A DNA stretch of 64,000 nucleotides from Bacteriovoracia bacterium (lineage in GTDB: Bacteria; Bdellovibrionota; Bacteriovoracia; Bacteriovoracales; Bacteriovoracaceae). Shown piece by piece: positions 1 through 64,000 of the stretch. The notes below the pieces were generated by a model. The model saw nothing but the letters and a program-made list of their open reading frames with translations, had not been told where the DNA came from and searched no databases. The DNA is taken from contig JBKHVI010000001.1 in the NCBI GenBank assembly GCA_046570105.1, positions 64,001 to 128,000 of the forward strand. The letters are read 5' to 3'. Each line of letters begins with the position of its first letter. The first letter of the stretch is position 1. The translations under genes and the position numbers were made by a program.

Positions 1-370
1 CCATCGCTTCACGCATGGCCGCATCGGCACCTTCCATGCGTCCTTTCTCAAGACCTTCACGATAAGCTTGATCGCGCATTTCACGAATACGTTGCTCGAC
101 TTCACGATTAATACGTGTCTCAAGATCATCTTTCTCTTGCGAACTCAAACCGCGCATATCTCGCACAATGGCATCAATCTTAAACTGTGTCTTAGCTTCG
201 GCTTCGCGTTCTGAGCGGATAATCTTTGACGAAGGTTTCTTATCTTGTGAAGCCACCCCCGTAAGATCACGAAACTCAAAATTCTTAAATCCACCGACTG
301 ATTCACCGCCTTCTTCAAAAGCAGTGAAACTAAAAGGCTTAACATCCTGTGTCCCCGATCGCTTTTCCAT
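1..370 (-). CDS. fliH: Flagellar assembly protein FliH (N-terminal part; truncated by window edge)
   Basis: Translated by hand from ATG at 370 (SD AGGGGAG): MEKRSGTQDVKPFSF...DQAYREGLEKGRMEG, open to the edge; AxxxGxxxG repeats and position after fliG. Confidence 0.8.
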   Translation of the reverse strand, partial: MEKRSGTQDVKPFSFTAFEEGGESVGGFKNFEFRDLTGVASQDKKPSSKIIRSEREAEAKTQFKIDAIVRDMRGLSSQEKDDLETRINREVEQRIREMRDQAYREGLEKGRMEGADAAMREAM

Positions 371-382
371 TTTCTCCCCTTA

Positions 383-1423
383 TCAGACGAAGGAATCGCC
401 TTCACCGCCACGAGCGATGATAGCTTTGCCTTTGGCCTCAAGGTCTTTAACCTGTTGTACGATCTCTTGTTGTGCTTTCTCCACATCAGACACTTTCGTT
501 GGCCCCAAGCTCTCCAAATCTTCTTTGAGAAGAGTCGCTGCACGGTTAGACATGTTCTTAAAGAGTTTAGTTTTAACTTCTTCCGGAGCCGTCTTAAGCG
601 CCACAGTAAGCTTCTGGTTGTCCACTGACTTGAGAAGCTCTTGGATACCTTTGTCGTCGACGTAGATAAGATCTTCGAAGACGAACATGAGTTTTCTAAT
701 CTCTTCCGCCAACTCTGGATCTTTTTCTTCCACACGCGCCATGATGCTCTTCTCAGTGTTTTTATCCATGAGGTTAAGCATGTCTGCGATAGGTTCAACA
801 CCACCCAATTGTTGTGTATCGATTGACCCAAGTGTAGAAAGTTCAGTTTTAAGAACATCGTCCAACTGGGCAATAAGCTCAGGTGAAACGAAGTCAAGAT
901 TGGCCACACGAAGCACGACTTCAGCTTGCAAACCTTCTGGAAGCTTACGAAGTACATCCACTTTCTTCTCAACCGGCAAGTGGGCGACAATGAGAGCAAT
1001 CGTTTGTGGGTGTTCGTTGATAAGGAAGTTCGCAAGTGTACGCGTATCAACCAATTCCAGAGATTCTAGGGTATTGGTATTTCCTACGTCGACGACTTGA
1101 CCCAAGAGTTGCTTGGCGCGATCTTCACCCAAAGTAGAAAGAATAAAGTCGCGACCTTTGTTTTCAGCAAACAAGAGTTCTGCGTCTTCATTAATGGAGC
1201 TATAAAACTCTTCAAGAACTCGCTTCACCATCCAAATCGGTGATTTCGAGATCGTCGACATACTATTAATCATACGTTTAACGTCGTTGTCCTTCATATG
1301 TTTGAAGATCAACTTCGTTGCACTGGGGCCCAGCGCAGAAAGTAGAATAGCGGCTTTTTCTTGGCCGCTTAGGAGTTGATACTCAACATCAGGATCTAGG
1401 TTCGGTTGTTCTTCCGTAGCCAT
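383..1423 (-). CDS. fliG: Flagellar motor switch protein FliG
   Basis: EKAAILL, EHPQTIAL, GGVEPIADMLN and MFVFEDL motifs; follows fliF. Confidence 0.97.
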   Translation of the reverse strand: MATEEQPNLDPDVEYQLLSGQEKAAILLSALGPSATKLIFKHMKDNDVKRMINSMSTISKSPIWMVKRVLEEFYSSINEDAELLFAENKGRDFILSTLGEDRAKQLLGQVVDVGNTNTLESLELVDTRTLANFLINEHPQTIALIVAHLPVEKKVDVLRKLPEGLQAEVVLRVANLDFVSPELIAQLDDVLKTELSTLGSIDTQQLGGVEPIADMLNLMDKNTEKSIMARVEEKDPELAEEIRKLMFVFEDLIYVDDKGIQELLKSVDNQKLTVALKTAPEEVKTKLFKNMSNRAATLLKEDLESLGPTKVSDVEKAQQEIVQQVKDLEAKGKAIIARGGEGDSFV

Positions 1424-1439
1424 TTCTCTCCCCTACCTG

Positions 1440-3128
1440 CTAAGCGATCTCTTTCTGTCCTTCAGCTGAGTGGATCATGTCATGAACCACCTGAGCTGCC
1501 TTGGACGGATTTTGTTCGACTAGCGCAATAATTTTTTCTCGAAGCATATTACCTTCGATTTTTTCTGGATTCAGTTTGTCTTCAATTGAAGGAAGTACAT
1601 CCTCAAGGCCTGGCAACTTCTGGTTAGCTTGGATTTTTTCAAGCTCTTCCAAAGTACGAGGGAGAAAGTCTTCGATCGATTCAACAGTGTTCTCAGTAAG
1701 CCATTGGATAAATGGACGAACCACCATGAAGAAGAACAAGGTAATCAACGCCCCAATCATGAGGTATTTCGTTACGTTCTTTAAGATCTCGCGGTTTTCA
1801 CGAGCACGCATGATCGCTTCAATTTCCGCCAAGTCTTCTGTCGCGAACTCCATATTCTTAATAACAAGCTTATCACCGCGGGCCGCATTGACTCCGATGG
1901 CACTTGAAACAATCTGTTGGAAGTTCGCAAGCTCTGCTTCAGACCATGCCTGATACTTCGTTACTGCCAGACCCTCGTCGTTAAGCACAGTCTGCCCTTC
2001 TTTGTCTTTTACAGGCACGCGCTTGCCGTCCAACATAACCGCGACACTAATCTGTTGCACGTCGGCTGTAGGCTTTTTGCTGCGAACAACTGTCGTTGGG
2101 ACGTTGTAGTTACGAGTCACAAGACTCTTATCTACATCGTTACGTGTCTCAGGAATTCCTGGCTGAGGTTGTTCACCGGGAAGATTTGAGCGAGCTCCCG
2201 GGATCCCTTGTGGAGATGGGCGCACACCCTGCATCTTTTGTTCGTTCTTCACTTCAGAAACGACAGCAGAGTTTTCTTGGTCGTATTGAGTCTGAGTTGA
2301 AGTTGATTCAGTAAAATCCATTTTCACGGTAACTTTAGCGATAACTTTTCCACTACCGACGACGCGAGCAAGAATGTCTTCAATACGCTTTTCGTACTGA
2401 TCATTCATCTTCGTTTCAAGAGCAATTCTATTTGCAGTCTGCGTGCTCATACTATCGCCATCGTTTTCCGATAGCTTTTTACCGCGACTATCAATCACCA
2501 CTACATGATGACCTCGCATGCCATCTACTGAAGAAGCGACCAAGCTCTGGAGACCCTTGATCTCATCAGATGTCATTGTTACGCCACGCTCAACATCAAG
2601 AACTATTGAAGCTGATGGTGGTTTTCTTTCTGTTACAAATGGGCTTGAGTCAGGAATTGATAAGTGAACACGAGCGCGTGCGACACCACGAAGATGCATA
2701 ATGGTCTTAACCAATTCACCTTCGAGGGCACGTTGTTTATTAATTTTTTGAACAAATGAAGTGGTACCAAAGCTTTGCTTGTCAAAGATTTCATAACCAA
2801 CAGTATTTGAGAAATCGACGCCTTTTTTAGCGATCTCTAAACGCCAGATTTCAACTTGCTCTTCTGGAACAAGAATCGTTTTACCTTCATCTTTGATTTG
2901 ATAATCAATCTTGCCTTCTTCAAGGAGTCTGGCGATAGTCGCCGAGTCTTCCTTAGCAAGCTCGGTATAGAGAACTTTATATTGCCCTTTCCCTGCCCAC
3001 ATCAACACACCTGCGAACATGGCGATGATGAGACCGGTTACCGCGATGACACCGATCTTTCGACCAGTCTCAAGCGCGCGGAAGAACTCTAAAAAGTTGG
3101 TCAGCGTATTTTGTAAGAAACCGTTCAA
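1440..3128 (-). CDS. fliF: Flagellar M-ring protein FliF
   Basis: GYEIFDK..FGTTSFVQKIN.QRALEGEL, ARVHL, ASIVL; two TM segments; TTG start with AGGAGG. Confidence 0.97.
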   Translation of the reverse strand: MNGFLQNTLTNFLEFFRALETGRKIGVIAVTGLIIAMFAGVLMWAGKGQYKVLYTELAKEDSATIARLLEEGKIDYQIKDEGKTILVPEEQVEIWRLEIAKKGVDFSNTVGYEIFDKQSFGTTSFVQKINKQRALEGELVKTIMHLRGVARARVHLSIPDSSPFVTERKPPSASIVLDVERGVTMTSDEIKGLQSLVASSVDGMRGHHVVVIDSRGKKLSENDGDSMSTQTANRIALETKMNDQYEKRIEDILARVVGSGKVIAKVTVKMDFTESTSTQTQYDQENSAVVSEVKNEQKMQGVRPSPQGIPGARSNLPGEQPQPGIPETRNDVDKSLVTRNYNVPTTVVRSKKPTADVQQISVAVMLDGKRVPVKDKEGQTVLNDEGLAVTKYQAWSEAELANFQQIVSSAIGVNAARGDKLVIKNMEFATEDLAEIEAIMRARENREILKNVTKYLMIGALITLFFFMVVRPFIQWLTENTVESIEDFLPRTLEELEKIQANQKLPGLEDVLPSIEDKLNPEKIEGNMLREKIIALVEQNPSKAAQVVHDMIHSAEGQKEIA

Positions 3129-3175
3129 TGGACCCTCCTGGTCTCATTTGTTATCATCAAGGCCATCCTGGCCTA

Positions 3176-3535
3176 TTAGATCTGCATTCTCATTATCTCT
3201 TTGTACGCATCAATCACTTTCGAGCGTACTTGGTTCATCGCTTTGAAAGCGATCTCAGCTTTTTCTACTGCCAAAAGTGTTTCATGAAGATCTCTACTCT
3301 CTCCACTTGCCAACTTTTGCATTGAGACATCTGCATCGTTCTGCAAAGCATTCACTTTGCCGATTGAATCTTGTAAAAAATCACCAAAAGTTTTACCCGT
3401 TTCACCTGTCCTCTCGACTCCAGGAGTCTCGAGGTGGCTCATCTGGTCTGCAAGCTCGTTGCCAACTTTCTTCGCCCAGCCGCGAGCGTCGCCAGTACCT
3501 AAGGTTTGATCAAGCTGCGAGATATTTTTAATCAT
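3176..3535 (-). CDS. fliE: Flagellar hook-basal body protein FliE
   Basis: C-terminal VRSKVIDAYKEIMRMQI signature. Confidence 0.95.
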   Translation of the reverse strand: MIKNISQLDQTLGTGDARGWAKKVGNELADQMSHLETPGVERTGETGKTFGDFLQDSIGKVNALQNDADVSMQKLASGESRDLHETLLAVEKAEIAFKAMNQVRSKVIDAYKEIMRMQI

Positions 3536-3547
3536 GCGCTAGTATCC

Positions 3548-3988
3548 CTAGTTTTTACCAATCTCTAGCGTTTTAAGCGCCATTGATTTGGTGGTGTTAA
3601 CTGCCGAAACGTTCGCTTCATACGCACGTTGCGCTTCAATCATGTCGGCCATCTCTTGCATCACATTGATGTCTGGATAAGCGACATAACCATCTTTATT
3701 TGCATCAGGGTGAGAAGGCTCGTATTTCAAGATAGGTGGCTTGTCGCTGTTCACGACTTCAGTCACGTGAACAGTCTGGGCCTTCTCGTCTAGCTCGCCT
3801 TCAAGAATTTCAGCGAAACTATCACGAGCTGGCTCCGATCCAAAAACCACTTCTTTTTTACGATAAGGGCCACCTTCAGCGGTACGCGTAGTTTGCGCAT
3901 TCGCAATATTAGATGAAACGCTTTCCATACGTTTGCGCTGGGCCGCGAGCCCTGAAGCACTAATTCGTAAGCTGGTTAAAAGATCCAT
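3548..3988 (-). CDS. flgC: Flagellar basal-body rod protein FlgC
   Basis: ISASGLAAQRKRM..SSNIANAQT, YEPSHPDA..GYV.YPDIN, QRAYEAN. Confidence 0.97.
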   Translation of the reverse strand: MDLLTSLRISASGLAAQRKRMESVSSNIANAQTTRTAEGGPYRKKEVVFGSEPARDSFAEILEGELDEKAQTVHVTEVVNSDKPPILKYEPSHPDANKDGYVAYPDINVMQEMADMIEAQRAYEANVSAVNTTKSMALKTLEIGKN

Positions 3989-3997
3989 GCGTTATCC

Positions 3998-4411
3998 TTA
4001 CTTCTCGCTGTTAAGCGCGTACTTCATTAAGCCCAGCTTCTTATTAATCAGCTGAACTGTGGTGTCGTACATGATCTTGTTTTCCGCCATGCGGGCCATC
4101 TCGGCCTCCACATCGACAGTATTACCATTCTCAGAAACAATTCCATTGGGATCTTCGTAGACTTCCGGCTCAAGATTATTGAAGCCCCCTCCTCCGACAT
4201 TGAAGTGGCGCTCATCCGATGCATTCATCGAAAGATTGCCATCTACATCAGTTGCCCGCGCAAGAGCTTCTTCAAAATCTAGCTTCACCGCTTTGTACCC
4301 AGGGGTCTGGGCATTGGCGACGTTACCAGTCATGAGCTCTTGGCGCATTTCACGAAACTTCAGTGAAGTTGCGAGGGCGCGAAAGGTTTTGTCGTTTACA
4401 TCCATCCTCAA
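3998..4411 (-). CDS. flgB: Flagellar basal-body rod protein FlgB
   Basis: RQEL..GNVANAQTPGYK and NGNTVDVEAEM motifs. Confidence 0.96.
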   Translation of the reverse strand: MRMDVNDKTFRALATSLKFREMRQELMTGNVANAQTPGYKAVKLDFEEALARATDVDGNLSMNASDERHFNVGGGGFNNLEPEVYEDPNGIVSENGNTVDVEAEMARMAENKIMYDTTVQLINKKLGLMKYALNSEK

Positions 4412-4417
4412 AATTCC

Positions 4418-5356
4418 TTAGCGAAGATTAACAAAGTACTGTGAGCCCTCAGAGCGGTACTCGTTAATTTTGTTACGCAAAGTACGGATACTTACACCCA
4501 AGATTTTTGCCGCTTGCGTGCGGTTCTCAGAGGTAAATACCAAGGCTTTCTTGATAAGAAGCTTTTCTGCATCTTTCAAAGACATGAGCTTTACGCCGTC
4601 TTCGTCTGTCTCAAGAGTGAAGCCTTCCACACGCTTGCCTTCCGTTTGGAAGCAAGACACATCAAGGATACCTTCTTGTGCTTGTGAAGCAGCTGCGCGA
4701 ATTGATTGGCGAAGCTCAGTGAGATTGCCGTTCCAAGCTTGGTCGTTTAAACGAGCACAAGCATCAGCAGCGATTGAGATAGTTGGAGTTTGTGTTTCTT
4801 CACACCATTCTTGCACGAAAAGGTTGGCCAGTAGTTCCACGTCAGTCCCTCTCTCGCGCAATGGCATCAAGTGGATTTGTGCTCCACCGAAGTAAGTGAG
4901 AAGCGCCCTTGAGAACTTTCCGGCGCCCACCAATTTCGAGAGATTCTTCGTCGTGGTGGCGAGCACGCGGACATCGAGTTCGTAATCAGGCAATTCTTGA
5001 AGGATAGTATACAGTCGTTTCTGGAAATTATCATCCAGTGCATCAATGTGGGCAAAGATGACCGTGCCTCCATTTGCGACTTCAAGGACACCACGTTGAA
5101 AGCGGCCATCGGCTTCTCTAAAGCCAAGGACTCGACGTTCAACTTCAGCAATATCAGCACTGCAATCAACTACTTCAATCACTGCGTTCTTTCGAACAGA
5201 GTGAGTGTGAATGTAGTGTCCTAAAGTGCGTTTACCACAGCCCGCTTCTCCGCTCAGGAGAACCGGAGTCTTTGTGACGGCCACATTACGTGCTGTCTCC
5301 AATGACTTGGTGAATTTAGGGTGGTTACCGACGATGTTCTGCGCTGACTTTAACAT
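4418..5356 (-). CDS. Degenerate sigma-54-interaction (AAA+) domain protein with Fis-type HTH
   Basis: Walker A GEAGCGKR, PLRER, W.GNLTEL, C-terminal NRTQAAKILGVSIRTLRNK; lacks GAFTGA, Walker B acids and a sensory domain. Confidence 0.85.
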   Translation of the reverse strand: MLKSAQNIVGNHPKFTKSLETARNVAVTKTPVLLSGEAGCGKRTLGHYIHTHSVRKNAVIEVVDCSADIAEVERRVLGFREADGRFQRGVLEVANGGTVIFAHIDALDDNFQKRLYTILQELPDYELDVRVLATTTKNLSKLVGAGKFSRALLTYFGGAQIHLMPLRERGTDVELLANLFVQEWCEETQTPTISIAADACARLNDQAWNGNLTELRQSIRAAASQAQEGILDVSCFQTEGKRVEGFTLETDEDGVKLMSLKDAEKLLIKKALVFTSENRTQAAKILGVSIRTLRNKINEYRSEGSQYFVNLR

Positions 5357-5385
5357 TAGACCTCCTGTCCGTTGTCAAAGAGTGA

Positions 5386-8070
5386 CTATAACCGCTTTTC
5401 TTTCAATTCGAGGGCCGACAATTCCGTCCTGGCCATCTCCCTCACGTAAAGCGGGATCTCTTGTTTCTCTGAAAGGTTCCGAAGAACCGTTTTACCTTCA
5501 TCTAGTTTACCATTTCTTAGGAGCGAGAGACCTAACAAATACTCAATCCGGGCACTGTAAGGAGATTTTAAAAATTTCTCCCTGAAGTTTTTTACTAACC
5601 CTTCGATCTCACTCCACACTGGTTTTTCATCACCTACCAACGATTCAATCAGTAGGTAGTTTACTCGTTCCGCTACATTCAAGATCGATGCCGACTTTGA
5701 TTGTTGGATATCATTGGCCAAGGCTTTTACTACTGTTTTGAAACGCTCTTGATCTTTTAAATTATAGAGACTCTCGACATAACCCATCAGAAGTTCAGAC
5801 ATCTGACGTGGGGTAAGGCGGTTTTTTGGGTCTTGTTTGAGGAGAACTCGTTCAAATTGTTCGGCGGCTAAGCTCCAGTTACTACGTTGAAAAGCGATCA
5901 ATCCACTATAGTAGGAGTAGTTTACAGAGTCCCTAAGTGACACTGGATAAGAGGCCAACTTGGCCTCGGCCTGGGCCCATTCGCGCGAAGAAACGGCCTT
6001 TATGAGACTGAGTTCCTCTACCATATCTTTCAGAGGAAGATCTTTTGTACGATCTACCCAAAGTGGATATTCACGAACTTCTTCGCCACCCATCGCTTGT
6101 AGAATTTTATATGAGCGCTCGAAACTTTGGTAAAGACCGAGCTTGATGAAGCTGTCCGCGACAACGAAATTCATATAAGGATTGCCGGCGACACGCTTTT
6201 CAAATTTATCTTTGTAGGTTTCCCACATTTTGACCGCACGTGAGTAATCTTCTTTTAAGTACGCTTGCTGTATAACGCCAAAAACGATCTCTGCTCCATC
6301 TCCATCAAAAACACGACGTTCGGTTGGGCGAAGAGTATCAAGAGGAATAGATGCGAGATAAGCAAGGGCCTTATCGTATTCACGTTGATTCACAAAAGTT
6401 CTTAAACGTACCAACCATAATAGTTTTTTATGATCAGCCGTTAAGCTCTTTTTCTCATCTGATGATTGCTCAAGGAAAACTTCCACTTCTTTGTCTTCAT
6501 CACTGAGTTGTAGTTTTCTAGCCAGGCGCATTCCTACATAACGAAGTTTAGCTTCAAAACGAACTTCAGGGTAAGGGCTACGGTCGATAGCATTTTTATA
6601 AAGTACTAATGTCTCAGCAGCTGGCTTATCTAAGAGTTCGTAAGCAAGACCCATGCGCAAACGAGCCGAAGCAGCTTCTTTTAAATGTGCCCAGTCAGAT
6701 ACGAAGAGATCAAAAACGCGAATAGCTTCGGTGTATTCCGCTTCTCTGAAGAGTGCTTCGGCAGCGTTATAAAGAATACTTGGGTGAATCGGCTTCACTA
6801 AACTCTTTTCAATTGCTTTGAATCGCTTAACTAACTCGCCACTTTTCCCAGAGCCTAGTAACGCATAAGTGGAATAAGCCATTTCTGTCTGTGGAGGCAG
6901 CATAGAAGCCAATTTTTTATCTTTTAAGAATTCCGCGATTTTGTCATCTTGTCTGAGTCTTGCAAGGGCATTCAAGATGACATTTGATGCTTGGATAACC
7001 ATGTCATGGTCATACTGTCCGCGAGCTTCAACAAAAAGTCGCTTCGCTAAATCTAAACTCTTAAAATAGTCGCCACGATCTAAATGATATTGAAGTACAT
7101 AGCGGAATGCCGCTCGCTTCATTTCATAATCAGTTGTTCTTTCTAGGAGATTGCCAACCAGATTCATCGCAGAGGCCTGCAATGTGCGATCTTTCTTAGT
7201 AATGTTCGTCTTGAAAAGTGAATTAATGCGAATCCACTCATTCATATCGTAGTTCGAATCTTGGCCGTATTTCTTCTGATAAAGTGTGAGGGATTTATTC
7301 ATCAACCCCCACTTCTGCTCACGATAGAGATTAATGGTTAACTGCATATGAGCTTCTTTAGGATCATCTAAGAGCTCACGATCTTTAATCTCATATAAAG
7401 AATCCGGAATCTTGCTCTCTAACAAAATATCACGCTCTAGGGCCGGCAAAAGAGCAGGATAGTCCCAGATAAAAGCAGCACCGTAGCGGAAGTCTCGATA
7501 CTCAGGATTTAATTTTTTGGTAGCTGCTAGTGGAACAGGCACAACTTCAATTAAAGAGTTCTTAGGTGATTTTAGAGCGAGTGGAATTGATTTCTTCGTA
7601 GCGACAGGCTTTTTTTCTTCAACCGGCAACGGAAGAGGCTTTTTAAATGATGCCGCTTTTGATGGAAGTGAGTCAGCGTTTACCCAAAAATCCATAATCC
7701 ACTTACGGTCAACATCACGATAAAAACTAAAAAGCTCAACTGAAGCATCTTTTAGTGTGACCACAACTCGTGCAGGTTTACTGGGAAAACCCTCTTGGCT
7801 GTAGGACACATTTTCAATATAGCCCTGAGCTTTTTTCATTTTGACCATCTCGCCGGCCAATTGCTCAAACAAAGGAAGATTCAATGTCTCAAGAATGACT
7901 TGATTGTCATTCTTGGAAATACTGACCTGCTCTTTCGAGACGATCAGATTCCAACGAAGATGAGTTTTGAATGTTTCTTGATTAAAAACGTCGGAATACG
8001 CCGTCGATGACCATGCGGTCAAAAGAAGAATAATCGTGAGCCATCTTGGCAGCGCGAACATCTTAGTCAT
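5386..8070 (-). CDS. Large exported TPR-repeat protein at head of flagellar operon
   Basis: Long ORF with signal peptide (..LLLTAWSSTAYS) and helical TPR-like repeats; start moved to ATG 8070. Confidence 0.75.
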   Translation of the reverse strand: MTKMFALPRWLTIILLLTAWSSTAYSDVFNQETFKTHLRWNLIVSKEQVSISKNDNQVILETLNLPLFEQLAGEMVKMKKAQGYIENVSYSQEGFPSKPARVVVTLKDASVELFSFYRDVDRKWIMDFWVNADSLPSKAASFKKPLPLPVEEKKPVATKKSIPLALKSPKNSLIEVVPVPLAATKKLNPEYRDFRYGAAFIWDYPALLPALERDILLESKIPDSLYEIKDRELLDDPKEAHMQLTINLYREQKWGLMNKSLTLYQKKYGQDSNYDMNEWIRINSLFKTNITKKDRTLQASAMNLVGNLLERTTDYEMKRAAFRYVLQYHLDRGDYFKSLDLAKRLFVEARGQYDHDMVIQASNVILNALARLRQDDKIAEFLKDKKLASMLPPQTEMAYSTYALLGSGKSGELVKRFKAIEKSLVKPIHPSILYNAAEALFREAEYTEAIRVFDLFVSDWAHLKEAASARLRMGLAYELLDKPAAETLVLYKNAIDRSPYPEVRFEAKLRYVGMRLARKLQLSDEDKEVEVFLEQSSDEKKSLTADHKKLLWLVRLRTFVNQREYDKALAYLASIPLDTLRPTERRVFDGDGAEIVFGVIQQAYLKEDYSRAVKMWETYKDKFEKRVAGNPYMNFVVADSFIKLGLYQSFERSYKILQAMGGEEVREYPLWVDRTKDLPLKDMVEELSLIKAVSSREWAQAEAKLASYPVSLRDSVNYSYYSGLIAFQRSNWSLAAEQFERVLLKQDPKNRLTPRQMSELLMGYVESLYNLKDQERFKTVVKALANDIQQSKSASILNVAERVNYLLIESLVGDEKPVWSEIEGLVKNFREKFLKSPYSARIEYLLGLSLLRNGKLDEGKTVLRNLSEKQEIPLYVREMARTELSALELKEKRL

Positions 8071-8273
8071 TAGTTCCTGTGGGGCGACCACCCATCCTAG
8101 GTGGAAACAACTCCCATGAGGCAATTTTATCCCATTTTTGATTTTGTGGTGGAAAAACTTACCTGCGGCAAAAATCTCCTGTCTAAAGATTGACATTGAC
8201 CCCGTTCGCTTTCATTTACAAAGGTTTATCACTCCTTTTAAATTGTAGTTTGAGTTGTGAGAAGGATTCCCGC

Positions 8274-8768
8274 ATGTGCCGGCATGGCCGACAATTTCTC
8301 TTTGTTTTTATTCTGCTTTTAGCAGGATGCTCTTCGCTTGTTCCCAAAAAAGCTCCACCGGTAAAAGACAAAAATCTTCACATCGTTTTTCCTAATGATG
8401 ACTGGGGAATGATTGATGCTCGAACAAGCGATCATGCGTGGTCACACAAAAAACGTGGCGATGTCATCGTGCTAAATTCTTTTTGTGGCGAATTTCAATC
8501 GCTCCCCCTTGAGTCTTTGGCACTCAAAACTTTTCAAACATACCCAGGCTTTCAACCACTCGGAAAAAGAACTATCGATTGGTTTGAGCGTGAAGCCTTT
8601 GAAATGGAAGCTGAAGCACTGGTGGATGGAGTCAAAGTCCTCATTTATATGCGCAATTATCGGCGTAATCACTGCTACTATGACTTCGTCCTTATTACTC
8701 CACGCCAACGTGACCCGCAGACCTACCAGGCCTTCCGCGAACTCTTAAATGGCGTAAGGTTTAAATGA
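8274..8768 (+). CDS. Hypothetical lipoprotein leading the mla operon
   Basis: Lipobox LLAGC after ATG 8274 (SD AAGGA); ATGA overlap with mlaE. Confidence 0.75.
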   Translation: MCRHGRQFLFVFILLLAGCSSLVPKKAPPVKDKNLHIVFPNDDWGMIDARTSDHAWSHKKRGDVIVLNSFCGEFQSLPLESLALKTFQTYPGFQPLGKRTIDWFEREAFEMEAEALVDGVKVLIYMRNYRRNHCYYDFVLITPRQRDPQTYQAFRELLNGVRFK

Positions 8769-9526
8769 TCACCAAAGCTAAAGATAATTTAGAATTTGTC
8801 GGCGAGATGATTGAACTCATCTGGCAAACGACCAAGGCCATCTTTAGCCGCCCCTTCTACTGGCATCGCCTGAACGAACAGATCATTGAACTGGGCTCTC
8901 GCTCACTTTCAATTACTCTCGTGATCGGCTTTGTGATGGGTCTGGTGATGACTCTGCAATTTGGATACGGACTCGCTAAGTTTGGCGGGACACTTTATGT
9001 GCCGGCGATTGTTTCTCTCTCACTTATCCGTGAGATGGCGCCAATTTTTACATCACTTCTTGTGGCAGGACGAATCGGTTCAGGTATTGCTGCTGAGATT
9101 GGTGCTATGAATGTGACTCAACAAATTGATGCCATCCGCGCGCTGGGCACTTCACCTATTCGTGTTTTAGTCGTGCCAAGAGTGGTGGCAGGAATCGTGA
9201 CTCTGCCTCTACTAGGAATCCTCGCCACTTTCATGGGAATCATCGGCGGCATGATTATCGCACGCACAGAATTTGATATGGCCTTTGGTTTTTATATCAA
9301 CAAAGTTCTTGCGACGATTCGTCTCCACGATGTCTTTAGCTGCTACATCAAGTGCGCCTTCTTCTCGGTAGTCATTACTCTGCTTGCTTGCTGGCGCGGT
9401 TTTCAAACCAAGGAAGGTACACGTGGCGTTGGTGAAGCGGCCACGTGGGTCGTGGTGCGTTCATCCATAGTGATTCTTATCTCTGACTTCTTTTTGAGCA
9501 AGGTACTTATCTTGCTCTTTGATTGA
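8765..9526 (+). CDS. mlaE: MlaE-family lipid ABC transporter permease
   Basis: REMAPIFTSLLVAGRIGSGIAAEIGAM..TQQIDAIRALG..PRV. Confidence 0.95.
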   Translation: MITKAKDNLEFVGEMIELIWQTTKAIFSRPFYWHRLNEQIIELGSRSLSITLVIGFVMGLVMTLQFGYGLAKFGGTLYVPAIVSLSLIREMAPIFTSLLVAGRIGSGIAAEIGAMNVTQQIDAIRALGTSPIRVLVVPRVVAGIVTLPLLGILATFMGIIGGMIIARTEFDMAFGFYINKVLATIRLHDVFSCYIKCAFFSVVITLLACWRGFQTKEGTRGVGEAATWVVVRSSIVILISDFFLSKVLILLFD

Positions 9527-10263
9527 GGCCAGCCATGCAACAAATTTTACAAGTCAAAGACCTCAAAAAAAGTTTTGGCAGCAAGTCTGTCCACAACGGA
9601 GTTAATTTCGTCCTTCACAAAGGTGAAACAGTTGGGCTATTGGGCAACTCGGGCACAGGTAAAAGTGTTCTCTTGCGATGCTTGATCGGACTTGAAACGA
9701 TGGATGATGGTGAAGTCTGGTTTGAAAAAAAGCGCATTGATCTTCTTAATGAGGCACAGATTCTTAAAATCAGAACACGCATATCCTATGCCTTTCAAAG
9801 TGGCGCTCTCTTTGACTCACTCAGTGTCTATGACAATATCGCCTACCCTGTTCGTGAACATTTAAAAATGAATGAGACGGAAGAGTCTCATAAGGTACAT
9901 GAAATGCTTCGGCTCGTGCGTCTTGATGAATCAGCGAAACTTTTTCCGTCAGATCTCTCAGGTGGTATGCAAAAGCGCGCAGGCCTTGCCCGCGCCATGG
10001 TGCTTTCGCCTGATATTATTCTTTATGATGAACCAACAGCGGGTCTTGATCCCGATAACGTAGAAAACGTACTAGAGATCATGCGCACTTTTAAAAGTCG
10101 CGGAGTCGCAGGCATTTTTGTGACTCATGATATTCCAGCTGCCAAAAAAGTTTGTGATCGCTTGTTAATTATAGATCATGGGCAAATTGCCTTCAGTGGA
10201 TCAATTACAGAATTTGAAAATAGCACTAACCCATTTGTTAAACGCTTCCATACCACGGACTAA
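9523..10263 (+). CDS. mlaF: MlaF-family ABC transporter ATPase (start 9523 or 9535)
   Basis: GNSGTGKS, FQSGALFDSL, LSGGMQKR, LYDEPTAGLDP. Confidence 0.95.
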   Translation: MRPAMQQILQVKDLKKSFGSKSVHNGVNFVLHKGETVGLLGNSGTGKSVLLRCLIGLETMDDGEVWFEKKRIDLLNEAQILKIRTRISYAFQSGALFDSLSVYDNIAYPVREHLKMNETEESHKVHEMLRLVRLDESAKLFPSDLSGGMQKRAGLARAMVLSPDIILYDEPTAGLDPDNVENVLEIMRTFKSRGVAGIFVTHDIPAAKKVCDRLLIIDHGQIAFSGSITEFENSTNPFVKRFHTTD

Positions 10264-10272
10264 GAGGATTTT

Positions 10273-11067
10273 ATGCGCGCACAAGACAGATCAAATCTCG
10301 TTAAGGTCGGCATCTTTGTTACATCCTTAACTATCGTGCTAGCGATCATGATTACCGCCATCGGGAAAGAGTCCTCGATGTTTAGTCCTAAGGCGATCAT
10401 CAAAGCGCGCGTAATCAACGCAGAAAATCTCAAAGTCGGCTCTACCGTTGAGCTAAGAGGTCTTCGTATCGGCCATGTGGAAGAAATTAGAATTGTGGGC
10501 TACCAGTCTGTAGAAATTCTCATCAATATCATCGCTGAAAACTTGCGCTGGATTCGTAAAGACAGCAAAGTCGCTATCAGCAATGCTGGTTTGGTGGGTG
10601 ACAAGTATCTTGAGATTCAGGGAGGCACTGAGGAAGGCGGAGACTTTAACCCCGAGTCTGATGTACTGCTGTCAGAGCCTAGCCTCGACTTCAAAGCTAT
10701 TGCCACTAAAGGTGGCAACATTGCAGACAAAGCAGATCGCGTCCTCGACAAATTAGAATTGATGTTAGTAGCGATAGATGCCAAGAAACTTGCCGTGACC
10801 GTCGATGGACTCGCTAAGACTGCCGACAATCTTGGAAAAGCTACTGGCCCTTTAGTTGCAACTTCTAAAAAGCTCGAAAGTGCTTCAGAGCGCTTTGATG
10901 CTGTCATGACTCGTGTGCAGAAAGGCCCCGGCACCGCTCACTCGCTCGTTTATGACGATGGTCTTTACGAAGATCTGCGCAAACTGATGGGCGGTGCTGA
11001 ACGCAACTCCATTATCAAGTACTTCATCCGCGAATCAATTAAGAAGGCCCCGCCCAAAGAAGACTAA
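10273..11067 (+). CDS. mlaD: MlaD/MCE-family protein
   Basis: N-terminal TM; MCE motifs LKVGSTVELRGLRIGHV and GLVGDKYLEI; helical tail. Confidence 0.92.
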   Translation: MRAQDRSNLVKVGIFVTSLTIVLAIMITAIGKESSMFSPKAIIKARVINAENLKVGSTVELRGLRIGHVEEIRIVGYQSVEILINIIAENLRWIRKDSKVAISNAGLVGDKYLEIQGGTEEGGDFNPESDVLLSEPSLDFKAIATKGGNIADKADRVLDKLELMLVAIDAKKLAVTVDGLAKTADNLGKATGPLVATSKKLESASERFDAVMTRVQKGPGTAHSLVYDDGLYEDLRKLMGGAERNSIIKYFIRESIKKAPPKED

Positions 11068-11088
11068 AAGGTGTCACTCACCTTTTGG
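11064..11088. repeat. REP-like palindrome CTAAAAGGTG-TCACT-CACCTTTTGG
   Basis: 24 nt (11066-11089) identical to 61455-61478 next to the RAYT gene; hairpin between convergent genes. Confidence 0.8.
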
Positions 11089-11097
11089 CGCAAGCAT

Positions 11098-11397
11098 CTA
11101 CTTATCAAGAAGAAACTTCAAATATCCAAGTGATATCGACATCGAAGTGAGCGTCATGGTGAGCATCATGGCCCCTAGCTTGAGAGTTAGTCGAGTTTCG
11201 AGGTGATTCATTTTTTCATCGATTAATCGGACGTGCTGGTCAAAACGATCGTTCCATCTATCATCGAGAGATTTGAAATCGTCCTTAGTCGCCAAATTTT
11301 GAATTGAGTCGGACATAAGATTCACCGTCTCCTCAGCTTGCTTTCGAGTAAAACCCACCATCTCAAGTCTCTTAGTATACTTCAAATCACTGTACAT
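11098..11397 (-). CDS. DUF1640/CCDC90-like coiled-coil membrane-anchored protein
   Basis: LKYTKRLE..GFTRKQAE...LATKDD...LETRLTLKLG plus C-terminal TM; SD AGGAGG. Confidence 0.8.
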   Translation of the reverse strand: MYSDLKYTKRLEMVGFTRKQAEETVNLMSDSIQNLATKDDFKSLDDRWNDRFDQHVRLIDEKMNHLETRLTLKLGAMMLTMTLTSMSISLGYLKFLLDK

Positions 11398-11425
11398 TTG
11401 TTACCTCCTGTTTTGGACAAGAGTG

Positions 11426-11441
11426 TGCAAGTGATTCGCCA
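11426..11441 (-). promoter_or_regulatory. Sigma-54 (-24/-12) promoter of the DUF1640 gene
   Basis: Minus-strand TGGCGAATCACTTGCA = GG-N10-GC, placed just upstream of the SD and ATG. Confidence 0.6.
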
Positions 11442-11523
11442 CTTTGCTTTTCATCTAACTTCGCAATTTAATTATTAGCTTCAGAGTATCGCGAGAAAAA
11501 AAGTCTCTCGTTAGAAGAAAAAA

Positions 11524-12204
11524 TTACTCGCCTCTTTCTTGTACTAACCCCGACGAACCGAGCCACTGAAAGAAGGCAGCAACGGCTTCTTGATCTTCGG
11601 GTGCATGTTCCAACGCAAGCCCGAGGCCAAAAGGTAGCGCCTTTAAAACATCTTCTTCCCAACGTGTGAGTCGACGAAAATGCAACCCCGACTCTTTCAT
11701 CCAAAAAAGGATTCTTTGCGAAGCATGGTCACCAATTTCTTGTGTTTGATAAAGCTCCATCACTGGATATGAAAATTCCTGGATATCTAACGGGGCCAAC
11801 ACTAACTTCGTTTCTTCATCCATAGAAGGCAATGGCAGCACTTTGAGTCGTTCATGCGTCCAAGGATGAATCTCCATCGCCCATTCAAAGCGCGCGAGCT
11901 CGCACGTTGCCAAATCCTTTTCATTGCCCATTATGAATTGCAAAAAAACTTCACCGAAAAAATCCAACGAGCGTGGTGAGTGAGGTTTAGATTCCCAGAA
12001 ACTTGTCCATAAACTCTCCCACTTCTCCCCCATATGAATCTTGGTTTGGGGAAAAGTCTCTTCAATGGCTTCTCTAATTTTTGATTGGTGCTGATAGCGA
12101 TAATGCTCAAGCGCAATCTGTGCACTGGCACTCTTGGCCCCGATTAAATCAAGCGTTGGGTTCTCGCCTTTCATCCCGAGTTTAAATTGCTCAAACCAAT
12201 TCAT
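11524..12204 (-). CDS. DUF2063-family MNIO partner / peptide-recognition protein (BufC/HvfC-like)
   Basis: LEHYR..IREAIEETFP, LDFFGEVF, ELARFEWA; ATGA-coupled to DUF692 gene. Confidence 0.85.
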   Translation of the reverse strand: MNWFEQFKLGMKGENPTLDLIGAKSASAQIALEHYRYQHQSKIREAIEETFPQTKIHMGEKWESLWTSFWESKPHSPRSLDFFGEVFLQFIMGNEKDLATCELARFEWAMEIHPWTHERLKVLPLPSMDEETKLVLAPLDIQEFSYPVMELYQTQEIGDHASQRILFWMKESGLHFRRLTRWEEDVLKALPFGLGLALEHAPEDQEAVAAFFQWLGSSGLVQERGE

Positions 12205-12995
12205 ACCGACCTCTGCAGTTTCAGTGCTTGATCAAGAATGGGTTTGACTTCATCGAAGTTGGGAATATCCGCATCCCACTCAATCATAAAGGGAATATCG
12301 TTTCTGCGCTTACAAGCCTCAGACCACAACTGCCAGGTTTTCTCATGAGGCGGCTTAGAATGGGTATCAATGACAAAATGCTCGCCTTCGCTGAAACCAG
12401 CTAAATGCACTTGGGCCACTTTAGTGAGATTAAGATGATTAAGCTCTTGAATGGGATCAATACCAAAGTTAATGGCATTGACGATCATATTATTCACATC
12501 GAGTAGAATCTGGCAGTCAGTGCGCCGACAGAGTTCTGCTAGAAATACATATTCAGTCATTTCATTTTTATTTGTTGTTATATAAGCGGAAAGATTCTCT
12601 AAGATAAGCGGACGCTTGAGTGTGTCCTGCCACTTGAGAACCTTCTTAGTAATTAATTTGAGATTTTCTTCTGTATAGGGAAACGGCAATAGGTCATGCC
12701 AATGATGACCGCCAAGAGAGGACCAGCAGAGATGATCCGAAATACGTTCTGGTTGAAATTCATCTGCAAAAACTTTGAGTTCTTGCAGATATTTTTTGTC
12801 ATGTTCTTCAGGTGCTGCCAGTGAGAGCGAAACTCCGTGAAATGAGAGCTCGTAATTCTCGCGCAGCTTACGCAGTGTTTGGCGACGAGTGCCTTTATCC
12901 CAAAGATAATTTTCGGTGATAATCTCAAGCCACCCGATCTCCGCGTGGCCTTCAATTAAGGCATCAAAAAATGGGGCCCGGAAACCGAGCCCCAT
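12201..12995 (-). CDS. DUF692 multinuclear non-heme iron-dependent oxidase (MNIO; BufB/HvfB/ChrH-like)
   Basis: MGLGFR, WLEIITENY, HGVSLSL, SDHLCW, DLLPFP, LENLSAY, LLDVNN, HLAG, IDTH, IEWD; real start is ATG 12995, 7 nt after the precursor stop. Confidence 0.93.
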   Translation of the reverse strand: MGLGFRAPFFDALIEGHAEIGWLEIITENYLWDKGTRRQTLRKLRENYELSFHGVSLSLAAPEEHDKKYLQELKVFADEFQPERISDHLCWSSLGGHHWHDLLPFPYTEENLKLITKKVLKWQDTLKRPLILENLSAYITTNKNEMTEYVFLAELCRRTDCQILLDVNNMIVNAINFGIDPIQELNHLNLTKVAQVHLAGFSEGEHFVIDTHSKPPHEKTWQLWSEACKRRNDIPFMIEWDADIPNFDEVKPILDQALKLQRSV

Positions 12996-13002
12996 GGTTT
13001 TA

Positions 13003-13263
13003 CTAGCCGCAGCCATTAGCGCCGCAACCGTTCTTTTCTTCTTTACCGTCTTTCTTCTTACCTTCAGCAGTTTTGCAAGCATTCTTGCCGTCTTTTGACT
13101 TGCACGAGTGCTTACCATCTTTTGATTTGCAAGAGTTCTTGCCTTGGCAACCAGCTTTCCCTTCTTCTGTTTTCTTTTCGTCATGGTTATGTGCCAAAGC
13201 ACCCTGACTTCCCAAAAGCATTCCCGCAACTGCCACTGACATTAACAACTTTGAATTTTTCAT
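13003..13263 (-). CDS. Secreted Cys/Lys-rich RiPP precursor peptide for the MNIO
   Basis: Sec signal ending GALA; core with 6 Cys in K[NH][SA]CK repeats and C-terminal NGCGANGCG; SD GGAGG; directly upstream of DUF692. Confidence 0.85.
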   Translation of the reverse strand: MKNSKLLMSVAVAGMLLGSQGALAHNHDEKKTEEGKAGCQGKNSCKSKDGKHSCKSKDGKNACKTAEGKKKDGKEEKNGCGANGCG

Positions 13264-13310
13264 ATATATGCCCCTCCAGGCTTTGAGTCTTCTGACTCAA
13301 TGGTTTTCAG

Positions 13311-13338
13311 TTGATGTTTCTCGTGCTCAAATTGTGAC
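13311..13338 (-). promoter_or_regulatory. Candidate ECF-sigma promoter for the precursor operon
   Basis: Minus-strand GTCACA-N16-CATCAA in the 75-bp divergent intergenic region. Confidence 0.35.
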
Positions 13339-13932
13339 ATGAAATTCATTGAAGACAGCACATTTCGCCAGGCCTTCCTCAACTCAGAGCCACAAGCAGT
13401 AAACGCCTTTGTTGAGCACTTTGTGACAGTCCTCAATAAAATAGGTTTCGCCCAGGGGCTAAGTCGTGAAGAAGCCGAGGATGCTGTACAAGAATGTTTC
13501 AGTGTGTTTTTTCGCAAGCTGCCAGAAATACACGACAACGTAAAACTCTCCACTTTCCTCTTTGGCATCCATCTCAATAGTGTACGTGAGGCCCGTCGTC
13601 GCAGAGGCAAAGTAGAGTCTCATGGTGATCTCGCGGCCATTGAGCATCTCGTCTCTCAGCAATACGATGAAAAAGGACACTGGAAAACTGGAGTAGCACC
13701 TAAGCCTATTGATAAAGTGCTCGAAGACGAGGCCAATGCCAAACTGCAAGATTGTATCAAGGGACTTCCTGATAAGCACAAAGAAGCCATCTTTCTCACT
13801 TTAAGCGAAGACAGCGACGGCAAAGATCTCTGTCACATATTGGGTGTGAGTTACGCTAACTTTAGACAGCTCCTCACTCGCGCCCGACATGCTCTGCGCT
13901 TGTGCCTGGAAAATTATGTGGGAGAAGCGTAA
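13339..13932 (+). CDS. ECF RNA polymerase sigma factor
   Basis: AEDAVQECF (region 2), YDEKGHW, region 4 LCHILGVSYAN..LLTRARHALRLCLE. Confidence 0.92.
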   Translation: MKFIEDSTFRQAFLNSEPQAVNAFVEHFVTVLNKIGFAQGLSREEAEDAVQECFSVFFRKLPEIHDNVKLSTFLFGIHLNSVREARRRRGKVESHGDLAAIEHLVSQQYDEKGHWKTGVAPKPIDKVLEDEANAKLQDCIKGLPDKHKEAIFLTLSEDSDGKDLCHILGVSYANFRQLLTRARHALRLCLENYVGEA

Positions 13933-14162
13933 TGCTCACTTGCCGCCAAGTACCCGATGCGCTCGAGAAAGAACCTAAGACTCTCAAAGACAGAGTTCAA
14001 TTACGTTTTCATTTATTCATCTGTGCGCGCTGCCGTGCCCTTGAAGCGCAATATAAGGCTCTCTCCAGTGGTCTTAAACGTCTCATCGACACCGCACCAC
14101 CGGCCAATCCCGAATTGGTTAAAAAAGTGCTGGAAGATTTTAAAAATCAAAAGAAAGACTGA
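13932..14162 (+). CDS. Zinc-finger (zf-HC2) anti-sigma factor, soluble
   Basis: MLTCRQV...HLFICARC (HxxxCxxC); TAATG coupling to the sigma gene. Confidence 0.85.
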   Translation: MLTCRQVPDALEKEPKTLKDRVQLRFHLFICARCRALEAQYKALSSGLKRLIDTAPPANPELVKKVLEDFKNQKKD

Positions 14163-14171
14163 TTTCAAGGC

Positions 14172-14211
14172 GTTGCGAATATTTCGATTAAACGCAACCC
14201 TGTGCTATAAT
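14172..14211 (+). promoter_or_regulatory. TA promoter/operator: GTTGCG..CGCAAC dyad plus extended -10 TGcTATAAT
   Basis: Inverted repeat at 14172-14177/14193-14198; TATAAT at 14206-14211, 6 nt before the ATG. Confidence 0.55.
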
Positions 14212-14217
14212 CAATTC

Positions 14218-14589
14218 ATGTCAAAAAAGAAAAAATCCTCCAACTCCACATCCATTCCTCGCCAAGATCGTCTTGCATTGTTAGAAGCCCGCGTGAAAGC
14301 GATGACTAAAGAAATGCAAGCAATGCGGGAGAGAATGATGGAGATTGAACAACAGGCAAGTCTTGGTCACAACGTGATGCTGACCACCCAAGAAGCTGCT
14401 GAATATATCGGTAGCTCAAGACCTTATGTGATAAAGCTCATCGAGGAAGGCAAACTTCCTTGTGAAATGGTGGGCACGCATCGTCGCATAAGTATCGAGG
14501 CGCTTAATCGCTACAAAGAAGAGCGACGCGAACACAGGACAAAGGGTCTACTTGAATTACAAAAATTAGAGCAAGAACTCGGTATTTAG
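14218..14589 (+). CDS. Excisionase-like (HTH_17) DNA-binding antitoxin
   Basis: LTTQEAAEYIGSSRPYVIKLIEEGKLP..VGTHRRI; start moved to ATG 14218. Confidence 0.85.
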   Translation: MSKKKKSSNSTSIPRQDRLALLEARVKAMTKEMQAMRERMMEIEQQASLGHNVMLTTQEAAEYIGSSRPYVIKLIEEGKLPCEMVGTHRRISIEALNRYKEERREHRTKGLLELQKLEQELGI

Positions 14590-14590
14590 T

Positions 14591-15148
14591 ATGAATAATC
14601 TAAAAGCGGTTATTGATACCAACGTGCTCTATAGCTCGATGGCGCGAGACATTCTGCTGTGGCTAGCAACCTATGACTTATTTCAACCCGTATGGTCTGA
14701 AAAAATTCTGCAAGAGCTCTACTTTGCGCTCAAAAAACTACCTAAAACTGAGCGCGTAAAACTCATCACTCGTCTTAAAGAAGTTTTTCCAGATGCTTTG
14801 ATCGAACAACTTCCAGAGACTGGCACAATCCACCTCCCCGACGAAGATGATCTTCATATCGTGGCCTGCGCGCTTGCCAGTAATGCAGCTACTATTATCA
14901 CTTTTAATCTCAAAGACTTTCCGGCGGATGAACTGGCACCTATTAAAGCCATTTCTCCAGATGATTTTTGTCTCAATTTACTTGAACAGAATGACTTGAT
15001 GGGCATCAAGGCGATAACTATCCACTGGAGAGGTTATCAAAATCCAAAAATTTCTTGGGAAGAATATACCGCGCGCTTGAATCGCGCGCGGTTACATAAA
15101 CTTAGTCGTAAATTGAAAAAACTAGACCTCAGTTCCGCCGGTCTCTAG
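14591..15148 (+). CDS. PIN-domain (PIN_3/VapC50-like) toxin
   Basis: VIDTNVLY, WSEKILQE, PDEDDLHIVACA, IITFNLKDFP, SPDDF. Confidence 0.9.
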   Translation: MNNLKAVIDTNVLYSSMARDILLWLATYDLFQPVWSEKILQELYFALKKLPKTERVKLITRLKEVFPDALIEQLPETGTIHLPDEDDLHIVACALASNAATIITFNLKDFPADELAPIKAISPDDFCLNLLEQNDLMGIKAITIHWRGYQNPKISWEEYTARLNRARLHKLSRKLKKLDLSSAGL

Positions 15149-16648
15149 GCCCTTCTTTTTCATCTTTTCAATCAACGTTGTGCGATTGAGAGAAAGAAGC
15201 TTCGAGGCCTGATTCTTGTTTCCACCAGTGCGAGAAAGCGCCTGAAGGATAAGAGAATCTTCGATATCAGAAAGAATCGTCTTGAGATCAACACCCTGCT
15301 GAGGAAGCTCAAAGATCGTTTTGTATTGGCTCGAGACCAATGGATTGGTGCGATAGATTTTTGATGGAAGATCCTCTGGAAGAATCTCATTCCCACCACG
15401 CAAGATCACCAAGCGCTCAATCACATTCTCAAGCTCACGAACGTTTCCTGGCCACTCATAGCTCATTAACAAATCCATCGCTTCATGGCTGAAGCTGATT
15501 TCATTTGAACGGTCAGCTGAAGTAAAGCGATCGAGGAAGTAGCTAATTAAAAGTGGGATATCTTCACGGCGCTCTTTCAAGGCCGGAAGTTTCACTGGAA
15601 TAACATTTAAGCGATAGAACAAGTCTTCGCGGAACTTACCATCTTTCACTTGAGCATCAAGATCACGGTGAGTGGCAGCTACTAAGCGCACATCCACATC
15701 AATGGCTTCACTTGAACCGACCGGCTCAATCTGTCTGAGCTGCAATACACGCAAGAGTTTCACTTGTAAGAGCAAAGGCATGTCACCAATCTCATCTAAG
15801 AAAAGTGTTCCTTGATGAGCGAGTTCAAAGCGGCCTTTGCGATTTGAAATGGCTCCTGTGAATGAACCTTTGATGTGGCCGAAGAGCTCACTTTCTAAAA
15901 GTTCACCTGGAATCGCTCCACAGTTTACTGACACACGAGGAAACTCAGTGCGAGTCGAGAGCTTATGAATAGCGTTCGCCACCAACTCTTTGCCGGTTCC
16001 AGATGGGCCAGTGATCAAAACAGTTGAATCAGACTTAGCGACTTTCTTAATGCGCTCAAAAACTTCTTTCATCGCTTGAGAGCGGCCAACCATGCCGTAG
16101 AACATATCTTCAGCGATAGGACGCTCAAGCGTGAGCTTTGGCATTAATGGACGGGCAGCGCGAGTTCCACGGTTAGGTGACTCATCGGCGACAGAATTAA
16201 CTACGCCACCCAATTCAATCGAGAGACGTTCGCGAAATCCATTGAAGACGAGTTGTTTTAAAACATCGAGCTCGAAAGGTTTAGTGAGGTAATGGAAGGC
16301 TCCGCGCTTAGTCGCTGCGATAGCTGTCTCAATGCTGGCAAAGCCCGTCATGACCACTGAAGCGAAGGTAAAGCCCTTCTCTTTCAAGATATCAATCAAG
16401 AGCAGGCCATCCGAGCCTTGGCCTAATGAAATATCGGCCAAGAGAAAGAAGGGGGCCTTGGGATCATGATTCTTGGTGAACTCTACCAAGCAATCCTCTG
16501 ATGAGGTGTAGAGCAAAACCTGGAGCCCAAAAGTTCTTTCCAGATACTTCTTAAGCGTCAGTCCCAAGAGGTTATCGTCTTCGACAATAACCAGTGGTGC
16601 TGATGAGGTTTGAGTGAAGGAACGCTGCAGGAAATTAAGATCGTCCAT
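15122..16648 (-). CDS. Sigma-54-dependent response regulator (NtrC/FleQ-like)
   Basis: Receiver domain, GPSGTGKE, ESELFGH.KGSFTGA, LFLDEIGD, WPGNVRELEN, Fis HTH; start ATG 16648 with GGAGGA. Confidence 0.95.
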   Translation of the reverse strand: MDDLNFLQRSFTQTSSAPLVIVEDDNLLGLTLKKYLERTFGLQVLLYTSSEDCLVEFTKNHDPKAPFFLLADISLGQGSDGLLLIDILKEKGFTFASVVMTGFASIETAIAATKRGAFHYLTKPFELDVLKQLVFNGFRERLSIELGGVVNSVADESPNRGTRAARPLMPKLTLERPIAEDMFYGMVGRSQAMKEVFERIKKVAKSDSTVLITGPSGTGKELVANAIHKLSTRTEFPRVSVNCGAIPGELLESELFGHIKGSFTGAISNRKGRFELAHQGTLFLDEIGDMPLLLQVKLLRVLQLRQIEPVGSSEAIDVDVRLVAATHRDLDAQVKDGKFREDLFYRLNVIPVKLPALKERREDIPLLISYFLDRFTSADRSNEISFSHEAMDLLMSYEWPGNVRELENVIERLVILRGGNEILPEDLPSKIYRTNPLVSSQYKTIFELPQQGVDLKTILSDIEDSLILQALSRTGGNKNQASKLLSLNRTTLIEKMKKKGLETGGTEV

Positions 16649-16720
16649 AGATCCTCCTGCCAATATGCTAACGAATCCTGAGAGATTGTGTCAATTTTCA
16701 GACACCGCGCTAAGTACTTA

Positions 16721-16954
16721 TTATAATTCAACACTTCTTTGCCATTTCATGAACTTTCTTACCGCCTTGTCAGGCCCACCGGCGTAATAGTACCAGCCGA
16801 GCGCCAACATCGGCAGAATCATGATGATGAGGCAGGCGCGGGTCGATTTCTTCTTTTTTCTGAGCCAAAAAATATAAGCAAATTCACCCGCAATAATGAT
16901 GAGGGGAATGGCCCAAAAAGGCGTATGGCGAATCATGAAATAAAATTCAGTCAT
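16721..16954 (-). CDS. Small two-TM membrane protein
   Basis: Two hydrophobic helices joined by a basic RKKKK loop. Confidence 0.6.
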   Translation of the reverse strand: MTEFYFMIRHTPFWAIPLIIIAGEFAYIFWLRKKKKSTRACLIIMILPMLALGWYYYAGGPDKAVRKFMKWQRSVEL

Positions 16955-16980
16955 AAAAAAAAGGGGCCCAAAAGGGCCCC
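16955..16980 (-). terminator. Intrinsic terminator after metK
   Basis: GGGGCCC-TTTT-GGGCCCC followed by T8 on the minus strand. Confidence 0.85.
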
Positions 16981-17005
16981 TCTCATAAGTGCTCTTACTT
17001 ATATT

Positions 17006-18172
17006 CTAGAAGAAAGCTTTCAACTTCTCCACCATGTCGGTTTGTTCCCATGTGAACTCGCCTGGCTTACCGGTCCGGCCAAAGTGTCCGTAGGCCGCAG
17101 TAGAAGAGTAAATTGGGCGCATGAGATCGAGGCGCTGAATGAGGGCCTTCGGACGCATATCAAAGAGTTCGTTGATGGCAGCTTGAAGCTTCATCTCATC
17201 AACTTTTGCAGTCCCGAAAGTGTCGATCAATAGGCTCATCGGTTTTGCTACACCGATAGCGTAAGCGACTTGAACCAAGGCTTTATCGGCCAATCCTGCA
17301 GCCACTACGTTCTTAGCAATGTGGCGAGCAGCATAAGCGGCTGAGCGGTCAACTTTAGAAGGATCTTTCCCTGAGAAAGCACCGCCGCCGTGAGCGCCGT
17401 GACCACCGTAGGTATCAACGATAATTTTGCGACCCGTGAGACCGCAATCTCCCATTGGTCCACCAATAACAAAGCGACCCGTTGGATTAATGAAATATTT
17501 TGTGTCTTTATCAACGAGGTGTTGAGGAACAATCTTCTTGATGACTTCTTCCATCACGCCTTCTTGAACTTGTTTCAACGTCATGCCTTCAGCATGTTGA
17601 GTAGAAACAACGATCGCATCAAGACGCTTCAATTTGCCGTCGACATATTGAGCTGTCACTTGAGTTTTTCCGTCAGCACGAAGGTCTTTCAAAGTGCCAT
17701 TCTTACGAACGTCAGTGAGACGCTTGGCAAGTTGGTGAGAAAGATCGATCGTCACTGGCATGAGGCTTGAAGTTTCATTAATAGCGTAACCAAACATAAG
17801 ACCTTGGTCACCAGCACCTTGATCGAGGTACGTGCCTTCGCCTTCGTTCACACCCATAGCAATATCTTGTGATTGTTTGCCAAGAGCTACAGTCACACCG
17901 CAGGTATTGCAGTCGAAACCTTTATCTGAGTGGTCGTAACCGATTTCTTTAATCTTGTTGCGAACAACATCTTGGATATTAATGTTGGCATTTGTTGTCA
18001 CTTCACCGGCAACAACAACGAGGCCCGTTGTAATCAAGGTTTCACAAGCTACGCGTGATTTAGCATCTTGAGCTAACATGGCATCCAAAATAGCGTCCGA
18101 AATCTGATCGGCCATTTTGTCTGGGTGACCTTCTGTGACTGACTCAGAAGTGAACATATAGTTTTTCAACAT
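17006..18172 (-). CDS. metK: S-adenosylmethionine synthetase
   Basis: [35 protein letters not shown]. Confidence 0.99.
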
Positions 18173-18254
18173 ACGGGTGCTCCTCGCGCGGGTCTAAACA
18201 ATTAATAGACTAGGGCGCGTTATACACCTGAATTCTGTGCTTTCGCAAAGGATT

Positions 18255-19955
18255 TTACTTCAGCGAAGTACTATTTCCGTTCAAACCGAAATAGGTAAAG
18301 TAGTGCGGGTTTCGCCAGGAATAAAATAACCACTTCTCTTGGAAGAGACGGGCCACATATATTTTATTTTCCAGCTCAATGACTTGGTATTTCTCACCCA
18401 CAGGATCTGTGAATTGATAAAGGTACTGCCCCGCGCCCTTACTCCAAAGACTTCTTAATTTGTCCTGGGATTCCGCCAAAAGCCCCGGACGCTCGGGCAG
18501 TGAATGGTAGTTATCCCATACGCTCGCCATATTTATTCGGCCAGGCATAGAAGCTCGTGAGAAGTAGCGAAGGGCCTTAAACTCACTGCGAGGATTTCGC
18601 AAAAGCGCCAAGGCAATTTCTAAATTTTCGCGCTGAAGACGCAAACCCGTTTTGGAAAAATCAGGACAAAAAGCTTTCACCGCACCCGGCATATAATAAT
18701 AAGTGAATGAAAACTCACCACGTCGATAAAGCACATTCAACCAATGTTCATTTTGGATAGCTTTCTCAGAGAGCTCTTTACGCAATAATGGAAACATCTC
18801 TTGGGCCGGGTCGAGTTGACGATAAAACGGAACACCATGACGATTGACTACCACTTGAGCGACATCTAAACGCTCCAACGCTTCATGCGAATCTACATCG
18901 CCCACTTCATTATAAAGAATGGTCTCAATGCTATAGAGTGCTTTCATGGTGTCGTCCTGTTTCTTCCACCATAGCCAACTCAGCGTTTGTTTTGAAGCGA
19001 CCCACTCTTTTAGAAGCAGAGTCGCCTGATTTTTTTCACGAATATGAGCACGAGCTTTCTCTTTATTCTCTGGACGGACGAGATCTTGATAAAACTGTAA
19101 AGCGCGTGAGGTTCGTTCTTCCCATTCACCTAAGCGCGCAATCAGAGCTGGTTTGCCGCGCTCGAGTTCTTTCTTGATACGAGCCAGCACGAACTGAAGA
19201 TCGTATCGTAAGTCTTCGGCTAAAACCAACATCGGACGATCCATTTCAAGCTGGACTGTATCGATGGTTGTTCTCAACCACGAGTCACTGGATGTTTGAT
19301 CGGGATTATAAGCACCGTCTTCTAAGAGGCGACGATAGAAGAAAGCATAGTTGGCAATTTGCTGAGAAGTCGGCTCAGGTTGATCACGGAATTCATCATA
19401 GATCTTGCGATTTTTTAAATGATCAACAGGAAATGAGTAATTAGTCAGGAAGGGCGTGAGACGCACAAGCTTGGCCCACTCACCTTTTAACTTTTTTAGT
19501 TCGACGAGTGAATTCTCTCCGGCCTTCTTTCGATTCTTCTCACTACTATCTGTTTCCCAAGCTCTCTTATGTTGTAAGAGCACTTTCATTTTCTTTTCAA
19601 TATTTTCAAGTGTAACGAAACCAGGTAATTTCTTTTTTTGAATTAACCATTTTCGTTGTTCTTGAATCCACTTAAGTTTTTTTTCAATTTCAGGGATTAA
19701 CTTTTCGACCGTGACAAAATCAACATCACTCGAAAGCTCTGGAACCCAGTGACCTTGACCCCGGTAACGCTTAAGAAGCTTATTGAATTCTTCCTCAGTC
19801 CCATTAGGACAAATCTCTTTGGCATGCTCTCTATATAAAGCATGGTACTGAGCAAGTGTTTTCCCTTGTCGTGATGGCTCTAATGAAGAAGCACAAGACT
19901 GCAGTGAAAAACTTAACAGCGTTAAAAGAATTAAACTATTTGAGAGCTTGAACAA
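18255..19955 (-). CDS. Lipoprotein with C-terminal SleB/Hydrolase_2-like cell-wall hydrolase domain
   Basis: Lipobox SLQSC; ETILYNEVG, LDVAQVVVNR, VLYRRGEFSF, ALRYF match SleB motif order. Confidence 0.6.
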   Translation of the reverse strand: MFKLSNSLILLTLLSFSLQSCASSLEPSRQGKTLAQYHALYREHAKEICPNGTEEEFNKLLKRYRGQGHWVPELSSDVDFVTVEKLIPEIEKKLKWIQEQRKWLIQKKKLPGFVTLENIEKKMKVLLQHKRAWETDSSEKNRKKAGENSLVELKKLKGEWAKLVRLTPFLTNYSFPVDHLKNRKIYDEFRDQPEPTSQQIANYAFFYRRLLEDGAYNPDQTSSDSWLRTTIDTVQLEMDRPMLVLAEDLRYDLQFVLARIKKELERGKPALIARLGEWEERTSRALQFYQDLVRPENKEKARAHIREKNQATLLLKEWVASKQTLSWLWWKKQDDTMKALYSIETILYNEVGDVDSHEALERLDVAQVVVNRHGVPFYRQLDPAQEMFPLLRKELSEKAIQNEHWLNVLYRRGEFSFTYYYMPGAVKAFCPDFSKTGLRLQRENLEIALALLRNPRSEFKALRYFSRASMPGRINMASVWDNYHSLPERPGLLAESQDKLRSLWSKGAGQYLYQFTDPVGEKYQVIELENKIYVARLFQEKWLFYSWRNPHYFTYFGLNGNSTSLK

Positions 19956-21387
19956 AATCAGACTCCCATAAGCCTAAACAAGTACGGTTAGATAAAATAA
20001 CTAATACATCGCCGCTTTTTATGGTCGCATCGATGGCTGCACGTAGTGGTGCCAACGTTGAAACACAAGAAGCAGGTTTATGATGAAGTGATGATATTTC
20101 ACTGGCGAGCCTTACTCCATCGAGATCCTTACCACCCAAAGCCGTCGTAGCGATATCAGGTTTTGCGATAATCACTTCATCACTTGTAGCTAAACTGTCA
20201 CGAAACTCATCTTGAAAAATCGCTGAGCGAGCTGTTGCTGAGACAGGTTCGAAAACTGTAATAATACGTCGATTTTTAAAACGCGCCCGAATTGCATCAA
20301 GAGTGACAGTGATGGCACGAGGATGATGGGCAAAATCATCGATCACAGTGGCACCCTTATAAGTCCCACGCACTTCTTGACGACGTTTCACCATGCCTAA
20401 GTTCAGAACTGCTTTTTGTAGTTCTGCAATTTTAAATCCTTCCCCATGCAAGAACGCCAAACATGAAGTGATATTGAGAATATTATGTTGTCCGATTGCG
20501 GAAGTTTTAAACTTTGTTTTTTCACCATTGAGAATTAATGAAAACTCACTGCCATTCTCTTCCGTCACAATATCATAGGGGCCGATCGCAGCGCCCGGAC
20601 CATAACTCGTCCAAGACTTCGCCAGTGTTTTGCCTTGATACTCGTTCCACAACTTTTGCGAAGAGGGATACTCCAAGTTCATTATCACTTGGCCAGGAAG
20701 TTTCGGTAGGACATCACGGAACTCATCTTCAATCTTTTCAACACTCGAAAATATATCAGCATGATCAAATTCAAGCGAAGTTAAAATCATGTGCTTGAGT
20801 TCGTACAAACGAAACTTTGAAATTTTATGAAAATATCCTGAGTCGTATTCATCCCCTTCGATGGGAAAATATTTGCCAGTTCCAAGTCTCGCTGGATCAC
20901 GTCCATCAATAATTCCGCCGACGAGATAACCGGGTTTCTGTCCAAGAGACTCTAACATCTGAGTTAGAAAAAAAGTCGTAGTCGTCTTACCGTGTGTTCC
21001 ACAAATTCCAACGACCTGACGTTCTTTTAAAACGAGTGCACCAAGAGCAGCAGGAAAAGAAGTCAGAGGAACATCAAGTTGTTCAAGCATACGGGCCTGT
21101 TCTGATTTGCCCGACAAAGAATTTCCTACGACAATCAAATCGAATTTTTTTAGAAATTCTGGATTTGCTGTTTCAATTTTATGGAGAGGAATTCCTGTGC
21201 TCTCAAGATATGTCGACATAGGAGGATAGAAAGCGCTATCAGCACCTTCCACATCTAGTCCTGCCTCTTTCATTAAAACTGCAGCAGGGCCCATGCCGGC
21301 CCCACATATACGATAAAAGAATATTTTTTTAAAATCACGACGACGCTGGATGAGCTCGTCTTGCTTAATTAAATTGCGTAAGTCCAT
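19936..21387 (-). CDS. mpl: Murein peptide ligase Mpl (MurC-like)
   Basis: ICGAGM, YPPMS, GTHGKTTT, IEGDEYDSG, LEFDHADIF, DDFAHHP. Confidence 0.85.
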   Translation of the reverse strand: MDLRNLIKQDELIQRRRDFKKIFFYRICGAGMGPAAVLMKEAGLDVEGADSAFYPPMSTYLESTGIPLHKIETANPEFLKKFDLIVVGNSLSGKSEQARMLEQLDVPLTSFPAALGALVLKERQVVGICGTHGKTTTTFFLTQMLESLGQKPGYLVGGIIDGRDPARLGTGKYFPIEGDEYDSGYFHKISKFRLYELKHMILTSLEFDHADIFSSVEKIEDEFRDVLPKLPGQVIMNLEYPSSQKLWNEYQGKTLAKSWTSYGPGAAIGPYDIVTEENGSEFSLILNGEKTKFKTSAIGQHNILNITSCLAFLHGEGFKIAELQKAVLNLGMVKRRQEVRGTYKGATVIDDFAHHPRAITVTLDAIRARFKNRRIITVFEPVSATARSAIFQDEFRDSLATSDEVIIAKPDIATTALGGKDLDGVRLASEISSLHHKPASCVSTLAPLRAAIDATIKSGDVLVILSNRTCLGLWESDFVQALK

Positions 21388-21415
21388 GGTACAGATAACT
21401 CCTCAAAGTGAGGTT

Positions 21416-22201
21416 TTATTGTACCAGGCTCACTTGCAATAAGGCATCATTCTGCATTTCTGACAATCTTGCTCGGCAAATCATTTCAATACGAGCTTTG
21501 ACAGCATAAGCACTCACAAACGGAGAACTCTCCGTTGGAAGCCGTGTTCCACTTAAGTCAGTTGGGCACCAAGCAAATTTTGGGAAAAGCTTATCTGCAT
21601 CTCCCGCCACTACCAAACGAGCTGTATTGAGCATCGTCGAGTAACTCAAGCGTCTTTCTTGGTGCTCTTCGTTAACAATATCAAAAGTTGTTACGTAAGG
21701 AATTTGATCGAGTGGTATTTCACGCGCTTCCACCGGCCTGATATAGATACTCAAAACACGCCCTGGATACAGCTTTTGCAGCTCTTGAAACACTTCTGGA
21801 TCCTGGCCGACATCATCTCCAACCAAAACAACTTCTTCTTCTGGATAGCGATCCATAATCTGTGAAATGCTGCGAACTTTATACTTCAATTTCGATTCGA
21901 AAATATTGCGACGAAGAGTAAGAGTTTCGTAAGGCACTTCGTAATGCGCCAAAAGCTCTCTGATCTTTTTCTCTAATAAACTTGGTGAGGCAGTCACAAA
22001 ATGGAGTGTGGCTCCATCTTTTGCCCAGGCCTTGTAAAGTTCCGGCATTGCGGGAAAGACATCCTTAGTGAAAAGCCCACGCCAGGCCCCTTGGAGGGCA
22101 TCGCCTGAATTAGTGATTTTTATGGTGTCATCCACATCACTTATTACCATATAGGCTTGCGCCGAAGTGGTTAAAAAGAGGGTAAATAGCAAGCTCAGCA
22201 T
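21416..22201 (-). CDS. Secreted App1-family (DUF2183) phosphatidate phosphatase
   Basis: ISDVDDTIKIT and LVGDDVGQDPE motifs; signal peptide. Confidence 0.85.
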   Translation of the reverse strand: MLSLLFTLFLTTSAQAYMVISDVDDTIKITNSGDALQGAWRGLFTKDVFPAMPELYKAWAKDGATLHFVTASPSLLEKKIRELLAHYEVPYETLTLRRNIFESKLKYKVRSISQIMDRYPEEEVVLVGDDVGQDPEVFQELQKLYPGRVLSIYIRPVEAREIPLDQIPYVTTFDIVNEEHQERRLSYSTMLNTARLVVAGDADKLFPKFAWCPTDLSGTRLPTESSPFVSAYAVKARIEMICRARLSEMQNDALLQVSLVQ

Positions 22202-22321
22202 AAGAGACCTCTCATCCTTGAGGGTTTAAAGTGCTGTCATTTTTACATGTTGATGACGGTTTTTCTCCTCTCAAAACATGACGGCCATAGAATTTTATAA
22301 AATTCGCAATTCCGAGGTCAT

Positions 22322-22795
22322 ATGAAGGCTTTTACCCTAGTCGTTTTGTCGGTCATGTCTCTCAATTTGTGGGCATCACCTTGTCAGGTGAAACTGGTTT
22401 TGGAAGCCAGTGGTAAAAGCGTCATCAGCATCAATGAACTAGATAATGACGGAAGAATCGCTCGTGAAATTCTCACTGAAAATATCGAAGCTCTCATTGA
22501 AGGCACACGTGAAGCAGGCCTTGAACTGATTGAAGAAGATAATGAGCAGATTCTTCGTCTTAATTTAATTTCCAACCGCAAAAACGAAAAACTTAAGAGC
22601 ACTGGCATCGAAGTAGAATTTAATTATGAAAATAAATGGGGAACACGCAACTCAATCAAGTTCTCTCGTGAATCCTCATTACCATTCTTGGCGCAAATTG
22701 GTGTGACATCCGCCACTGTGGCTCAAAAAAATGAACTCAAAAAGCGAGTTTTTGAAGCTCTCTCTGAATTAAAGAGCTTCCCAGGATGTCGTTAA
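22322..22795 (+). CDS. Hypothetical secreted protein
   Basis: Signal peptide, SD GAGG, a Cys near each end. Confidence 0.7.
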   Translation: MKAFTLVVLSVMSLNLWASPCQVKLVLEASGKSVISINELDNDGRIAREILTENIEALIEGTREAGLELIEEDNEQILRLNLISNRKNEKLKSTGIEVEFNYENKWGTRNSIKFSRESSLPFLAQIGVTSATVAQKNELKKRVFEALSELKSFPGCR

Positions 22796-24363
22796 AACTG
22801 CTGACTACTTATCTTATCCCAATCTTCACGCCAGCGAAGAGGCGGAGTTGTTAGCCACTCCCCGTCTTTTGACCACGGAACTAAATGTTGCCAAGATTTG
22901 ATTTCAAAATCGGAAATACGCCTTCTTAAATGAGACGGATTTAAATCTCGATGAGAATGAAGGCCCATCGCTCCAATCATTTCTGCAACCGCTTTGAGTG
23001 TTTGTTCGTGGAAATTTTTGGCGCGTGATCTTTTGTCGGCCACCACTAACCCTTTTGTAAGTCTAGGATCTTGCGTGGCGATTCCTGTTGGACACTCATT
23101 GGTATTACAGCGAAGCGCTTGAATACAACCAAGTGAGAGTAAAAATGGACGAGCGGCATACATCACATCAACACCCAAACACATTAAACGAATAAGTCCG
23201 AATGCTGTCGTAAGTTTTCCAGAAGCAAATACGCTGATTTTGTCCTTTAGGCCAAATCCCTTAAGCGCATTCACTACAAATACCACGGCATCTACTCCGG
23301 GCATCCCAACTGAATTCGAAAACTCTAATGGCGCAGCCCCGGTTCCGCCCTCTCCACCATCCACTGATATATAATCAAGATAACTTTCTGTCTCGACCAT
23401 CGCCTTACAAAGGGCCAGGAACTCTTCTTCTCGTCCGACACACAACTTGACTCCAACCGGCTTGCCGCCGGACAAATCTCTTAAGCGTTGGGCAAATGCC
23501 AAAAGCTCACGAGGTGTTGAGAAAGCAGAATGACCCGGTGGTGAGATCACATCGGCACCAAGAGGAACGTTGCGGATTTTAGCAATTTCTGGATTTAGTT
23601 TTTCCTTAGGCAGAATCCCACCATGACCAGGCTTTGCCCCCTGACTCAACTTAATCTCGATCATTTTCACTCGGGTGTCAGTCGACTTTTCCGAGAAAAG
23701 TTTTTCATCAAACTGGCCTTTCTCATTTCGGCATCCAAAATAGCCTGTTCCAATTTGCCAAATGAGATCTCCCCCATTCTCTAGGTGCCAAGGAGAGAGA
23801 CCACCCTCTCCGGTGTTGTGAGCGAAACCACCATCTTTGGCACCACCATTCAATGCTTTTACGGCTTCTTTAGAAAGAGAGCCATAACTCATCGCTGAGA
23901 TATTAAAAATGGATGCATTGTAAGGCTGCTTACAAAGTGGCCCACCGACATTCACACGAAGCTTCTTGGGATCCATATGGTGAGGCCGCATAGAGTGACC
24001 GACAAACTCATAACCCTCGCGGTAAACGTCTTGTTGTGTACCAAAAGGAATCGTATCGGTAACTTTTTTAGCTCGTTGATAAACGACGGAACGATTCTCG
24101 CGATTGATGGGTGTTCCATCGGTATTACTTTCAATGAAGTATTGATTTATTTCGGGACGGATCATCTCAAACAAGTAGCGAAAGTTCCCCAAGACAGGAA
24201 AGTTACGACGAATGGCCTGTCGAGTCTGCAAGAGATCCAGCATTCCCAAAATAAAAATCGGCATAATGATAAGCAATGACCAAAGACCACTAGGCCAATA
24301 AAAAGCAAAAACTAGATTTAATAGAAAAGCGACAGCAGACGCTAAGATAAATAGATGACGCAT
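22792..24363 (-). CDS. FMN-binding glutamate synthase family protein
   Basis: SAMSYGSLS, NTGEGG, WQIGTGYFG, EIKLSQGAKPGHGG, DGGEGGTGAAP, CIQALRCNTNECP. Confidence 0.95.
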   Translation of the reverse strand: MRHLFILASAVAFLLNLVFAFYWPSGLWSLLIIMPIFILGMLDLLQTRQAIRRNFPVLGNFRYLFEMIRPEINQYFIESNTDGTPINRENRSVVYQRAKKVTDTIPFGTQQDVYREGYEFVGHSMRPHHMDPKKLRVNVGGPLCKQPYNASIFNISAMSYGSLSKEAVKALNGGAKDGGFAHNTGEGGLSPWHLENGGDLIWQIGTGYFGCRNEKGQFDEKLFSEKSTDTRVKMIEIKLSQGAKPGHGGILPKEKLNPEIAKIRNVPLGADVISPPGHSAFSTPRELLAFAQRLRDLSGGKPVGVKLCVGREEEFLALCKAMVETESYLDYISVDGGEGGTGAAPLEFSNSVGMPGVDAVVFVVNALKGFGLKDKISVFASGKLTTAFGLIRLMCLGVDVMYAARPFLLSLGCIQALRCNTNECPTGIATQDPRLTKGLVVADKRSRAKNFHEQTLKAVAEMIGAMGLHSHRDLNPSHLRRRISDFEIKSWQHLVPWSKDGEWLTTPPLRWREDWDKISSQQF

Positions 24364-24401
24364 AATATTCCTTGTTAGCTCTATTATAAACTAGCAATGA
24401 A

Positions 24402-25875
24402 TTATGTTGGGAACTTTAAATCAAACTTCATGGTTGGCGATTGATCATCTAAGCGAAGGGCTGCACCAATATTTTTAGCGAGATTCTGAGAAACCGATAA
24501 ACCTAATCCAGTTCCTTGCCCTGGAGGTTTCGTAGTAAAAAATGGCTGAAAAATTTTTGCCTGCAATGATGCTGCAATCATTGGCCCTGCATCAATCACA
24601 GAGTGTACGATCTGAACATTTTCTTTGATTAATACAACTTCTACCCAACGATCAGTTATATCAAGCAGAGAATCTACTGAGTTATTTAAAAGATTGAGAA
24701 GAATCTGAGAAATGTGCACTGGGTTAGTTGTTATTCTATAGCCAGTACTAGGTAGCTTGATTCTAATCTCGTTCTTATTTAAACGTCCCTGACATAGATT
24801 AATTGTATCCTTTATCACTTCCAATAAACTCGTTTCAGTCATCATCCGATTTGAAGATTCACGTGAAATATTTCGCATGCCTTGGACAATTGAAGCGATT
24901 CGATCGACCGTTAAACGAATCGAAGAAACTGTTTCACTAATTTCTCTGTGATCAAGTTCCTTATCTTGTAATAACAACTCGAGTACTTGTGTTTTACCCG
25001 AAATAATTGTCAGCGGATTATTAATCTCATGGGCGATCCCGGAAGCCATCTCACCTAGGGCCGTCATTTTAGCTGAAGGCTCTAGCGCGATGGCAGCTTC
25101 TGTTTGCTCTGTGATGTTCTCAGTGACCAATGCCACCGTCAGACTTTCGCCAAGGACGGATAGACCATCGAAGCCAGATACGGCTGCCATCATCTCGTTC
25201 AAAAAGATCACGATCACTTGAAAGTTCTTCACCTCTTAGAGCTCGTTGATGAATATCTTTCCAGCGTTGAGGGATATCTGAAAAAATTTCATAATGAGAT
25301 TTTCCGATAAACTCCTTATCTATGATTGAGAAATCTTTCAGCCATTTTTCACTCGCTGCTAAATATTTCATTTCTGTGTCGACCATCGCCGTAGCAGCTG
25401 GCATATCATTGATAAGGCGAAGAAGAAGTTTTTGGTCCTGCTCTGAAACGATACGGGCTTTCTCTGTTACATTTACATCTAAATGTGTCCCGGTAAAGCG
25501 CGTCGGTTTACCATTCTTATCTCGAGCAGAAATGGCACCGCGATCTAAAATATAAACCCAATCGCCATTGGTGTGCTTAAGGCGATGAATGTTTTCATAA
25601 TTAGGTGTTTCACCCTCTAGATAGCGCCTGATATCCTCATAAGCGCGGGCCTTGTCGTCGGGATGTACAAGAGCGTCCCAGGTGCTTAAACGCATTTCTG
25701 TTTTATGTTGATCAAGCCCCAGCATCTCACACCAACGACGGTCGAAGTGAACACTGTCTGTGGTAAGATCCCAATCCCAAATTCCAACACCAGCACCTTC
25801 AATGGCCAATTGAAGTCGCTCGGCAAGCTCCGTTGGATTAAGTTCATCAAGAAATGAGCTACGTTTTGAAGACAC
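24402..25875 (-). pseudogene. Frameshifted PAS/PAC sensor histidine kinase
   Basis: PAS_3/PAS ORF (25120-25875) stops at DGGIGH*; the PAC end (VTENITE) and HisKA/HATPase (GIAHEINNPL, FFTTK, GTGLGL) continue in another frame. Confidence 0.8.
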
Positions 25876-25928
25876 GGGTTATTTTAACCCGAACTGACTT
25901 ATGGAACTTCTGATTTTTATCAGATTAT

Positions 25929-26810
25929 CTAACCTGACCAAACTAGTGAGCCGATCGCTCGACGAAGTTCATTAAGGCCATCCTTGCGATACCAGCCATC
26001 ACGCGTAGCATTTGATAGTATGACGTGGCCCATCATTTTCTCAGCATCAATCCAAACAGAGGTTCCCGTGAAACCAAGATGGCCGAAAGTCTGAGTCGAA
26101 CAACCGACGCCGGCCAGAGTCTCTTGAGGATTTTCAACTCGATCCCAACCAAAAATAAACCGGTGCGGATGATTGGCCATACCTGTTTTAACGAGATTAA
26201 TGAATTTTGATTCTTCTTCTAGCTTGAGAAGGGCTCGGCACACACCAGCAACAGTCCCGAAAAGACCTGCATGGCCACACCACTCTTTGATCACCCAGGC
26301 GTTAGGATCATGCACATCACCCTGAATGACGTGATTGTTGCGCTCGCCGGTCGCAACACAAGCAGCATCACCGGGAAGATTGCGCCAGAAACACACTTCT
26401 TTATCCCAAATTTTTTTCAAAATTTCAGGCGTCGTCTTTTTGAATTTATTTTCAATTTCTAAATTGGCACGAATAGCAGAGTAATCAGAATAGAGAGTCG
26501 CAGCTTCTTTTGGGTGGTATGAATTTATAATCTCTTTCCATCCGGGATTGGGAAGTAATCCCCAAGCAGGGAGTCCTGCACGATGCTCAATCAAGAGTCT
26601 CATCTCAGGAGAAAACTCTTTTGGATGAAGTGCATACACAGATGCCATTCCCAAAACTTTCGTCACTGAAGCTAGATCAAAATAAGTATCAGTGTGCCCG
26701 CAAGTCGTGAAACTTTGTTTCTTAAAGTCGATAACTCCCACCGCAAGTGCATCAAAGTGCACTTGTTGTGGGAGCATCAGTTCAATCAAACGTTGAATTT
26801 CGGGCTTCAA
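25929..26810 (-). CDS. Serine hydrolase, beta-lactamase family (AmiE-like)
   Basis: FDLASVTK (SxxK), LYSD, VHDPNA, GHAGLF, FGHLGFTGT; probable TTG start overlapping the ppdK stop. Confidence 0.88.
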   Translation of the reverse strand: MKPEIQRLIELMLPQQVHFDALAVGVIDFKKQSFTTCGHTDTYFDLASVTKVLGMASVYALHPKEFSPEMRLLIEHRAGLPAWGLLPNPGWKEIINSYHPKEAATLYSDYSAIRANLEIENKFKKTTPEILKKIWDKEVCFWRNLPGDAACVATGERNNHVIQGDVHDPNAWVIKEWCGHAGLFGTVAGVCRALLKLEEESKFINLVKTGMANHPHRFIFGWDRVENPQETLAGVGCSTQTFGHLGFTGTSVWIDAEKMMGHVILSNATRDGWYRKDGLNELRRAIGSLVWSG

Positions 26811-29467
26811 GATTTCAGTGCTGCCTGAGCTGCTGCCAATCTTGCAATAGGAACTCGGAAAGGAGAGCAAGATACGTATTCAAGACCAATCTGATGACAG
26901 AATTCGACTGAGCTTGGTTCGCCACCATGCTCACCGCAAATTCCGGCATAAATGCTGCTGTTACCTTTTTTACCCTCTACTACGGCATGCTTCATAAGGA
27001 AGCCTACGCCATCGCGATCAATCGCCACAAATGGATCCTTTGGATAAATTCCACGGGCAGTATAGCTTGGCAAAAACTTACCAGCGTCATCGCGCGAAAG
27101 ACCGAAGGTCGTTTGTGTGAGATCGTTCGTACCAAATGAGAAAAAGTCAGCCTCCGTCGCAATCTCACGGGCCATGATACAGGCGCGAGGAAGCTCTAGC
27201 ATCGTTCCGACTTTGTACTTAACCTTGGTGCCTTTTTCTTTAAACACCAGTTCAATCTCGGCCATACATTCTTTCTTAATTGTAGCGTACTCACGCAATT
27301 CACTGGTGAGAGGAATCATGATCTCTGGAAGAGTTTTAATCCCTTGTTTCTCACACAAAATTGCAGCTTCAATGATCGCTCTCGCCTGCATCTGATAAAT
27401 CTCAGGATAAGTGATCGCTAAACGACAGCCGCGATGACCGAGCATTGGATTGAATTCGTGAAGAGCGTTGTTGCGCTCATGAATGCGCTTCTCTGAAACA
27501 CCTAAAACCTGCGCAAGCTCTCGCGCCTCATGCTCCTGGTGAGGCAAGAACTCATGAAGAGGTGGATCAAGTAAACGAATATTGGCCGGCAATCCATTGA
27601 GTGCTTTAAAAATACCTAAGAAGTCTTCACGCTGGAATGGCAGCAGCTTATCCAATGCTTTTTTTCTATCTTCTGTGGTTTCTGCAAAAATCATCTCACG
27701 AACTGCGAGAATGCGCTCAGGAGCAAAGAACATGTGTTCAGTACGACAAAGACCAATGCCTTCGGCACCAAACTCGAGGGCCACTTTGGTATCGTGAGGA
27801 GTGTCGGCGTTAGTACGAATTTTGAGACGACGAGTTTCATCGGCCCAGCCCATAAATTCAGCAAAGGCAGAAGAAATTTGTGCTTCGACTGTAGGGATCA
27901 ATCCTTCAAACACTTCACCGGTCGCACCATCAAACGTGATGAAATCACCCTCTTTAAAAGTTTTCCCTTTCACATTTAACGTTTTATTTTTTTCATCAAT
28001 AACAAGAGGAGTACAACCCGCGACACAAGGCTTGCCCATTCCGCGCGCCACCACTGCTGCGTGCGAAGTCATACCACCACGTGCAGTTAGGATTCCTGTA
28101 GCTGCCGCCATTCCGCCGATATCTTCTGGTGAAGTTTCAGTACGAAGTAGCACTACTTTTTTCCCGCCTTTCGCCCACTCTTCTGCATCTTTAGAGTGAA
28201 ATACGATATGGCCAGCTGCAGCTCCCGGAGATGCAGGCAATCCAGTTGCGAGCAACACCTTTGGAGCTTTAGGATCAAGGCGCGGATGCAAGAGCAAATT
28301 CAAATCATCAGGCGATACACGCAAAAGAGCATCTTTCTTAGTGATAAGCCCTTCATGAACTTGGTCAACTGCTACGCGCATTGCAGCCGCGACAGTGCGT
28401 TTGGCATTACGAGTTTGCAGAATATAGAAACGGCCACCTTCGATGGTGAACTCGATATCTTGCATATCGCGATAATGCTTTTCTAGCATCTGATAAGTTT
28501 GCACGAGTTCTGCATAGGCCTTAGGCATCGCCGACTCGAGAGTCTTGAACTGCTTATTTTGATCGTTGGTTGAAACGAGATTGATAGGCCATGGTGTACG
28601 AATTCCTGCCACCACGTCTTCACCTTGAGCATTAATCAAATACTCACCAAAGAATTTCTTATCGCCGGTACTTGGATCACGAGTGAAGCAAACACCCGTG
28701 GCACAGTCTTCACCAAGATTTCCAAAGACCATCGATTGAATATTGACCGCTGTTCCCCAGTCGTGAGGAATGTTGTTCATCTCGCGGTATTTCGTAGCAC
28801 GATTATTGTTCCATGAATTGAAGACCGCTGAGACAGCTCCCCACAATTGCTCCATCGGATCTTGGGGGAACTTCACACCGTGTTCTGAAAGAAGAACATC
28901 TTTGTAAACTTGTACGAGTTCTTGTAAATCGCCCGCTGTGAGCTTGGTGTCTTCATGAACACCGCGAGCTTCTTTTAAGTCTTCCAGTTGTGCTTCGAGT
29001 ACACTTCCGCGAATACCCAGGACAACGTTTGAATACATTTGAATAAAGCGACGATAAGCATCCCAAGCAAAACGAGGATTGCCCGTCTTCTTTGCCATTC
29101 CCAAAACTGTTTTGTCGTTGGTTCCAAGATTGAGAACAGTGTCCATCATCCCTGGCATAGAAGCGCGTGCGCCCGAACGAACTGAGAAGAGCAGAGGATT
29201 GGTTTCATCACCAAACTTCTTGCCAGTGAGACCTTCGACCCATTTGAGCGAGGCTTCGATTTGACCGCGAATTTCTGGTGAGATGGCCTTGTCGGTTTTG
29301 TAAAAATCAAGACATGCTTCTGTTGAAACAGTAAAACCTGGAGGGACAGGAAGCTTCAGCGCACACATCTCGGCGAGGTTAGCCCCCTTACCGCCTAGGA
29401 GTGCCTTCATGTCTTTGTTGCCCTCGGTTAACTCGGCCGAAAACTTATAGACCCATTGGTGTGCCAT
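26807..29467 (-). CDS. ppdK: Pyruvate, phosphate dikinase
   Basis: LLGGKGANLAEM, SMPGMMDT, GGMTSHAAVVARG, SFGTNDLTQ, GICGEHGG. Confidence 0.99.
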   Translation of the reverse strand: MAHQWVYKFSAELTEGNKDMKALLGGKGANLAEMCALKLPVPPGFTVSTEACLDFYKTDKAISPEIRGQIEASLKWVEGLTGKKFGDETNPLLFSVRSGARASMPGMMDTVLNLGTNDKTVLGMAKKTGNPRFAWDAYRRFIQMYSNVVLGIRGSVLEAQLEDLKEARGVHEDTKLTAGDLQELVQVYKDVLLSEHGVKFPQDPMEQLWGAVSAVFNSWNNNRATKYREMNNIPHDWGTAVNIQSMVFGNLGEDCATGVCFTRDPSTGDKKFFGEYLINAQGEDVVAGIRTPWPINLVSTNDQNKQFKTLESAMPKAYAELVQTYQMLEKHYRDMQDIEFTIEGGRFYILQTRNAKRTVAAAMRVAVDQVHEGLITKKDALLRVSPDDLNLLLHPRLDPKAPKVLLATGLPASPGAAAGHIVFHSKDAEEWAKGGKKVVLLRTETSPEDIGGMAAATGILTARGGMTSHAAVVARGMGKPCVAGCTPLVIDEKNKTLNVKGKTFKEGDFITFDGATGEVFEGLIPTVEAQISSAFAEFMGWADETRRLKIRTNADTPHDTKVALEFGAEGIGLCRTEHMFFAPERILAVREMIFAETTEDRKKALDKLLPFQREDFLGIFKALNGLPANIRLLDPPLHEFLPHQEHEARELAQVLGVSEKRIHERNNALHEFNPMLGHRGCRLAITYPEIYQMQARAIIEAAILCEKQGIKTLPEIMIPLTSELREYATIKKECMAEIELVFKEKGTKVKYKVGTMLELPRACIMAREIATEADFFSFGTNDLTQTTFGLSRDDAGKFLPSYTARGIYPKDPFVAIDRDGVGFLMKHAVVEGKKGNSSIYAGICGEHGGEPSSVEFCHQIGLEYVSCSPFRVPIARLAAAQAALKS

Positions 29468-29476
29468 GCTGACTCC

Positions 29477-30796
29477 TCAGAGATTAAATGTATCCTTCAA
29501 ATATTTTTTTACTTGATCTAAAGCCACGCGCTCTTGCACCATCGTATCGCGATGACGAACTGTGACCGCTTGGTCAGTCAGCGTATCAAAATCAACGGTG
29601 ATACAAGCTGGTGTGCCTGTCTCATCCTGGCGACGGTAACGCTTACCAATTGAGCCAGCCGTATCATAATCACACTTGAAATCTTTTTGTAATTCACGCA
29701 AGAGCTTCTCGCCTACTCCTTCGAGGTCTGGCTTCTTCATCAACGGCATAATCGCTGCTTTCACAGGTGCCAATGATGGCTTAAAGCGCATAACTGTTCT
29801 TTCTTTTTCAGCATCACCCTTGTTTTCCAAACGATAAGCATCAGAGAGAATTGCAAGTAAACAGCGATCTGCGCCGACAGAAGTTTCCAACACATAAGGA
29901 ATAAACTTTTTGTTTCCGTCGAGCTGATCGACGTACATAAGATTTTTCTTTGAGTACTCCATGTGTTGTTTCAAATCGAAATCAGTACGAGAGTGAATGC
30001 CTTCCATCTCTCCCCAACCATGAGCAAATTCATACTCAATATCAAAGGCAGCATCGGCGTAATGAGCAAGTTGTTCGTGTTTGTGGAAACGTAACTTGTC
30101 TTTTCTCAATCCCATTTCAAGATGCCAATCCCAACGGATCTGCTTCCATTGCTCCATGGCTTCGGCTTGCGTACCAGGCTTGATGAAGTATTGCATTTCC
30201 ATTTGTTCAAATTCACGCATCCGGAAAATAAAGTTTCCAGGTGTAATTTCGTTACGGAAAGCCTTTCCAATTTGTGCGATACCGAAAGGAAGTTTACGGC
30301 GCATGGTTGATTGAACGTTTAAGAAATTAACGAAAATACCTTGAGCCGTTTCAGGGCGAAGATAAATTTCTGCTGCAGATTCTTTCACTGCACCCATGTG
30401 AGTGGTAAACATCAAGTTAAAGTTACGTGGCTCAGTGAATGAGTTTTTTTCTTTGCAAGTAGGGCAAGGAGCCGAGAGATCAATTTGATCGGCACGAAAG
30501 CGACCTTTACAGGCTTTGCAATCGACTAAAGGGTCAGTGAAATTATCTACGTGACCAGAAGCTTTCCACACCATGGGATGCATGAGGATAGCGGCATCCA
30601 CACCATCAACATCGTCACGGAAAGTCATCGAACGCCACCAAGCATTCTTGATATTATTTTTGAGTTCCACACCCAAAGGTCCCATATCCCAACAAGAGCC
30701 AAGACCACCGTAAATTTCCGAGCTCTGGAAAATGAAGCCGCGACTTTTACAAAGACTGACTAGTTCACTCATTGATTGGAGGTTTTCTTCTGACAC
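29477..30796 (-). CDS. glyQS: Glycine--tRNA ligase (homodimeric alpha2 type)
   Basis: [40 protein letters not shown] start with AGGAG. Confidence 0.97.
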
Positions 30797-30864
30797 GTTG
30801 CTCTCCTGAAGGAATCTGTGAGGGTAATTTTGAGAAATTTTTACCATAATAGCGACCTTGGCGC

Positions 30865-32253
30865 ATGAGATTTCTCCAAGAGTTAATCTCGTCCCGAATA
30901 ACCCGAGAAGTTAACACCATGAAAGACGATAGGAACCCCGGCTGGCTCGAAAGCAGGTACTGGGATTTGTTTAATTTATTTGCTGCTCCAGGGCAAAAGC
31001 ACCATCCGGTTCGTGCTTATAAACTGCATTCCTTGCTGCTCACCTTTACGATTTCACAAATTTTCATGATCTTTTTTGCCGTCATCGGTGTTCGCTATAT
31101 TGAATCTCCCGTGATGCTCTATGGTCCCTCTATCTGCGTAGCAGTATCTTGGTTTGGTTTGTTGGCCTATCGGCTATGGCACAACATGTTCTTCTCATCC
31201 AATCTCTTCTTGCTATCAGTCTCAAGCTATATTTTTATCTTTTGTTGGTGCATTGATGGCTTCCGCCAAACAACTTTTGCATGGTTTGCCCTAATTCCCA
31301 TCGCTGCAGGCATGTTAACGAATCGCATCTACACTTCGGCCTGGTCGCTAGTCGTAATTATATTAGCGGCGATTGGTTATTGGGCTAGCTCTGAGGGAAT
31401 TGCTGTTAATTTGCTATCGCAGAAAGGTCACATGGCATTGACCTTAATCCAGCAACTCGGATTTCTTTTTAGCATTGGTATTATTACTTTGTTTATTCTC
31501 AACCAACAAAAAGTTGTCTCTGATTATCTGCGTGAAAAAGTCGTCTCCAAGCAAAACCTACTGCGCATTCTGGTTCACGATATTTCAACTCCACTCACGA
31601 TTATGCGTATGACGGGTCAAATGCTTGCTAACGGACAAAAAGTTGATCCGCGAATCGCTGGACTAAAAATCGACAAAAACGCAGAACAAATGACAAATAT
31701 TATTAGTCTCATTCGGGATATGGAGAGCTGGGAAGCTCATCATAAAAGTTTACCCGCCACTCCGATTGAACTTGTCTCACTGCTCGATCAGGTTGTGGAA
31801 CTTTACAATAATCGCCTTGTTACTAAAGGGATTCACGTCGCTAAATTTTACTCAAGCGAAGTTTATGTCTTAGGTCACGAAACGATGCTCGTGCATCAAA
31901 TTTTTGGTAATTTACTGAGTAACGCCATTAAGTTTTCAAATCAACAAAGTCGCATTGAAATTGGTATCGAGCCACTCTCCGCCCATCAAGTTTCAGTCGT
32001 CATTCGTGACTATGGAATTGGGATTCCCTTACAAACACGTAAAGATCTCTTCGACCCTTTTGCTCTCACCATGCGCGCAGGAACTGCAGGAGAAAAAGGC
32101 ACAGGCCTTGGACTTCCTATCACTAAAAACTGTGTCGAACTTTTAGGTGGATTAATTGTGGTAACATCAAGAACAAAAGAAGAAAGTCCACAGGATCACG
32201 GTACAAGTATCACTGTTATCTTGAAGCGCGCGCCTCAGACTCAATCTCGCTGA
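30865..32253 (+). CDS. Multi-TM sensor histidine kinase (orphan)
   Basis: Several TMs; [28 protein letters not shown]. Confidence 0.92.
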
Positions 32254-33953
32254 GAAAGCTCATAGAGTTTACGATACTCACCGGCAGTATTCATCAATTC
32301 TTCGTGAGAGCCCTCTTCAACTTTTTTGCCTTCTTTGAGTACGACAATACGATCGTAGTTTTTCAAAGTTGAAAGTCGATGAGCGACGGCCACCACTGTC
32401 TTGTGTCCTGCCACACGCGCTAGTGCAGCTTGCACCGTTTTTTCAGACTCATTATCAAGCGCACTCGTCGCCTCATCAAACAACATGATGTCGCGATTCT
32501 TTAAGAATGCACGTGCAATAGTTAAACGTTGAGCCTGGCCTCCTGAGAGACGTAAGCCTCTATCACCAATAACGGTTTGAAGCTGCTCTGGTAACTCCAA
32601 CACAAAGTCTTTTGCATATGAAACTTCCAACGCATGAATAATTTCTTCGTCACTCGCTTCTTCGCCAGTTGTTAAATTTTCTCTTACTGTGTCGTTGAAA
32701 AGAAAAATATCCTGACTCACGAGTGAAAACAGCTTACGCAAATCAGCTAATTTCCAATCGTTAATATTGACCCCATCAACTAGTATCTCTCCGCTACTAA
32801 CTGGATAAAGTCGCAGTAATAAACTGACTAACGTCGACTTACCTGAACCGGAAAGACCTACTAGGCCAATCTTCTCACCCTTCTTAATTACCAGATTGAA
32901 GTTCTTTAAAACCTCACGATCGCCGTAACTGAAAGATAAATTCTTGAACTCAATTTTTTCTTTAAAGCCAGCTTGGTGATGGCGACCTGTATCTGGCTCG
33001 ATGGGAGTATCAAGTAGACTCAAGATACGTGTCGAAGCTGCTCGTGCTTGATTAAGCTTAGCACTGGCTTTACTAAATTTACGAATAGGATCCATAAACA
33101 TAGCAAGGGCCGCCACAAAACTAATAAATCCACCTGTGGTCAACTCTCCCGAGGCAATTCGGTGTTGAGCAAAGACAATAACACCGGCAAAAGCCACAGA
33201 ACCGACGAGTTCAACTGCTGGATGGGAGTGCTCTTCTGCTGAGTTTGACCGCGAACGATTACCTAAGAAACGCTCTTGAACTTTTTCGAAACGCCCGGCG
33301 AGATAAGGCTGGAGCCCAAAAGCTTTGGCAATTCTTTGTCCTGTTAACGCCTCACTTACTGAGTGAGTCATGTCAGCAACATCTTTTTGCGCTTGCCCAA
33401 TATACTTACGAATCCTTCTGCCAAGTCGACCGAAGATGAGAGCAAAAATGGGTGAAGCCACTAAAATGATTAAGGCCAATTGCCAGTCGTGATAAAACGC
33501 AACGCTGACCAACGCGATAGCTGTAATAGGTTCGCGAATAATTTCTAGGGCGTTCTTGAAGGAGTCAGCGAACATATTCGTGTCACTCAAAAAAGTGGAC
33601 ACCAAATTGCCTTGCTTGGCCTGGGCGAAATAGGAGGAAGGCATGGCCTGAAATTTGTTGAACAGCTGAGATCGAATGCTACAAGCGCATCGATCAACAA
33701 TCATGCGCAGTCCGTAGTAATGAAAAAAGCGCAAAGGATAGTTAAGAATTCCTAATCCTACCAAGATAGCTGCTAGTTTAAATGCTTCGTCACTGGTTGA
33801 ACCAGCCGAAAAACCTTTGTCAAAAATATCCTTAACCAAATAAGCTTCGTAGGCTTTGATAGCCGACAAAGGCAACGCCAAAAGTGCAGCCGTTAACGCC
33901 TGCTTCCAAAATGGACGAAGGTATGGGAACATAAGTTTAAGAACTTCTAGCAT
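32241..33953 (-). CDS. msbA: MsbA-like lipid A ABC exporter
   Basis: TM domain plus GLSGSGKS, LSGGQAQR, FDEATSALD, AHRLST; next to gmhB. Confidence 0.8.
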   Translation of the reverse strand: MLEVLKLMFPYLRPFWKQALTAALLALPLSAIKAYEAYLVKDIFDKGFSAGSTSDEAFKLAAILVGLGILNYPLRFFHYYGLRMIVDRCACSIRSQLFNKFQAMPSSYFAQAKQGNLVSTFLSDTNMFADSFKNALEIIREPITAIALVSVAFYHDWQLALIILVASPIFALIFGRLGRRIRKYIGQAQKDVADMTHSVSEALTGQRIAKAFGLQPYLAGRFEKVQERFLGNRSRSNSAEEHSHPAVELVGSVAFAGVIVFAQHRIASGELTTGGFISFVAALAMFMDPIRKFSKASAKLNQARAASTRILSLLDTPIEPDTGRHHQAGFKEKIEFKNLSFSYGDREVLKNFNLVIKKGEKIGLVGLSGSGKSTLVSLLLRLYPVSSGEILVDGVNINDWKLADLRKLFSLVSQDIFLFNDTVRENLTTGEEASDEEIIHALEVSYAKDFVLELPEQLQTVIGDRGLRLSGGQAQRLTIARAFLKNRDIMLFDEATSALDNESEKTVQAALARVAGHKTVVAVAHRLSTLKNYDRIVVLKEGKKVEEGSHEELMNTAGEYRKLYELSQRD

Positions 33954-33982
33954 GAGGTTGATCTTAAACCGCGGGGGCAGGC

Positions 33983-34501
33983 ATGACAAACAAAACCCCA
34001 AAAGCCATCTTTCTTGATCGAGACGGAACTTTGATCCGTGACAAGAATTATCTATCCCGCGTTGAAGATATTGAATATTTCCCGGATACGTTTAAGGCCT
34101 TAAGCTTACTTCGCTCAAAAGGCTATCGACTCTACGTGATTACCAATCAATCAGGTGTGGGTCGCGGCTTCTTTACTATGAAAGAGGTCAACGTTATCCA
34201 CCGTGTCATGGACGCTGATCTAAAAGCCCAAGGTTTAAAAGTCTATGATGGTTGGGGCGTCTGCCCCCATGCTCCTCACGAAGCTTGCTCATGTCGAAAA
34301 CCCCACCCGACCCTAATCCAAGATATCCTCACCAAAGAAAAATTGGTGGCCGATGATTGTTGGATGTTGGGCGATAAAGATATTGATGCTCAGTGCGGCC
34401 TGAACGCTGGAATCAATGGCGCCATCGTCAGAGCGAAGCCCAGCGAAGGTGACTACACCTTCTTCTCAACTCTTCTGGAATTCGCAGAAAGCCTAGACTA
34501 A
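33983..34501 (+). CDS. gmhB: D-glycero-D-manno-heptose 1,7-bisphosphate phosphatase
   Basis: FLDRDGTL, TNQSGVGRG, CPH..CSCRKP, MLGDK..D. Confidence 0.92.
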   Translation: MTNKTPKAIFLDRDGTLIRDKNYLSRVEDIEYFPDTFKALSLLRSKGYRLYVITNQSGVGRGFFTMKEVNVIHRVMDADLKAQGLKVYDGWGVCPHAPHEACSCRKPHPTLIQDILTKEKLVADDCWMLGDKDIDAQCGLNAGINGAIVRAKPSEGDYTFFSTLLEFAESLD

Positions 34502-35289
34502 AAAAGCATTTTATAAGAAGTCACATCCGGAAGCTTTACCTGAAAGTGGTAGCACCAAAATTGAATCAAATGAGTATTCACAGCTTGAGGTGCACCCTGA
34601 ATAGCTGTCCAATCTTGAAAACGAGTTCGAATGGCCAGCGATAACAACGCTCGAACCGGTAGATCTGTGCTCACTTCGGAGCCCGACTCTTTCACACAAT
34701 TCATACAAGAGTAGCCACCTTGATCAACAATCAATGGACTCATCACTTCTTCTTCAAGTTGACAGCCGCAATAAACACATTCCGATTCATCTGGCAAAAT
34801 TCCCAGGTGTAATAAAAATTTGCTCAAGAAAAGCAGCAAATGATTTTCCCACTGAAAGTTTTTTTGCTGAAGTGCCTGATCAAGATGAAACAATCCATTG
34901 GAGACGACGTTAAATAGTCCCCCATGCTCTTGAGCGGCAAAGGTATTGTCGGATGTATGCGGGAGAGCTGTTTTAAGCACCATCTCTAAATACAAACAGG
35001 CCAAGGCAAAAGCTTGTGGATGATGACGAATCTCTTGTGACTGCCACAAAAGAGTTTGCTCGCTCGCCATTTGCAAAGTTTCTAATGAAGTATGGCCGGA
35101 GCGCGCCTCACGTAACTGAACACGCAATAAATTGCCTGGTTCATAAACGCGTGGCTTAGAGTTTTTTCCGCCTCCCATACCACCATAAACATAAACACTC
35201 GTGATCGTCCCTTCACGCAACAGCATACGTGCAATGAGATCACGTTCTTTTTGCGGAATAATCTGAATGACAATCCCTTCCAGGGTCAT
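34498..35289 (-). CDS. recO: DNA repair protein RecO
   Basis: N-terminal OB fold (EGIVIQ..ERDLI) and CxxC...CxxC zinc finger. Confidence 0.8.
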   Translation of the reverse strand: MTLEGIVIQIIPQKERDLIARMLLREGTITSVYVYGGMGGGKNSKPRVYEPGNLLRVQLREARSGHTSLETLQMASEQTLLWQSQEIRHHPQAFALACLYLEMVLKTALPHTSDNTFAAQEHGGLFNVVSNGLFHLDQALQQKNFQWENHLLLFLSKFLLHLGILPDESECVYCGCQLEEEVMSPLIVDQGGYSCMNCVKESGSEVSTDLPVRALLSLAIRTRFQDWTAIQGAPQAVNTHLIQFWCYHFQVKLPDVTSYKMLF

Positions 35290-36211
35290 ACCAATTGGCC
35301 TTGATGATAAGCTTCAATCGAAGCATCATAACTCTTATTAGTAGACGCAGGAAAGCCACAAGTCTGTCTCTTTTTGAGAGTCCAGATAACTTCCAACTCA
35401 TCCAAACTTCAAACGCATCACCGCGTCGCCCCGCTCTCGTACGCATCTGATGAACCATCCAATGAGGTGCACTTTGATCGAGTAAAATAACTCGGGCCAA
35501 ATTTGGTAAATTAATTCCGTGAGACAAGCATGATGTGGCGACAATCACTTGGGGTAATTCTTCCCGATGCAATCGCTCTTGAAACTGTGCGGTTTCTCCT
35601 CCTTTGCATCCCCAAACCGCTAAACCCATCTGACGAATACTTTTTACCCAATCATCAACGGCATTACGATGTTGGCAAAAAATCAAACTCATCCCATTCA
35701 ACTCATCTGTAATGAGTTCAGTAATCAATGAGGCAGGCCCAGCTAACGTCACACTAGGTAAATGTTTAAATTGAAAATTACCGGCATCACCTGAAATAAG
35801 ATGAGAAAAGTTTTGCCCAAGAGTTTCTTTCAAAAAACTGAGTGTCTCTGGTATTAATGTCGCGGTAAAACCAACTCCTGCCAAACCTGAGAGGCAGTAG
35901 CCATACCAGGCTTCTAAGAAAGCATGGCGAAAACTTTCACCCCACAACTGCACCAGATGAATTTCATCCCAAATAACCACCAAGTTCGGTTTTGCTTTTT
36001 GCAGCCCTTCCCAATCAAGCTGGAGCAACTCTTCGGGCAAAACAACCCATACTTTTTCATTTTGTCTTTTGACTTCTTCGGCTAGGGCCCTTAAGGGAGA
36101 TATATAAAGGAATTCACACCCAGATTCTTTGACCCATAAGTGAAACAACTGTGTTTTCCCCCATGCGGGAGGTGCGATCAGAAGTTGAAATGTTGCGGCG
36201 GGAAAGTACAT
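35240..36211 (-). CDS. Minimal SF2 DEAD/DEAH-box helicase
   Basis: APPAWGKT, SPLRALA, DEIH, TAT, VATSCLSHGINLP, QMRTRAGRRG. Confidence 0.85.
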   Translation of the reverse strand: MYFPAATFQLLIAPPAWGKTQLFHLWVKESGCEFLYISPLRALAEEVKRQNEKVWVVLPEELLQLDWEGLQKAKPNLVVIWDEIHLVQLWGESFRHAFLEAWYGYCLSGLAGVGFTATLIPETLSFLKETLGQNFSHLISGDAGNFQFKHLPSVTLAGPASLITELITDELNGMSLIFCQHRNAVDDWVKSIRQMGLAVWGCKGGETAQFQERLHREELPQVIVATSCLSHGINLPNLARVILLDQSAPHWMVHQMRTRAGRRGDAFEVWMSWKLSGLSKRDRLVAFLRLLIRVMMLRLKLIIKANWYDPGRDCHSDYSAKRT

Positions 36212-36313
36212 TTCCTCTTCTTAAGCCTGTCGCAAGGCGCATGTCGCGTTTATTTCAGTTAATTGTAAGACAAATTCTTATTTGAATCAGTGTTTTCATT
36301 CTATAATCAGCCC

Positions 36314-37411
36314 ATGATAAATTCAGTAGTTCATCCTATCGCTCTCAAGCTCATCGAACTGTCGGGTGATCTCTTCATTGCAATGACTCCGGAAGGATTT
36401 ATTATTGCTCTCAGTAAAGAGTGGGAACCACTCTTAGGAAGAAGCATTCAAGACATTCGTGCTTATCAATATGAACACCTCGTTTACCCCAAAGATATGC
36501 CGGTAACACGTGCAGCATTTGAGGCGGTAAAGAATGGATCAGACATCAGCCAACTCCGTTTGCGCTTCATAAAAGCTGATGGAGAACCCGTTTGGCTGCA
36601 ATGGAGAGCGACTAAAGACCAGGAAACTGGGCTGATATACTCTGCAGCAACAGTCATTGCTCCGCTGGATATGAAGCAAGAAGAGATTGAACACGAGCGT
36701 CAAAAAAATATCCACACCGCGAAGCTCGCATCATTAGGGGAAATAGCCGCGGGTGTGGCCCATGAACTCAACAATCCTCTTTCAATTGTGATGGGCTATT
36801 TAAAAATGCTTGAGCTTGAATATGAGCAAGGGACACTGACTCCTCCTGAATTTAAAAAAATTATGGGTGGGACTCTGGCTGCCACCGATAGAGCGACAAA
36901 AATTATTCAAAATCTAAAAAATTTGGCACGAGATGGGGCACAAGATCCTCTCGAGAGAGTTTTACTGGATGAAATTATTGAGAGCACTTTAGATTTTGTG
37001 AGAGAAAAATTTCGTCGCTATAATGTTAAACTCGAAGTCAATTACCAACCCCATGTATGGGTGATGTGTCGTCAAGTCGAACTCTCTCAAGTCATTCTTA
37101 ATCTACTAACGAATGCCTTTGATGCGTGTGAGGGTCACACTGAACCATGGATAAAGTTAACTGTTGAAACCATTGATAAGAACGCTCTCATTCAGGTTTC
37201 AAATTCAGGGCCTTTGATTTCAAGTGAAATACAGCAGCGAATTTTTACTCCATTTTTCACTACTAAAAAATATGGCCGCGGCACTGGTCTAGGTCTCTCG
37301 ATCGCTGCCAGCATTATGCATCGTCACAACGGAGAGCTTTATCTAAAGTCTCGCTCTGAATTCACCACTTTTGTGGCCCGTATTCCCACTTCTCCAGAAG
37401 GCAAAATATGA
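36314..37411 (+). CDS. PAS-domain histidine kinase
   Basis: PAS; GVAHELNNPL, NLLTNAFDA, FFTTK, GTGLGL. Confidence 0.93.
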   Translation: MINSVVHPIALKLIELSGDLFIAMTPEGFIIALSKEWEPLLGRSIQDIRAYQYEHLVYPKDMPVTRAAFEAVKNGSDISQLRLRFIKADGEPVWLQWRATKDQETGLIYSAATVIAPLDMKQEEIEHERQKNIHTAKLASLGEIAAGVAHELNNPLSIVMGYLKMLELEYEQGTLTPPEFKKIMGGTLAATDRATKIIQNLKNLARDGAQDPLERVLLDEIIESTLDFVREKFRRYNVKLEVNYQPHVWVMCRQVELSQVILNLLTNAFDACEGHTEPWIKLTVETIDKNALIQVSNSGPLISSEIQQRIFTPFFTTKKYGRGTGLGLSIAASIMHRHNGELYLKSRSEFTTFVARIPTSPEGKI

Positions 37412-37761
37412 AAGTCTGGGTCGTAGATGATGAAGCAGAAATTTGTCATATTCTCGAGTATCTCCTCAAGCGTGATGGTCACGAATGCATGACATTTGAA
37501 AATCCTCTACAAGCTCTCAAGAGCCTGCAAACGACACCACCCGAAGTCATCATTTGCGATTTTAAAATGCCGCAAATGAACGGATTAGATTTTTTTCTAA
37601 AAATCAAAGATCAGTGGAAGGGTGAATTTATCATGCTCACTGGTGAGCCAAGTGCAGATCCAAAAGAATTACAATCGATCGGCATTAAAGAAGTGTTGTT
37701 TAAACCTAGAGATCTCACTCGTATCCTCACGGTTCTTAAAGATTTAGCGCAAAATAAATAA
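37408..37761 (+). CDS. Single-domain response regulator
   Basis: VVDDE, ICDFKMPQMNG, MLTG, KP; ATGA-coupled to the kinase. Confidence 0.93.
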   Translation: MKVWVVDDEAEICHILEYLLKRDGHECMTFENPLQALKSLQTTPPEVIICDFKMPQMNGLDFFLKIKDQWKGEFIMLTGEPSADPKELQSIGIKEVLFKPRDLTRILTVLKDLAQNK

Positions 37762-37848
37762 AATCTTTTTTTCAACATAATTGCTGGCTCCCCTAGTCAA
37801 AGTCATTTCTTGATGCTGAAATGTTTATATCTGACTGAGGTGATTTTT

Positions 37849-38349
37849 ATGCGCCAATGGATTTTGAGTGCCTGCAGCATTTTTGCCATCGTCTTTTTGG
37901 CACTGTACTCGGCCCAAACAAAAGTTCACGACTACTCAAGTCTCACTGACTTGCGAGTAGGATTAAATGCAAACCAACTGAGTTTTCTGGGTCAGCCCGT
38001 ATCTGCGAGTGAAAGAGAACGAGTTTACTTGCTACCTGACCAATCTACTCTTGTTGTTATGATCCAAGATCAAAAAGTATCCGCCGCCTGGATGGAATTA
38101 CGTCAACCACTCAAGGTTGAGGATCCTCAATTTAAACGTCTCCGTTTTGTGCAAATGGGTGTGGATGCTGCTTTAAGTCCAACTTGGTTTTATGCCGCTG
38201 CTGCCGACCAGGGCCGCATTTTCAAAATTTCTCAGCAAGGGTTGATTGAAAGTATCACTTGGGTCAAGCCATTTGAAGCTCAAGGCCGTACTGTTCAGCT
38301 ACAAGCGTTGGTTCAAGAATTTACCGGTCAGCGCGCATTTTCTTTGTGA
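37849..38349 (+). CDS. Hypothetical membrane-anchored/exported protein
   Basis: SD GAGGTG; N-terminal hydrophobic helix. Confidence 0.7.
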   Translation: MRQWILSACSIFAIVFLALYSAQTKVHDYSSLTDLRVGLNANQLSFLGQPVSASERERVYLLPDQSTLVVMIQDQKVSAAWMELRQPLKVEDPQFKRLRFVQMGVDAALSPTWFYAAAADQGRIFKISQQGLIESITWVKPFEAQGRTVQLQALVQEFTGQRAFSL

Positions 38350-38355
38350 GACCCT

Positions 38356-38613
38356 ATGCTCGCACATGTTGAAAAACTTTTTGATGAACAAGTTCGTCCC
38401 GCTCTTGCCCAGCATGGTGGGAATATCGAGATTATCGATTTAGATAATCAAAAACTCTTCGTTAAATTTAGTGGGGGCTGTCACGGCTGTTCTAGTTCTC
38501 AAGCGACACTTAAAGGTGGCGTCGAAACTCTCGTTAAACAAACTTTTCCCGATATTCTAGAGGTCGTTGATCTCACCGATCACACGACCGGCGAGAATCC
38601 TTACGCGACCTAG
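38356..38613 (+). CDS. NifU C-terminal domain (Nfu-type) Fe-S scaffold protein
   Basis: VRPALAQHGGNIE, GGCHGCSSS..TLK.GVE. Confidence 0.92.
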   Translation: MLAHVEKLFDEQVRPALAQHGGNIEIIDLDNQKLFVKFSGGCHGCSSSQATLKGGVETLVKQTFPDILEVVDLTDHTTGENPYAT

Positions 38614-39422
38614 AGCCAGTGTGGCTTGGTTGGATTTCTAATCACATCTAATCTTTCACGAACCTGCTTTAAGCGATCTTTATCAAAGGTCGCTGTAATC
38701 ATTTTTTCGCCCTCTTCAGCGTCCGCCAACACTTCACCCCAAGGGTCTACGATCAAAGAATGACCATAGGTTTTAATACGCTCATTATGATTGCCCCACT
38801 GTCCGGCCGCCACGACATAACATTGATTTTCTATCGCACGCGCTCTGAGCAGGGTGTGCCAATGCGCTTTCCCGGTAGGAACAGTGAAAGCAGAAGAAAT
38901 AGTTAGAGCGGTCGCACCTTGCGAACTGTACCAACGAAACAATTCAGGAAAGCGCAAATCAAAACAAATTGCGACACCAAACTTCCACCCCTCTACATCA
39001 AGGAGCAGTGGTTTCGCTCCTGCCGTATAGATTTTTCCTTCGTCAATGACTTGAGCAGAAGGATGCTTAGAGAGATCACAGGCAAACAAGTGAGTCTTAT
39101 CGTAGCGACCCATCTCAGTTCCATCAGGCGCAAAATTATAGCTTCGATTTAAAATTTTTCCATCGACCAACGTCGCAACTGATCCACCTAAAAGATAAGT
39201 GCTAAATTCAGTCGCAAGCTTTTGAATTTCTCTCCAATGTTCATTCCCATCTTCAACCAAATAAGGAGTGGCAGTGAGGCCGTTTGAAATCGAGTAAAAA
39301 ACTTCCGGCAAGAATACAGCTCGAACCCCTTCTTCTCGTGCTTGTTTCATAAATCGACGTATCGACGCCAAATTTACACTGGGCTCAAGCTTTGATTCCA
39401 ATTGGATAATAGCAACTTTCAT
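38610..39422 (-). CDS. Carbon-nitrogen hydrolase (Nit1-like deaminated glutathione amidase)
   Basis: FLPE, YDKTHLF, ICFDLRFPE, RARAIENQ, YGHSLIVDPWG. Confidence 0.93.
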   Translation of the reverse strand: MKVAIIQLESKLEPSVNLASIRRFMKQAREEGVRAVFLPEVFYSISNGLTATPYLVEDGNEHWREIQKLATEFSTYLLGGSVATLVDGKILNRSYNFAPDGTEMGRYDKTHLFACDLSKHPSAQVIDEGKIYTAGAKPLLLDVEGWKFGVAICFDLRFPELFRWYSSQGATALTISSAFTVPTGKAHWHTLLRARAIENQCYVVAAGQWGNHNERIKTYGHSLIVDPWGEVLADAEEGEKMITATFDKDRLKQVRERLDVIRNPTKPHWL

Positions 39423-39473
39423 AGTAATCCCTTTGTCATTTACGGATAACACCCTCACGGGCGATGATCAACC

Positions 39474-40433
39474 ATGCTTAAAAAAGTTCTCATTAATATT
39501 ATTAAGGCGGGGCTGGCCTTGGGCCTCTTGGGCTGGCTGGTTCAATCAGGGAAGCTCAACTGGAGTCTTTTAGCCGAGATGCAGCGCTACCCATTGCGTC
39601 TATTGATGGTGTTTGGCTTTTGCTTTTTGAATCTTCTGCTCGTCACTTGGCGCTGGCGCTACCTTCTAAGTGCGCGCTCTCGCCACTCTATTCCCTTGGC
39701 CGGCCTTGGAATGGTGAATTGGATAGGATTATTTTTTGGCTCTGTTCTCCCTGGTAGCATCACCGGTGATGTCGTTAAGATCTTTTATGTAAAAAAAAGT
39801 GATGCCAGCCTTTCGACCCCCTTTCTCTTATTCTCCAGCTTTCTTGATCGAGTGATGGGTCTGACTGGTCTGATTCTATTGATGGGCGGCTTTTCTGTTT
39901 TTAATTACTCAACTCTCTCGGCACTCTCACCGAAGTTAGTGCCGATGTTACACTTTAATTTTTTCTTACTCGCCAGTGTTATAACCGCACTGATCGTTTT
40001 CTTTCTCGCCCCCCATTTAATCGAACAACTCTTAACGATTCTCAAGAGCTTTGTACCTCAAAGTAAGTGGCCTGGGCGCTTGCAGGACTTGTGGAAAGAT
40101 CTCATTACTGCCAGAAAACAGATGGGCCTGGCGATTCTCATAAGTATCGTGGTTCAGTTTTTGGGCGTGGTCATTTTTCATTTACTCGTAAGCCCACAGT
40201 ATCAAACTGCACTCTCACTCGAGCTGGTACTCAGTTTCATTCCACTGGGTTTTATGGCGCTCGCTATACCCATTGCTCCGGGTGGCCTAGGCGTTGGCCA
40301 TGCTGCTTTTCAAACGTTATTTGGATTTGCGGGCGAGATGAATGGCGCGAACTTTTTCAACATGTACTTCGTCGTCACCATGGTCTTCAACATTCTGGGA
40401 TTTATTCCCTGGTTGATCAGTAAGCGGCGCTAG
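39474..40433 (+). CDS. Lysylphosphatidylglycerol synthase TM-region / flippase-like protein
   Basis: RWRYLL, FFGSVLPGSITGDVVK, LDRVMGL, PIAPGGLGV. Confidence 0.88.
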   Translation: MLKKVLINIIKAGLALGLLGWLVQSGKLNWSLLAEMQRYPLRLLMVFGFCFLNLLLVTWRWRYLLSARSRHSIPLAGLGMVNWIGLFFGSVLPGSITGDVVKIFYVKKSDASLSTPFLLFSSFLDRVMGLTGLILLMGGFSVFNYSTLSALSPKLVPMLHFNFFLLASVITALIVFFLAPHLIEQLLTILKSFVPQSKWPGRLQDLWKDLITARKQMGLAILISIVVQFLGVVIFHLLVSPQYQTALSLELVLSFIPLGFMALAIPIAPGGLGVGHAAFQTLFGFAGEMNGANFFNMYFVVTMVFNILGFIPWLISKRR

Positions 40434-40441
40434 GTTTTCAT

Positions 40442-40595
40442 GCAAATTCACCCGTAAGTCCGAACTTGAGTCTCTTTTAATTCATAGAATTACTTGAGGA
40501 CGCTTCATGCAATCTCATAGAAACCATAGTTCATCCTGGCATAAATTAATGCTATTAAATAGGTCGTTGCGCCAGGATGAGACGGGTGAATTTGC
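40442..40595. other. Structured intergenic element (ncRNA or MITE-like) closed by a 14-bp perfect inverted repeat
   Basis: GCAAATTCACCCGT (40442-55)/ACGGGTGAATTTGC (40582-95) plus nested 10-bp stem 40531-40/40571-80. Confidence 0.5.
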
Positions 40596-40615
40596 CGCTC
40601 AGTAAGCGACGCTGA

Positions 40616-41239
40616 TCAGGTAAATACAAATATTTTCGTAGGTTCAATATGCTGATAGTGCATCGACTTAGTCTTGAGTGATTCAAGATTAAGCAAAAAG
40701 CGCAACTCTTCTTCAAAAGAGTTCATCTTACGAATTTTCTTTGACTGTTTTTTGAGAATTGAACGTGTTGTTTGCGGAAGTGTGCAAACACCGTGAAGCA
40801 TAAAGCTCTCAGTCTTGTAACGAATTACGCGACCGATGAAAAGATCGTCTTCCACAAGGCCAATGTTCTTATGACCTTTAGCGAGAGTCACTTTTTCGTC
40901 ATGAAGAATGTCTTTGAGTACTATCTGGCGACGGAAATTCACTTTGCTGAATTCTAGTAGCGTGTGGTTTACATTCAAAAAAGCCTGCGACAAATCTTCA
41001 TCAAGTTGTTCGCGACGAATGTAGTCTTCGACTAATTTTTTTCCTGAATCATCTTTCCACTGAAACAAGTACCACTCATTAAAACAGTGCATGCGACTTT
41101 CAAACTCATCTTTGTCTTCATCAAGTTTGCCGGTAAGACCAATGTAAGTCTCTTTCGCTTGTTTTAAGCGTTCGAAATATTCGCCCTGGGTATAAAGGGT
41201 GAGCATCTTTTCAATATGAGAATCTATGAGTTCAAGCAT
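40616..41239 (-). CDS. Hypothetical protein
   Basis: 207-aa ORF 10 nt downstream of lepA. Confidence 0.75.
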   Translation of the reverse strand: MLELIDSHIEKMLTLYTQGEYFERLKQAKETYIGLTGKLDEDKDEFESRMHCFNEWYLFQWKDDSGKKLVEDYIRREQLDEDLSQAFLNVNHTLLEFSKVNFRRQIVLKDILHDEKVTLAKGHKNIGLVEDDLFIGRVIRYKTESFMLHGVCTLPQTTRSILKKQSKKIRKMNSFEEELRFLLNLESLKTKSMHYQHIEPTKIFVFT

Positions 41240-41249
41240 GGAGTCTATT

Positions 41250-43058
41250 CTACTCGTCGACCTTCAATACTGCCAAGAAAGCTTCTTGAGGAATCTCTAC
41301 GTTCCCGACCATTTTCATCCGCTTTTTACCCTCTTTTTGCTTTTCGAGGAGTTTGCGTTTACGGCTAATATCACCGCCGTAACACTTGGCCAAAACGTTC
41401 TTTCGGAGAGCTTTTACCGTCTCGCGGGCGATGATTTTTGCTCCAATTGCAGCTTGAACGGCAATATCAAATTGCTGGCGATCAATCAGTTTCATGAGCT
41501 TGTGAGTCAAATCCCGACCGCGGTTAAATGAATTATCACGGTGAGTAATAATTGAGAGTGCGTCGACCTTATCGCCATTGAGAAGTACATCCAACTTCAC
41601 TAGGTCGGCTTCTAAGTATTCATGGAGATCATAATCCATGGAAGCATATCCCTTAGAGAGAGACTTCAGTTGATCATAGAAATCATACATCATCTCAGAA
41701 AGAGGCAAGATATAGATGAGCTGCACGCGCTCTTCAGTGATGTAATTAATCGCCTGTTGTTGCCCGCGGCGATCTTCGCAGAGCTTAATAATTTTTCCGA
41801 CATAATCATTAGGAAGATGAATAGAAAGTTTTACTGTCGGCTCTTTAATACATTCAATGAAAGTGACATCTGGAAGCTTGGATGGGTTTTCAATAATAAC
41901 GACTTCACCTTTAGTCGTATGCACCTCATAGGCACACGAAGGGGCGGTCGAGATGAGAGCAAGATTGAACTCACGCTCTAAGCGCTCTTGAATAATATCC
42001 ATGTGGAGGAGACCCAAAAAGCCACAACGGAAACCAAAGCCCAGGGCCTGAGAAGACTCTGGTTCGTAAGTAAATGAACTATCATTCAAAGCAAGCTTTT
42101 CAAGCGCGTCTTTTAAGACTTCATACTCCTCAGAGACAACTGGGAAAACTCCACAGAAAACCATCGGTTTTACTTCTTTGTAGCCTTTCAAGTAGGGTGT
42201 GGTTTCTTTCTGGGAAGTATGAACAATCGTATCGCCCACCTTCACATCGCGAATCGTTTTGATGCCACAAATGATCATGCCAACTTCACCGGCCCCGAGC
42301 TCTTCGACTTCTTGGTAGAAGGGTGTGCTAACGGCAAGCTTAAGAACTTCGTGATCCATATGACTGTTCTTAAAATGAATCTTGTCTTTAAGTTTAATCG
42401 CGCCTTCCATCACACGGGCAAGAACTACGACACCACGATAAGAGTCAAACCAAGAATCAAAAATCAAAGCTTGTAATGGATTTGCACTGAGGCCTTTCGG
42501 CGGTGGTACACGCTTTACAATTTCTTCAAGAAGAACATCGACACCCAAACCAGATTTACCAGACACACGAGGAGCGTCTTCAGCAAGAATGCCGATGACA
42601 TCTTCGATCTCTTTCATGACTTTTTCTGGATCAGCGTGAGGCAGATCAATCTTGTTGATCACCGGAATAATTTCGAGATTGTTTTCTAGCGCCATATAAA
42701 CGTTGGCGAGCGTTTGAGCTTCAATCCCTTGAGAGGCATCAACCACCAAAAGAGCGGCTTCACAGGAGGCCAATGAGCGCGAGACTTCGTAGGTAAAATC
42801 CACATGTCCCGGCGTGTCAATTAGGTTAAACCAATAATCTTTTCCATCTTGGGCACGGTAACGCAGACGAACGGTTTGAGCCTTAATCGTAATGCCCCGC
42901 TCCTTCTCCAAATCCATATTATCAAGCAATCGATCAGACTTTTCCCGCTGGGTAATAGAGTTCGTCATCTCAATGAGACGGTCAGCGAGCGTCGACTTAC
43001 CATGGTCAATGTGAGCGATAATGGAGAAATTGCGAATGAACTGGGGATCTAAAGCCAT
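41250..43058 (-). CDS. lepA: Elongation factor 4
   Basis: [46 protein letters not shown]. Confidence 0.99.
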
Positions 43059-43112
43059 ATGTGTCCTGGGAGCCGTTTTAAGTACGGCGCCCAGAATAGC
43101 GCAAGAGTGACG

Positions 43113-44282
43113 TTAGTTAAACACCTCTTGCGAGATGATCATCATGTAGTAATCCGAGTTATTATCCTTAGCACGGATCGGGATTACGTTAGCATAGCCG
43201 TGATAAGGCTCGTCGAGGTCTTGGTAAACGTACTCATTAGTCTCAGGATCGAGCACTTTTTTGCGGCGAGGAACGGTAATTTCAGCGTTTTCAATTTTGG
43301 AGCGACGCTTAATTGCTACATCGAATGTTTCAACGATTGAATCTGGAAAGTTAACGTCCAAAAACTCTTTGTTAATAACGTCATCTGACTGCAAATCAAG
43401 CAGGCTATACATACTGTTGTTCATGTAAACAAGTGCACCTTTGGCGTTGGCCACCAAAACGTTCTTCTTTACCATATTGGCCAATAGATCGAACTTACGA
43501 TGCTCAACATTGATTCGGTCAGCACGTAACTCTTCAAAGCGCTTGATTGAAGCAATCATTTTATTAATCTCGCGCGCCAACTCACCAATCTCATCGTTTT
43601 GATTATAGTAAATACTTACGTCGAAATTACCTTCGCGTAGCTCTCTGACAGCGTCACGGATCTTCTTGAAAGGCATGGCAATCTTGCCTGGGATAACCAA
43701 CGAAAGAAGAATCGTACCCAAAAACGTAATGATTAAAGTGATCAGCATATTACGGCGAGTTTCACCAATAATGGACTTCACTTGTTTGTCGCGCTGTTCA
43801 TTCTGATAATATTGGATGTCTTGGAAATCGGAGAAGGCTTCGAGAATTTTATCAGTCAGTTCCGAAATGGTCGCAAGGCCCGCGTTGTCTCGATAAAAAA
43901 GAGCGGACTTACGAATAATCGTTTGCAGAGATTCTACGTAGCCTAACATTTTTGAAATAATCTTTTTTGCTTCAACTTCAGAATAATAACTGTCTAGACG
44001 TTGGAGTTGGGTTGAGAAACCTTCGCACAGTACTTGCAAGCGACGAAGATCTTCCTCATTCGATTTAGTCGTAAGGATTTTCTTTTGAAGCTTGAGAATT
44101 GAAACGGTACTCATGCGCACTTCATCTGACAAAAGACTGATCTTGTTGGTGTTGTCAGTGATGGAGCTAATTTGAGTATTGAGAGAATCAAGGAAGAAGA
44201 AAACGGTAAAGCCCATAATCAGAACCACCAGGTTCGCAATAATGAAGCTTGCAGCGACTCGACCTTTTAGTGAGAGATTCAT
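43113..44282 (-). CDS. Membrane sensor-like protein: TM-periplasmic helical domain-TM-HAMP-PAS, no output domain
   Basis: Two TMs; HAMP (PFKKIRDAV..DEIGELAREINKM); PAS-like tail; ends without HisKA. Confidence 0.75.
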   Translation of the reverse strand: MNLSLKGRVAASFIIANLVVLIMGFTVFFFLDSLNTQISSITDNTNKISLLSDEVRMSTVSILKLQKKILTTKSNEEDLRRLQVLCEGFSTQLQRLDSYYSEVEAKKIISKMLGYVESLQTIIRKSALFYRDNAGLATISELTDKILEAFSDFQDIQYYQNEQRDKQVKSIIGETRRNMLITLIITFLGTILLSLVIPGKIAMPFKKIRDAVRELREGNFDVSIYYNQNDEIGELAREINKMIASIKRFEELRADRINVEHRKFDLLANMVKKNVLVANAKGALVYMNNSMYSLLDLQSDDVINKEFLDVNFPDSIVETFDVAIKRRSKIENAEITVPRRKKVLDPETNEYVYQDLDEPYHGYANVIPIRAKDNNSDYYMMIISQEVFN

Positions 44283-44294
44283 ATTCTATAATCC

Positions 44295-44990
44295 TTAATT
44301 CTCTTCCAGATCATGGAAAAGTTTATCTAAGTTTTTGTCATTACCTACGATGACCACGATATCGTCTTCTTCGATAATATCCATCGGCAATGGACTATCG
44401 TTAATCACCACTTTAAATGCTGCCTTACCATCTTCGTTAACCGTCGGGACACGTATCTGGAGAGCTACGATGTTCAATGAGTATTGCTGACGAATCTGAC
44501 TCTCCACCAGTGTCTTACCGTGAAAACGTTTACCTAACTTCAATTCTACAATTGAGTATCCAGCCGAGAAGTTAAAGCGCTGAAGGACATAGGGAGCAGC
44601 AATTTTGGAAGCAATAATCTCTCCCATTTCTTCTTCAACCTTAACGATCTCAGAAGCACCAACCTCTTTAAGAACGTGTTCATGAAGTGGATTGGTGGCA
44701 CGAGCAATAATACGACCGACACCTAGCTTTCTAAGCGAAGCTACCGCAAGAATAGACATCTGCACGTTATCACCAATAGCGACAACTGCAGTATCTACGT
44801 CAGTAATATTAAGCGCACGCATCGATTTCTCTTGAGTTACATCAATACAAACTGCGTGGGTCGCTCGATCTTTAATTTTTTCTACTAATTCAGGATTACT
44901 ATCAATTGCGAGTACCTCTGCACCCTTTTCATAGAGACGTGTGGCCGTCTTCGCACCGAATGTTCCTAAACCAATGACTGCAATAAACAT
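44295..44990 (-). CDS. ktrA: TrkA/KtrA potassium uptake RCK subunit
   Basis: VIGLGTFG Rossmann motif and RCK-C domain. Confidence 0.9.
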   Translation of the reverse strand: MFIAVIGLGTFGAKTATRLYEKGAEVLAIDSNPELVEKIKDRATHAVCIDVTQEKSMRALNITDVDTAVVAIGDNVQMSILAVASLRKLGVGRIIARATNPLHEHVLKEVGASEIVKVEEEMGEIIASKIAAPYVLQRFNFSAGYSIVELKLGKRFHGKTLVESQIRQQYSLNIVALQIRVPTVNEDGKAAFKVVINDSPLPMDIIEEDDIVVIVGNDKNLDKLFHDLEEN

Positions 44991-45002
44991 ACAAGGCCTA
45001 CC

Positions 45003-46736
45003 TTATCCAATGAGAATTTTACTTTCAGGGTAACGAATACGTGAGCCAGTGCCTGCTGCATTTTGGCCAACGGCCAAAAGCAAGGTCAATGGTCCCACTC
45101 GACCAATAAACATAACAAGAACCAGCATCAACTTTCCTAACGTCGATAGTTGCGCAGTAATACCAAGACTTAAACCAACTGTGCCGAATGCCGACATTGT
45201 TTCAAACATGAGTGCCAAGAATTCTTTACCCGTCTCAAGACGCATCATAATCAAAAGCGCCACGCTCACAGTTATGAGGGAAATAATAACGATAGCAATT
45301 GAGCGTACGACGAGTACATTGGGCAGGGTACGCTCGAACATTTCAACACGCTTATTGTTAGTAAGCGTCGCTTTTACGGATTGAATCAAAATAGCAAAGG
45401 TCGTCGTTTTGATACCGCCACCAGTTGAGCCGGGCGAAGCACCGACAAACATTAACAAGATAATCATGTAGATCGAATGCGGATGAAGCTCCGTTATAGG
45501 GATCGTATTAAAGCCTGCCGTTCTGGTTGTGACACTTTGGAAGAATGCAAGTTGCACTTTTTCCCACAGAGAGTATTCCACAAATGCATGGAGGAACTCT
45601 CCAAAAAACAAATAGGTCATACCAAAGGCCAATAACAAAATGTTGGTTACGATCACAATCTTGCTATGCAGAGTAAAATCAATCAATTTTTTCTTTGTCT
45701 TAAAGGCTTGTTGAATCTCCTGAATAACCAAGAAACCCAGACCTCCCGAGATAACAAGCACAGCAATTGTTCCATGTATCAGAGGACTGAACCTAAAATC
45801 TTCAAGACTATTATTGAATAAAGCGACACCGGCATTACAGAAAGCAGAGATAGCGTGATAAAAGCCAAAATAAAGTGACTGCCCGATTTCATAATCTTCC
45901 AGATAAAAACCAATCGTGAGAACTATCGCACCAGCAAACTCGATCAACATCGTGAACTTCACAATATCAATAATCAAACCCAAGAGCTCTTCTGAGCTTG
46001 ATGAGTCAAGTACGTCTTGCATCATGACTTGTTCACGAACACCTAGTGAGCGCCCCATAAAGAGGGCGACAGAAGATGAAAGAGTCATGATTCCTAATCC
46101 GCCAATCTGAATCAATGTCAAAATGACAAGCTGACCAAAAAGCGAAAAATCATCTGCGACAGAATTTGTTGCCAACCCCGTCACGCATGTCGCCGAAGTA
46201 GACATAAACAGAGCATCTACAAATGAAACTGTTTTTCCAGTCTGAGCAGAAATTGGCAAAACAAGGAGCAAGGCTCCTACTAAAATAATTAATCCAAACG
46301 ACAAGATCACTAACTGGGCTGGAGATAGTTTTTTGTCGTAAATCCAACTTAGGCCCTGGACGGTAGGAGCTCTACTCGACTGAGAGGACCCTCGCTCATT
46401 TAGAGAAATGATCGTGGAGAATAAATGAACTACCGTTAACCAGTAGGTAAACTCACCATCTCCAAAAGTGAGCAACATGGGGATAAAAATAATTAAACTA
46501 AAAACATACTTACGAACAAAATCTTCAAGACCATCACTTCGTCGATAATGCGCCAAAATCGTAAAGGCTACCAAGATAGGTGCCAACCAAACTGCCCACT
46601 GACTTAGATATTCAGCAGGTATACCTTCAAAAAACTTTGGAAGCTTGTTGGATTTTGTAAGCGTAAATAATGCAACGAACGCTCCGTTGCCTACTAGCTC
46701 CAAAATATAAGGGGCCCGCGCCCATAATTGCTTCAT
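45003..46736 (-). CDS. ktrB: TrkH/KtrB potassium uptake membrane subunit with N-terminal TM extension
   Basis: SATCVTGL, SAFCNAG, TTRTAGF, GSTGGGIK, SAFGTVGLS, MFIGRVG. Confidence 0.93.
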   Translation of the reverse strand: MKQLWARAPYILELVGNGAFVALFTLTKSNKLPKFFEGIPAEYLSQWAVWLAPILVAFTILAHYRRSDGLEDFVRKYVFSLIIFIPMLLTFGDGEFTYWLTVVHLFSTIISLNERGSSQSSRAPTVQGLSWIYDKKLSPAQLVILSFGLIILVGALLLVLPISAQTGKTVSFVDALFMSTSATCVTGLATNSVADDFSLFGQLVILTLIQIGGLGIMTLSSSVALFMGRSLGVREQVMMQDVLDSSSSEELLGLIIDIVKFTMLIEFAGAIVLTIGFYLEDYEIGQSLYFGFYHAISAFCNAGVALFNNSLEDFRFSPLIHGTIAVLVISGGLGFLVIQEIQQAFKTKKKLIDFTLHSKIVIVTNILLLAFGMTYLFFGEFLHAFVEYSLWEKVQLAFFQSVTTRTAGFNTIPITELHPHSIYMIILLMFVGASPGSTGGGIKTTTFAILIQSVKATLTNNKRVEMFERTLPNVLVVRSIAIVIISLITVSVALLIMMRLETGKEFLALMFETMSAFGTVGLSLGITAQLSTLGKLMLVLVMFIGRVGPLTLLLAVGQNAAGTGSRIRYPESKILIG

Positions 46737-46926
46737 CACTCTATTCTAACGCTCGAAGGCCAGCTTTCCCACAGGAAGAACACTCCTATCTCTGAGTAGA
46801 TTGATCAGCTAGGCTTTCGTGATGACTGCCCCTATGGTGAGTTAAGAATTAAATAGCTTTGCTAAAAAGGGTGCGCATTGACTAGAATTTAGTTGTTTCG
46901 AACACCTGTGTCATAGAGAGGAAAAC

Positions 46927-47742
46927 ATGAGAGCCCACCTACATTTTTTGGCTTTTGTTTTGTTAGCAGTTTCTTGTGCGAGTAAGCCCGACATGAGCAA
47001 GAAACAAGCTGATATTCTTTACAATCACGGCACCGAAGAGTTGCTTAGCAAAAACTACACTCAAGCGATCGGTCACTTGATGAACGCGGCTAAACTTGAG
47101 CCTACCAATCCTTTGATCCATAACAACCTGGGAATGGCGTACTATTTTAAAAATGAAAAAGAACTCGCTCTCCAGCACGTCAGAAGATCTTTAGAACTTG
47201 ATCCGAAAAACACAGATGCTAGAGTTAATGTTGCTTCCTTGCTCTTTGAGCAAGGAGATTTCATTGGCGCTGAGAAGAACTACCTCGCTGCACTTAAAGA
47301 TCTCAGCTACGAAAAACATGCACGGACCTACTTCAATCTTGCTTTAATTGAACTGAGAAAAAAGCAAATCACAAAAGCCGTCGGTTATTTGAATGCATCC
47401 ACCAAAGAAGACAACAACTATTGTCCTGCTTGGTATCAACTGGGACAAATTGAATTCCAAAGCAGACGCTTCAAGGCAGCCAGCAAACATTTTCACCAGG
47501 CCCGCATGGGATCTTGTGTAGCCGACCCTGCCCCACTCTACTGGCAGGCGATGACTGATATTGAAATGGGTGAATACTTAAACGCTCGAATCAAGCTTGA
47601 TGAACTCATGGAGAAACACTCTGGCTCATCTTATGTTCCACTAGCCCAACAAAAAATGAGTGAAATTCATTTGCGCGAGAACTCTGCAATGAATCAACAT
47701 TCGGGTTCACAATCAAACATTGCTGAACCACCTAAATTTTAA
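46927..47742 (+). CDS. TPR lipoprotein, PilF/PilW/Tgl-like pilotin
   Basis: Lipobox LAVSC, TPR repeats (HNNLGMAY), upstream of rodZ. Confidence 0.75.
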   Translation: MRAHLHFLAFVLLAVSCASKPDMSKKQADILYNHGTEELLSKNYTQAIGHLMNAAKLEPTNPLIHNNLGMAYYFKNEKELALQHVRRSLELDPKNTDARVNVASLLFEQGDFIGAEKNYLAALKDLSYEKHARTYFNLALIELRKKQITKAVGYLNASTKEDNNYCPAWYQLGQIEFQSRRFKAASKHFHQARMGSCVADPAPLYWQAMTDIEMGEYLNARIKLDELMEKHSGSSYVPLAQQKMSEIHLRENSAMNQHSGSQSNIAEPPKF

Positions 47743-47751
47743 GGTTGTAGT

Positions 47752-48939
47752 ATGGTAAACGAAACGACTCCTCATTCTCCCAACGTCATGCACATTGGTG
47801 ACTATCTCAAAGCGAAGAGAGAAGAAACGAAGCTCTCTCTAGAAAAAGTCTCTCAAAAGACCAAAATTAATTTAAATATTTTGCGCTCTCTTGAAGCCAA
47901 TGACTTTCAAGCTCTTCCAAGTCCTGCCTACGTAAAGGGATTTGTTATGAGTTACGCGCGAGTGGTTGGTCTGAACTCAGATGAAGTGATTCACAAACTT
48001 GAATACTCATATCTAACAATTATCGGGAAACCTTTTCCTGCCCTCAATCACACTCGTAATCTTCGACCAACTCAAGACACGACTGAAGTTGCGACTAAAT
48101 CAGAAAAAAAAGATACCTCACCAGAAGATATCTTGAATCATGAAGAAGCTATCGAGAAAAGAAAGAAGGTCGTTGTTCCTTCGCTAGTTTTTGCCGGTGT
48201 AATTATTATCTTTGTTGGTCTTTACCAGATTGTAACTAAAACAGTCGAAGGTGAAGCGAATCGAAAAGAAGAAAAGCCTTACGGTGCAACCTTTGCACCG
48301 AGTTCTGAATTAGCTGATATCAACAAACCAGTTGTTGCTAAGAACGAAGATACTGAAAAAGCAAAAGAAGTTGAGAAGGTAGCTGAAGCCCCTAAAGAAG
48401 CTGTTAAAGAGAAAGAAAGTAAAGAACCCCCAGAAACGACACCAGAGCCTACTAAATCAGTTAGAAGAAATTTTCCTAAAAAAGATTTTAGAAAAATCTC
48501 TACTCGTCTTTTTGTTGTCATGAATGAAGCACCAGAGAATCAAGATGAAAAAGTTCTCCCATCTCGAATTAAGAGTGCTTTCAATCGGGATATGGAAAAT
48601 ATCTATATCGTAGCGACTGAGGGTAACACTTGGCTCAGCTATCAGGTTGATGGCTCTCCAATTGAGAGCGTCATCCTTGAGAAAGGCAAAGATCTTTTCC
48701 TGCAAGGAAAAGAAGTTTTGATGTTTTTAGGAAATGTAAAAGTGACCAAAATCTTTTATCAAAACCGTATGATCGATGCTCCAACTCCCACAGGTTTTAA
48801 AAGTCTTATTTTTCCTGAGTCACAAAATAGTAAACACGTTCTACCGCTCTTCCCTAAGGCGGCTGACGATATCCTCTATACCGCTGAAGAATATCAAAAA
48901 CGTATGAAGCTGGAAGAATCGGAGCTAGGTCAACCCTAG
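47752..48939 (+). CDS. rodZ: RodZ-like cytoskeleton protein (HTH-TM-periplasmic)
   Basis: IGDYLKAKRE..LSLEKVSQKTKI..LEANDF..LP..YVKGFV..YA; single TM. Confidence 0.8.
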   Translation: MVNETTPHSPNVMHIGDYLKAKREETKLSLEKVSQKTKINLNILRSLEANDFQALPSPAYVKGFVMSYARVVGLNSDEVIHKLEYSYLTIIGKPFPALNHTRNLRPTQDTTEVATKSEKKDTSPEDILNHEEAIEKRKKVVVPSLVFAGVIIIFVGLYQIVTKTVEGEANRKEEKPYGATFAPSSELADINKPVVAKNEDTEKAKEVEKVAEAPKEAVKEKESKEPPETTPEPTKSVRRNFPKKDFRKISTRLFVVMNEAPENQDEKVLPSRIKSAFNRDMENIYIVATEGNTWLSYQVDGSPIESVILEKGKDLFLQGKEVLMFLGNVKVTKIFYQNRMIDAPTPTGFKSLIFPESQNSKHVLPLFPKAADDILYTAEEYQKRMKLEESELGQP

Positions 48940-50066
48940 CTCTGCCAGTCGAGCTTGCGATAAAGATGTATTCCTAGAATGAGCAGGAAAGCGTCTGGAA
49001 CAAACATCGCAATCGGCATTGGAATTTGCCCTTTACGGGCCATCGCCACCAAACTGAAAAATAATGTGTAGAAAAGTATGAGGCTTCCCAAGGCCCACAG
49101 TGAGGAATTTCTTCCTTTACCTCGACTCTCTTTAATCCCCAAACCAAAACCTAAGAAGCAAAGCAGCAAACAAACGATCGGTGTATTGCGACGGTTCCAA
49201 TACTCGTAAACCGAATTGAATAAGTCTTTCTGACTAAATTTATATTTTAACTTAGCTTCTTCAACAGACATCTTTGTCACAGCAGTTAATTCATCACCGG
49301 CTAACATCGTCTCCTTGGGATTAATACGATCAGAAAACTTATTTTGCGAGATTGGAAGTGAGTAAGTTTGAAAGAGAATTTTTTCGATGTCAGTTCCCTT
49401 CTTCTTGATTCCAGTAATACTTCCGTCAAACAAGTTGAGCGTAAGCTTCTCTACTAGCGTTGTTGTATCGCGCTCATAAATCAATTCACCTTTGCGGGCC
49501 ATAATCACACGCTCGCCGTCATCCTCTGTCGCATGAAGAAAAACTCCACCCAAATCACGACCATCTGTCGAAACAGTCGTTGGAAAGAGAGTGATTTTTG
49601 GAATGGCTGTAAAAAATTGTCCTGCCTTAATTGAAGCAATCAAGCCACTGGAAGTGAGAAAGTTTACCTGACGACGAAAGGCTCGATTGGTGTGAGGAAT
49701 AACTTCTTGACCCAAATAATAGACACTGGTGGAAAGAATAACTGCCACAATTAGGAACGGAGCAAAAAGCCGCCCCTTGGTAAGACCGGCTGCACGCATC
49801 GCAATATATTCTGAGTCTGTGCTCAACTTATTCAAACAGAAGATCACAGAGAAGAAAGTCGATAAGGGGAGGGCCAGTGGAATAAACGTCAACGCGAGGT
49901 TTCCCATCAAACTAGTGAGAAAAGTGACTGAAATATCACGACTCATTAACAACGCTGTAAGCCGGAATAACTCAAATGTGAGGAGGAAGCAGACAAAGAA
50001 TAGCAAACTCACCACCAAAGGGAGGATGAAGTTGGCCGCTAGATACCGTTGCAATAATAGTCTCAT
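48936..50066 (-). CDS. lptF: LPS export ABC permease LptF/LptG family
   Basis: LQRYL, LSTDSEYIAMRAAG, six TMs; divergent from pepA. Confidence 0.85.
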   Translation of the reverse strand: MRLLLQRYLAANFILPLVVSLLFFVCFLLTFELFRLTALLMSRDISVTFLTSLMGNLALTFIPLALPLSTFFSVIFCLNKLSTDSEYIAMRAAGLTKGRLFAPFLIVAVILSTSVYYLGQEVIPHTNRAFRRQVNFLTSSGLIASIKAGQFFTAIPKITLFPTTVSTDGRDLGGVFLHATEDDGERVIMARKGELIYERDTTTLVEKLTLNLFDGSITGIKKKGTDIEKILFQTYSLPISQNKFSDRINPKETMLAGDELTAVTKMSVEEAKLKYKFSQKDLFNSVYEYWNRRNTPIVCLLLCFLGFGLGIKESRGKGRNSSLWALGSLILFYTLFFSLVAMARKGQIPMPIAMFVPDAFLLILGIHLYRKLDWQS

Positions 50067-50153
50067 GACTAGAAAAGGTTACCCGTGAAGCGTGTTCTAG
50101 GCAACCAACCGGCCCCATGCTACCCTCTTGAAGTTTAAAATTTAGGAGGATCT

Positions 50154-51689
50154 ATGCAGTTAACACTTGATCAAAGCGGAAAAAATACTCTTGGAGCTGA
50201 TGTCAAAATCCTCAGCGCATTTCAAAAGACTAAAACTAGCAAAGTAAAAGGTAAGGAATCAACCGAGACGATCGTCAGCGTTGATCACTGGACTGACAAA
50301 AATCTGGTTGAAGAGTTTCAACAATTGCGCGCCCAGGCCACCTACAAGGCCGGTAAAGATGAAGTACTTACTTTCACCGGAACAATGGGTGAAATGGTTA
50401 AAGTCGTGGGCCTTGGCGATCGTGCCAAGATCAAAGCCGAAGATCTTCGTAAATCAATTGCAAAAATCTTTAAGACTGTAAAAGCCGAGAAGCATGCTGT
50501 AATCAGCATCGATCTCCATTCTTTCGACGTCCTGAAAGATACCGCGCGCGCCGCAGGTCTAATCGCTGAATCAATTGGTATGTCGAATTATTCATTCGAT
50601 AAATACCTCAGCAAAAAATCACCGGCCAACCTAGAAGAAATTCTAATTACTGGATTTGATAAAAAGAAAGAAGTCGCCATTAAGAAAGCCATTCTTGATG
50701 CCCAACTCCTCACGGACTCCATCAATGTAGGCCGTGATTACGTAAATGAAGTTCCTAACGTCTTGCGCTCAACTGAGTATGCTAAGCTCGTCGAAGCCGA
50801 TGTTAAGAAAAATCTTAAAGGTGTGAAAATTAAGATTCTTAACAAAGCACAATTGAAAGCCGAAGGCATGGAGATGTTCCTCTCTGTTAACGCAGGTTCA
50901 GCCTTTGAAGCACGCTTGGTTCACTTAACTTATGAGCCAACTAAAAAAACAGCGAAGACAAAACACATTGCTCTCGTTGGTAAAGGCCTCGTGTTTGATA
51001 CTGGCGGCTACTCTTTGAAGCCAGGTGCAAACATGATGAGCATGAAACACGACATGGCGGGCTCTGCAACTGTGTATGCAGCTTTCCGTGCTGCTGTTTT
51101 GATGAAGGCTCCAGTAAAAATCAGCTGCTTACTTGGTATTACTGATAATGCCGTTAACTCACTTGCGACAATGCCTGACTCGATCGTGAAGGCGCGCAAT
51201 GGTAAGACAGTTGAAATTCTCAATACAGACGCTGAAGGTCGTCTCGTTTTGGGTGACGTGCTTGATTACGCCTGTGATCTTAAGCCTGATGGCATCATCG
51301 ATGCAGCGACACTCACGGGCGCATGTCTCGTGGCCCTTGGAAGCCAAGTGACAGCAGCGCTAGGTAACAACCAGAAATGGATTGATACTGTTCTTAAGGC
51401 GGCTCAAGACAGTGATGAGTACATGTGGCAATTGCCGATCATTCCTGAGTGGACTGCCGATATGAAATCGAAGATCGCTGATCTCAAAAATATCGGCTCA
51501 CCGATGAAAGCTGGAACTGCGACAGCGGCGGCTTTTCTCCAAGAGTTCATCAAGAACGATATTCCTTGGTGTCACCTCGATATCGCTGGAACAGCGGATG
51601 GCGCAAGTCACCTTCCCTACTGTCCACCACACGGTGCTTCGGGCCTGACTGTCCGCTCACTTGTTCACTTGTTGATGACTACAAAGTAA
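50154..51689 (+). CDS. pepA: Leucyl aminopeptidase (M17)
   Basis: VGKGLVFDTGG, MKHDMAG, NTDAEGRL, DAATLTGA, HLDIAG. Confidence 0.97.
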   Translation: MQLTLDQSGKNTLGADVKILSAFQKTKTSKVKGKESTETIVSVDHWTDKNLVEEFQQLRAQATYKAGKDEVLTFTGTMGEMVKVVGLGDRAKIKAEDLRKSIAKIFKTVKAEKHAVISIDLHSFDVLKDTARAAGLIAESIGMSNYSFDKYLSKKSPANLEEILITGFDKKKEVAIKKAILDAQLLTDSINVGRDYVNEVPNVLRSTEYAKLVEADVKKNLKGVKIKILNKAQLKAEGMEMFLSVNAGSAFEARLVHLTYEPTKKTAKTKHIALVGKGLVFDTGGYSLKPGANMMSMKHDMAGSATVYAAFRAAVLMKAPVKISCLLGITDNAVNSLATMPDSIVKARNGKTVEILNTDAEGRLVLGDVLDYACDLKPDGIIDAATLTGACLVALGSQVTAALGNNQKWIDTVLKAAQDSDEYMWQLPIIPEWTADMKSKIADLKNIGSPMKAGTATAAAFLQEFIKNDIPWCHLDIAGTADGASHLPYCPPHGASGLTVRSLVHLLMTTK

Positions 51690-52160
51690 ATGTCCGATCC
51701 TTTTTTCCGAATTGTTCTGCATGCGCCTGAGATTCCCGGTAATACCGGGAGTATCGGGCGCACTTGCGTTGCACTTAATGCTGAACTCATCCTCATTAAG
51801 CCTTATGGTTTTGACATCAGCGAAAAAGCCGTTCGAAGAGCTGGCTTAGATTACTGGAAGCACGTCAAAATCAAAGAGTACGACAATTGGGAACATTTTT
51901 TAGCCAGTGAAAAACCACCGCGAGACCAAATCATGTTGTTTGAAAAAGGCGAAGGCAAAGCCTGGCACTCAGCCCCCTACAAAAAAGGATCCTACTTAGT
52001 TTTTGGTGGTGAAACGCGAGGTATCCCCGATCGAATTCTGCAAGACATGCCAGATAACTTTTATAGTTTTCCCCAGTACTCCCCGCACATTCGCTCGTTG
52101 AATTTGGCCAACATCGCAACGGCTGCGGCCTACGAATGTTTGCGACAAATTAATCATTAG
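51690..52160 (+). CDS. trmL: tRNA (cytidine/uridine-34-2'-O)-methyltransferase
   Basis: PEIPGNTG, RRAGLDYW, FGGETRG, RSLNLAN. Confidence 0.95.
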   Translation: MSDPFFRIVLHAPEIPGNTGSIGRTCVALNAELILIKPYGFDISEKAVRRAGLDYWKHVKIKEYDNWEHFLASEKPPRDQIMLFEKGEGKAWHSAPYKKGSYLVFGGETRGIPDRILQDMPDNFYSFPQYSPHIRSLNLANIATAAAYECLRQINH

Positions 52161-52162
52161 AA

Positions 52163-52192
52163 TTGGAGAAGGAGCGCATCCTCCTTCTCCAA
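52163..52192. terminator. 12-bp perfect hairpin between convergent genes (probable terminator)
   Basis: TTGGAGAAGGAG-CGCATC-CTCCTTCTCCAA; U-tract is weak. Confidence 0.6.
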
Positions 52193-52202
52193 AAATATAA
52201 AT

Positions 52203-53366
52203 TTACTCTTCTTCAGCGATGGCAGATCCAGTAACACTGTATTTACATGAAATACTTTCAGTACCATTTACGATATAGGGATCTTGTTCCGTACCTTGCT
52301 GGTCATAAGTTGTCACAAAATCTCTATATGCAGCGGTGTACGTTCCTGACAATTCCCCGTCTTCATAATTTAGCACTAGATCTTGTGATTCACGATAAGT
52401 GACGTCAGTTGAAGAAAGATACCATTCACCAGTCCAAGCCTCAGTAGCGACTCCGGCGGGAAGTTCAATAGACTCTTGGTCAGTAATTCTTAGTGTGTTG
52501 CTAGAAATCAAACGAGGCAACATATCTAGAGTGCCAGTTCCACAATTTTCATACTGCATGTCGCAGTCTACAAAGGTTCCATCCATATTCAAGGTTGGTC
52601 TTGCTGCGATTTCATCAAACTCTGCGTAATTTGTAAGATCAATAAAGTATGTATCAGCTGAACCTGGCTTAGTAATCTCTCCTGAAGCTGCTATATATTG
52701 GTAGCAATAATCGGTAGAACCTGATGTTAAAGTACCGAATATTTTGATTCGGTTCTCACCTGTTTGTACATTAGCGTTCGTAGCAATTGTATTAAGAACT
52801 GTTTTAAGCTCATTAGAAAGAGAACTATTTAAAGTGATGAAGCGATTAATATGAGCTTCTGCATCTAACGCTGAAACAACTGTTAATTTATCCAACTTTG
52901 TAGGATCTGCTATAATTGCATCAAAAGTTTCTGCCGACAGATCATCTGTAAATGAACTTATATCCAAAACTGCATCATCGTCGAGATCAGCCGGATCTCC
53001 AGCTTCTGGCAACGCAATAGTTAAGAGGATACGCGAGACTTTAACTTTATCAGCTGGAGAAATGTCTAACTCGCTTAGAAATACTTTATCTCCACAAGAC
53101 GCAGAGCCTATGGTCAGACCATTGATCAAAAACTCAATTGCTTCACCACGAACGCAGCTAAACTTACCACCGTTTGCTGTCGTATCAGTTGAACCATCCG
53201 CATATTTAACTGTGAGTCCATTCACTGGAGCATCAATAAACTGCGCAGAGATTGAACTAAAAACACTTCCATCACTGCTACCACCACCGCCACTTGAACC
53301 ACCACCGCCTCCGCAAGCAACTGCTAACATGAGTGAAGGCAAAACTGCATAATTAAGAAATCTCAT
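52203..53366 (-). CDS. Acidic surface lipoprotein with Gly/Ser linker
   Basis: LAVAC-GGGGGSSGGGGSS; FIDAPVNGL..G.F...GE.I.F.I....IG N-terminal module. Confidence 0.8.
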   Translation of the reverse strand: MRFLNYAVLPSLMLAVACGGGGGSSGGGGSSDGSVFSSISAQFIDAPVNGLTVKYADGSTDTTANGGKFSCVRGEAIEFLINGLTIGSASCGDKVFLSELDISPADKVKVSRILLTIALPEAGDPADLDDDAVLDISSFTDDLSAETFDAIIADPTKLDKLTVVSALDAEAHINRFITLNSSLSNELKTVLNTIATNANVQTGENRIKIFGTLTSGSTDYCYQYIAASGEITKPGSADTYFIDLTNYAEFDEIAARPTLNMDGTFVDCDMQYENCGTGTLDMLPRLISSNTLRITDQESIELPAGVATEAWTGEWYLSSTDVTYRESQDLVLNYEDGELSGTYTAAYRDFVTTYDQQGTEQDPYIVNGTESISCKYSVTGSAIAEEE

Positions 53367-53630
53367 CCATTCTCCTTGGTTTTACTTGCTATAAGTATAT
53401 GTGAATCCATTTTAATCTCAAGTTAAGAATTTCATCGATATAGGAAGAGTTTGATTTTTAAACAAATTCAGAGACTTAATTTTTGTGAATTTGAATTTCG
53501 AATTTGTTCTGGCCATAGTTTTAAATTTTCAATCCCTGACTGTTTTAGTTTGAACTTCAAAAAATAGCTTGGATTGCTTCCAATAACGTTTCTTGATGAC
53601 TTCACTTTTTGTATTTCCTAGTATTTTCCG

Positions 53631-54107
53631 ATGAGATTTCTTTGTATTTTATTTTTGATTTTCGCATCAAAAAGTTTCGCCAACATCATCGCTGCCACCG
53701 GCGTCTCCGCTGTCACTGAAGGACGTGTGATTCCGATTCTCTACGTGGGATACGATGCGCCTGATTTTGCGGCCACCATCAGCTCGGTGGGCGTAGCAAA
53801 CGATGTGTACTACCAATCGGCTTATCAGTTAGGAATTTTTCGTCAAACTGATTTAGAGAATTTTTTGTGGGGCAAAACTCGAGCAGGCATGGGCCTCGGT
53901 GTCCATTACGCTGAGAGAGGGCTTGAGCAATACGATAAAACCGAAAAGGTCACTGATTTCTCCATGGGCCCCAGCATTCGCGTGACCTGGGAAGTTCTGC
54001 CTTATGTCGTTCTTGGAGTTGAATCATTCGTTGGGATTGGAAGCGCCGACATCATCATTCTCTCTACTCAGCAAATCAGTACTCTGTTTTTGGGAGTGAG
54101 ATTTTGA
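53631..54107 (+). CDS. Putative small outer-membrane beta-barrel protein
   Basis: Signal peptide, amphipathic strands, C-terminal LFLGVRF. Confidence 0.7.
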   Translation: MRFLCILFLIFASKSFANIIAATGVSAVTEGRVIPILYVGYDAPDFAATISSVGVANDVYYQSAYQLGIFRQTDLENFLWGKTRAGMGLGVHYAERGLEQYDKTEKVTDFSMGPSIRVTWEVLPYVVLGVESFVGIGSADIIILSTQQISTLFLGVRF

Positions 54108-54487
54108 AAAAAATTATCTTCACCATTCTAGTCATCCTATTTTTCACAAAACCTTCATACTCTGCAGTCGATGAGAAGATTGGTCACCTCTACGTCGCTG
54201 GGGGACCGGGCCTCATCAGCCTTGGCAGTTTACGAGTCGGAGTGCGGAGCTGGGAGTTCGGTCTCCTTAATCGAAATGGTATCGGCCTCGCGAAGCTGTT
54301 TTACAAAGGCAATGTCTACGCAGGTTTTGGTCCAGCCTACGTGAATGGCCTAGGATTTTACGGCGCCATGGGCTTCGAATGGCCCTTCTGGGCGATCTTT
54401 TCATTTCGCTCAGAAATTAATACCGTACAGAGTTTTAATAATTATTCGGAAGGCGGCATCTTGGCCGGCTTCACGATCTATCTCTAG
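54104..54487 (+). CDS. Putative small outer-membrane beta-strand protein
   Basis: Signal peptide; Gly/aromatic alternating strands; overlaps previous gene by 4 nt. Confidence 0.65.
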   Translation: MKKIIFTILVILFFTKPSYSAVDEKIGHLYVAGGPGLISLGSLRVGVRSWEFGLLNRNGIGLAKLFYKGNVYAGFGPAYVNGLGFYGAMGFEWPFWAIFSFRSEINTVQSFNNYSEGGILAGFTIYL

Positions 54488-54493
54488 GAGATT

Positions 54494-55180
54494 TTGATGT
54501 ATCGAATAATTCTCATCATTTTCTTTCTTCTTATGATGTCTGGCTTTCGCCTCCTATCTTCAGACAAATGGAACAATAAAGAATCCTCACCTACCCTATG
54601 GGTAAAAGTATGCGACGACATGATTGATGCTGAAATCGATGATAATGATTTATCAACTAATGATGCTCTCTACGGACGTAATCTCGACGTAAGAGCGGTC
54701 GTTCAAAGTATTATCCGTGATATAAATAAAGTTGATAAATCTTGGATTCGCTTAGCTCTCTACCCAGCTGACCCACAAAACCCTGGAGCTCCTGCAACGG
54801 GAGACGACACATTCACTATCGCATTAGCAGAGAATCGTACCATTGAGATTTGTGAGAACTCGCCAACAAATCCTTTCCAAGGTGGAGAAGCAAGGCCTGA
54901 AGTTGAAGGAAGTGAGGTCATTGGCTGCAAAATTCAAATGAATCGCAAATCCAGAAAAAAAGCACGCGGTTTTACTGGAACCTTGACCCATGAAATAGGT
55001 CATTGTCTGGGTCTGGATCATCCACAAGAAACTCGTCACGCAATTATGTCTTACTTTCACTCTGAGAAACAGTATCGCTTAATGATTGATGACAAGATGG
55101 GATTGATTCATCTTTACCCAGAAGATGGAATCTCATTAAAAGAAAAACCAAACCTAGGGCTTAAGTGCTCTAAGGACTAG
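54494..55180 (+). CDS. Matrixin (M10, metzincin) metalloprotease
   Basis: HEIGHCLGLDH zinc motif and Met-turn AIMSY. Confidence 0.9.
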   Translation: MMYRIILIIFFLLMMSGFRLLSSDKWNNKESSPTLWVKVCDDMIDAEIDDNDLSTNDALYGRNLDVRAVVQSIIRDINKVDKSWIRLALYPADPQNPGAPATGDDTFTIALAENRTIEICENSPTNPFQGGEARPEVEGSEVIGCKIQMNRKSRKKARGFTGTLTHEIGHCLGLDHPQETRHAIMSYFHSEKQYRLMIDDKMGLIHLYPEDGISLKEKPNLGLKCSKD

Positions 55181-55184
55181 GGTA

Positions 55185-55847
55185 TTAGGACGCCTCGACT
55201 AACTCTACTACTCCGTCTCGTAAAACTTGAATACGAACTCCTGCGCTCGCAAGTTTTGCGCGAAGATTTGAAAGATGACTATTGAGAGTTTTATCCGACA
55301 CGTTTATTTCGCCCCAGATTTTTTGAAAGATAGTGCTCTTGTGGGTTTTATTTTGAGAACATCGCAAAAGGTGCGCCAAAATTTTAAGTTCCTTCAGAGT
55401 AACATCAATCAATTCATCCCCCGAACGAACTTCCATCATTTGCAAATCGACTAACAAATTACCGAGACGCAATTTCGTTTTTTTGAAATTCTGGATACAG
55501 TTCTCAACTCGTAACTTAAATTCTGCAGGCCCCATAGATTTAGAAACAAATTCGGCCCCCGTCTCCACCATGGCTTCTTTTAGCGTTTCTGGTGACACAT
55601 CAAAAGAAACAAAAATGACGGGTACATCTTTGGTATTTTCAGCATTCATTAATTCTTTTGAAACACTGAAACCGCAGGATTCAACTAAATGAATATCAAT
55701 CAAATAGGCATCGAGTTTTTTAGATTTACAACAATCTATAAACTCTTCTTTAACCGTATAAGTCTCAAGATTGAAATTTGCACCTAACTTAAAAGCTACG
55801 ACAGCAAAATTTGATTCCTGATCATCGAGATATGCAACGTGATACAT
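55185..55847 (-). CDS. OmpR-family response regulator (orphan)
   Basis: Receiver (YLDD, LIDIHL) and winged HTH (LKELKIL..IWG..TLNSHLSNLRAKL). Confidence 0.88.
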   Translation of the reverse strand: MYHVAYLDDQESNFAVVAFKLGANFNLETYTVKEEFIDCCKSKKLDAYLIDIHLVESCGFSVSKELMNAENTKDVPVIFVSFDVSPETLKEAMVETGAEFVSKSMGPAEFKLRVENCIQNFKKTKLRLGNLLVDLQMMEVRSGDELIDVTLKELKILAHLLRCSQNKTHKSTIFQKIWGEINVSDKTLNSHLSNLRAKLASAGVRIQVLRDGVVELVEAS

Positions 55848-55943
55848 TAAAGAAAATTCCTAATGAAATAAGCTATCTAGGATTTTAACCAAAAATTTTA
55901 GGATTTTGAGACAAGATTTCTGGGCAGAGACGCCAGGCAGCAA

Positions 55944-56720
55944 TCACTTCTCCCAGAAGAATTGCTCCGTGACCCACAACTTACGCTGCTCCTCAGTAAT
56001 TATTCGCCCCCAGCGCATCTTTAGAAGAACTGCCTTGATTCGAGAACGAGCAAAGCGGGTCAATTTCCTTTTCTGAAACGACACATAATAGCGCTTGGGT
56101 GACGGCAGCAACATGGCCAAAAACGCAGCCTCTCTTGGATTAAGTGCAGAAGGATGTTTTTTGAAATAGTGATAACTGGCATTTCGAATTCCATAAATTT
56201 TTGGACCAAATTCAACAATGTTAAAATACGTTTCTAAGATTTTTTTCTTAGGAACAGTCTTCTCCATTTTTTGAGTCAAAATCATTTCATGAATTTTTCG
56301 AATAATACTTCGACTTGAAGAAAGAAAAACATTTTTCACAACTTGTTGAGAAATTGTGCTGGCGCCTCTTACAAGTCGACGTTCCTTCACACTCTCATTA
56401 ATCGCTTTTTTTAGTTCGTCGTAATCGACTCCCTGATGGTCGTAGAATCCCCAATCCTCAGATAATATGATGGCCCATTTTCCGTAAGAGGAAATTTGAT
56501 CTAGCCTTACCCAGTATGCAGGGGCCTTAGGCCGAAATTCATACTCAACTTTCTCATCAATATTTTTTGGAATGATCACATGAGGCCACTCGCTATTCAT
56601 GCGAGAAACATCGTCAGAAAAATACATATAAACAGGCATAACCAAGGCAACAAATAGGAAGAGCCCCAAAGCAATGGGGAGTCTTCTTAACCAAGGTTTT
56701 TTACGCTTTTTTCGTGCCAT
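55944..56720 (-). CDS. mtgA: Monofunctional biosynthetic peptidoglycan transglycosylase
   Basis: SED..FYDHQGVD, RGASTISQQVVKN, RKIHE, YFNIVEFG. Confidence 0.92.
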   Translation of the reverse strand: MARKKRKKPWLRRLPIALGLFLFVALVMPVYMYFSDDVSRMNSEWPHVIIPKNIDEKVEYEFRPKAPAYWVRLDQISSYGKWAIILSEDWGFYDHQGVDYDELKKAINESVKERRLVRGASTISQQVVKNVFLSSSRSIIRKIHEMILTQKMEKTVPKKKILETYFNIVEFGPKIYGIRNASYHYFKKHPSALNPREAAFLAMLLPSPKRYYVSFQKRKLTRFARSRIKAVLLKMRWGRIITEEQRKLWVTEQFFWEK

Positions 56721-56797
56721 AAGGCCTTAATTTACAACATTTTAGCCACTTAGGGGAGCACTCAAGACAAATATTCGAAATTCCGAAAAGTTAGGCT

Positions 56798-57217
56798 GTG
56801 AAACCTTATGTCGGGCTCCTCTGCGCCCTAATAGCAGGCTGTCATCAAACTCACCCATTGAAGGGGATAAAGGACATTCGTCCCGGCAGCACTTCTTTGC
56901 AGGAAGCCTTATTAATACTCGAAGATCCAGAGCGGGTGATGAATAACGAAACTCAACCCGGAACACAGATCTTTCATTGGGAAGAGTTCTCTCTACAAAT
57001 TGACCATAAAATTGTTGAAGCGATCTTTCGAAATCCAACGGCCAATGAAACCTCATTTCTCTATTGGCGACATGCTTACCGACAAAACCACACTCAATTA
57101 AAAAAAATCAAAAATACAAGTCATTGGCAATTCACAGTCCCTCAAGCTGGTCTTGCTGTCATCTATGATGAAGAACTTGATCTTGTGACAAAGGTTGTAC
57201 GTTATGAAGCACCCTAA
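56798..57217 (+). CDS. Hypothetical lipoprotein
   Basis: Lipobox LIAGC; overlaps the next gene. Confidence 0.7.
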   Translation: MKPYVGLLCALIAGCHQTHPLKGIKDIRPGSTSLQEALLILEDPERVMNNETQPGTQIFHWEEFSLQIDHKIVEAIFRNPTANETSFLYWRHAYRQNHTQLKKIKNTSHWQFTVPQAGLAVIYDEELDLVTKVVRYEAP

Positions 57218-59567
57218 TCAGTGGCTGAGACTCGCAACCGTTTTATGGAAGTTTAATTGGAGAAAAAATCCAAACTTAAAATTCATAACTTTCTTTGCTG
57301 CTGCCATATTGTTGTTCAGTGCTCTCAAGCATTTTGATCACCCATCTTCCAAAAAAACGTCGTGGCATACCACTTATTGGCAATTACCACATATAGATTC
57401 TGCTCGAATGCCTGCTTCAGGAGAAGAGTGTTCACCAAATACTCCCAAGCTAGATGATCTTCAAAGAGAAAATAAAAAGCTAAATCATCTTAAGAGCCAT
57501 TCTATAAAAGGTTTTTGGCTGCATTTTAATTTAGCAAAATTAAGTTTTGCTGAGGCACGCTTTCTTTCATTTTTCCCTGCTGCTCCTCTCCTTCCAGTAG
57601 CGCAACAACTCAAGACTTGCGTCGACATCCCTTGTCTCTTTAATCAGCTATCGCAAGATCAAAGTGGTGAATACGGAGAGCTGGCATGGAACTTCTATCT
57701 TAAAACAGGCATCGCACTTCAATGGAAAGACGGCGAAAACTCATTTAATAAAAATGAACTGCAACTTCTGTGGCAACTAGCTTCGCAACTACCCACTTCA
57801 TTCTTGCATCAAACAAAATTAAGACAGCTGAGTAAGTCTCCGCTGCGCGAAGGGGTTTGCTTCAATACGCACAACTCTGTGGTCGAATTATCGACTCAGT
57901 GTTTAACTCTTGAATCAACGGCAGTAGAGACAAAGAAGATTATTGTCGCTGGCATGGCCGATGCTCTTTATTCTCAACTAAAAATGCCTGAACAATCTCA
58001 GTTCTCTTGGCAAAAGAATACTTGGAAAGAATTGACTCAAGATCGAAAGGCTTTTGCTCAACAAGTAGCTCAGTATATCGTTCAATTTGAAGCCGCTCCG
58101 GAATTGCATTCCTACTTTAAAGAAACACTTTTTAAACGTGATTGGTCTCTCGCCGGAGAGATGCATCGAATGTTCAAAAAAGATCAGTGGCTTTGGCGAG
58201 ACATAAAAAATCGTCATCTTAACGACTGCCTAGATTTACACAAGTCCGCTCTGTTTGAAAAAAAATCACCAAGAGGCATTGCCTCATTATCAGAGCCACA
58301 TCCAATAGCTGTTTGCTTGAGAGAAACTGCGCAACAAGATTTTTTAAAAAACAGACGCCAATGGTTAAGCCAAGAGAATCCACGTCACTGTGAGTGGCTA
58401 AGTTCTTTGCCTTCGGGAGCTGTACCAGTCGATGAATACATCCATCATTGGGAAAAATTACTGACGAGAGATATAGATCAACTTGAATGGCGCTTGAGAG
58501 CAGAAGGGCCTTCGTGGCTGGCACAGCATATCAAAAAAGAAGTTGTACTCGCAAAAATGGATCCCACTTGGGTTTATTTTCAATGTCATGCTTCACAAAA
58601 TCCCAAGGGATGTTACGAGCAAGGACTCACTAATCTTGTGCGAGAGCAGGAGCGTGGCCCTGCTTCAGAAAAAGAAGAATGGCTTAACGACTATCCATTT
58701 GAATCACTCGAAGAAAGAGTGAACGAGGATGTAGGTATAAAGCGTCAGTGGTTTTTAAGTCACATTGAAGAGGACGCAGAAAAGGCTTGGAGTCATTGTT
58801 GGCGGCAAGGGCCAAATGAGATGGTACTTTTAAAATCATCTCCACAATGGATTAGCTCAGGCGCTGAATATGTCGATGGGAAATTCGCTACTTGCTTGGA
58901 AAATGCTTCCGCAAGACTTGTGAGTCAGATTATTAAAGATAATTCACCCGAGTCGCTATTTTGGCTAAAAGAGCTCAAATCACCACTAAAAGACTGGTGG
59001 AAAAAGAAAATTCAAACCGAAGCAAATAAAGAACGCTCATGGCTTCTGCAGCAATCTGAACTAATTAAATCTAATCTTTCACAAGACTTGCTAAGTCAGT
59101 TGAAAGGTCACCAGAATTTTAGCGTCAACGCTCAATGCTTAAATCGCTTATCTTATCATTATCCTACTCGCATGTACTTCCACGAGCGTCGACAACTCAA
59201 TCAAAATTTTGGTGTGCGACTTTGTAAAGAAGTACTCGCAACGGTTTCTATGAAGAAAGCGGTTGGCTCTTATAAAAAAATGCGATGGAACAACTTCGGA
59301 AGCGAATTAACCACACAGTTGCTTACTCGCTGGGAAGATCGTACGCGACGTTTTTGTTTTGGTCGAATTCCTGCACAAGAGATAAGAGATCTCATCGAGA
59401 CGGAAAAGATGAAAGGATGCATGAGAGAGCAATTCGATCTCTCTAGGCCGGAAGCCTCAACAGAAGTCACACAAAAGTTTTCGCTACCAGAGGACAGTCT
59501 TGATGAATTCAAAGACGAAGTCATCACCATAGCTGAAGCCTCACTTTTAGACCAATTACAGAAATGA
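57204..59567 (+). CDS. Large hypothetical membrane-anchored, Cys/Trp-rich helical protein
   Basis: ~787-aa ORF, N-terminal TM, paired Cys; ATGA overlap with rlmC. Confidence 0.75.
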   Translation: MKHPNQWLRLATVLWKFNWRKNPNLKFITFFAAAILLFSALKHFDHPSSKKTSWHTTYWQLPHIDSARMPASGEECSPNTPKLDDLQRENKKLNHLKSHSIKGFWLHFNLAKLSFAEARFLSFFPAAPLLPVAQQLKTCVDIPCLFNQLSQDQSGEYGELAWNFYLKTGIALQWKDGENSFNKNELQLLWQLASQLPTSFLHQTKLRQLSKSPLREGVCFNTHNSVVELSTQCLTLESTAVETKKIIVAGMADALYSQLKMPEQSQFSWQKNTWKELTQDRKAFAQQVAQYIVQFEAAPELHSYFKETLFKRDWSLAGEMHRMFKKDQWLWRDIKNRHLNDCLDLHKSALFEKKSPRGIASLSEPHPIAVCLRETAQQDFLKNRRQWLSQENPRHCEWLSSLPSGAVPVDEYIHHWEKLLTRDIDQLEWRLRAEGPSWLAQHIKKEVVLAKMDPTWVYFQCHASQNPKGCYEQGLTNLVREQERGPASEKEEWLNDYPFESLEERVNEDVGIKRQWFLSHIEEDAEKAWSHCWRQGPNEMVLLKSSPQWISSGAEYVDGKFATCLENASARLVSQIIKDNSPESLFWLKELKSPLKDWWKKKIQTEANKERSWLLQQSELIKSNLSQDLLSQLKGHQNFSVNAQCLNRLSYHYPTRMYFHERRQLNQNFGVRLCKEVLATVSMKKAVGSYKKMRWNNFGSELTTQLLTRWEDRTRRFCFGRIPAQEIRDLIETEKMKGCMREQFDLSRPEASTEVTQKFSLPEDSLDEFKDEVITIAEASLLDQLQK

Positions 59568-60673
59568 GTGGCTGCACCTATTTTGATAAAAACTTATGCC
59601 GCTCATGCTCTGAAATGGATAAAGATCCAACAGAGTTGCTTACTCAAAAAAATATCCTGCTCCAGAATATTTTCAATATCGAGCCTGAAATTTCATCACA
59701 AGGTTCTCTTTGGGGATTTCGTGACAAAATCAAGCTCAATGTTGGGGGAACACTTGAGGCTCCCCTTATTGGACTTCTTTCAGTTGATCTAAAAAATGTA
59801 GCAGAACTTCCTCTTTGCCCTGTTCAAGCAACAACCTTGAATGAATCAATCGCTCCATTAAAAGATTTCATTACACGCTGGAAACTCACACCTTACGATA
59901 TCAATTCACGCAAGGGCGAACTCAAAGGATTAATCCTTAGCTGGTCCCCCACGACAAAACAGAAAATGATTCGCTTTGTATTACGCTCGAAAGAAGCGCT
60001 CGATCGAATTCGACTCGGACTTTCGGAGTTAGGTGAGTTCAATGTCGTTTCAGTTAACATTCAACCCATTCCTCATGCTCTCCTTGAGGGTGAAGAAGAA
60101 ATTGTGCTCTCAACGGCTCAAACTCTTATTCATCAGAGTGGCGACATTCGTTTATCTTTTTCTCCGCAAAGTTTTATGCAAACTAATTCTGCTGTCGCCA
60201 CACAACTTTATCAAACTGCCACAGAATGGCTTTCACCGTGGAAGAACAATCCCGTGCTTGATTTGTTCTGTGGAGCTGGTGGCTTTGCTCTACATCTCGC
60301 GAGCAAGGGACATCATGTTTTAGGTATTGAAATTAATGCTTCGGCGATCAAAGAGGCTCAACGCATGGCCCATGAACTGAAACTATCAGCGCAATTTAAA
60401 GCGGCCGCAGTTGCAAGAATTGAGCACGAATGGACCACATTTGTTCCTCAAGTTGTCCTCGTGAATCCGCCCCGTCGCGGCTTGGGAGAGGCCCTTGACC
60501 TCGTTATGCGCCAACGGCCGGCCATTCTCCTCTACTCCAGTTGTTCATATGAGAGCCTGGCTGCAGATTTTTCGATATTAAAAACTCATTATGACGCAAT
60601 TCGCACAAAAATCTTCGACATGTTCCCTTTCACTAATCATTTTGAGAGCTTAACCCTGCTGGTCCGACGATAG
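59564..60673 (+). CDS. rlmC: 23S rRNA (uracil-C5)-methyltransferase RlmC/RumB-like
   Basis: N-terminal C..CRSC Fe-S motif, LDLFCGAGGF, VNPPRRG, YSSC, DMFP.T.H.E. Confidence 0.88.
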   Translation: MSGCTYFDKNLCRSCSEMDKDPTELLTQKNILLQNIFNIEPEISSQGSLWGFRDKIKLNVGGTLEAPLIGLLSVDLKNVAELPLCPVQATTLNESIAPLKDFITRWKLTPYDINSRKGELKGLILSWSPTTKQKMIRFVLRSKEALDRIRLGLSELGEFNVVSVNIQPIPHALLEGEEEIVLSTAQTLIHQSGDIRLSFSPQSFMQTNSAVATQLYQTATEWLSPWKNNPVLDLFCGAGGFALHLASKGHHVLGIEINASAIKEAQRMAHELKLSAQFKAAAVARIEHEWTTFVPQVVLVNPPRRGLGEALDLVMRQRPAILLYSSCSYESLAADFSILKTHYDAIRTKIFDMFPFTNHFESLTLLVRR

Positions 60674-60698
60674 GGACTACATAGGGGCGCAAATACCA

Positions 60699-60725
60699 TA
60701 AATTTTATTTTGAGTGGTCCGATGA
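60699..60725 (+). promoter_or_regulatory. Sigma-28 (FliA)-type promoter
   Basis: TAAA-N15-TCCGATGA upstream of the small ORF at 60790. Confidence 0.55.
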
Positions 60726-60789
60726 GATTTATCATTATTGTTTGATATATCAAACAATAGTATCATATCATCAACACAGGAGGGCTTTC

Positions 60790-60978
60790 ATGATGATCCA
60801 CCATTCAATCCAACTTCTCAGAGAACTCCATGAACTCGAAAACGAGATCAAACTTTGGGAGGATCTTACTCGTCGAATGGGTCTTGAGATTGACTCAAGG
60901 GCCATTTTGCACCTCTTACTCTCCAATAAAATGAAAAATAATCACACGACTTTGACGGACACTAAGATAGTTTCCTAG
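60790..60978 (+). CDS. Small hypothetical helical protein (62 aa)
   Basis: SD AGGAGG 6 nt before ATG 60790. Confidence 0.55.
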   Translation: MMIHHSIQLLRELHELENEIKLWEDLTRRMGLEIDSRAILHLLLSNKMKNNHTTLTDTKIVS

Positions 60979-61013
60979 GATGCCATGTGTATCTATCAAT
61001 TATGGAGGACTTC

Positions 61014-61421
61014 ATGAAAGCACTTCTCGCTTCTTTGCTCCTTGTTGCTGTTGCCCTACCGGCCATGGCCCAAGTAGTGATTCGTCGCCCGATTCCAATC
61101 CCACCACACTATCCATACCCAGGTGACCCTTGGCGTGATCCTTGGCGCCAACCTATGCCACCACAAGACTTCTGCTACGGTGATCGTTTTGATCGCGTTT
61201 CCGAACTCACTCGTGAAGCAGCTATCGTTCGTCTAGACCGCTTTGAAGTAGAAAAAGCTGTTGAGTGCTCACTCACTTCTTCTGGCCTTGATACTGCTTC
61301 TGGCAAATGTTACGAAGCTAACGGCGACTTGTTCGCTCGCTTGAACATGTCATTTGTTGTGAACTGCAATACACGCAGTGGTTCTTCAAGACTCCGCAAA
61401 ACAACGATTAAGTACTACTAG
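61014..61421 (+). CDS. Secreted protein with Pro-rich N-terminus and 4 Cys
   Basis: SD GGAGG; signal peptide ending AMA; RRPIPIPPHYPYPGDPWRDPWRQP. Confidence 0.75.
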   Translation: MKALLASLLLVAVALPAMAQVVIRRPIPIPPHYPYPGDPWRDPWRQPMPPQDFCYGDRFDRVSELTREAAIVRLDRFEVEKAVECSLTSSGLDTASGKCYEANGDLFARLNMSFVVNCNTRSGSSRLRKTTIKYY

Positions 61422-61450
61422 TACAAGTCTTAATTGTTGCTCCTTGTTTC

Positions 61451-61479
61451 GGCCAAAAGGTGTCACTCACCTTTTGGCC
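61451..61479. repeat. REP-like palindrome GGCCAAAAGGTG-TCACT-CACCTTTTGGCC
   Basis: Perfect 12-bp stem; contains the RAYT stop codon; copies at 11064 and (inverted, variant) 63329. Confidence 0.85.
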
Positions 61480-62089
61480 TTTTTAATGTCTCGAACAGTT
61501 TAATTTTCTTTTTATTAATATCAAACTGCCAACGTCTCAGCCCCTTGCGAATAATCGCTTCACCTTCATTTTCAATTCTCTCATTCAGCCACAGCAACTC
61601 GGCTGCCTCTCCACCTAACTCCATATTCACTCGACTATGTAATGGAAACGGCACTCGCGAAGTGAGTGTTGAATAAGGATAGAATTCCACTCTTTCAACC
61701 ATCCGCGCACGTAATGGATTTTGGTAAATATAGCGATAGACTTGATAATAATAAGCCTGATTCTCAATCAAGCTCCATTTATAGCGTCCTCCCCACAAAT
61801 GATTTGTTCCATCAGCCTTTCTCATAATTTTCACGGCCGTATTTCGCATCAATAGATGCATCACCTGATCTAGATTACATCGCGGCGTTTGAACCAACAG
61901 ATGGAAGTGATTATCCATCAAGACAAATGCATGAATACAAATCCCAAAGCGCTCTTGAACATTTTTAAGTTCATCGACAAAAATTTTCCAAACCTCGTTC
62001 ATCTCAATCGGATAGAACTGCTTGTCATTCGTTCGAGCTGTTACGTGGTAGGTATGAATATCACTGCGAATCAAAGCATTTCTCGGCAT
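61463..62089 (-). mobile_element. REP-associated tyrosine transposase (RAYT; HUH Y1_Tnp family)
   Basis: MPR start, YHVTARTN, HAFVLMDNHFHLL (HUH), YIYQNP.RA (catalytic Tyr), YPYS; flanking palindromes; no tnpB. Confidence 0.92.
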
Positions 62090-62157
62090 AATTACTCCTT
62101 GTAACCCGTTACCTCTTGGCGCTTTTTTGCAGCACCAAGCGGTGTTAAAATTAAAAC

Positions 62158-62268
62158 GGGAAGGAGTAAGCCTGAGGGATTCCCCCCAGACCTAGGTGCT
62201 TGTGACACCAAGAGGTTCACAGAGAACGTGGAACTGACAAAACATGGAGCGTGAGCATGCCCCTTCCC
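62158..62268 (-). ncRNA. Candidate structured ncRNA, array unit 1 (111 nt)
   Basis: GGGAAG.../...CUUCCC closing stem, two internal hairpins, GYUC-repeat loop, 3' U-tract. Confidence 0.65.
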
Positions 62269-62434
62269 GCCTCTCTTGTTGCAAAAAGACGGGAAATTTT
62301 CCGAACACTAACTATTGAATTTTCAACAGGAGTCGTCTCACTGCGTGAGAGATTTTTTCCACTCACATGTCCGTTTTTTACCCGCGACTTGTTGGAGATG
62401 GATGAGACTTACTTCGAGTGATAAAATTAAAAAA

Positions 62435-62545
62435 GGGAAGAGGTAAGCCTTGAGAGATTCCTCTCAAGACCCAGGTGTGAGCACACCAAGAGGTTTAAAA
62501 AGAACATTGAACTGGCAGAGCGGTGAACTTGAGCTACCTCTTCCC
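62435..62545 (-). ncRNA. Candidate structured ncRNA, array unit 2 (111 nt)
   Basis: Same fold with compensatory changes (GGGAAGAGGU/ACCUCUUCCC; CUUGAGAG/CUCUCAAG). Confidence 0.65.
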
Positions 62546-62709
62546 GCCTCTCTTGGTGCAAAGAGACGGGAAAATTTCTACGACTCAACTATTCAAAAAA
62601 ATTCATCCATCACTTCACTGCGTGAGAGATTTTTTCCAATCACTTGTCCGATTTTTACCCGCGACTTGTTGGCGATAGATGAGAGTTCAATCAAGTGATA
62701 AAATAAAAA

Positions 62710-62820
62710 GGGAAGGAGTGGGCCTGAATTATTTAATTCAACCCCAGGGTGCTGTCACACCCAAGGGGTTCACCTGAACTTGGAGCTGGATGAACGTGGA
62801 GCGTGGACCTGCCCCTTCCC
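62710..62820 (-). ncRNA. Candidate structured ncRNA, array unit 3 (111 nt)
   Basis: Same fold with compensatory changes (UGAAUU/AAUUCA; AACCCC/GGGGUU; GGGUG/CACCC). Confidence 0.65.
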
Positions 62821-63018
62821 GCCTCTCTTGGTGCAAAGAGACGGGAAAATTTCTACGACTCAACTATTCAAAAAAATTCATCCATCACTTCACTGCGTGA
62901 GAGATTTTTTCCACTCACATGTCCGATTTTTACCCGCGACCTGTTGGAGATTGATGAGAGCTGGAAGAAAATAATTGGCACTAATTCAATAAAGAACTTT
63001 CTCGTATCTCACACACAT

Positions 63019-63061
63019 AAAAACTAAAAAGCCGAACGTAATTGATGTAACTACGTCCGGC
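63019..63061 (-). terminator. Intrinsic terminator of the candidate sRNA
   Basis: GCCGGACGUAGUU/AAUUACGUUCGGC 13-bp stem (two G-U) then UUUUUAGUUUUU. Confidence 0.75.
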
Positions 63062-63240
63062 TCTTCTATGACGTCCAATGAAGGACGCCTTTACCAAAAG
63101 GAAATTCATGGAAGAGTTAGCGCGGGTTCTGATCCTCGTTATCTTGACGATACAGCTTGCTGTATTGCTCAAGATAATTTGATCGGATTTAGAGGGAGGG
63201 GAAAGCAGCCTCTCCCTCACCGTTTTAACTTCCAATCCTC
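63022..63240 (-). ncRNA. Candidate ~215-nt structured sRNA
   Basis: TTGATT-N18-TATGCT promoter (63276-63247); several strong stems including a 3-way junction; terminator at 63031-63061 plus U-tract. Confidence 0.55.
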
Positions 63241-63280
63241 AAATTCAGCATAGCTCTATTTGAATAAGCGAATCAAACTT

Positions 63281-63313
63281 AAAAAAAAGGCCCGGGTTAA
63301 ACCCAGGCCTTTT
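63281..63313 (-). terminator. Intrinsic terminator after the OMP gene
   Basis: GGCCUGGGUU/AACCCGGGCC followed by U8. Confidence 0.85.
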
Positions 63314-63328
63314 CTACCTAAAAGTGTA

Positions 63329-63353
63329 CCTAAAAGTGCATGACACCTTTTGG
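63329..63353 (-). repeat. Variant REP-like palindrome (inverted), CCAAAAGGTG-TCATG-CACTTTTAGG
   Basis: First 13 nt identical to 61453-61465 in opposite orientation; adjacent 12-bp tandem duplication of its arm. Confidence 0.75.
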
Positions 63354-63358
63354 AAATT

Positions 63359-64000
63359 TTAGAACTTGTAAGTCATAGCGACGCGAGCGAGTAGACGGTT
63401 TGAATTCAAGATTCCGTTACTTGGTGCTGTGTTATTGGTCGCAGTAGCAGCCGAAGTCATCAGCAATCCGTCGATAGCGAAATCACCAAACTTCAAAGTA
63501 GCACCTGAACGGACAGATGTTGTATTCGCTTTGGTACGCTTCTTGTCTGGGTTCTGAGCGACAACGTTTGTGTTAACCAATGGCAATAGGTCTTCATCGT
63601 AGTCGTTGTCTTGCTCATTGATTATACTCTGAGAGATTGAACCACGAAGAGTCAGCCATGAAGCAGCGTCCACTTCTAAACCAACTACGACTGGAACAGC
63701 GTAATCATCAATCGTTGCTTTGCCGTCATCTTTGGTATCAAGCTCACGCTTGTTCAACACATAAGATACTTTATAGAACAAAGTCGCTTTGTCGTTAAGC
63801 TTAGTCTCGCGACCGTAACCCACGATAAAACGATCAGTTTGCGCATCAGCTTCACCTGTATAAGCAGGAGCTGCAGCTGTCGTTGCAACTTGAGAGACAG
63901 AACTCTCTTGTTCCCAAGCAGCGTGGCGCCAGAAAGCAAATACGCTTGCCTGATTGTCGATACGGTATGTTCCACCTAATTCGTAACCAAGCTTACCCTT
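63359..64000 (-). CDS. Outer-membrane beta-barrel protein (major OMP-like), C-terminal part; truncated by window edge
   Basis: Frame open to the edge (214 codons); amphipathic strands PVVVGLEVDAASWLTLRGS, GATLKFG; C-terminal MTYKF. Confidence 0.8.
   Translation of the reverse strand, partial: KGKLGYELGGTYRIDNQASVFAFWRHAAWEQESSVSQVATTAAAPAYTGEADAQTDRFIVGYGRETKLNDKATLFYKVSYVLNKRELDTKDDGKATIDDYAVPVVVGLEVDAASWLTLRGSISQSIINEQDNDYDEDLLPLVNTNVVAQNPDKKRTKANTTSVRSGATLKFGDFAIDGLLMTSAATATNNTAPSNGILNSNRLLARVAMTYKF

Follow-up and report, generated by a model that had tools for sequence, protein, structure and literature searches.

What is a tandem array of structured repeat units doing directly upstream of a gene for a domesticated transposase, and do the two work together? 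The locus lies near the end of the window, the 64,000-nucleotide stretch of Bacteriovoracaceae DNA analysed here. An earlier note, made from the sequence alone, had read it as a RAYT gene accompanied by an array of structured RNAs and bracketed by inverted REP palindromes, and had raised the idea that the RNAs serve the RAYT as partners or guides. We took up these claims with searches of related genomes, covariance models and RAYT trees.

Layout of the locus and its RAYT gene

The claimed layout is borne out. Read along the minus strand, the locus consists of a variant REP, a terminator, a segment of about 215 nt, three units of about 276 bp, a leader hairpin, the RAYT gene and a REP that holds the RAYT stop codon. 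The tandem array spans 62142-62959 (period 275, 3.0 copies, 80% matches), and direct-repeat families within it are spaced 275-278 nt apart. Unit 1 occupies 62692-62851 and unit 2 62415-62576, both covariance-model matches on the minus strand, and they are preceded on that strand by conserved blocks at 62852-62975 and 62577-62691, respectively. Unit 3, nearest the RAYT (62139-62299, minus strand), comprises a hairpin P1, a closing helix P2, helices P4 and P5 and a U-rich tail ending AACAC; its covariance-model scores are 189 (R1) and 162 bits (R2), with a fold z of -3.1, and its own 5' block (62300-62414, minus) carries a REP-half-like motif together with a putative promoter or regulatory region. 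The RAYT leader that follows (62090-62138, minus) contains the Shine-Dalgarno sequence AAGGAG at 62095-62100, the REP-half-like motif CGCCAAGAGGTAACGGGT at 62104-62121 and a hairpin at 62115-62139 (fragment folding z -3.9).

The gene itself (61463-62089, minus strand) encodes a Y1/HUH transposase-like protein of 208 aa. Residues 13-123 match the Pfam domain Y1_Tnp (PF01797, IS200-like; E 1e-9), and the sole match in a PDB search is TnpA-REP, 4ER8 (E 4e-4), to which the protein aligns with HFH against HMH at the HUH motif and YIYQNP against YIYINP at the tyrosine. With the domain present, both catalytic motifs aligned and copies of a dispersed REP family on its flanks, the product qualifies as a RAYT, a domesticated HUH transposase with putative REP cleavage and joining activity. 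A second RAYT paralogue lies on contig C8, and each RAYT lineage is single-copy.

The REP at the end of the gene is a perfect 12+12 palindrome at 61451-61479, GGCCAAAAGGTG-5 nt-CACCTTTTGGCC, with the TGA stop of the RAYT in its loop, an arrangement also seen in G007 and G002; on the plus strand it resembles a terminator for the convergent gene at 60987-61421. The variant REP at 63329-63353 is inverted relative to 61453-61477, with 25-nt arms that are 84% complementary and lie 1851 nt apart. These inverted ends had been taken to bracket about 1.9 kb of sequence. They turn out to be two copies of a dispersed family, whose 13-mer CCAAAAGGTGTCA has 17 exact occurrences and 38 with at most one mismatch (against 2 for the reversed control). 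We rule out the pair as element boundaries, given that the syntenic loci of G002 and G010 lack the upstream REP and that expansion of the family is confined to this genome (G000) and G007. REP hairpins occur 5' of clade members, and comparison across loci shows that the REP-like motif varies (CCAAGAGG, CGAAAAGG, CCAAAAGG, CCAATTGG). A REP-half-like motif follows each unit on the 3' side, also at a locus that has no RAYT.

A four-helix RNA with covarying stems

Modelled by covariance, each unit contains an RNA of about 160 nt (155-165 nt) with four helices, on the RAYT-sense strand. A 5' hairpin, P1, is followed by the 9-bp closing helix P2 (GGGAAGGGG/CCCCUUCCC), which encloses a conserved single-stranded junction of about 50 nt, the short hairpin P4 and the 11-bp hairpin P5 with its GAAU-type loop, and after P2 comes a U-rich tail ending UAnCAC. 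The alignment holds 30 copies, and the model found 20 further matches. Over the 30 units, 93.7% of 906 cells are paired, compared with 61% when partners are slid by one position; changes on both sides occur in 26 of 32 pairs (11 of 11 in P5), and none of 500 shuffles reached the observed covariation values. These counts rest on alignments fitted to the model, and a 19-unit alignment gives the same covariation picture. RNAalifold on a plain MAFFT alignment had yielded only 12 pairs with P1 and P2 out of register, and that alignment was replaced by a structure set by hand on 5 close copies and then by realignment with the model. The description of the units as covarying structured elements is thus confirmed, and the strand is also indicated, with 68 G-U cells against 9 C-A cells and pairing of 93.9% on the RAYT-sense strand against 84.0% on the other.

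The RNA appears to be new, with no Rfam model or paper found for it. The cores match no Rfam family: a search of 60900-64000 against Rfam (15) at E<=1 gave no match inside the units (62100-63000), and the four weak matches all fall on the terminator at 63224-63377. Reading of the alignment finds no conserved CsrA-type GGA loops. The internal segment ACCYCUUGGUG is constant across units while the REP-like motif changes. A pseudoknot between ACCYCUUGG and the downstream REP-half motif was considered and rejected, as the two are complementary in unit 3 of this genome and show no covariation across species. We lean, with modest confidence, towards the three units being paralogous genes that encode a structured RNA not described before, whose own strand is that of the RAYT and whose transcription is predicted. 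A predatory lineage that has received little study would thereby gain a well-supported family of structured RNAs, whose conserved multi-helix junction suggests that it binds a specific protein or ligand.

Linkage and dissociation of RNA and RAYT

Searches of genomes of the family (121 with strict filters, 33 more with full scoring) found the RNA, which was seen only in Bacteriovoracaceae, at 19 loci linked to a RAYT, all within a single RAYT clade. The 34 RAYTs of this clade group together with a support of 0.92, and RNA-positive tips are dispersed through it, its basal branch included; a careful tree of the first 7 gave support of 99/98. The RNA stands upstream at 19 of the 32 testable clade loci, directly at 17 and with an insertion of about 0.7 kb between at 2, compared with none of the 32 RAYT loci outside the clade in the first tree. 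The pairing recurs in three distinct gene neighbourhoods, an indication that RNA and RAYT were linked ancestrally. Arrays do, then, recur upstream of RAYT homologues, which the earlier note had marked as the thing to look for. The arrays are also old, as their units group by array position across species.

The linkage is far from strict. At the locus G007:C111 there are three tandem units and no RAYT, and the syntenic locus of this genome, G000:C55, sits on a 17-kb contig likewise without one; the RNA is also RAYT-free at G127:C232 and G058:C56, and the sole RAYT match in G127 is weak and contains a stop. In G061 an intact RNA adjoins a frameshifted RAYT. The converse also holds. Among another 27 loci from this RAYT clade, 12 carry the RNA, 2 a weak remnant and 11 none, with 2 outside the testable set, and when the 15 genomes of the non-positive loci were searched for the RNA elsewhere, in a mode with a positive control, none had it (0/15), so that intact clade RAYT ORFs are present in 15 genomes with no detectable RNA. 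An obligate RNA-RAYT system is contradicted on both sides, by homologous arrays away from any RAYT and by clade loci with no RNA (11 of these 25 testable loci, and 2 with a weak remnant), and given this double dissociation an obligate guide RNA is not to be expected.

Judging from these sequence comparisons, the RNA appears to be an ancient, dispensable neighbour of the RAYT, which does not depend on it as a guide or partner. Its place immediately 5' of the gene is ancestral for one clade, yet each can exist without the other. The fallback in the earlier note, a chance juxtaposition of an sRNA cluster and the RAYT, comes nearer the truth, but the adjacency looks ancestral rather than accidental. 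A RAYT clade can evidently retain an array of RNA genes 5' of the RAYT over long evolutionary time. Because either partner occurs without the other, any coupling between them would be in cis at most, through read-through transcription or masking of the ribosome-binding site. In genera g1 and g51 the RNA, when present, nearly always adjoins this RAYT clade, and this nearly constant adjacency, along with the REP-half motif after the units, leaves room for a closer functional tie.

Predicted expression and possible roles of the array

If the units are RNA genes, how might they be expressed? Every unit, first units included, is preceded by a conserved block of about 95 nt, and because of this we propose that each would be transcribed separately, from its own block. 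A sigma-70 scan of the region found no site in the array (62090-62975) and 4 sites against 3.1 expected, all inside the RAYT gene; upstream sequences inspected by eye for sigma-54 and sigma-28 consensus elements do not fit in spacing or in GG/GC elements. Of the sequencing runs searched for the stretch, none recorded as RNA contained it and one of DNA or unknown type did. P2 with the U-rich tail probably forms a terminator or attenuator, although the U tract 3' of P2 is weak or missing in units of G002 and G003. Between the last unit and the start codon of the RAYT lie 40-70 nt, and since no recognisable promoter is found there, the RAYT is probably expressed by read-through from the array. 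The CU-rich P2 strand of the last unit can pair with the RAYT ribosome-binding site; only 3 of 9 full-length folds show this site covered by the P2 3' strand, and we keep such masking as a possibility. The RNA itself would most likely act independently, as a protein- or ligand-binding RNA. The locus offers a testable case of how domesticated HUH transposases are expressed or restrained.

It is also possible that the units are not genes at all but cis-regulatory leaders, riboswitch-like aptamers or attenuators whose closing helix and U tract stop transcription, with tandem copies gating the downstream RAYT or another gene. The constant co-orientation with the RAYT, the short distance to its start codon and the lack of a separate promoter in our scans would fit such a role, as would the conserved junction nucleotides, which are typical of aptamers, and the ability of the P2 3' strand to cover the Shine-Dalgarno sequence. 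In addition, P1 and P2 share sequence, the 3' strand of the one overlapping the 5' strand of the other; folds of single sequences alternate between a state with P1 extended and one with P2 formed; and the unit of G058 directly precedes an ORF for an NCS2-type permease. But one might expect a leader to stand before a co-directional gene everywhere, and the next gene is convergent at G000:C55, at G007:C111 and after unit 2 of G127. Inner units keep their own conserved upstream blocks, the masking appears in a minority of folds, and by our reading of the alignment the P1/P2 overlap is not retained in G003. We regard a leader role as unlikely, if worth keeping in view. Structured elements of this kind have a precedent in the 5' region of IS200 tnpA, where a terminator-like hairpin blocks incoming transcription and a stem-loop occludes the ribosome-binding site. 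Our locus resembles it in having terminator-like structures directly 5' of a Y1 transposase gene and a possibly masked ribosome-binding site, but the units here are far larger, repeated, covarying and four-helical, and they also occur at loci without the gene.

A second alternative is an RNA bound by the RAYT that would guide, scaffold or restrain the activity of the protein on REP DNA, by analogy with the RNAs of IS110 or TnpB/IscB. The IS110 bridge RNA and the omega/reRNA of IscB/TnpB are structured RNAs encoded beside transposase-family genes, and the present RNA shares with them its co-orientation next to such a gene. RAYTs are HUH enzymes, and to our knowledge no RNA has been described as their partner. 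The enrichment upstream of one RAYT clade (19/32 against 0/32), its persistence in three neighbourhoods and the REP-half-like motif after the units could all be taken in favour of a partnership, and comparison of P4 (GGUG...CACC) with the REP shows the same 4 bp as in the REP stem tip. However, strict co-occurrence fails both ways, through intact RAYTs in 15 genomes with no detectable RNA and RNA at RAYT-free loci and in G127, and in G061 the RNA is intact beside a frameshifted RAYT. ACCYCUUGGUG stays fixed while the REP-like motif changes, P4 covaries away from the REP sequence (GAUG/CAUC, GGUU/AACC), and no loop covaries with a DNA substrate. A partner RNA of this kind therefore seems improbable. 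A looser variant strikes us as doubtful too: the array would supply the RAYT-REP system with a facultative RNA that restrains or tunes the domesticated HUH nuclease. The RNA might then serve as a decoy or scaffold, with the RAYT binding via the P4 region, which is REP-like, and the REP-half motif; alternatively, the last copy might switch RAYT translation on and off. Lineages that silenced or rewired their RAYT otherwise would have lost the RNA repeatedly. Were this so, a Y1/HUH enzyme would have an RNA partner for the first time.

The units might instead be mobile DNA, a REPIN- or MITE-like non-autonomous element or REP half-site cargo copied by the RAYT, whose fold is that of single-stranded DNA. 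Close relatives do differ in copy number, with 3 and 2 units at the RAYT locus and 1 and 3 at the C55/C111 locus, and the REP-half-like motif follows the units even where there is no RAYT. Against many copies at non-syntenic intergenic sites, however, this genome holds only 4 copies at 2 loci, both syntenic in G007, and units group by position. The 68 G-U cells favour an RNA fold, and a four-helix structure with a conserved junction is unlike REP doublets. None of 3 pattern matches in viral contigs was confirmed by the model. We consider this account very improbable. A pattern scan of metagenomes matched 32 stretches, of which 7 were confirmed by the model and the other 25 were chance matches. 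We can all but dismiss the idea that the units encode small proteins in the opposite-strand ORFs of 56-82 aa at 62251-63027 (plus strand), three of which share the motifs PLPASL..AKRRE..SLRERFFPLTCP, as no ORF of at least 40 aa exists in the arrays of G007 and G010, no conserved ORF is found across the arrays of different species, and substitutions are compensatory in helices and not codon-patterned.

For the reading we prefer, that of an independent RNA gene family, parallels in organization are the multicopy sRNA genes found in tandem, such as Qrr1-5, PrrF1/2 and the RsmX copies. The array resembles these in its paralogous head-to-tail copies, a conserved upstream block for each and variable copy number, but it has no sequence or Rfam relation to them and no conserved GGA-loop pattern, and its fold exceeds that of typical base-pairing sRNAs in complexity. 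Compared with known RAYT/REP systems (E. coli TnpA-REP, 4ER8, and Pseudomonas REPINs), the locus is alike in its Y1/HUH protein with HUH and catalytic-tyrosine motifs and in having its own palindromic REP family dispersed in the genome. It differs in the small size of that family, some 38 copies of the 13-mer with at most one mismatch, and in the tandem array of RNAs of about 160 nt with several helices directly 5' of the gene, for which the listings from literature searches and the opening parts of abstracts contained no description.

The segment between the array and the outer-membrane-protein gene has a different character. That gene has an intrinsic terminator directly 3' of it (63283-63315, minus strand). 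The segment of about 215 nt that follows had been called an sRNA candidate, and its 3' end is a terminator-like hairpin with a U run (63026-63066, minus). We re-read it as lying opposite a conserved ORF of 24 codons on the plus strand (63108-63182), which has an AAGGA ribosome-binding site and encodes the hydrophobic peptide MEELARVLILVILTIQLAVLLKII; the hairpin overlaps the 5' region of this ORF. The small ORF is a separate module, outside the RNA array.

The repeat-unit RNA and its locus

Read from 63400 down to 61440 on the minus strand, the locus opens behind the 3' end of an outer-membrane-protein-like gene (OMP; stop at 63359; a weak match to Pfam OMP_b-brl, below the Pfam cutoff) with a variant REP, one of the short dispersed palindromes, at 63329-63353. 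There follow, all on the minus strand, an intrinsic terminator (63283-63315), a segment of ~215 nt ending in a second terminator-like hairpin (63026-63066), three head-to-tail units (62142-62959; period 275, 80% matches), a hairpin leader, and a Y1/HUH gene of 208 aa (61463-62089), whose stop codon lies inside the loop of a perfect 12+12 palindrome, the REP at 61451-61479. By every feature checkable from the sequence this gene is a RAYT, a REP-associated transposase-like gene: it matches Pfam Y1_Tnp at 1e-9, and the sole PDB match of its protein is the E. coli RAYT 4ER8. All elements from which the earlier note had assembled a candidate RNA-associated system, namely the REPs, terminator, units, leader, RAYT and stop-codon REP, were located. 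Names of flanking ORFs, here and below, are our own reading of the sequence unless they come from Pfam.

Each unit encodes a predicted RNA of ~160 nt with four helices. When 17 copies from five genomes were simply aligned, two of these helices were left out of register, and we therefore set the structure on five close copies and realigned all copies with Infernal. In the resulting 30-copy alignment, standard pairs fill 93.7% of 906 cells, against 61% after a one-column shift of the 3' partners; fitting the covariation alignments to the model favours the structure, and the shifted controls used the identical alignment. Both sides have changed in 26 of the 32 pairs, including all 11 of P5, and none of 500 shuffles reached any of five measures (a 19-copy set gave 93.9% pairing and both-sided changes in 20/32 pairs). 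The claim that the units are covarying structured elements is thereby borne out. There are 68 G-U cells versus 9 C-A cells, which places the fold on the RAYT-sense strand, and sequence comparison demonstrates selection on an RNA fold there. Unit 3 folded by itself has a z of -3.1.

The RNA comprises a 5' hairpin (P1), a 9-bp closing helix (P2, GGGAAGGGG/CCCCUUCCC), a short hairpin (P4, GGUG/CACC) and an 11-bp hairpin with a GAAU loop in most copies (P5). P2 and P4 are separated by a conserved stretch that appears to be unpaired, GCUCAYGYU...CAGUUC...GUUCAUGU..ACCYCUUGGUG, and 3' of P2 a U-rich tail ends in UAnCAC. Membership of the cores in a known Rfam family of unrelated function, which the earlier note had named as an outcome that would speak against its proposal, did not emerge, as no Rfam family matches the units. 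No ORF is common to the arrays of different species.

The RNA with and without RAYT

Our family-wide search for the RNA covered 121 of 237 genomes under strict filters and found it in five of them; within the source genus, g1, it occurs in 5/11 genomes. E-values are rough, as model calibration was shortened, and many assemblies are fragmented MAGs (66-100% complete), in which "not found" is not the same as "absent". A metagenome pattern scan matched 32 stretches, seven of which were confirmed by the model; in viral contigs nothing was confirmed.

The recurrence upstream of RAYT homologues that the earlier note had proposed to look for is observed, with the RNA standing directly before RAYT in three different neighbourhoods. 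In g1 the order is OMP, array, RAYT, orf144 and methyltransferase (G000, the source genome; its relatives G007, G002, G010 and G003; and loci L173 and L178). In a second genus of the family, g51, the pair (G061, L168) lies in a different setting, with a gene starting MKLSIIGTGYVGLV, which we take to be a UDP-glucose dehydrogenase, two genes from RAYT; in the third, L050, it is preceded by what is presumably a thiolase gene. The finding that the earlier note had said would count against a RAYT-associated system was also made, namely homologous units at RAYT-free loci. Of the four copies in G000, three form the array and one sits on a 17-kb contig (C55) that has no RAYT; the syntenic G007:C111 has three tandem units, and at both the units are followed by convergent genes. 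On G127:C232, also without RAYT, one gene separates two units, and on G058:C56 a single unit stands just before a permease ORF, read by us as NCS2-type, while the sole RAYT match of that genome is on another contig.

Starting from RAYT gives a complementary picture. Among 78 RAYT-homologue loci from all species genomes, the RNA lies within 3 kb in only two (L050 and a near-identical G007 contig). A careful tree of 39 RAYTs unites the seven RNA-linked ones in one clade (99/98), and 0/32 of the remainder have the RNA. Searching all 237 family genomes for RAYT added 27 loci at 48-58% identity, and a quick FastTree placed all 34 RAYTs in one clade (support 0.92). One to three upstream RNA units were found at 12 of the 27 at E<=1e-3, in two cases with an insertion of ~0.7 kb between RNA and RAYT. 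With filters off, two more gave weak but correctly placed matches (18 bits), 11 had no RNA match, and at two the upstream sequence was too short for the search. In the 15 genomes behind the non-positive loci no RNA was found genome-wide at E<=1e-3, in a search mode that was positive in three other genomes, and the RAYT frames at these loci are open. RNA-positive tips are scattered through the FastTree clade, including its basal g1 branch. Most simply, the RNA and RAYT were neighbours ancestrally and the RNA was later lost repeatedly; the RNA family persists independently of RAYT, and RAYT independently of the RNA.

Several individual loci deserve mention. RNA unit and RAYT are separated by an inserted ORF of ~0.7 kb at L204 and L213, from two related genomes (G224, G205), so the adjacency can be broken without losing either. 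In some g51 genomes a shorter, different-looking hairpin-rich element replaces the RNA (L206, 1322-1461; L212, 1323-1461; and, in L200, upstream of RAYT); it retains the tail (UUUUAUUUUAACUCA) and the REP-half motif, scores only 18 bits with the model, and is a relative, either decayed or remodelled. At L139 (G061:C4; RAYT at ~5451-6063) the RAYT gene is split where its frame shifts at eight consecutive G, with an intact RNA 42 nt upstream; the gene may truly be inactivated, or the homopolymer may have been misassembled. Outside the window, G000 contig C8 (19499-20110) has a second RAYT paralogue, 40-42% identical, lacking upstream RNA and flanked by another palindrome, CCAACACAC...GTGTGTTGG; G000 therefore appears to hold two RAYT/REP pairs.

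REP palindromes and the age of the array

The REP core CCAAAAGGTGTCA occurs exactly 17 times in the 3.0-Mb assembly and 38 times with up to one mismatch, versus two for the reversed control. Expansion is confined to G000 (38 copies) and G007 (29), the nine other g1 genomes being at background. At RNA-negative loci RAYT is preceded by REP hairpins of the classical form (CCAAAAGGTR-5 nt-YACCTTTTGG), which makes this REP family cognate to the RAYT clade. A REP sits at the RAYT stop codon in G000, G007 and G002. The upstream REP at 63329-63353 is missing in G002 and G010, and the 13-bp inverted ends proposed earlier are therefore not element termini. Within this variant REP, an exact 12-bp tandem duplication (TACCTAAAAGTG twice, 63315-63338) lengthens one arm. 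On the plus strand, the palindrome at 61451-61479 followed by TTTTT scores as an intrinsic terminator for the convergent gene at 60987-61421, whose conserved product of 144 aa has no Pfam match, so that one REP serves as both gene end and RAYT stop.

A REP-half-like motif follows most RNA units by ~25-35 nt (CCAAGAGGT in G000/G007; CGAAAAGGT in L050, G061 and the G002 type; CCAAAAGGTG in L168), and the same motif adjoins the RAYT start codon in many clade members (CCAAAAGGTGCCAGGTTG..ATG). Its presence also behind inner units, and behind those of the RAYT-free C55/C111 locus, suggests that the RAYT-proximal leader was copied along with the RNA in duplications, and that the RAYT locus gave rise to the second one. 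In a 30-unit tree, first units cluster with first and last with last across G002, G010 and L173, and G000 unit 3 clusters with the last unit of G007; the copies are therefore older than the species splits and have been kept as distinct paralogues. A conserved block of ~95 nt, which we read as a putative promoter or regulator site, precedes every unit, first units included, even the G007 first unit that follows a divergent gene. The sigma-70 consensus is absent from the array.

Possible workings and neighbouring features

The earlier suggestion that the array RNA may guide RAYT is not supported: it resembles transposase-adjacent guide RNAs in position only, and the two defining features of these that were checked, co-occurrence and substrate complementarity, both fail. 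In layout the array is like tandem sRNA gene families. The portions of the literature available to us on RAYT with small RNA and on Bacteriovorax with noncoding RNA hold no description of it, and we rate it as a new RNA family whose arrangement with RAYT is likewise new, ancestral but dispensable.

Each unit is probably a separate gene with its 3' end at P2 and the U-rich tail, and the elaborate conserved junction suggests a protein or small-molecule partner, not simple antisense pairing. RAYT starts 40-70 nt behind the last unit without a recognisable promoter of its own and so is probably expressed by read-through. P2 has a CU-rich 3' strand that complements the purine-rich SD of RAYT, and the two pair in predicted folds of G000, G007 and G010 (3/9 loci). 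Such pairing would give tight, IS200-like control, an idea we hold loosely.

In L041 (G007) and L042 (G003), a ~150-aa opposite-strand ORF is inserted between a small-ORF module and the first RNA unit; G000 lacks it and has one extra unit in its place, and G003 has an additional GC-rich ORF upstream. The small ORF itself bears on the ~215-nt segment, proposed earlier as an sRNA: the segment and its terminator-like hairpin are present, and opposite it (63026-63253) runs a conserved, hydrophobic plus-strand ORF of 24 codons (63108-63182) with an AAGGA RBS. It has copies on G000:C15, in G007 and in G010, where it runs opposite to its neighbours, with differences mostly at codon positions 1 and 3 (10/3/11). 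The minus-strand terminator overlaps the 5' region of this ORF, an arrangement reminiscent of a type I toxin-antitoxin pair, or of a small membrane protein paired with an antisense RNA.

Follow-up and report, generated by a model that had tools for sequence, protein, structure and literature searches.

A structured RNA element, encoded in three head-to-tail copies on the minus strand, was found immediately upstream of a RAYT-like transposase gene in the window, the 64-kb stretch of DNA (64,000 nucleotides) analyzed here. As judged by comparison with homologous sequences, the element is real, since relatives retain its fold by way of compensating mutations. The copies probably, but by no means certainly, belong to a new, lineage-restricted family of structured small RNAs that was tandemly duplicated, and the last copy of the array is probably used as a leader of the RAYT-like gene, too. 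Covariation in this structured RNA family is unusually clear, and its copy number varies.

Layout of the array

The array occupies positions 62130 to 62962 of the window and consists of three units of about 276 nt each, spaced 277 and 275 nt apart (Table 1). Read from 5′ to 3′ on the minus strand, about 115 nt of upstream region are succeeded in each unit by a hairpin designated H0, a core, and an A/U-rich tail. The original prediction had described three cores of exactly 111 nt, and this was confirmed base by base, with GGGAAG starting at positions 62158, 62435, and 62710 and CTTCCC ending at positions 62268, 62545, and 62820. These copies and a fourth one, which was identified by BLAST on another contig (C55) of the same genome, all matched one covariance model with 103 to 130 bits. 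Within the window, the matches extended from 62147 to 62270 for unit 1 (122 to 130 bits), from 62424 to 62547 for unit 2 (106 to 107 bits), and from 62699 to 62822 for unit 3 (103 to 109 bits).

Table 1. Features of the tandem array and of the adjacent RAYT-like gene, listed in the direction of the minus strand with coordinates of the window
Feature	Position	Strand	Remark
Unit 3 upstream region, presumed promoter or regulatory region	62846..62960	−	Aligned between units
Unit 3 hairpin H0 (CCCGUCUCUU / AAGAGAGGCGGG)	62818..62845	−	Predicted, −17.7 kcal/mol
Unit 3 core (P1, unpaired segment, hairpin B, hairpin A)	62710..62820	−	111 nt
Unit 3 A/U-rich tail (UUUUUAUUUUAUCAC)	62695..62709	−	
Unit 2 upstream region	62571..62685	−	Conserved
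Unit 2 hairpin H0	62543..62570	−	Predicted
Unit 2 core, P1 altered on both strands (GGGAAGAGGUA / UACCUCUUCCC)	62435..62545	−	111 nt
Unit 2 A/U-rich tail	62420..62434	−	
Unit 1 upstream region	62294..62408	−	77 to 78% identity to units 2 and 3
Unit 1 hairpin H0	62266..62293	−	Predicted, −15.1 kcal/mol
Unit 1 core, copy closest to the RAYT-like gene	62158..62268	−	111 nt
Unit 1 tail and leader of the RAYT-like gene	62090..62157	−	Contains the Shine-Dalgarno sequence AAGGAG
Conserved leader element (CGCCAAGAGGU..CGGGU)	62110..62123	−	Within the unit 1 tail and RAYT leader
RAYT-like Y1 (HUH) transposase gene	61463..62089	−	208 aa, Pfam Y1_Tnp

Fold, covariation, and strand of the core

The minus strands of the three units were predicted to fold with energies of −51.0, −44.0, and −50.2 kcal/mol, and the duplex energy of the unit 2 core was −20.3 kcal/mol. 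Compared to dinucleotide shuffles, the z values in the same order were −3.7, −2.9, and −3.0 for the minus strand, and those of −1.7, −3.7, and −2.0 for the plus strand were less consistent. The fold is composed of a closing stem P1 of 9 to 11 bp, an unpaired segment of about 45 nt, a hairpin B of 4 bp, and a hairpin A of 11 bp. The closing stem GGGAAG...CUUCCC, with both strands changed in unit 2, is present as it had been proposed, and so is hairpin A with its GAAU/AAAU loop, which is now extended to 11 bp by a lower half. Hairpin B required a correction. Its inner stem GGUG/CACC was retained, but the outer stem (ACCU/AGGU and the equivalents in the other units) was dropped as not conserved, being paired in 60.3% of the cells compared to 57.9% in shuffles, a value reached by 78 of 500 shuffles. 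The 3′ bases of this outer stem are the lower half of the 11-bp hairpin A.

Covariation was evaluated in an alignment of 33 rows from the own genome, four congeneric genomes, three other genera of the family, and metagenome contigs. The three helices were paired in 95.2% of 763 cells, in an alignment that had been fitted to the structure of the covariance model and is thus biased toward this structure, and 49.9 to 57.2% of the cells paired in controls in which the 3′ partner was slid by one to three columns. Changes on both sides occurred at 20 of the 24 pairs (154 cells), counts that overstate independence because the aligned copies are related sequences, and none of 500 shuffles reached any of the five covariation measures. 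Loss of the covariation upon inclusion of homologues would have spoken against the original prediction, but the signal became stronger with them. In hairpin A, 94% of the cells were paired and all 11 pairs varied on both sides. Between P1 and hairpin B, the unpaired segment contains the conserved blocks GYUCAnGYU-n3-YGYU-n4-CAnYU-n4-GYU, followed by CYYUUGG, and conserved unpaired sequence is what would be expected for a binding surface.

Among 497 paired cells from 21 copies, 440 were Watson-Crick, 36 were G-U, 4 were A-C, and 17 were other pairs. The 36 G-U pairs compared to 4 A-C pairs indicate that the folded strand is the minus strand of the window, in agreement with the earlier statement that most non-Watson-Crick pairs become G-U on this strand. 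The excess of G-U would fit RNA better than DNA, with the reservation that a fold of one strand of DNA would also be asymmetric.

Distribution of the RNA

The covariance model had been built from 14 copies, and a rebuilt model gave the same result across the sampled genomes of the family. The RNA was present in 6 of these 151 genomes, representing 4 of 69 genera, and in 5 of the 11 genomes of the genus, with BLAST finding copies in three congeneric genomes. No match to the covariance model occurred in the 127 genomes of other families in the phylum-wide sample. Of 37 metagenome stretches retrieved with a degenerate DNA pattern, 11 carry matches to the covariance model, and the pattern had no match in a viral contig collection. 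The whole window contained no match to Rfam 15 at the gathering thresholds, and a search of positions 62050 to 63400 with E values up to 10 yielded in the array only a chance-level microRNA hit with 17.1 bits compared to a gathering threshold of 90. Going by these searches, the RNA is found in only a part of the Bacteriovoracaceae; it is lineage-restricted and belongs to no Rfam family. The accessible portions of the literature on small RNAs of Bacteriovorax and Bdellovibrio contained no description of the tandem RNA, and those on RAYT and small RNAs contained no such association. The host is a predatory Bacteriovorax-type bacterium. One record named Bacteriovorax stolpii (L048) carries the RNA as an array of two copies, so that experimental work may be possible in a cultured species.

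Upstream regions and divergence of the copies

The upstream regions and the cores of the units have diverged to a different extent. Units 2 and 3 share 95.1% identity over the 142 nt upstream of the core, including H0, but 61.6% within the core. The cores are 62 to 69% identical among the three units of the window and 62 to 75% among the four copies of the genome. The same contrast between similar upstream sequences and diverged cores exists in the two RAYT-proximal units of genome G002. Such a pattern does not fit neutral duplication, the fold being kept nevertheless, and it excludes a uniform neutral decay of the duplicates. Either the upstream regions are homogenized or strongly constrained, or the cores are diverging rapidly under structural constraint. 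The original prediction of paralogous noncoding RNAs under selection for structure instead of neutral duplications is supported by this difference, by the occurrence in at least four genera, and by the conserved unpaired blocks. Retention of the fold across genera by compensating changes indicates long vertical inheritance under selection. This RNA family is inherited and selected and does not represent a recent burst of repeats. Near-identical upstream regions combined with diverged cores offer a compact case for studying the evolution of duplicated RNA genes.

Conserved blocks in the upstream regions are positioned at a fixed distance from H0 across genera, and several promoter models were compared with them. 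A scan for the sigma-70 consensus on both strands from 62090 to 62960, comprising the array and the leader, found no site. Sigma-54-dependent small RNA genes of the Qrr and GlmY/Z type possess GG at −24, GC at −12, and a transcription start located about 12 nt further downstream. Inspection by eye showed that one group of copies contains TGGCCC but TCTCA or TTTCA at −12, and the other group, which includes the window, contains TTGCA but TTCC at −24. Neither group possesses both elements, and a −24/−12 promoter was rejected, which distinguishes the units from sigma-54-dependent small RNA genes. RpoH-like and ECF-like readings of the blocks, also evaluated by eye, were discarded because none fits all copies. 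An origin of the spacer as a remnant of the RAYT gene's 5′ end was also not supported, with local alignment scores of 28 and 36 compared to a mean of 27 and a maximum of 48 in shuffles.

Hairpin H0 and the U-rich tail

Hairpin H0 adjoins the 5′ side of P1, and its last three G residues are the first three of P1, so that full formation of both is impossible. A hairpin reaching this GGG was predicted in 24 of 28 distinct upstream regions, as judged from folds of the individual sequences, with the 5′ strands of H0 being out of register in the MAFFT alignment. Energies within the genus ranged from −8.5 to −20.4 kcal/mol. The pair types vary per position, for instance C-G, U-G, and U-A at one or U-A and G-C at another, and U-G pairs are abundant. 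The U-G pairs speak for an RNA form of H0, and transcription would then have to begin 5′ of this hairpin.

A U-rich tract had been reported to follow each core. In the three units of the window, four to six U residues indeed follow P1 directly, but the tract is not a constant of the family: at least four T residues within the first 8 nt past P1 occur in 21 of 32 copies, and a run of four or more T residues after P1 is present in only 10 of 32. The scarcity of such runs makes discrete termination at each unit uncertain, and a precursor comprising the whole array would be possible. With its overlong loop, P1 was not called in a terminator scan.

Linkage to the RAYT-like gene

The RAYT-like protein matched Pfam Y1_Tnp with an E value of 1e-9 and the NCBIfam model REP_Tyr_transpos (REP-associated tyrosine transposase) with 77.2 bits compared to a cut-off of 80. 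Among named records, those nearest to the protein stem from a Bacteriovoracaceae metagenome-assembled genome (MAG), with 95% identity, and, with 51%, from a MAG bearing the name Bacteriovorax stolpii. In the window, the gene begins 58 nt past unit 1 on the same strand. The leader element CGCCAAGAGGU..CGGGU of unit 1 is found again about 35 nt past most RNA copies and in the RAYT leaders of other genomes.

This arrangement was compared across 16 distinct loci (two each in the own genome and G007, one each in G002, G010, G003, G069, G066, and G135, the last of which matches L126, plus L048, L127, L130, L134, L143, and L145). At 12 of the 16, the last RNA copy is succeeded by a co-oriented RAYT-like gene after a gap of 55 to 75 nt, and the identity of the gene product to the protein of the window decreases from 95% to 38%. 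No RAYT-like gene is downstream of the RNA at the other four loci. The next gene is convergent at three of them, namely contig C55 of the own genome, the second locus of G007, and G135, and a permease gene follows the RNA at the fourth. Viewed from the protein, 44 of 78 fetched loci of RAYT homologues were tested, and only the two with the highest identity (95% and 51%) carry the RNA. In the genus, it occurs in five of seven genomes with a RAYT homologue and in none of four without, small numbers from related and incomplete genomes; in two of the most complete ones, G008 and G005, the contig ends at the locus, at the porin-like gene. The steady position in front of a RAYT-type gene provides a handle on how domesticated transposases are expressed and used.

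The genome also contains a candidate REP, a 29-nt hairpin. Its core AAAAGGTGTCACTCACCTTTT exists in seven exact copies, of which one is located right behind the RAYT gene on the 3′ side. Each unit is followed by an element that is similar to one of the arms of this REP-like hairpin.

Proposed function and alternative explanations

If the units are small RNA genes, each of them would give rise to a discrete minus-strand RNA of about 130 to 160 nt from its own conserved upstream region. That each unit is such a gene is indicated by the lone copies elsewhere, the fold kept throughout the arrays, and the upstream blocks at a fixed distance. The parts of the RNA that may act are the conserved unpaired segment and the CU-rich element, which could base pair with mRNAs or be bound by a protein. 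Possible mRNA partners in the neighborhood were evaluated: pairing of the unpaired segment was no better than with shuffles for the 5′ region of the RAYT gene (24 copies, z from −2.6 to +1.7) and for the start of the neighboring porin-like gene (7 copies, with G010 left out because its contig ends; z from −0.2 to −2.4). Read-through past the weak signal of P1 plus U residues in the last unit would yield the transcript of the RAYT-like gene, and the array would thereby also set the expression level of this gene. The gene, for which no promoter of its own was recognized, would depend on this read-through.

The position of the RNA before the gene, together with the lack of a promoter-like site between the last unit and the gene, would also agree with a tandemly duplicated cis-acting leader of the attenuator or riboswitch type, an explanation that is conceivable but doubtful. 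In such a leader, the purine tract AAGAGAGGCGGGAAGGGG would pair alternatively with the 5′ strand of H0, the mid CCYCUU element, or the 3′ strand of P1, and the choice of partner would determine whether there is termination or the ribosome-binding site is sequestered, or whether read-through reaches the gene. The three G residues shared by H0 and P1, which limit both helices mutually, are consistent with this switch. RNAalifold suggested an alternative helix between AAGGGG, in the 5′ strand of P1, and the mid CCYCUU element, which is possible in every copy and in which cognate strands pair slightly better than non-cognate ones (−8.02 compared to −7.44 kcal/mol, 16 of 5,000 permutations). Support for the helix is weak, and its register is unspecific: 92.9% of the cells pair compared to 90.1% in shuffles, and sliding by one column yields 95.2%. 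In unit 1, CCUCUUGGUG can form 12 bp with the leader element (62110 to 62123), a pairing of −21.0 kcal/mol that is strong in this unit only, and pairing between the mid and downstream elements was rejected because cognate combinations had no advantage (−10.85 compared to −11.21 kcal/mol, 4,102 of 5,000 permutations). As read from the sequence, the 3′ strand of P1 plus the tail in the window, CUCCUUCCCGUU, is complementary to AACGGG..AAGGAG of the leader including the Shine-Dalgarno sequence, but CU-rich strands pair with any ribosome-binding site. Only the last copy of an array could be a leader, yet the fold is kept in all of them. Unlike riboswitches or attenuators, which always precede one gene function, the RNA occurs at four of 16 loci without a RAYT-like gene downstream, and three of these have no co-oriented downstream gene at all. 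The small RNA family with a last copy doubling as leader is preferred.

That the units directly adjoin a RAYT-like gene, form tandem clusters of several copies with few others elsewhere in the genome, and occur within the genus only together with a RAYT homologue could also mean that they are REP- or BIME-like DNA repeats of the transposase, the fold being important as single-stranded DNA that is bound or moved by the enzyme. The element similar to a REP hairpin arm behind each unit points in the same direction. This is nevertheless quite unlikely. The genome contains just four copies with cores of 62 to 75% identity instead of tens of near-identical ones, the unit is a multi-branch fold of 111 nt with conserved unpaired sequence and no palindrome of 20 to 40 nt, the fold is kept across genera by compensating changes, a separate and typical candidate REP is available in the genome, and the G-U excess fits RNA better than DNA. 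Alternatively, the RNA may be dedicated to the domesticated RAYT-type HUH enzyme as its partner. The array, the REP-like downstream element, and the gene would then constitute a single module, and the enzyme would be controlled or recruited by the folded RNA, or by its form as single-stranded DNA, or would act on it. The linkage on the same strand at 12 of 16 loci in spite of RAYT identities as low as 38%, the co-occurrence within the genus, and the element resembling a REP arm after the copies speak for such a module. This explanation is unlikely; if true, the RNA would be the first RNA component of a REP/RAYT system, akin to the RNAs of other transposase-derived proteins. Finally, the spacers contain open frames of 56, 82, and 74 codons on the plus strand, in the same frame through each spacer, so that small proteins might be encoded there and the cores be by-products, or the locus might have no function, both being highly improbable. 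With tblastn, good matches were obtained only in the nearest relative, with 47 to 72% amino acid identity at about 78% identity of the DNA itself. The array of the second locus of G007 gave weak matches (31 to 37% identity, E about 1e-5), and G002, G010, G003, and the record named Bacteriovorax stolpii matched only over the overlaps with the RNA cores. No frame is consistently open across the arrays of seven loci, and conservation is at the level of nucleotides and pairing. On the basis of the tblastn results and the frame comparison, the plus-strand frames were rejected as conserved genes, and an open frame within the RNA, of the second-locus type, was dismissed because it has no conserved start codon.

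Comparison with known systems

Sibling small RNAs mostly consist of a seed and a terminator hairpin. Tandem sibling genes include OmrA/OmrB, PrrF1/PrrF2, and AbcR1/AbcR2, according to the accessible part of the source (PMC4211561), and NsiR1 of heterocystous cyanobacteria is described in the available section of another (PMC4030482) as being present in 12 tandem copies, each with its own promoter, beside hetF. Similar to these, the units of the window are homologous genes arranged head to tail in one intergenic region, their copy number varies among relatives, some copies are at distant loci, and the sequences diverge with the fold being kept. With four copies in the genome that share one fold, the RNA conforms to the definition of sibling small RNAs by at least two homologous copies. 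The neighbor gene of the array is constant as well, comparable to hetF beside NsiR1. The RNA of the window is, in contrast, larger, multi-branched, and closed by a long-range stem, and its constant neighbor, located just 55 to 75 nt away in the same orientation, is a RAYT-like transposase gene.

In type III toxin-antitoxin systems such as ToxI/ToxN, near-identical RNA repeats of about 36 nt are located upstream of an endoribonuclease gene with a weak terminator in between. The locus resembles them in that tandem RNA repeats immediately precede a co-oriented protein gene, with a putative weak terminator between both, but the units are divergent and 276 nt long, and the downstream protein is a Y1 transposase homologue, which does not agree with a type III system.

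The tnpA transcript of IS200 in Salmonella has a structured 5′ leader and gives rise to a leader-derived small RNA. For ISPpu9, control of the transposase by two small RNAs and a 5′-UTR structure is reported in the accessible part of the source (PMC8450116). These systems share with the window a structured RNA immediately before a Y1 or other transposase gene, which could limit the gene and act as a small RNA. The RAYT-type gene is, unlike these, chromosomal in conserved synteny and not a mobile IS copy, and the RNA is arrayed and also occurs without the gene.

REP or BIME elements are short imperfect palindromes of about 20 to 40 nt, which exist as many near-identical dispersed copies and flank a RAYT gene. 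With this gene, they form a REPtron, as outlined in the available part of the source (PMC3479197). The units are comparable in being structured repeats that cluster beside a Y1 (HUH) RAYT-type gene and whose presence tracks the RAYT homologue within the genus, and copies flank the gene insofar as the array is on its 5′ side at 12 of 16 loci and a different hairpin is on its 3′ side. They differ in that each is a fold of 111 nt and three helices, complemented by H0 and by about 45 nt of conserved unpaired sequence, instead of a short palindrome and in being four divergent copies instead of many near-identical ones. The 29-nt hairpin with its seven exact core copies would fit the role of the REP better than the units.

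Upstream regions and downstream element of the RNA units

Units 2 and 3 were 95.1% identical in their upstream regions (window positions 62543-62685 and 62818-62960, respectively), versus 61.6% in their cores. The same pattern, with upstream regions more alike than the cores, was found in G002, another genome. This contrast suggests gene conversion or strong constraint in the upstream region, together with fast divergence of the core. The upstream region of each unit contains a small hairpin, CUCAC-GCA-GUGAG, flanked at a distance of 12 nt by a second GUGAG, and a related block, GUGAGUG..GCGCAGU, occurs in G002. This hairpin, which appeared on the plus strand as a weak terminator-like site in the terminator scan, could be the binding site of a regulator.

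On the other side, most RNA copies are followed by a conserved element, CGCCAAGAGGU..CGGGU, which is also included in the RAYT leaders of other genomes, there as GUCGAAAAGGU..GCGGGU. In unit 1, the element is complementary over 12 bp to the CCUCUUGGUG segment (-21.0 kcal/mol). Across the family, this pairing showed no advantage of cognate over non-cognate combinations. The element is in addition similar to one arm of a REP-like hairpin, GGCCAAAAGGTGTCACTCACCTTTTGGCC, located directly 3' of the RAYT-like transposase gene.

The 21-nt core of the GGCCAAAAGGTGTCACTCACCTTTTGGCC hairpin is present in seven exact copies in the genome, and a degenerate copy is located at the far side of the array (repeat pair I1). 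The hairpin is likely a REP-type element belonging to the RAYT-like gene of the window; it was also terminator-shaped in both directions in the terminator scan.

Positions of features around the array and at the second locus
Feature	Position	Strand	Remarks
REP-like hairpin GGCCAAAAGGTGTCACTCACCTTTTGGCC	window 61451-61479		also 11066-11086 and 63329-63353
Conserved element CGCCAAGAGGU..CGGGU	window 62110-62123		also ~35 nt past most RNA copies (e.g., 62380-62400, 62655-62675)
CUCAC-GCA-GUGAG hairpin	window 62336-62350		equivalent sites in units 2 and 3
Terminator-like hairpin antisense to the 34-codon ORF	window 63066-63026	-	terminator scan
34-codon ORF	window 63078-63182	+	counterparts L047:1247-1351 (-), L144:2534-2638 (+), L023:1835-1939 (-)
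Porin-like gene	window 63359-64000 and beyond (L166)		upstream of array; product ~410 aa
Second-locus RNA	own genome (G000), contig C55, L004:1494-1612	-	G007 counterpart on contig C111 (L031)

Genes upstream of the array

A 34-codon ORF is located upstream of the array on the strand opposite to the RNA; in G010, it is on the RNA strand between two RNA units. Its product, MKDAFTKRKFMEELARVLILVILTIQLAVLLKII, has a charged head and a single hydrophobic helix, and its amino-acid sequence is conserved in G010 and the nearest relative. Hairpins and AAAGGAAA lie ahead of the ORF and a terminator-like hairpin lies behind it, with another such hairpin antisense to the 5' part of the ORF. It would encode either a small membrane protein or a type I toxin-like product.

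The protein encoded by the next gene looks porin-like, with a signal peptide and the C terminus ...MTYKF; no family was matched in a Pfam search. The gene is preceded by the end of a similar gene (...MTYRF), indicating two such genes in tandem. The porin-like neighbor is kept in L047, G002, G010, and L134. G008 and G005 are near-complete congeneric assemblies without RNA or RAYT matches, but their contigs stop at or inside this gene (end of C10 and start of C1, respectively; L162/L163), so that absence of the RNA and RAYT from the array locus is not readable from them.

A second type of RNA locus

The RNA also occurs at a second type of locus with no adjoining RAYT gene, in one copy in G000 versus three tandem copies in G007. 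In G000, this RNA is located downstream of the gene for a 198-aa beta-barrel-like protein and is convergent with a gene whose product ends in a Cys-rich tail.

Follow-up and report, generated by a model that had tools for sequence, protein, structure and literature searches.

What reads a row of short words that recur at fixed intervals upstream of a transposase-like gene, and are these words read in RNA or in DNA? The question is raised by three tandem units on the minus strand of a 64,000-nucleotide stretch of DNA from a Bacteriovoracia bacterium (the window, meaning the whole stretch analyzed), which directly precede a gene for a RAYT-like tyrosine transposase. Each unit had been proposed to present a single-stranded arm with five regularly spaced GYUC words, serving either as multivalent protein-binding sites in the manner of the CsrB/RsmZ sponge RNAs or as a scaffold for target recognition by variable segments. 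New here are the RNA family to which the units are assigned, the repeated motif, and the association with one RAYT clade.

Anatomy of the tandem units

The array spans 62142..62959 (minus strand), where Tandem Repeats Finder reported 3.0 copies of a 275-nt period with 80% matches; mean column identity in a three-way alignment of the units was 85%. In the direction of the minus strand, unit 3 is the 5′-most and unit 1 adjoins the RAYT gene. The core of each unit was delimited with the covariance model R2, built from 18 cores (another model, R1, rests on ten cores taken from four congeneric genomes). The cores, all on the minus strand, are located at 62144..62293 for unit 1 (149.3 bits; L012:1501-1650), 62421..62570 for unit 2 (134.2 bits), and 62696..62845 for unit 3 (130.2 bits). 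The z scores of their minimum free energies were −3.55, −3.26, and −4.09, respectively, and none of 200 shuffles folded as well in any of the three cases.

In the model, the core consists, in this order, of an upstream hairpin (A), a closing stem (P1), the arm, hairpins B and C, and a tail. A single element comprises ∼125 nt, with P1 closing around the ∼45-nt arm and, after it, hairpins B and C side by side. In unit 1, P1 and everything it encloses extend over 62157..62269 (minus strand), as judged by an inverted repeat, folds, and covariation; the 5′ strand of P1 lies at ∼62268-62260, its 3′ strand at ∼62166-62157, and hairpins B (62209-62195) and C (62194-62167), both assigned by covariation, lie inside it. 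The corresponding part of unit 2 is 62435..62545 (minus strand; inverted repeat of 11 nt, 100% complementary), and that of unit 3, assigned from sequence and fold, is 62710..62820 (minus strand). The 5′ strand of P1 is rich in purines, its 3′ strand in pyrimidines. In the window, the bases directly 5′ of P1 are complementary to the first bases of P1, so that an alternative structure is possible.

The inter-unit spacer of ∼130 nt is nearly identical in units 2 and 3. Generally, paralogous units of one genome share a nearly identical inter-unit spacer and differ mainly in the spacers between the motifs and in the hairpins. A few words of the inter-unit spacer recur in the 5′ portion of the RAYT gene, and it may be a decayed duplicate. 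The number of units per locus ranges from one to three; Peredibacter sp. HCB2-198 (L049), a cultured carrier, has two in front of its RAYT gene. Contigs from two other sequencing runs (compared at a likeness threshold of 85%, with one contig per run) join position 62427 to 62704 and thus omit one 276-nt unit, a form that agrees with the array of two units in G007, a close relative.

The spaced motifs were found on the minus strand where the original prediction had placed them, an IUPAC pattern for motifs 1–5 matching at 62225-62256, 62503-62534, and 62777-62808. These are exactly the three matches in the 64-kb window, where 0.03 were expected from 100 dinucleotide shuffles, none of which had three matches; a chance origin is thereby ruled out. 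In unit 1, the arm (62217..62256, minus strand), delimited by sequence, pattern match, and column statistics, contains motifs 1–3 at 62256-62253, 62250-62247, and 62243-62240, an invariant CA at 62236-62235, motifs 4 and 5 at 62234-62231 and 62227-62224, and a weak sixth motif at 62220-62217. Motifs 1–5 of units 2 and 3 fill the respective pattern matches (62503..62534 and 62777..62808, minus strand). The beginning of the arm in unit 3, originally read as GGUC-CAC-GCUC, has to be shifted because the alignment of homologues gives GUCC-AC-GCUC instead. The arm is poor in G, and none of the three arms of the window contains GGA. A small peptide encoded in the arm was also considered; it is excluded because the motif spacing (6, 7, 9, and 7 nt) is not in threes, whole triplets vary, and an ATG precedes motif 1 in only 5 of ten aligned sequences.

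Homologues, motif conservation, and fold

By BLAST, full units were detected in just three genomes, all of the same genus. The covariance models raised this number to 6 of 151 genomes sampled from the family; the genome from which the window derives (hereafter, its own genome) contains four copies, the fourth being isolated on contig C55. When one genome per species was scanned with a degenerate pattern, 48 stretches were found, 13 of which were confirmed by R2. The confirmed ones come from entries labeled as Bacteriovoracaceae, Halobacteriovoraceae, Bacteriovorax stolpii, or Peredibacter, and from one labeled only “Proteobacteria bacterium,” and the 35 unconfirmed ones, from unrelated phyla, are chance matches to the pattern. 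The same scan of metagenome contigs yielded 61 stretches, of which R2 confirmed 14. Altogether, 45 model matches were obtained, 43 of them distinct, from 27 loci, and all homologues found come from Bacteriovoracaceae genomes or metagenome contigs. No Rfam 15 family matched anywhere in the window at gathering thresholds. When matches with E values up to 10 were admitted for 62000-63400, the only one inside the units was a 17-bit match to a microRNA model (E = 5), the remaining weak ones falling on a terminator near 63280. The openly accessible literature on RAYT/REPIN, Bacteriovorax, and Bdellovibrio yielded no such RNA. The units are best read, from their sequences and predicted fold, as members of a structured RNA family of Bacteriovoracaceae (Bdellovibrionota) that has not been described before.

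Within this family, the spaced motifs appear, by column statistics, to be the best-conserved portion (43 distinct sequences). The initial G was present in 43/43 sequences in motifs 1–3, in 32/43 in motif 4, and in 42/43 in motif 5. The second base was a pyrimidine in 43/43 in motifs 1, 2, 3, and 5, divided between C and U as 24/19, 23/20, 24/19, and 11/32, respectively, and the third base was U in 38–43 of 43. The originally proposed word GYUC is thus reduced to a conserved G-Y-U core: the fourth base was C in 43/43 only in motif 1, and in 30–35 of 43 in motifs 2, 4, and 5. The CA directly before motif 4 was present in 43/43, and motif 5 is followed by the weaker sixth motif (G in 36 of 42), which makes the G-to-G spacing symmetric (6-7-9-7-6); the arm can also be read as two triads (6-7 / 9 / 7-6). 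The spacer columns next to the motifs carried 0.05–0.7 bits. The original prediction had been made to depend on whether motifs and spacing are conserved among homologues, and both are: fixed spacing with variable spacers is common to all 43 sequences, except that four of them lack 1 nt in the spacer that separates motif 4 from motif 5.

The fold was supported by covariation. Standard pairs occupied 93.2% of 1241 cells (43 sequences), compared with 47–60% when the partners were slid by one to three columns, and both sides had changed in 28 of 30 pairs; none of 500 shuffles equaled any of these measures. RNAalifold, applied to 45 rows, kept eight pairs of P1, three of hairpin B, and 11 of hairpin C, of which 20 of 22 were compensated. 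Fitting an alignment to the model, as was done here, inflates the number of pairs, and many rows are paralogues or close relatives and do not represent independent events; these figures are hence generous. Hairpin A, although part of models R1 and R2, was dropped by RNAalifold (83.8% of its cells paired, with some double changes). The GCUC that had been noticed as the loop of hairpin B is real in unit 2, but homologues do not conserve this loop. G-U was the pair most often seen at one position within hairpin C (24/43), and it was frequent elsewhere too. A conserved G-U pair is more usual for RNA than for DNA, and its prevalence at this position indicates that the functional strand is the minus strand.

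The arm had been called single-stranded. Neither the model structure nor RNAalifold (45 rows) contained a conserved pair within it, and no covarying partner for it was found. However, in thermodynamic folding of single sequences, its mean pairing probability was 0.47 (0.905 for the stems), and the arm is hence not predicted to be fully open. It is, according to these predictions, devoid of conserved pairing yet not naked.

Could the pattern have no function and simply be a by-product of recent tandem duplication? The three units of the window are paralogues, as this explanation requires. However, the 43 distinct sequences from several genera have kept the pattern while spacers and both hairpins changed many times, by which the explanation is already contradicted; we consider it hardly credible.

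Linkage to RAYT genes and expected transcription

The gene downstream of unit 1 (61463..62089, minus strand; 208 amino acids) starts ∼68 nt 3′ of the unit on the same strand and encodes a RAYT-like Y1 (HUH) tyrosine transposase. Its product passed the cut-off of Pfam Y1_Tnp (E = 1e-9; 39 bits, cut-off 23), and its score for NCBIfam REP_Tyr_transpos (77.2 bits) was slightly below the cut-off of 80. The translated sequence shows an H-hydrophobic-H motif together with a helix rich in tyrosine, and in a tree the protein falls in the RNA-linked clade. A RAYT gene follows the element immediately 3′ and on the same strand at 12 of 15 genome loci and 9 of 14 metagenome loci, corresponding to 17 of 21 distinct assessable loci (identical or overlapping loci merged; L151 and L158, which are too short, set aside). 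The distance between the last core and the RAYT gene is 45–80 nt. The RAYT family itself is present in 86 of the 151 genomes of the bacterial family, often in several copies, and with filters off, R2 detected nothing below E = 0.1 beside 27 other RAYT loci. In a tree of 42 RAYT proteins, all 16 RNA-linked ones grouped in one clade of 20 (clade A; support 100/100), and the RNA was absent from all 22 rows of its sister clade; the tree drew on the best 30 loci of the genome search and excludes L074, which is frameshifted, duplicates of other loci, and two rows interrupted by stop codons. Four members of clade A have no linked RNA; two of these are separated from their upstream DNA by a contig end, and in the other two (G097 and G130), the core is truly absent.

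The neighborhood upstream of the element varies (thiolase, acyl-CoA dehydrogenase, globin, outer-membrane protein, fatty-acid hydroxylase, or AAA ATPase genes), whereas that downstream is conserved in two synteny groups, which indicates vertical inheritance of this RAYT gene, together with the RNA located 5′ of it. No RAYT gene adjoins the RNA at four loci: on contig C55 of the own genome, in G135, in G066, where the copy lies 16 nt before a permease gene, and at L146. The genomes G066 and G135 have no clade-A RAYT. The second RAYT paralogue of the own genome (contig C8) is accompanied by a different, simple palindrome and no core. This linkage to a RAYT clade, and the single-stranded-DNA explanation to which it gives rise, were absent from the original prediction.

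RAYT and IS200/IS605 enzymes recognize hairpins and short flanking words on one DNA strand. The units could thus be a single-stranded-DNA element of the RAYT, that is, a REP/BIME-like composite module recognized by the HUH transposase on one strand, in which the hairpins would be binding sites, the G-Y-T-C words iteron-like binding or cleavage sites, and the free copies rare mobilized ones. That 17 of 21 loci are RAYT-adjacent, that the link is confined to one clade, and that hairpins and words of this kind are what such enzymes recognize all speak for it, and because RAYTs act on single-stranded DNA hairpins, compensatory changes beside a RAYT gene can be explained at the DNA level as well. 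So does copy number, which varies between one and three units per locus and is lower by one unit in the other sequencing runs, and so does the REP-like palindrome that trails each core and flanks the gene. This palindrome, perfect and terminator-like, is located at the 3′ end of the RAYT gene (61451..61479, no strand assigned), as detected by a terminator scan and by its copies in the genome. Contigs from other runs enter or leave exactly there, ending at 61450 and 61480. A second REP-like element (63328..63352, minus strand) comes after the gene for the outer-membrane protein, at the end of the array away from the RAYT gene. In the own genome, the palindrome family is dispersed, with about eight perfect copies and some twenty variants among those listed, and a short element related to it trails every core.

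The same palindromes also weigh against the single-stranded-DNA explanation: as a dispersed palindrome flanks the RAYT gene, the ordinary REP–RAYT relation is already filled by another element, and this ordinary REP-like family fits the RAYT better than the cores do. REPs flank RAYT genes, and such elements persist together with a single-copy RAYT by vertical descent, according to one account (PMC5581495). The units resemble REP, BIME, and REPIN elements in being structured, non-coding, and located beside a RAYT gene (17/21 loci). However, REPs are short palindromes (∼20–40 nt) present in tens to hundreds of copies and often in inverted pairs, whereas the core comprises ∼125 nt, forms a three-way junction with a 45-nt arm without conserved pairing rather than a simple palindrome, and occurs in one to four copies per genome (four in the own genome) as direct repeats. 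It lies only upstream of the gene and in the gene's orientation, without inverted flanking pairs. Moreover, the RNA is present in 6 of 151 genomes as opposed to 86 of 151 for RAYTs, copies persist without a clade-A RAYT (G066 and G135), two clade-A genes lack the element, and G-U, which would be G-T in DNA, is the commonest pair at one position. Considering both sides, recognition as single-stranded DNA appears unlikely, if not to be dismissed lightly.

If the element acts as RNA, how might it be made? Since it lies 45–80 nt upstream of the RAYT gene on the same strand, most copies are probably transcribed either within the 5′ leader of the RAYT message or from a promoter directly in front of P1. 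Scanning for sigma-70 promoters and intrinsic terminators gave no hit at any unit; most copies have a U-rich tail behind P1, which several homologues lack. Sigma-54 promoters, such as those of small-RNA genes of the Qrr or GlmY kind, have GG at −24 and GC at −12 in canonical spacing. Inspected by eye, 23 of 43 rows contained a good −24-like element without GC at −12, and 13, including all three units of the window, a −12-like element without GG; no row of the 43 had both GG and GC. Six rows had neither half, some of them with −10-like hexamers, and one row had no upstream sequence. In most rows, the sigma-54-like element stops 12 nt before P1, and in the 23 rows with the −24-like half, its placement would start transcription at the first base of P1. 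The own genome contains rpoN and, elsewhere, canonical sigma-54 sites. The inter-unit spacer was also considered as a candidate promoter.

For a structured RNA that stems from the 5′ leader of a Y1 transposase gene, 5′tnpA of Salmonella provides a parallel. The transcript of the IS200 tnpA gene, which encodes a Y1 transposase, is reported to be processed into a small structured regulatory RNA (PMC12594629). This RNA reportedly has a role of its own, and the gene has ceased to behave as a mobile element (PMC12594629), as would be the case here. The IS200 RNA differs in having no arm with repeated motifs, and no relation in sequence or structure is expected between it and the element predicted here. 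Tandem RNA repeats upstream of a gene are also typical of type III toxin–antitoxin systems, in which ToxI consists of ∼36-nt repeats directly upstream of the gene for the endoribonuclease toxin. A ToxI-like RNA was rejected for the array, the units of which measure 275 nt and the downstream gene of which is a homologue of Y1 transposases.

If it is a leader, the element might control the RAYT gene in cis like a riboswitch or attenuator, with the bases of the arm, in a tertiary pocket or by alternative pairing, sensing a ligand or a condition. The fixed distance to the RAYT start codon (45–80 nt, same strand), the junction nucleotides, which are as highly conserved as in riboswitch cores, and the possible alternative structure formed in the window by pairing of the bases 5′ of P1 with the start of P1 are consistent with such a function. 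However, periodic motifs with variable spacers resemble no ligand pocket, RNAalifold found no covarying partner for the arm and did not keep the upstream hairpin (83.8% of cells paired), and neither tandem copies nor copies upstream of no correctly oriented gene (on C55 of the own genome and in G135) are expected of a leader. Control of the RAYT gene in cis by a sensing leader is thus improbable. The free-standing copies suggest that the RNA may also act by itself.

Candidate partners of the arm

If the arm of an independent RNA is to be recognized, its partner could be a nucleic acid or a protein. The former would make the element a trans-acting, base-pairing small RNA or a guide-like scaffold, in which the arm is the seed and the spacers set the target of each paralogue. 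Like many seed regions, the arm is poor in G and without conserved pairing, and paralogous units differ mainly in their spacers and hairpins. Small RNAs independent of Hfq exist, which would accord with the fact that Hfq was not found in the own 87.8%-complete genome. Several well-known small RNAs are also encoded by near-identical genes in tandem or in several copies per genome (LhrC1–4 in Listeria, NsiR1 in Nostoc, and Qrr in Vibrio); these pair via C/U-rich or conserved seed motifs and thus resemble the units in their paralogous copies and short conserved single-stranded motifs. We know of no relation in sequence or fold between them and the units, and of none that is tied to a transposase-like gene.

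The arms themselves gave no hint of a pairing target. Compared with the rest of the own genome (87.8% complete), their identity or complementarity did not exceed that of shuffled controls: the best match, of 14 nt, scored 28.2 bits, and the best shuffled ones 29.0 bits on average and 32.2 bits at maximum. Complementarity of the arm to the host genome, which had been put forward as a check, was thus not borne out. Furthermore, conserved and variable positions alternate every 2–5 nt, because of which a duplex with a conserved target would be discontinuous, and the equivalence of C and U at the second position, with the G and the U on either side invariant, would be more usual for read-out by a protein. 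A base-pairing role is, therefore, doubtful, and the notion of a scaffold for target recognition is left unsupported.

Of the two functions originally considered, the other one, putative multivalent protein-binding sites comparable to those of CsrB/RsmZ, agrees best with invariant motifs, fixed spacing, free spacers, an arm devoid of conserved pairing, and a covarying scaffold, as far as sequence comparison can tell. We tentatively favor a new RNA family the arm of which would serve as a multivalent binding rail. Kept open by the scaffold of P1 and the two hairpins, the arm would offer its six G-Y-U words to a protein that has several equivalent RNA-binding sites. The RNA would be made together with the RAYT message, as its leader, or just ahead of it, from a promoter directly before P1, and the bound protein would be either titrated or enabled to control the downstream gene, a logic like that of the triplet leaders of TRAP and HutP or of CsrB-type sponges.

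TRAP (an 11-mer) and HutP (a hexamer) bind leader RNAs of Bacillus in which triplets are repeated with variable spacers; TRAP leaders have 9–11 (G/U)AG triplets separated by 2–3 nt. The units share with these leaders the short invariant motifs, the near-constant spacing, the free spacers, and a stretch that must be unpaired. The structural context differs, a closed three-way junction here and a terminator or antiterminator there, as does the phylum. Neither TRAP (PF02081) nor HutP (PF09021) nor Hfq families were found in the own 87.8%-complete genome, and the units were accepted neither as TRAP-binding leaders, from which they differ in motif and spacing, nor as HutP-binding terminators, since their motif is G-Y-U and their central gap measures 9 nt instead of the 12–17 nt of the HutP linker. 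Still, the two triads of the arm are reminiscent of HutP, which reads three XAG motifs on each face of the hexamer, in two groups (PMC2425495).

With CsrB and RsmZ, the units have in common that one RNA carries many copies of a short motif, that a genome often contains several paralogues of the RNA gene, and that the proposed logic is titration of a protein. CsrA, which binds GGA, is present in the own genome, but the arm contains no sites that match it. The Csr/Rsm sponges carry GGA mostly in hairpin loops, whereas G-Y-U is arrayed here in one linear arm. With neither GGA in the arm nor a match to a Csr/Rsm family in Rfam, membership in this group was rejected. These results also limit the protein-rail reading itself: none of the proteins considered fits (HutP, TRAP, and Hfq not found in the own 87.8%-complete genome, GGA of CsrA absent from the arm), the scan for promoters and terminators was empty at the units, and several homologues lack the U-rich tail.

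The protein in question could, although this is a bold guess that we regard as a long shot, be the RAYT itself. The RNA would then be a dedicated partner of the clade-A RAYT, with the arm displaying six copies of the short word that the active site of the HUH enzyme, or its DNA-recognition surface, reads on single-stranded DNA, and would act on this domesticated transposase as a decoy, a brake, or a guide. If true, a Y1/HUH enzyme would for the first time have an RNA as its cofactor or regulator, and the REP-like hairpin after each core would be the landing site of the enzyme on the same transcript.

Irrespective of which protein is involved, the six-motif arm provides a clear and mutable signature of a putative multivalent RNA–protein interaction. 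To our knowledge, regulatory RNAs and RNA-binding regulators are almost unknown in this phylum of predatory bacteria, and Hfq was not found in the own 87.8%-complete genome. Discovery of the partner could reveal a new family of RNA-binding proteins. RAYTs are widespread, single-copy, vertically inherited relatives of transposases, and the reason for their retention is an open question. An RNA that accompanies one RAYT clade over several genera may offer a handle, testable in at least one cultured carrier, on how RAYTs are controlled, or on their partners.

Unit number and inter-unit spacers of the RNA array

In two contigs from other public sequencing runs (X3 and X4), position 62427 was joined to position 62704, so that exactly one 276-nt unit was skipped; related populations thus include arrays of two units as well as arrays of three. 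The spacers of units 2 and 3 (62570-62700 and 62845-62960; ~130 nt each) were almost identical, despite the strong divergence of the cores they flank. A central block of ~55 nt within the spacer, which is also kept in the related genome G007, has a few words in common with the initial codons of the RAYT gene. It could be a degenerate copy of the 5′ end of that gene, or a regulatory site.

Sigma-54-like half-sites upstream of the closing stem

A near-perfect −24 half of a putative sigma-54 promoter was found at a fixed distance upstream of the closing stem P1 in several loci carrying core homologues (L043, L049, L053, L063, L074, L113, L118, and others). Its position is such that the predicted transcription start coincides with the first base of P1. 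However, the −12 GC was lacking in these same homologues, whereas in the units of the window the defect was reversed.

Genes near the array and its homologues

At locus L074 of genome G069, the RNA-linked RAYT gene (about 761-1373) is split in two reading frames, due to either a frameshift or an assembly error; the RNA core upstream of it is intact. The uracil-5 methyltransferase family gene (tRNA/rRNA type; 59564-60673, plus strand), located 1.5 kb from the array, is probably unrelated to it because the neighbors at other loci differ. An open frame of 24 codons (63108-63182, plus strand) would encode a very hydrophobic peptide; a hairpin lies before it and a G/C-rich inverted repeat (63192-63218) after it. 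This block also occurs in the relatives G007 (two copies) and G010, located between the gene for an outer-membrane protein and the array, and the frame may specify a small peptide of the membrane or a gene resembling type I toxins.

REP-like palindromes and a second RAYT paralogue

A family of REP-like palindromes is dispersed across the genome containing the window (contigs C1, C42, C46, C51, C54, C67, C114, C121, C124, and others), with two copies in the window (61451-61479 and 63328-63352). The former is a perfect 29-nt hairpin at the 3′ end of the RAYT gene, which looks like a bidirectional terminator as well; variants of the palindrome also sit after other genes. The palindrome edges were the exact break points of contigs from other metagenome runs. 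On contig C8 of the same genome (19502-20110, minus strand) lies a second RAYT paralogue, with 42% identity. Since the simple palindrome that flanks it is a different one, REP classes seem to be specific to individual RAYT lineages.
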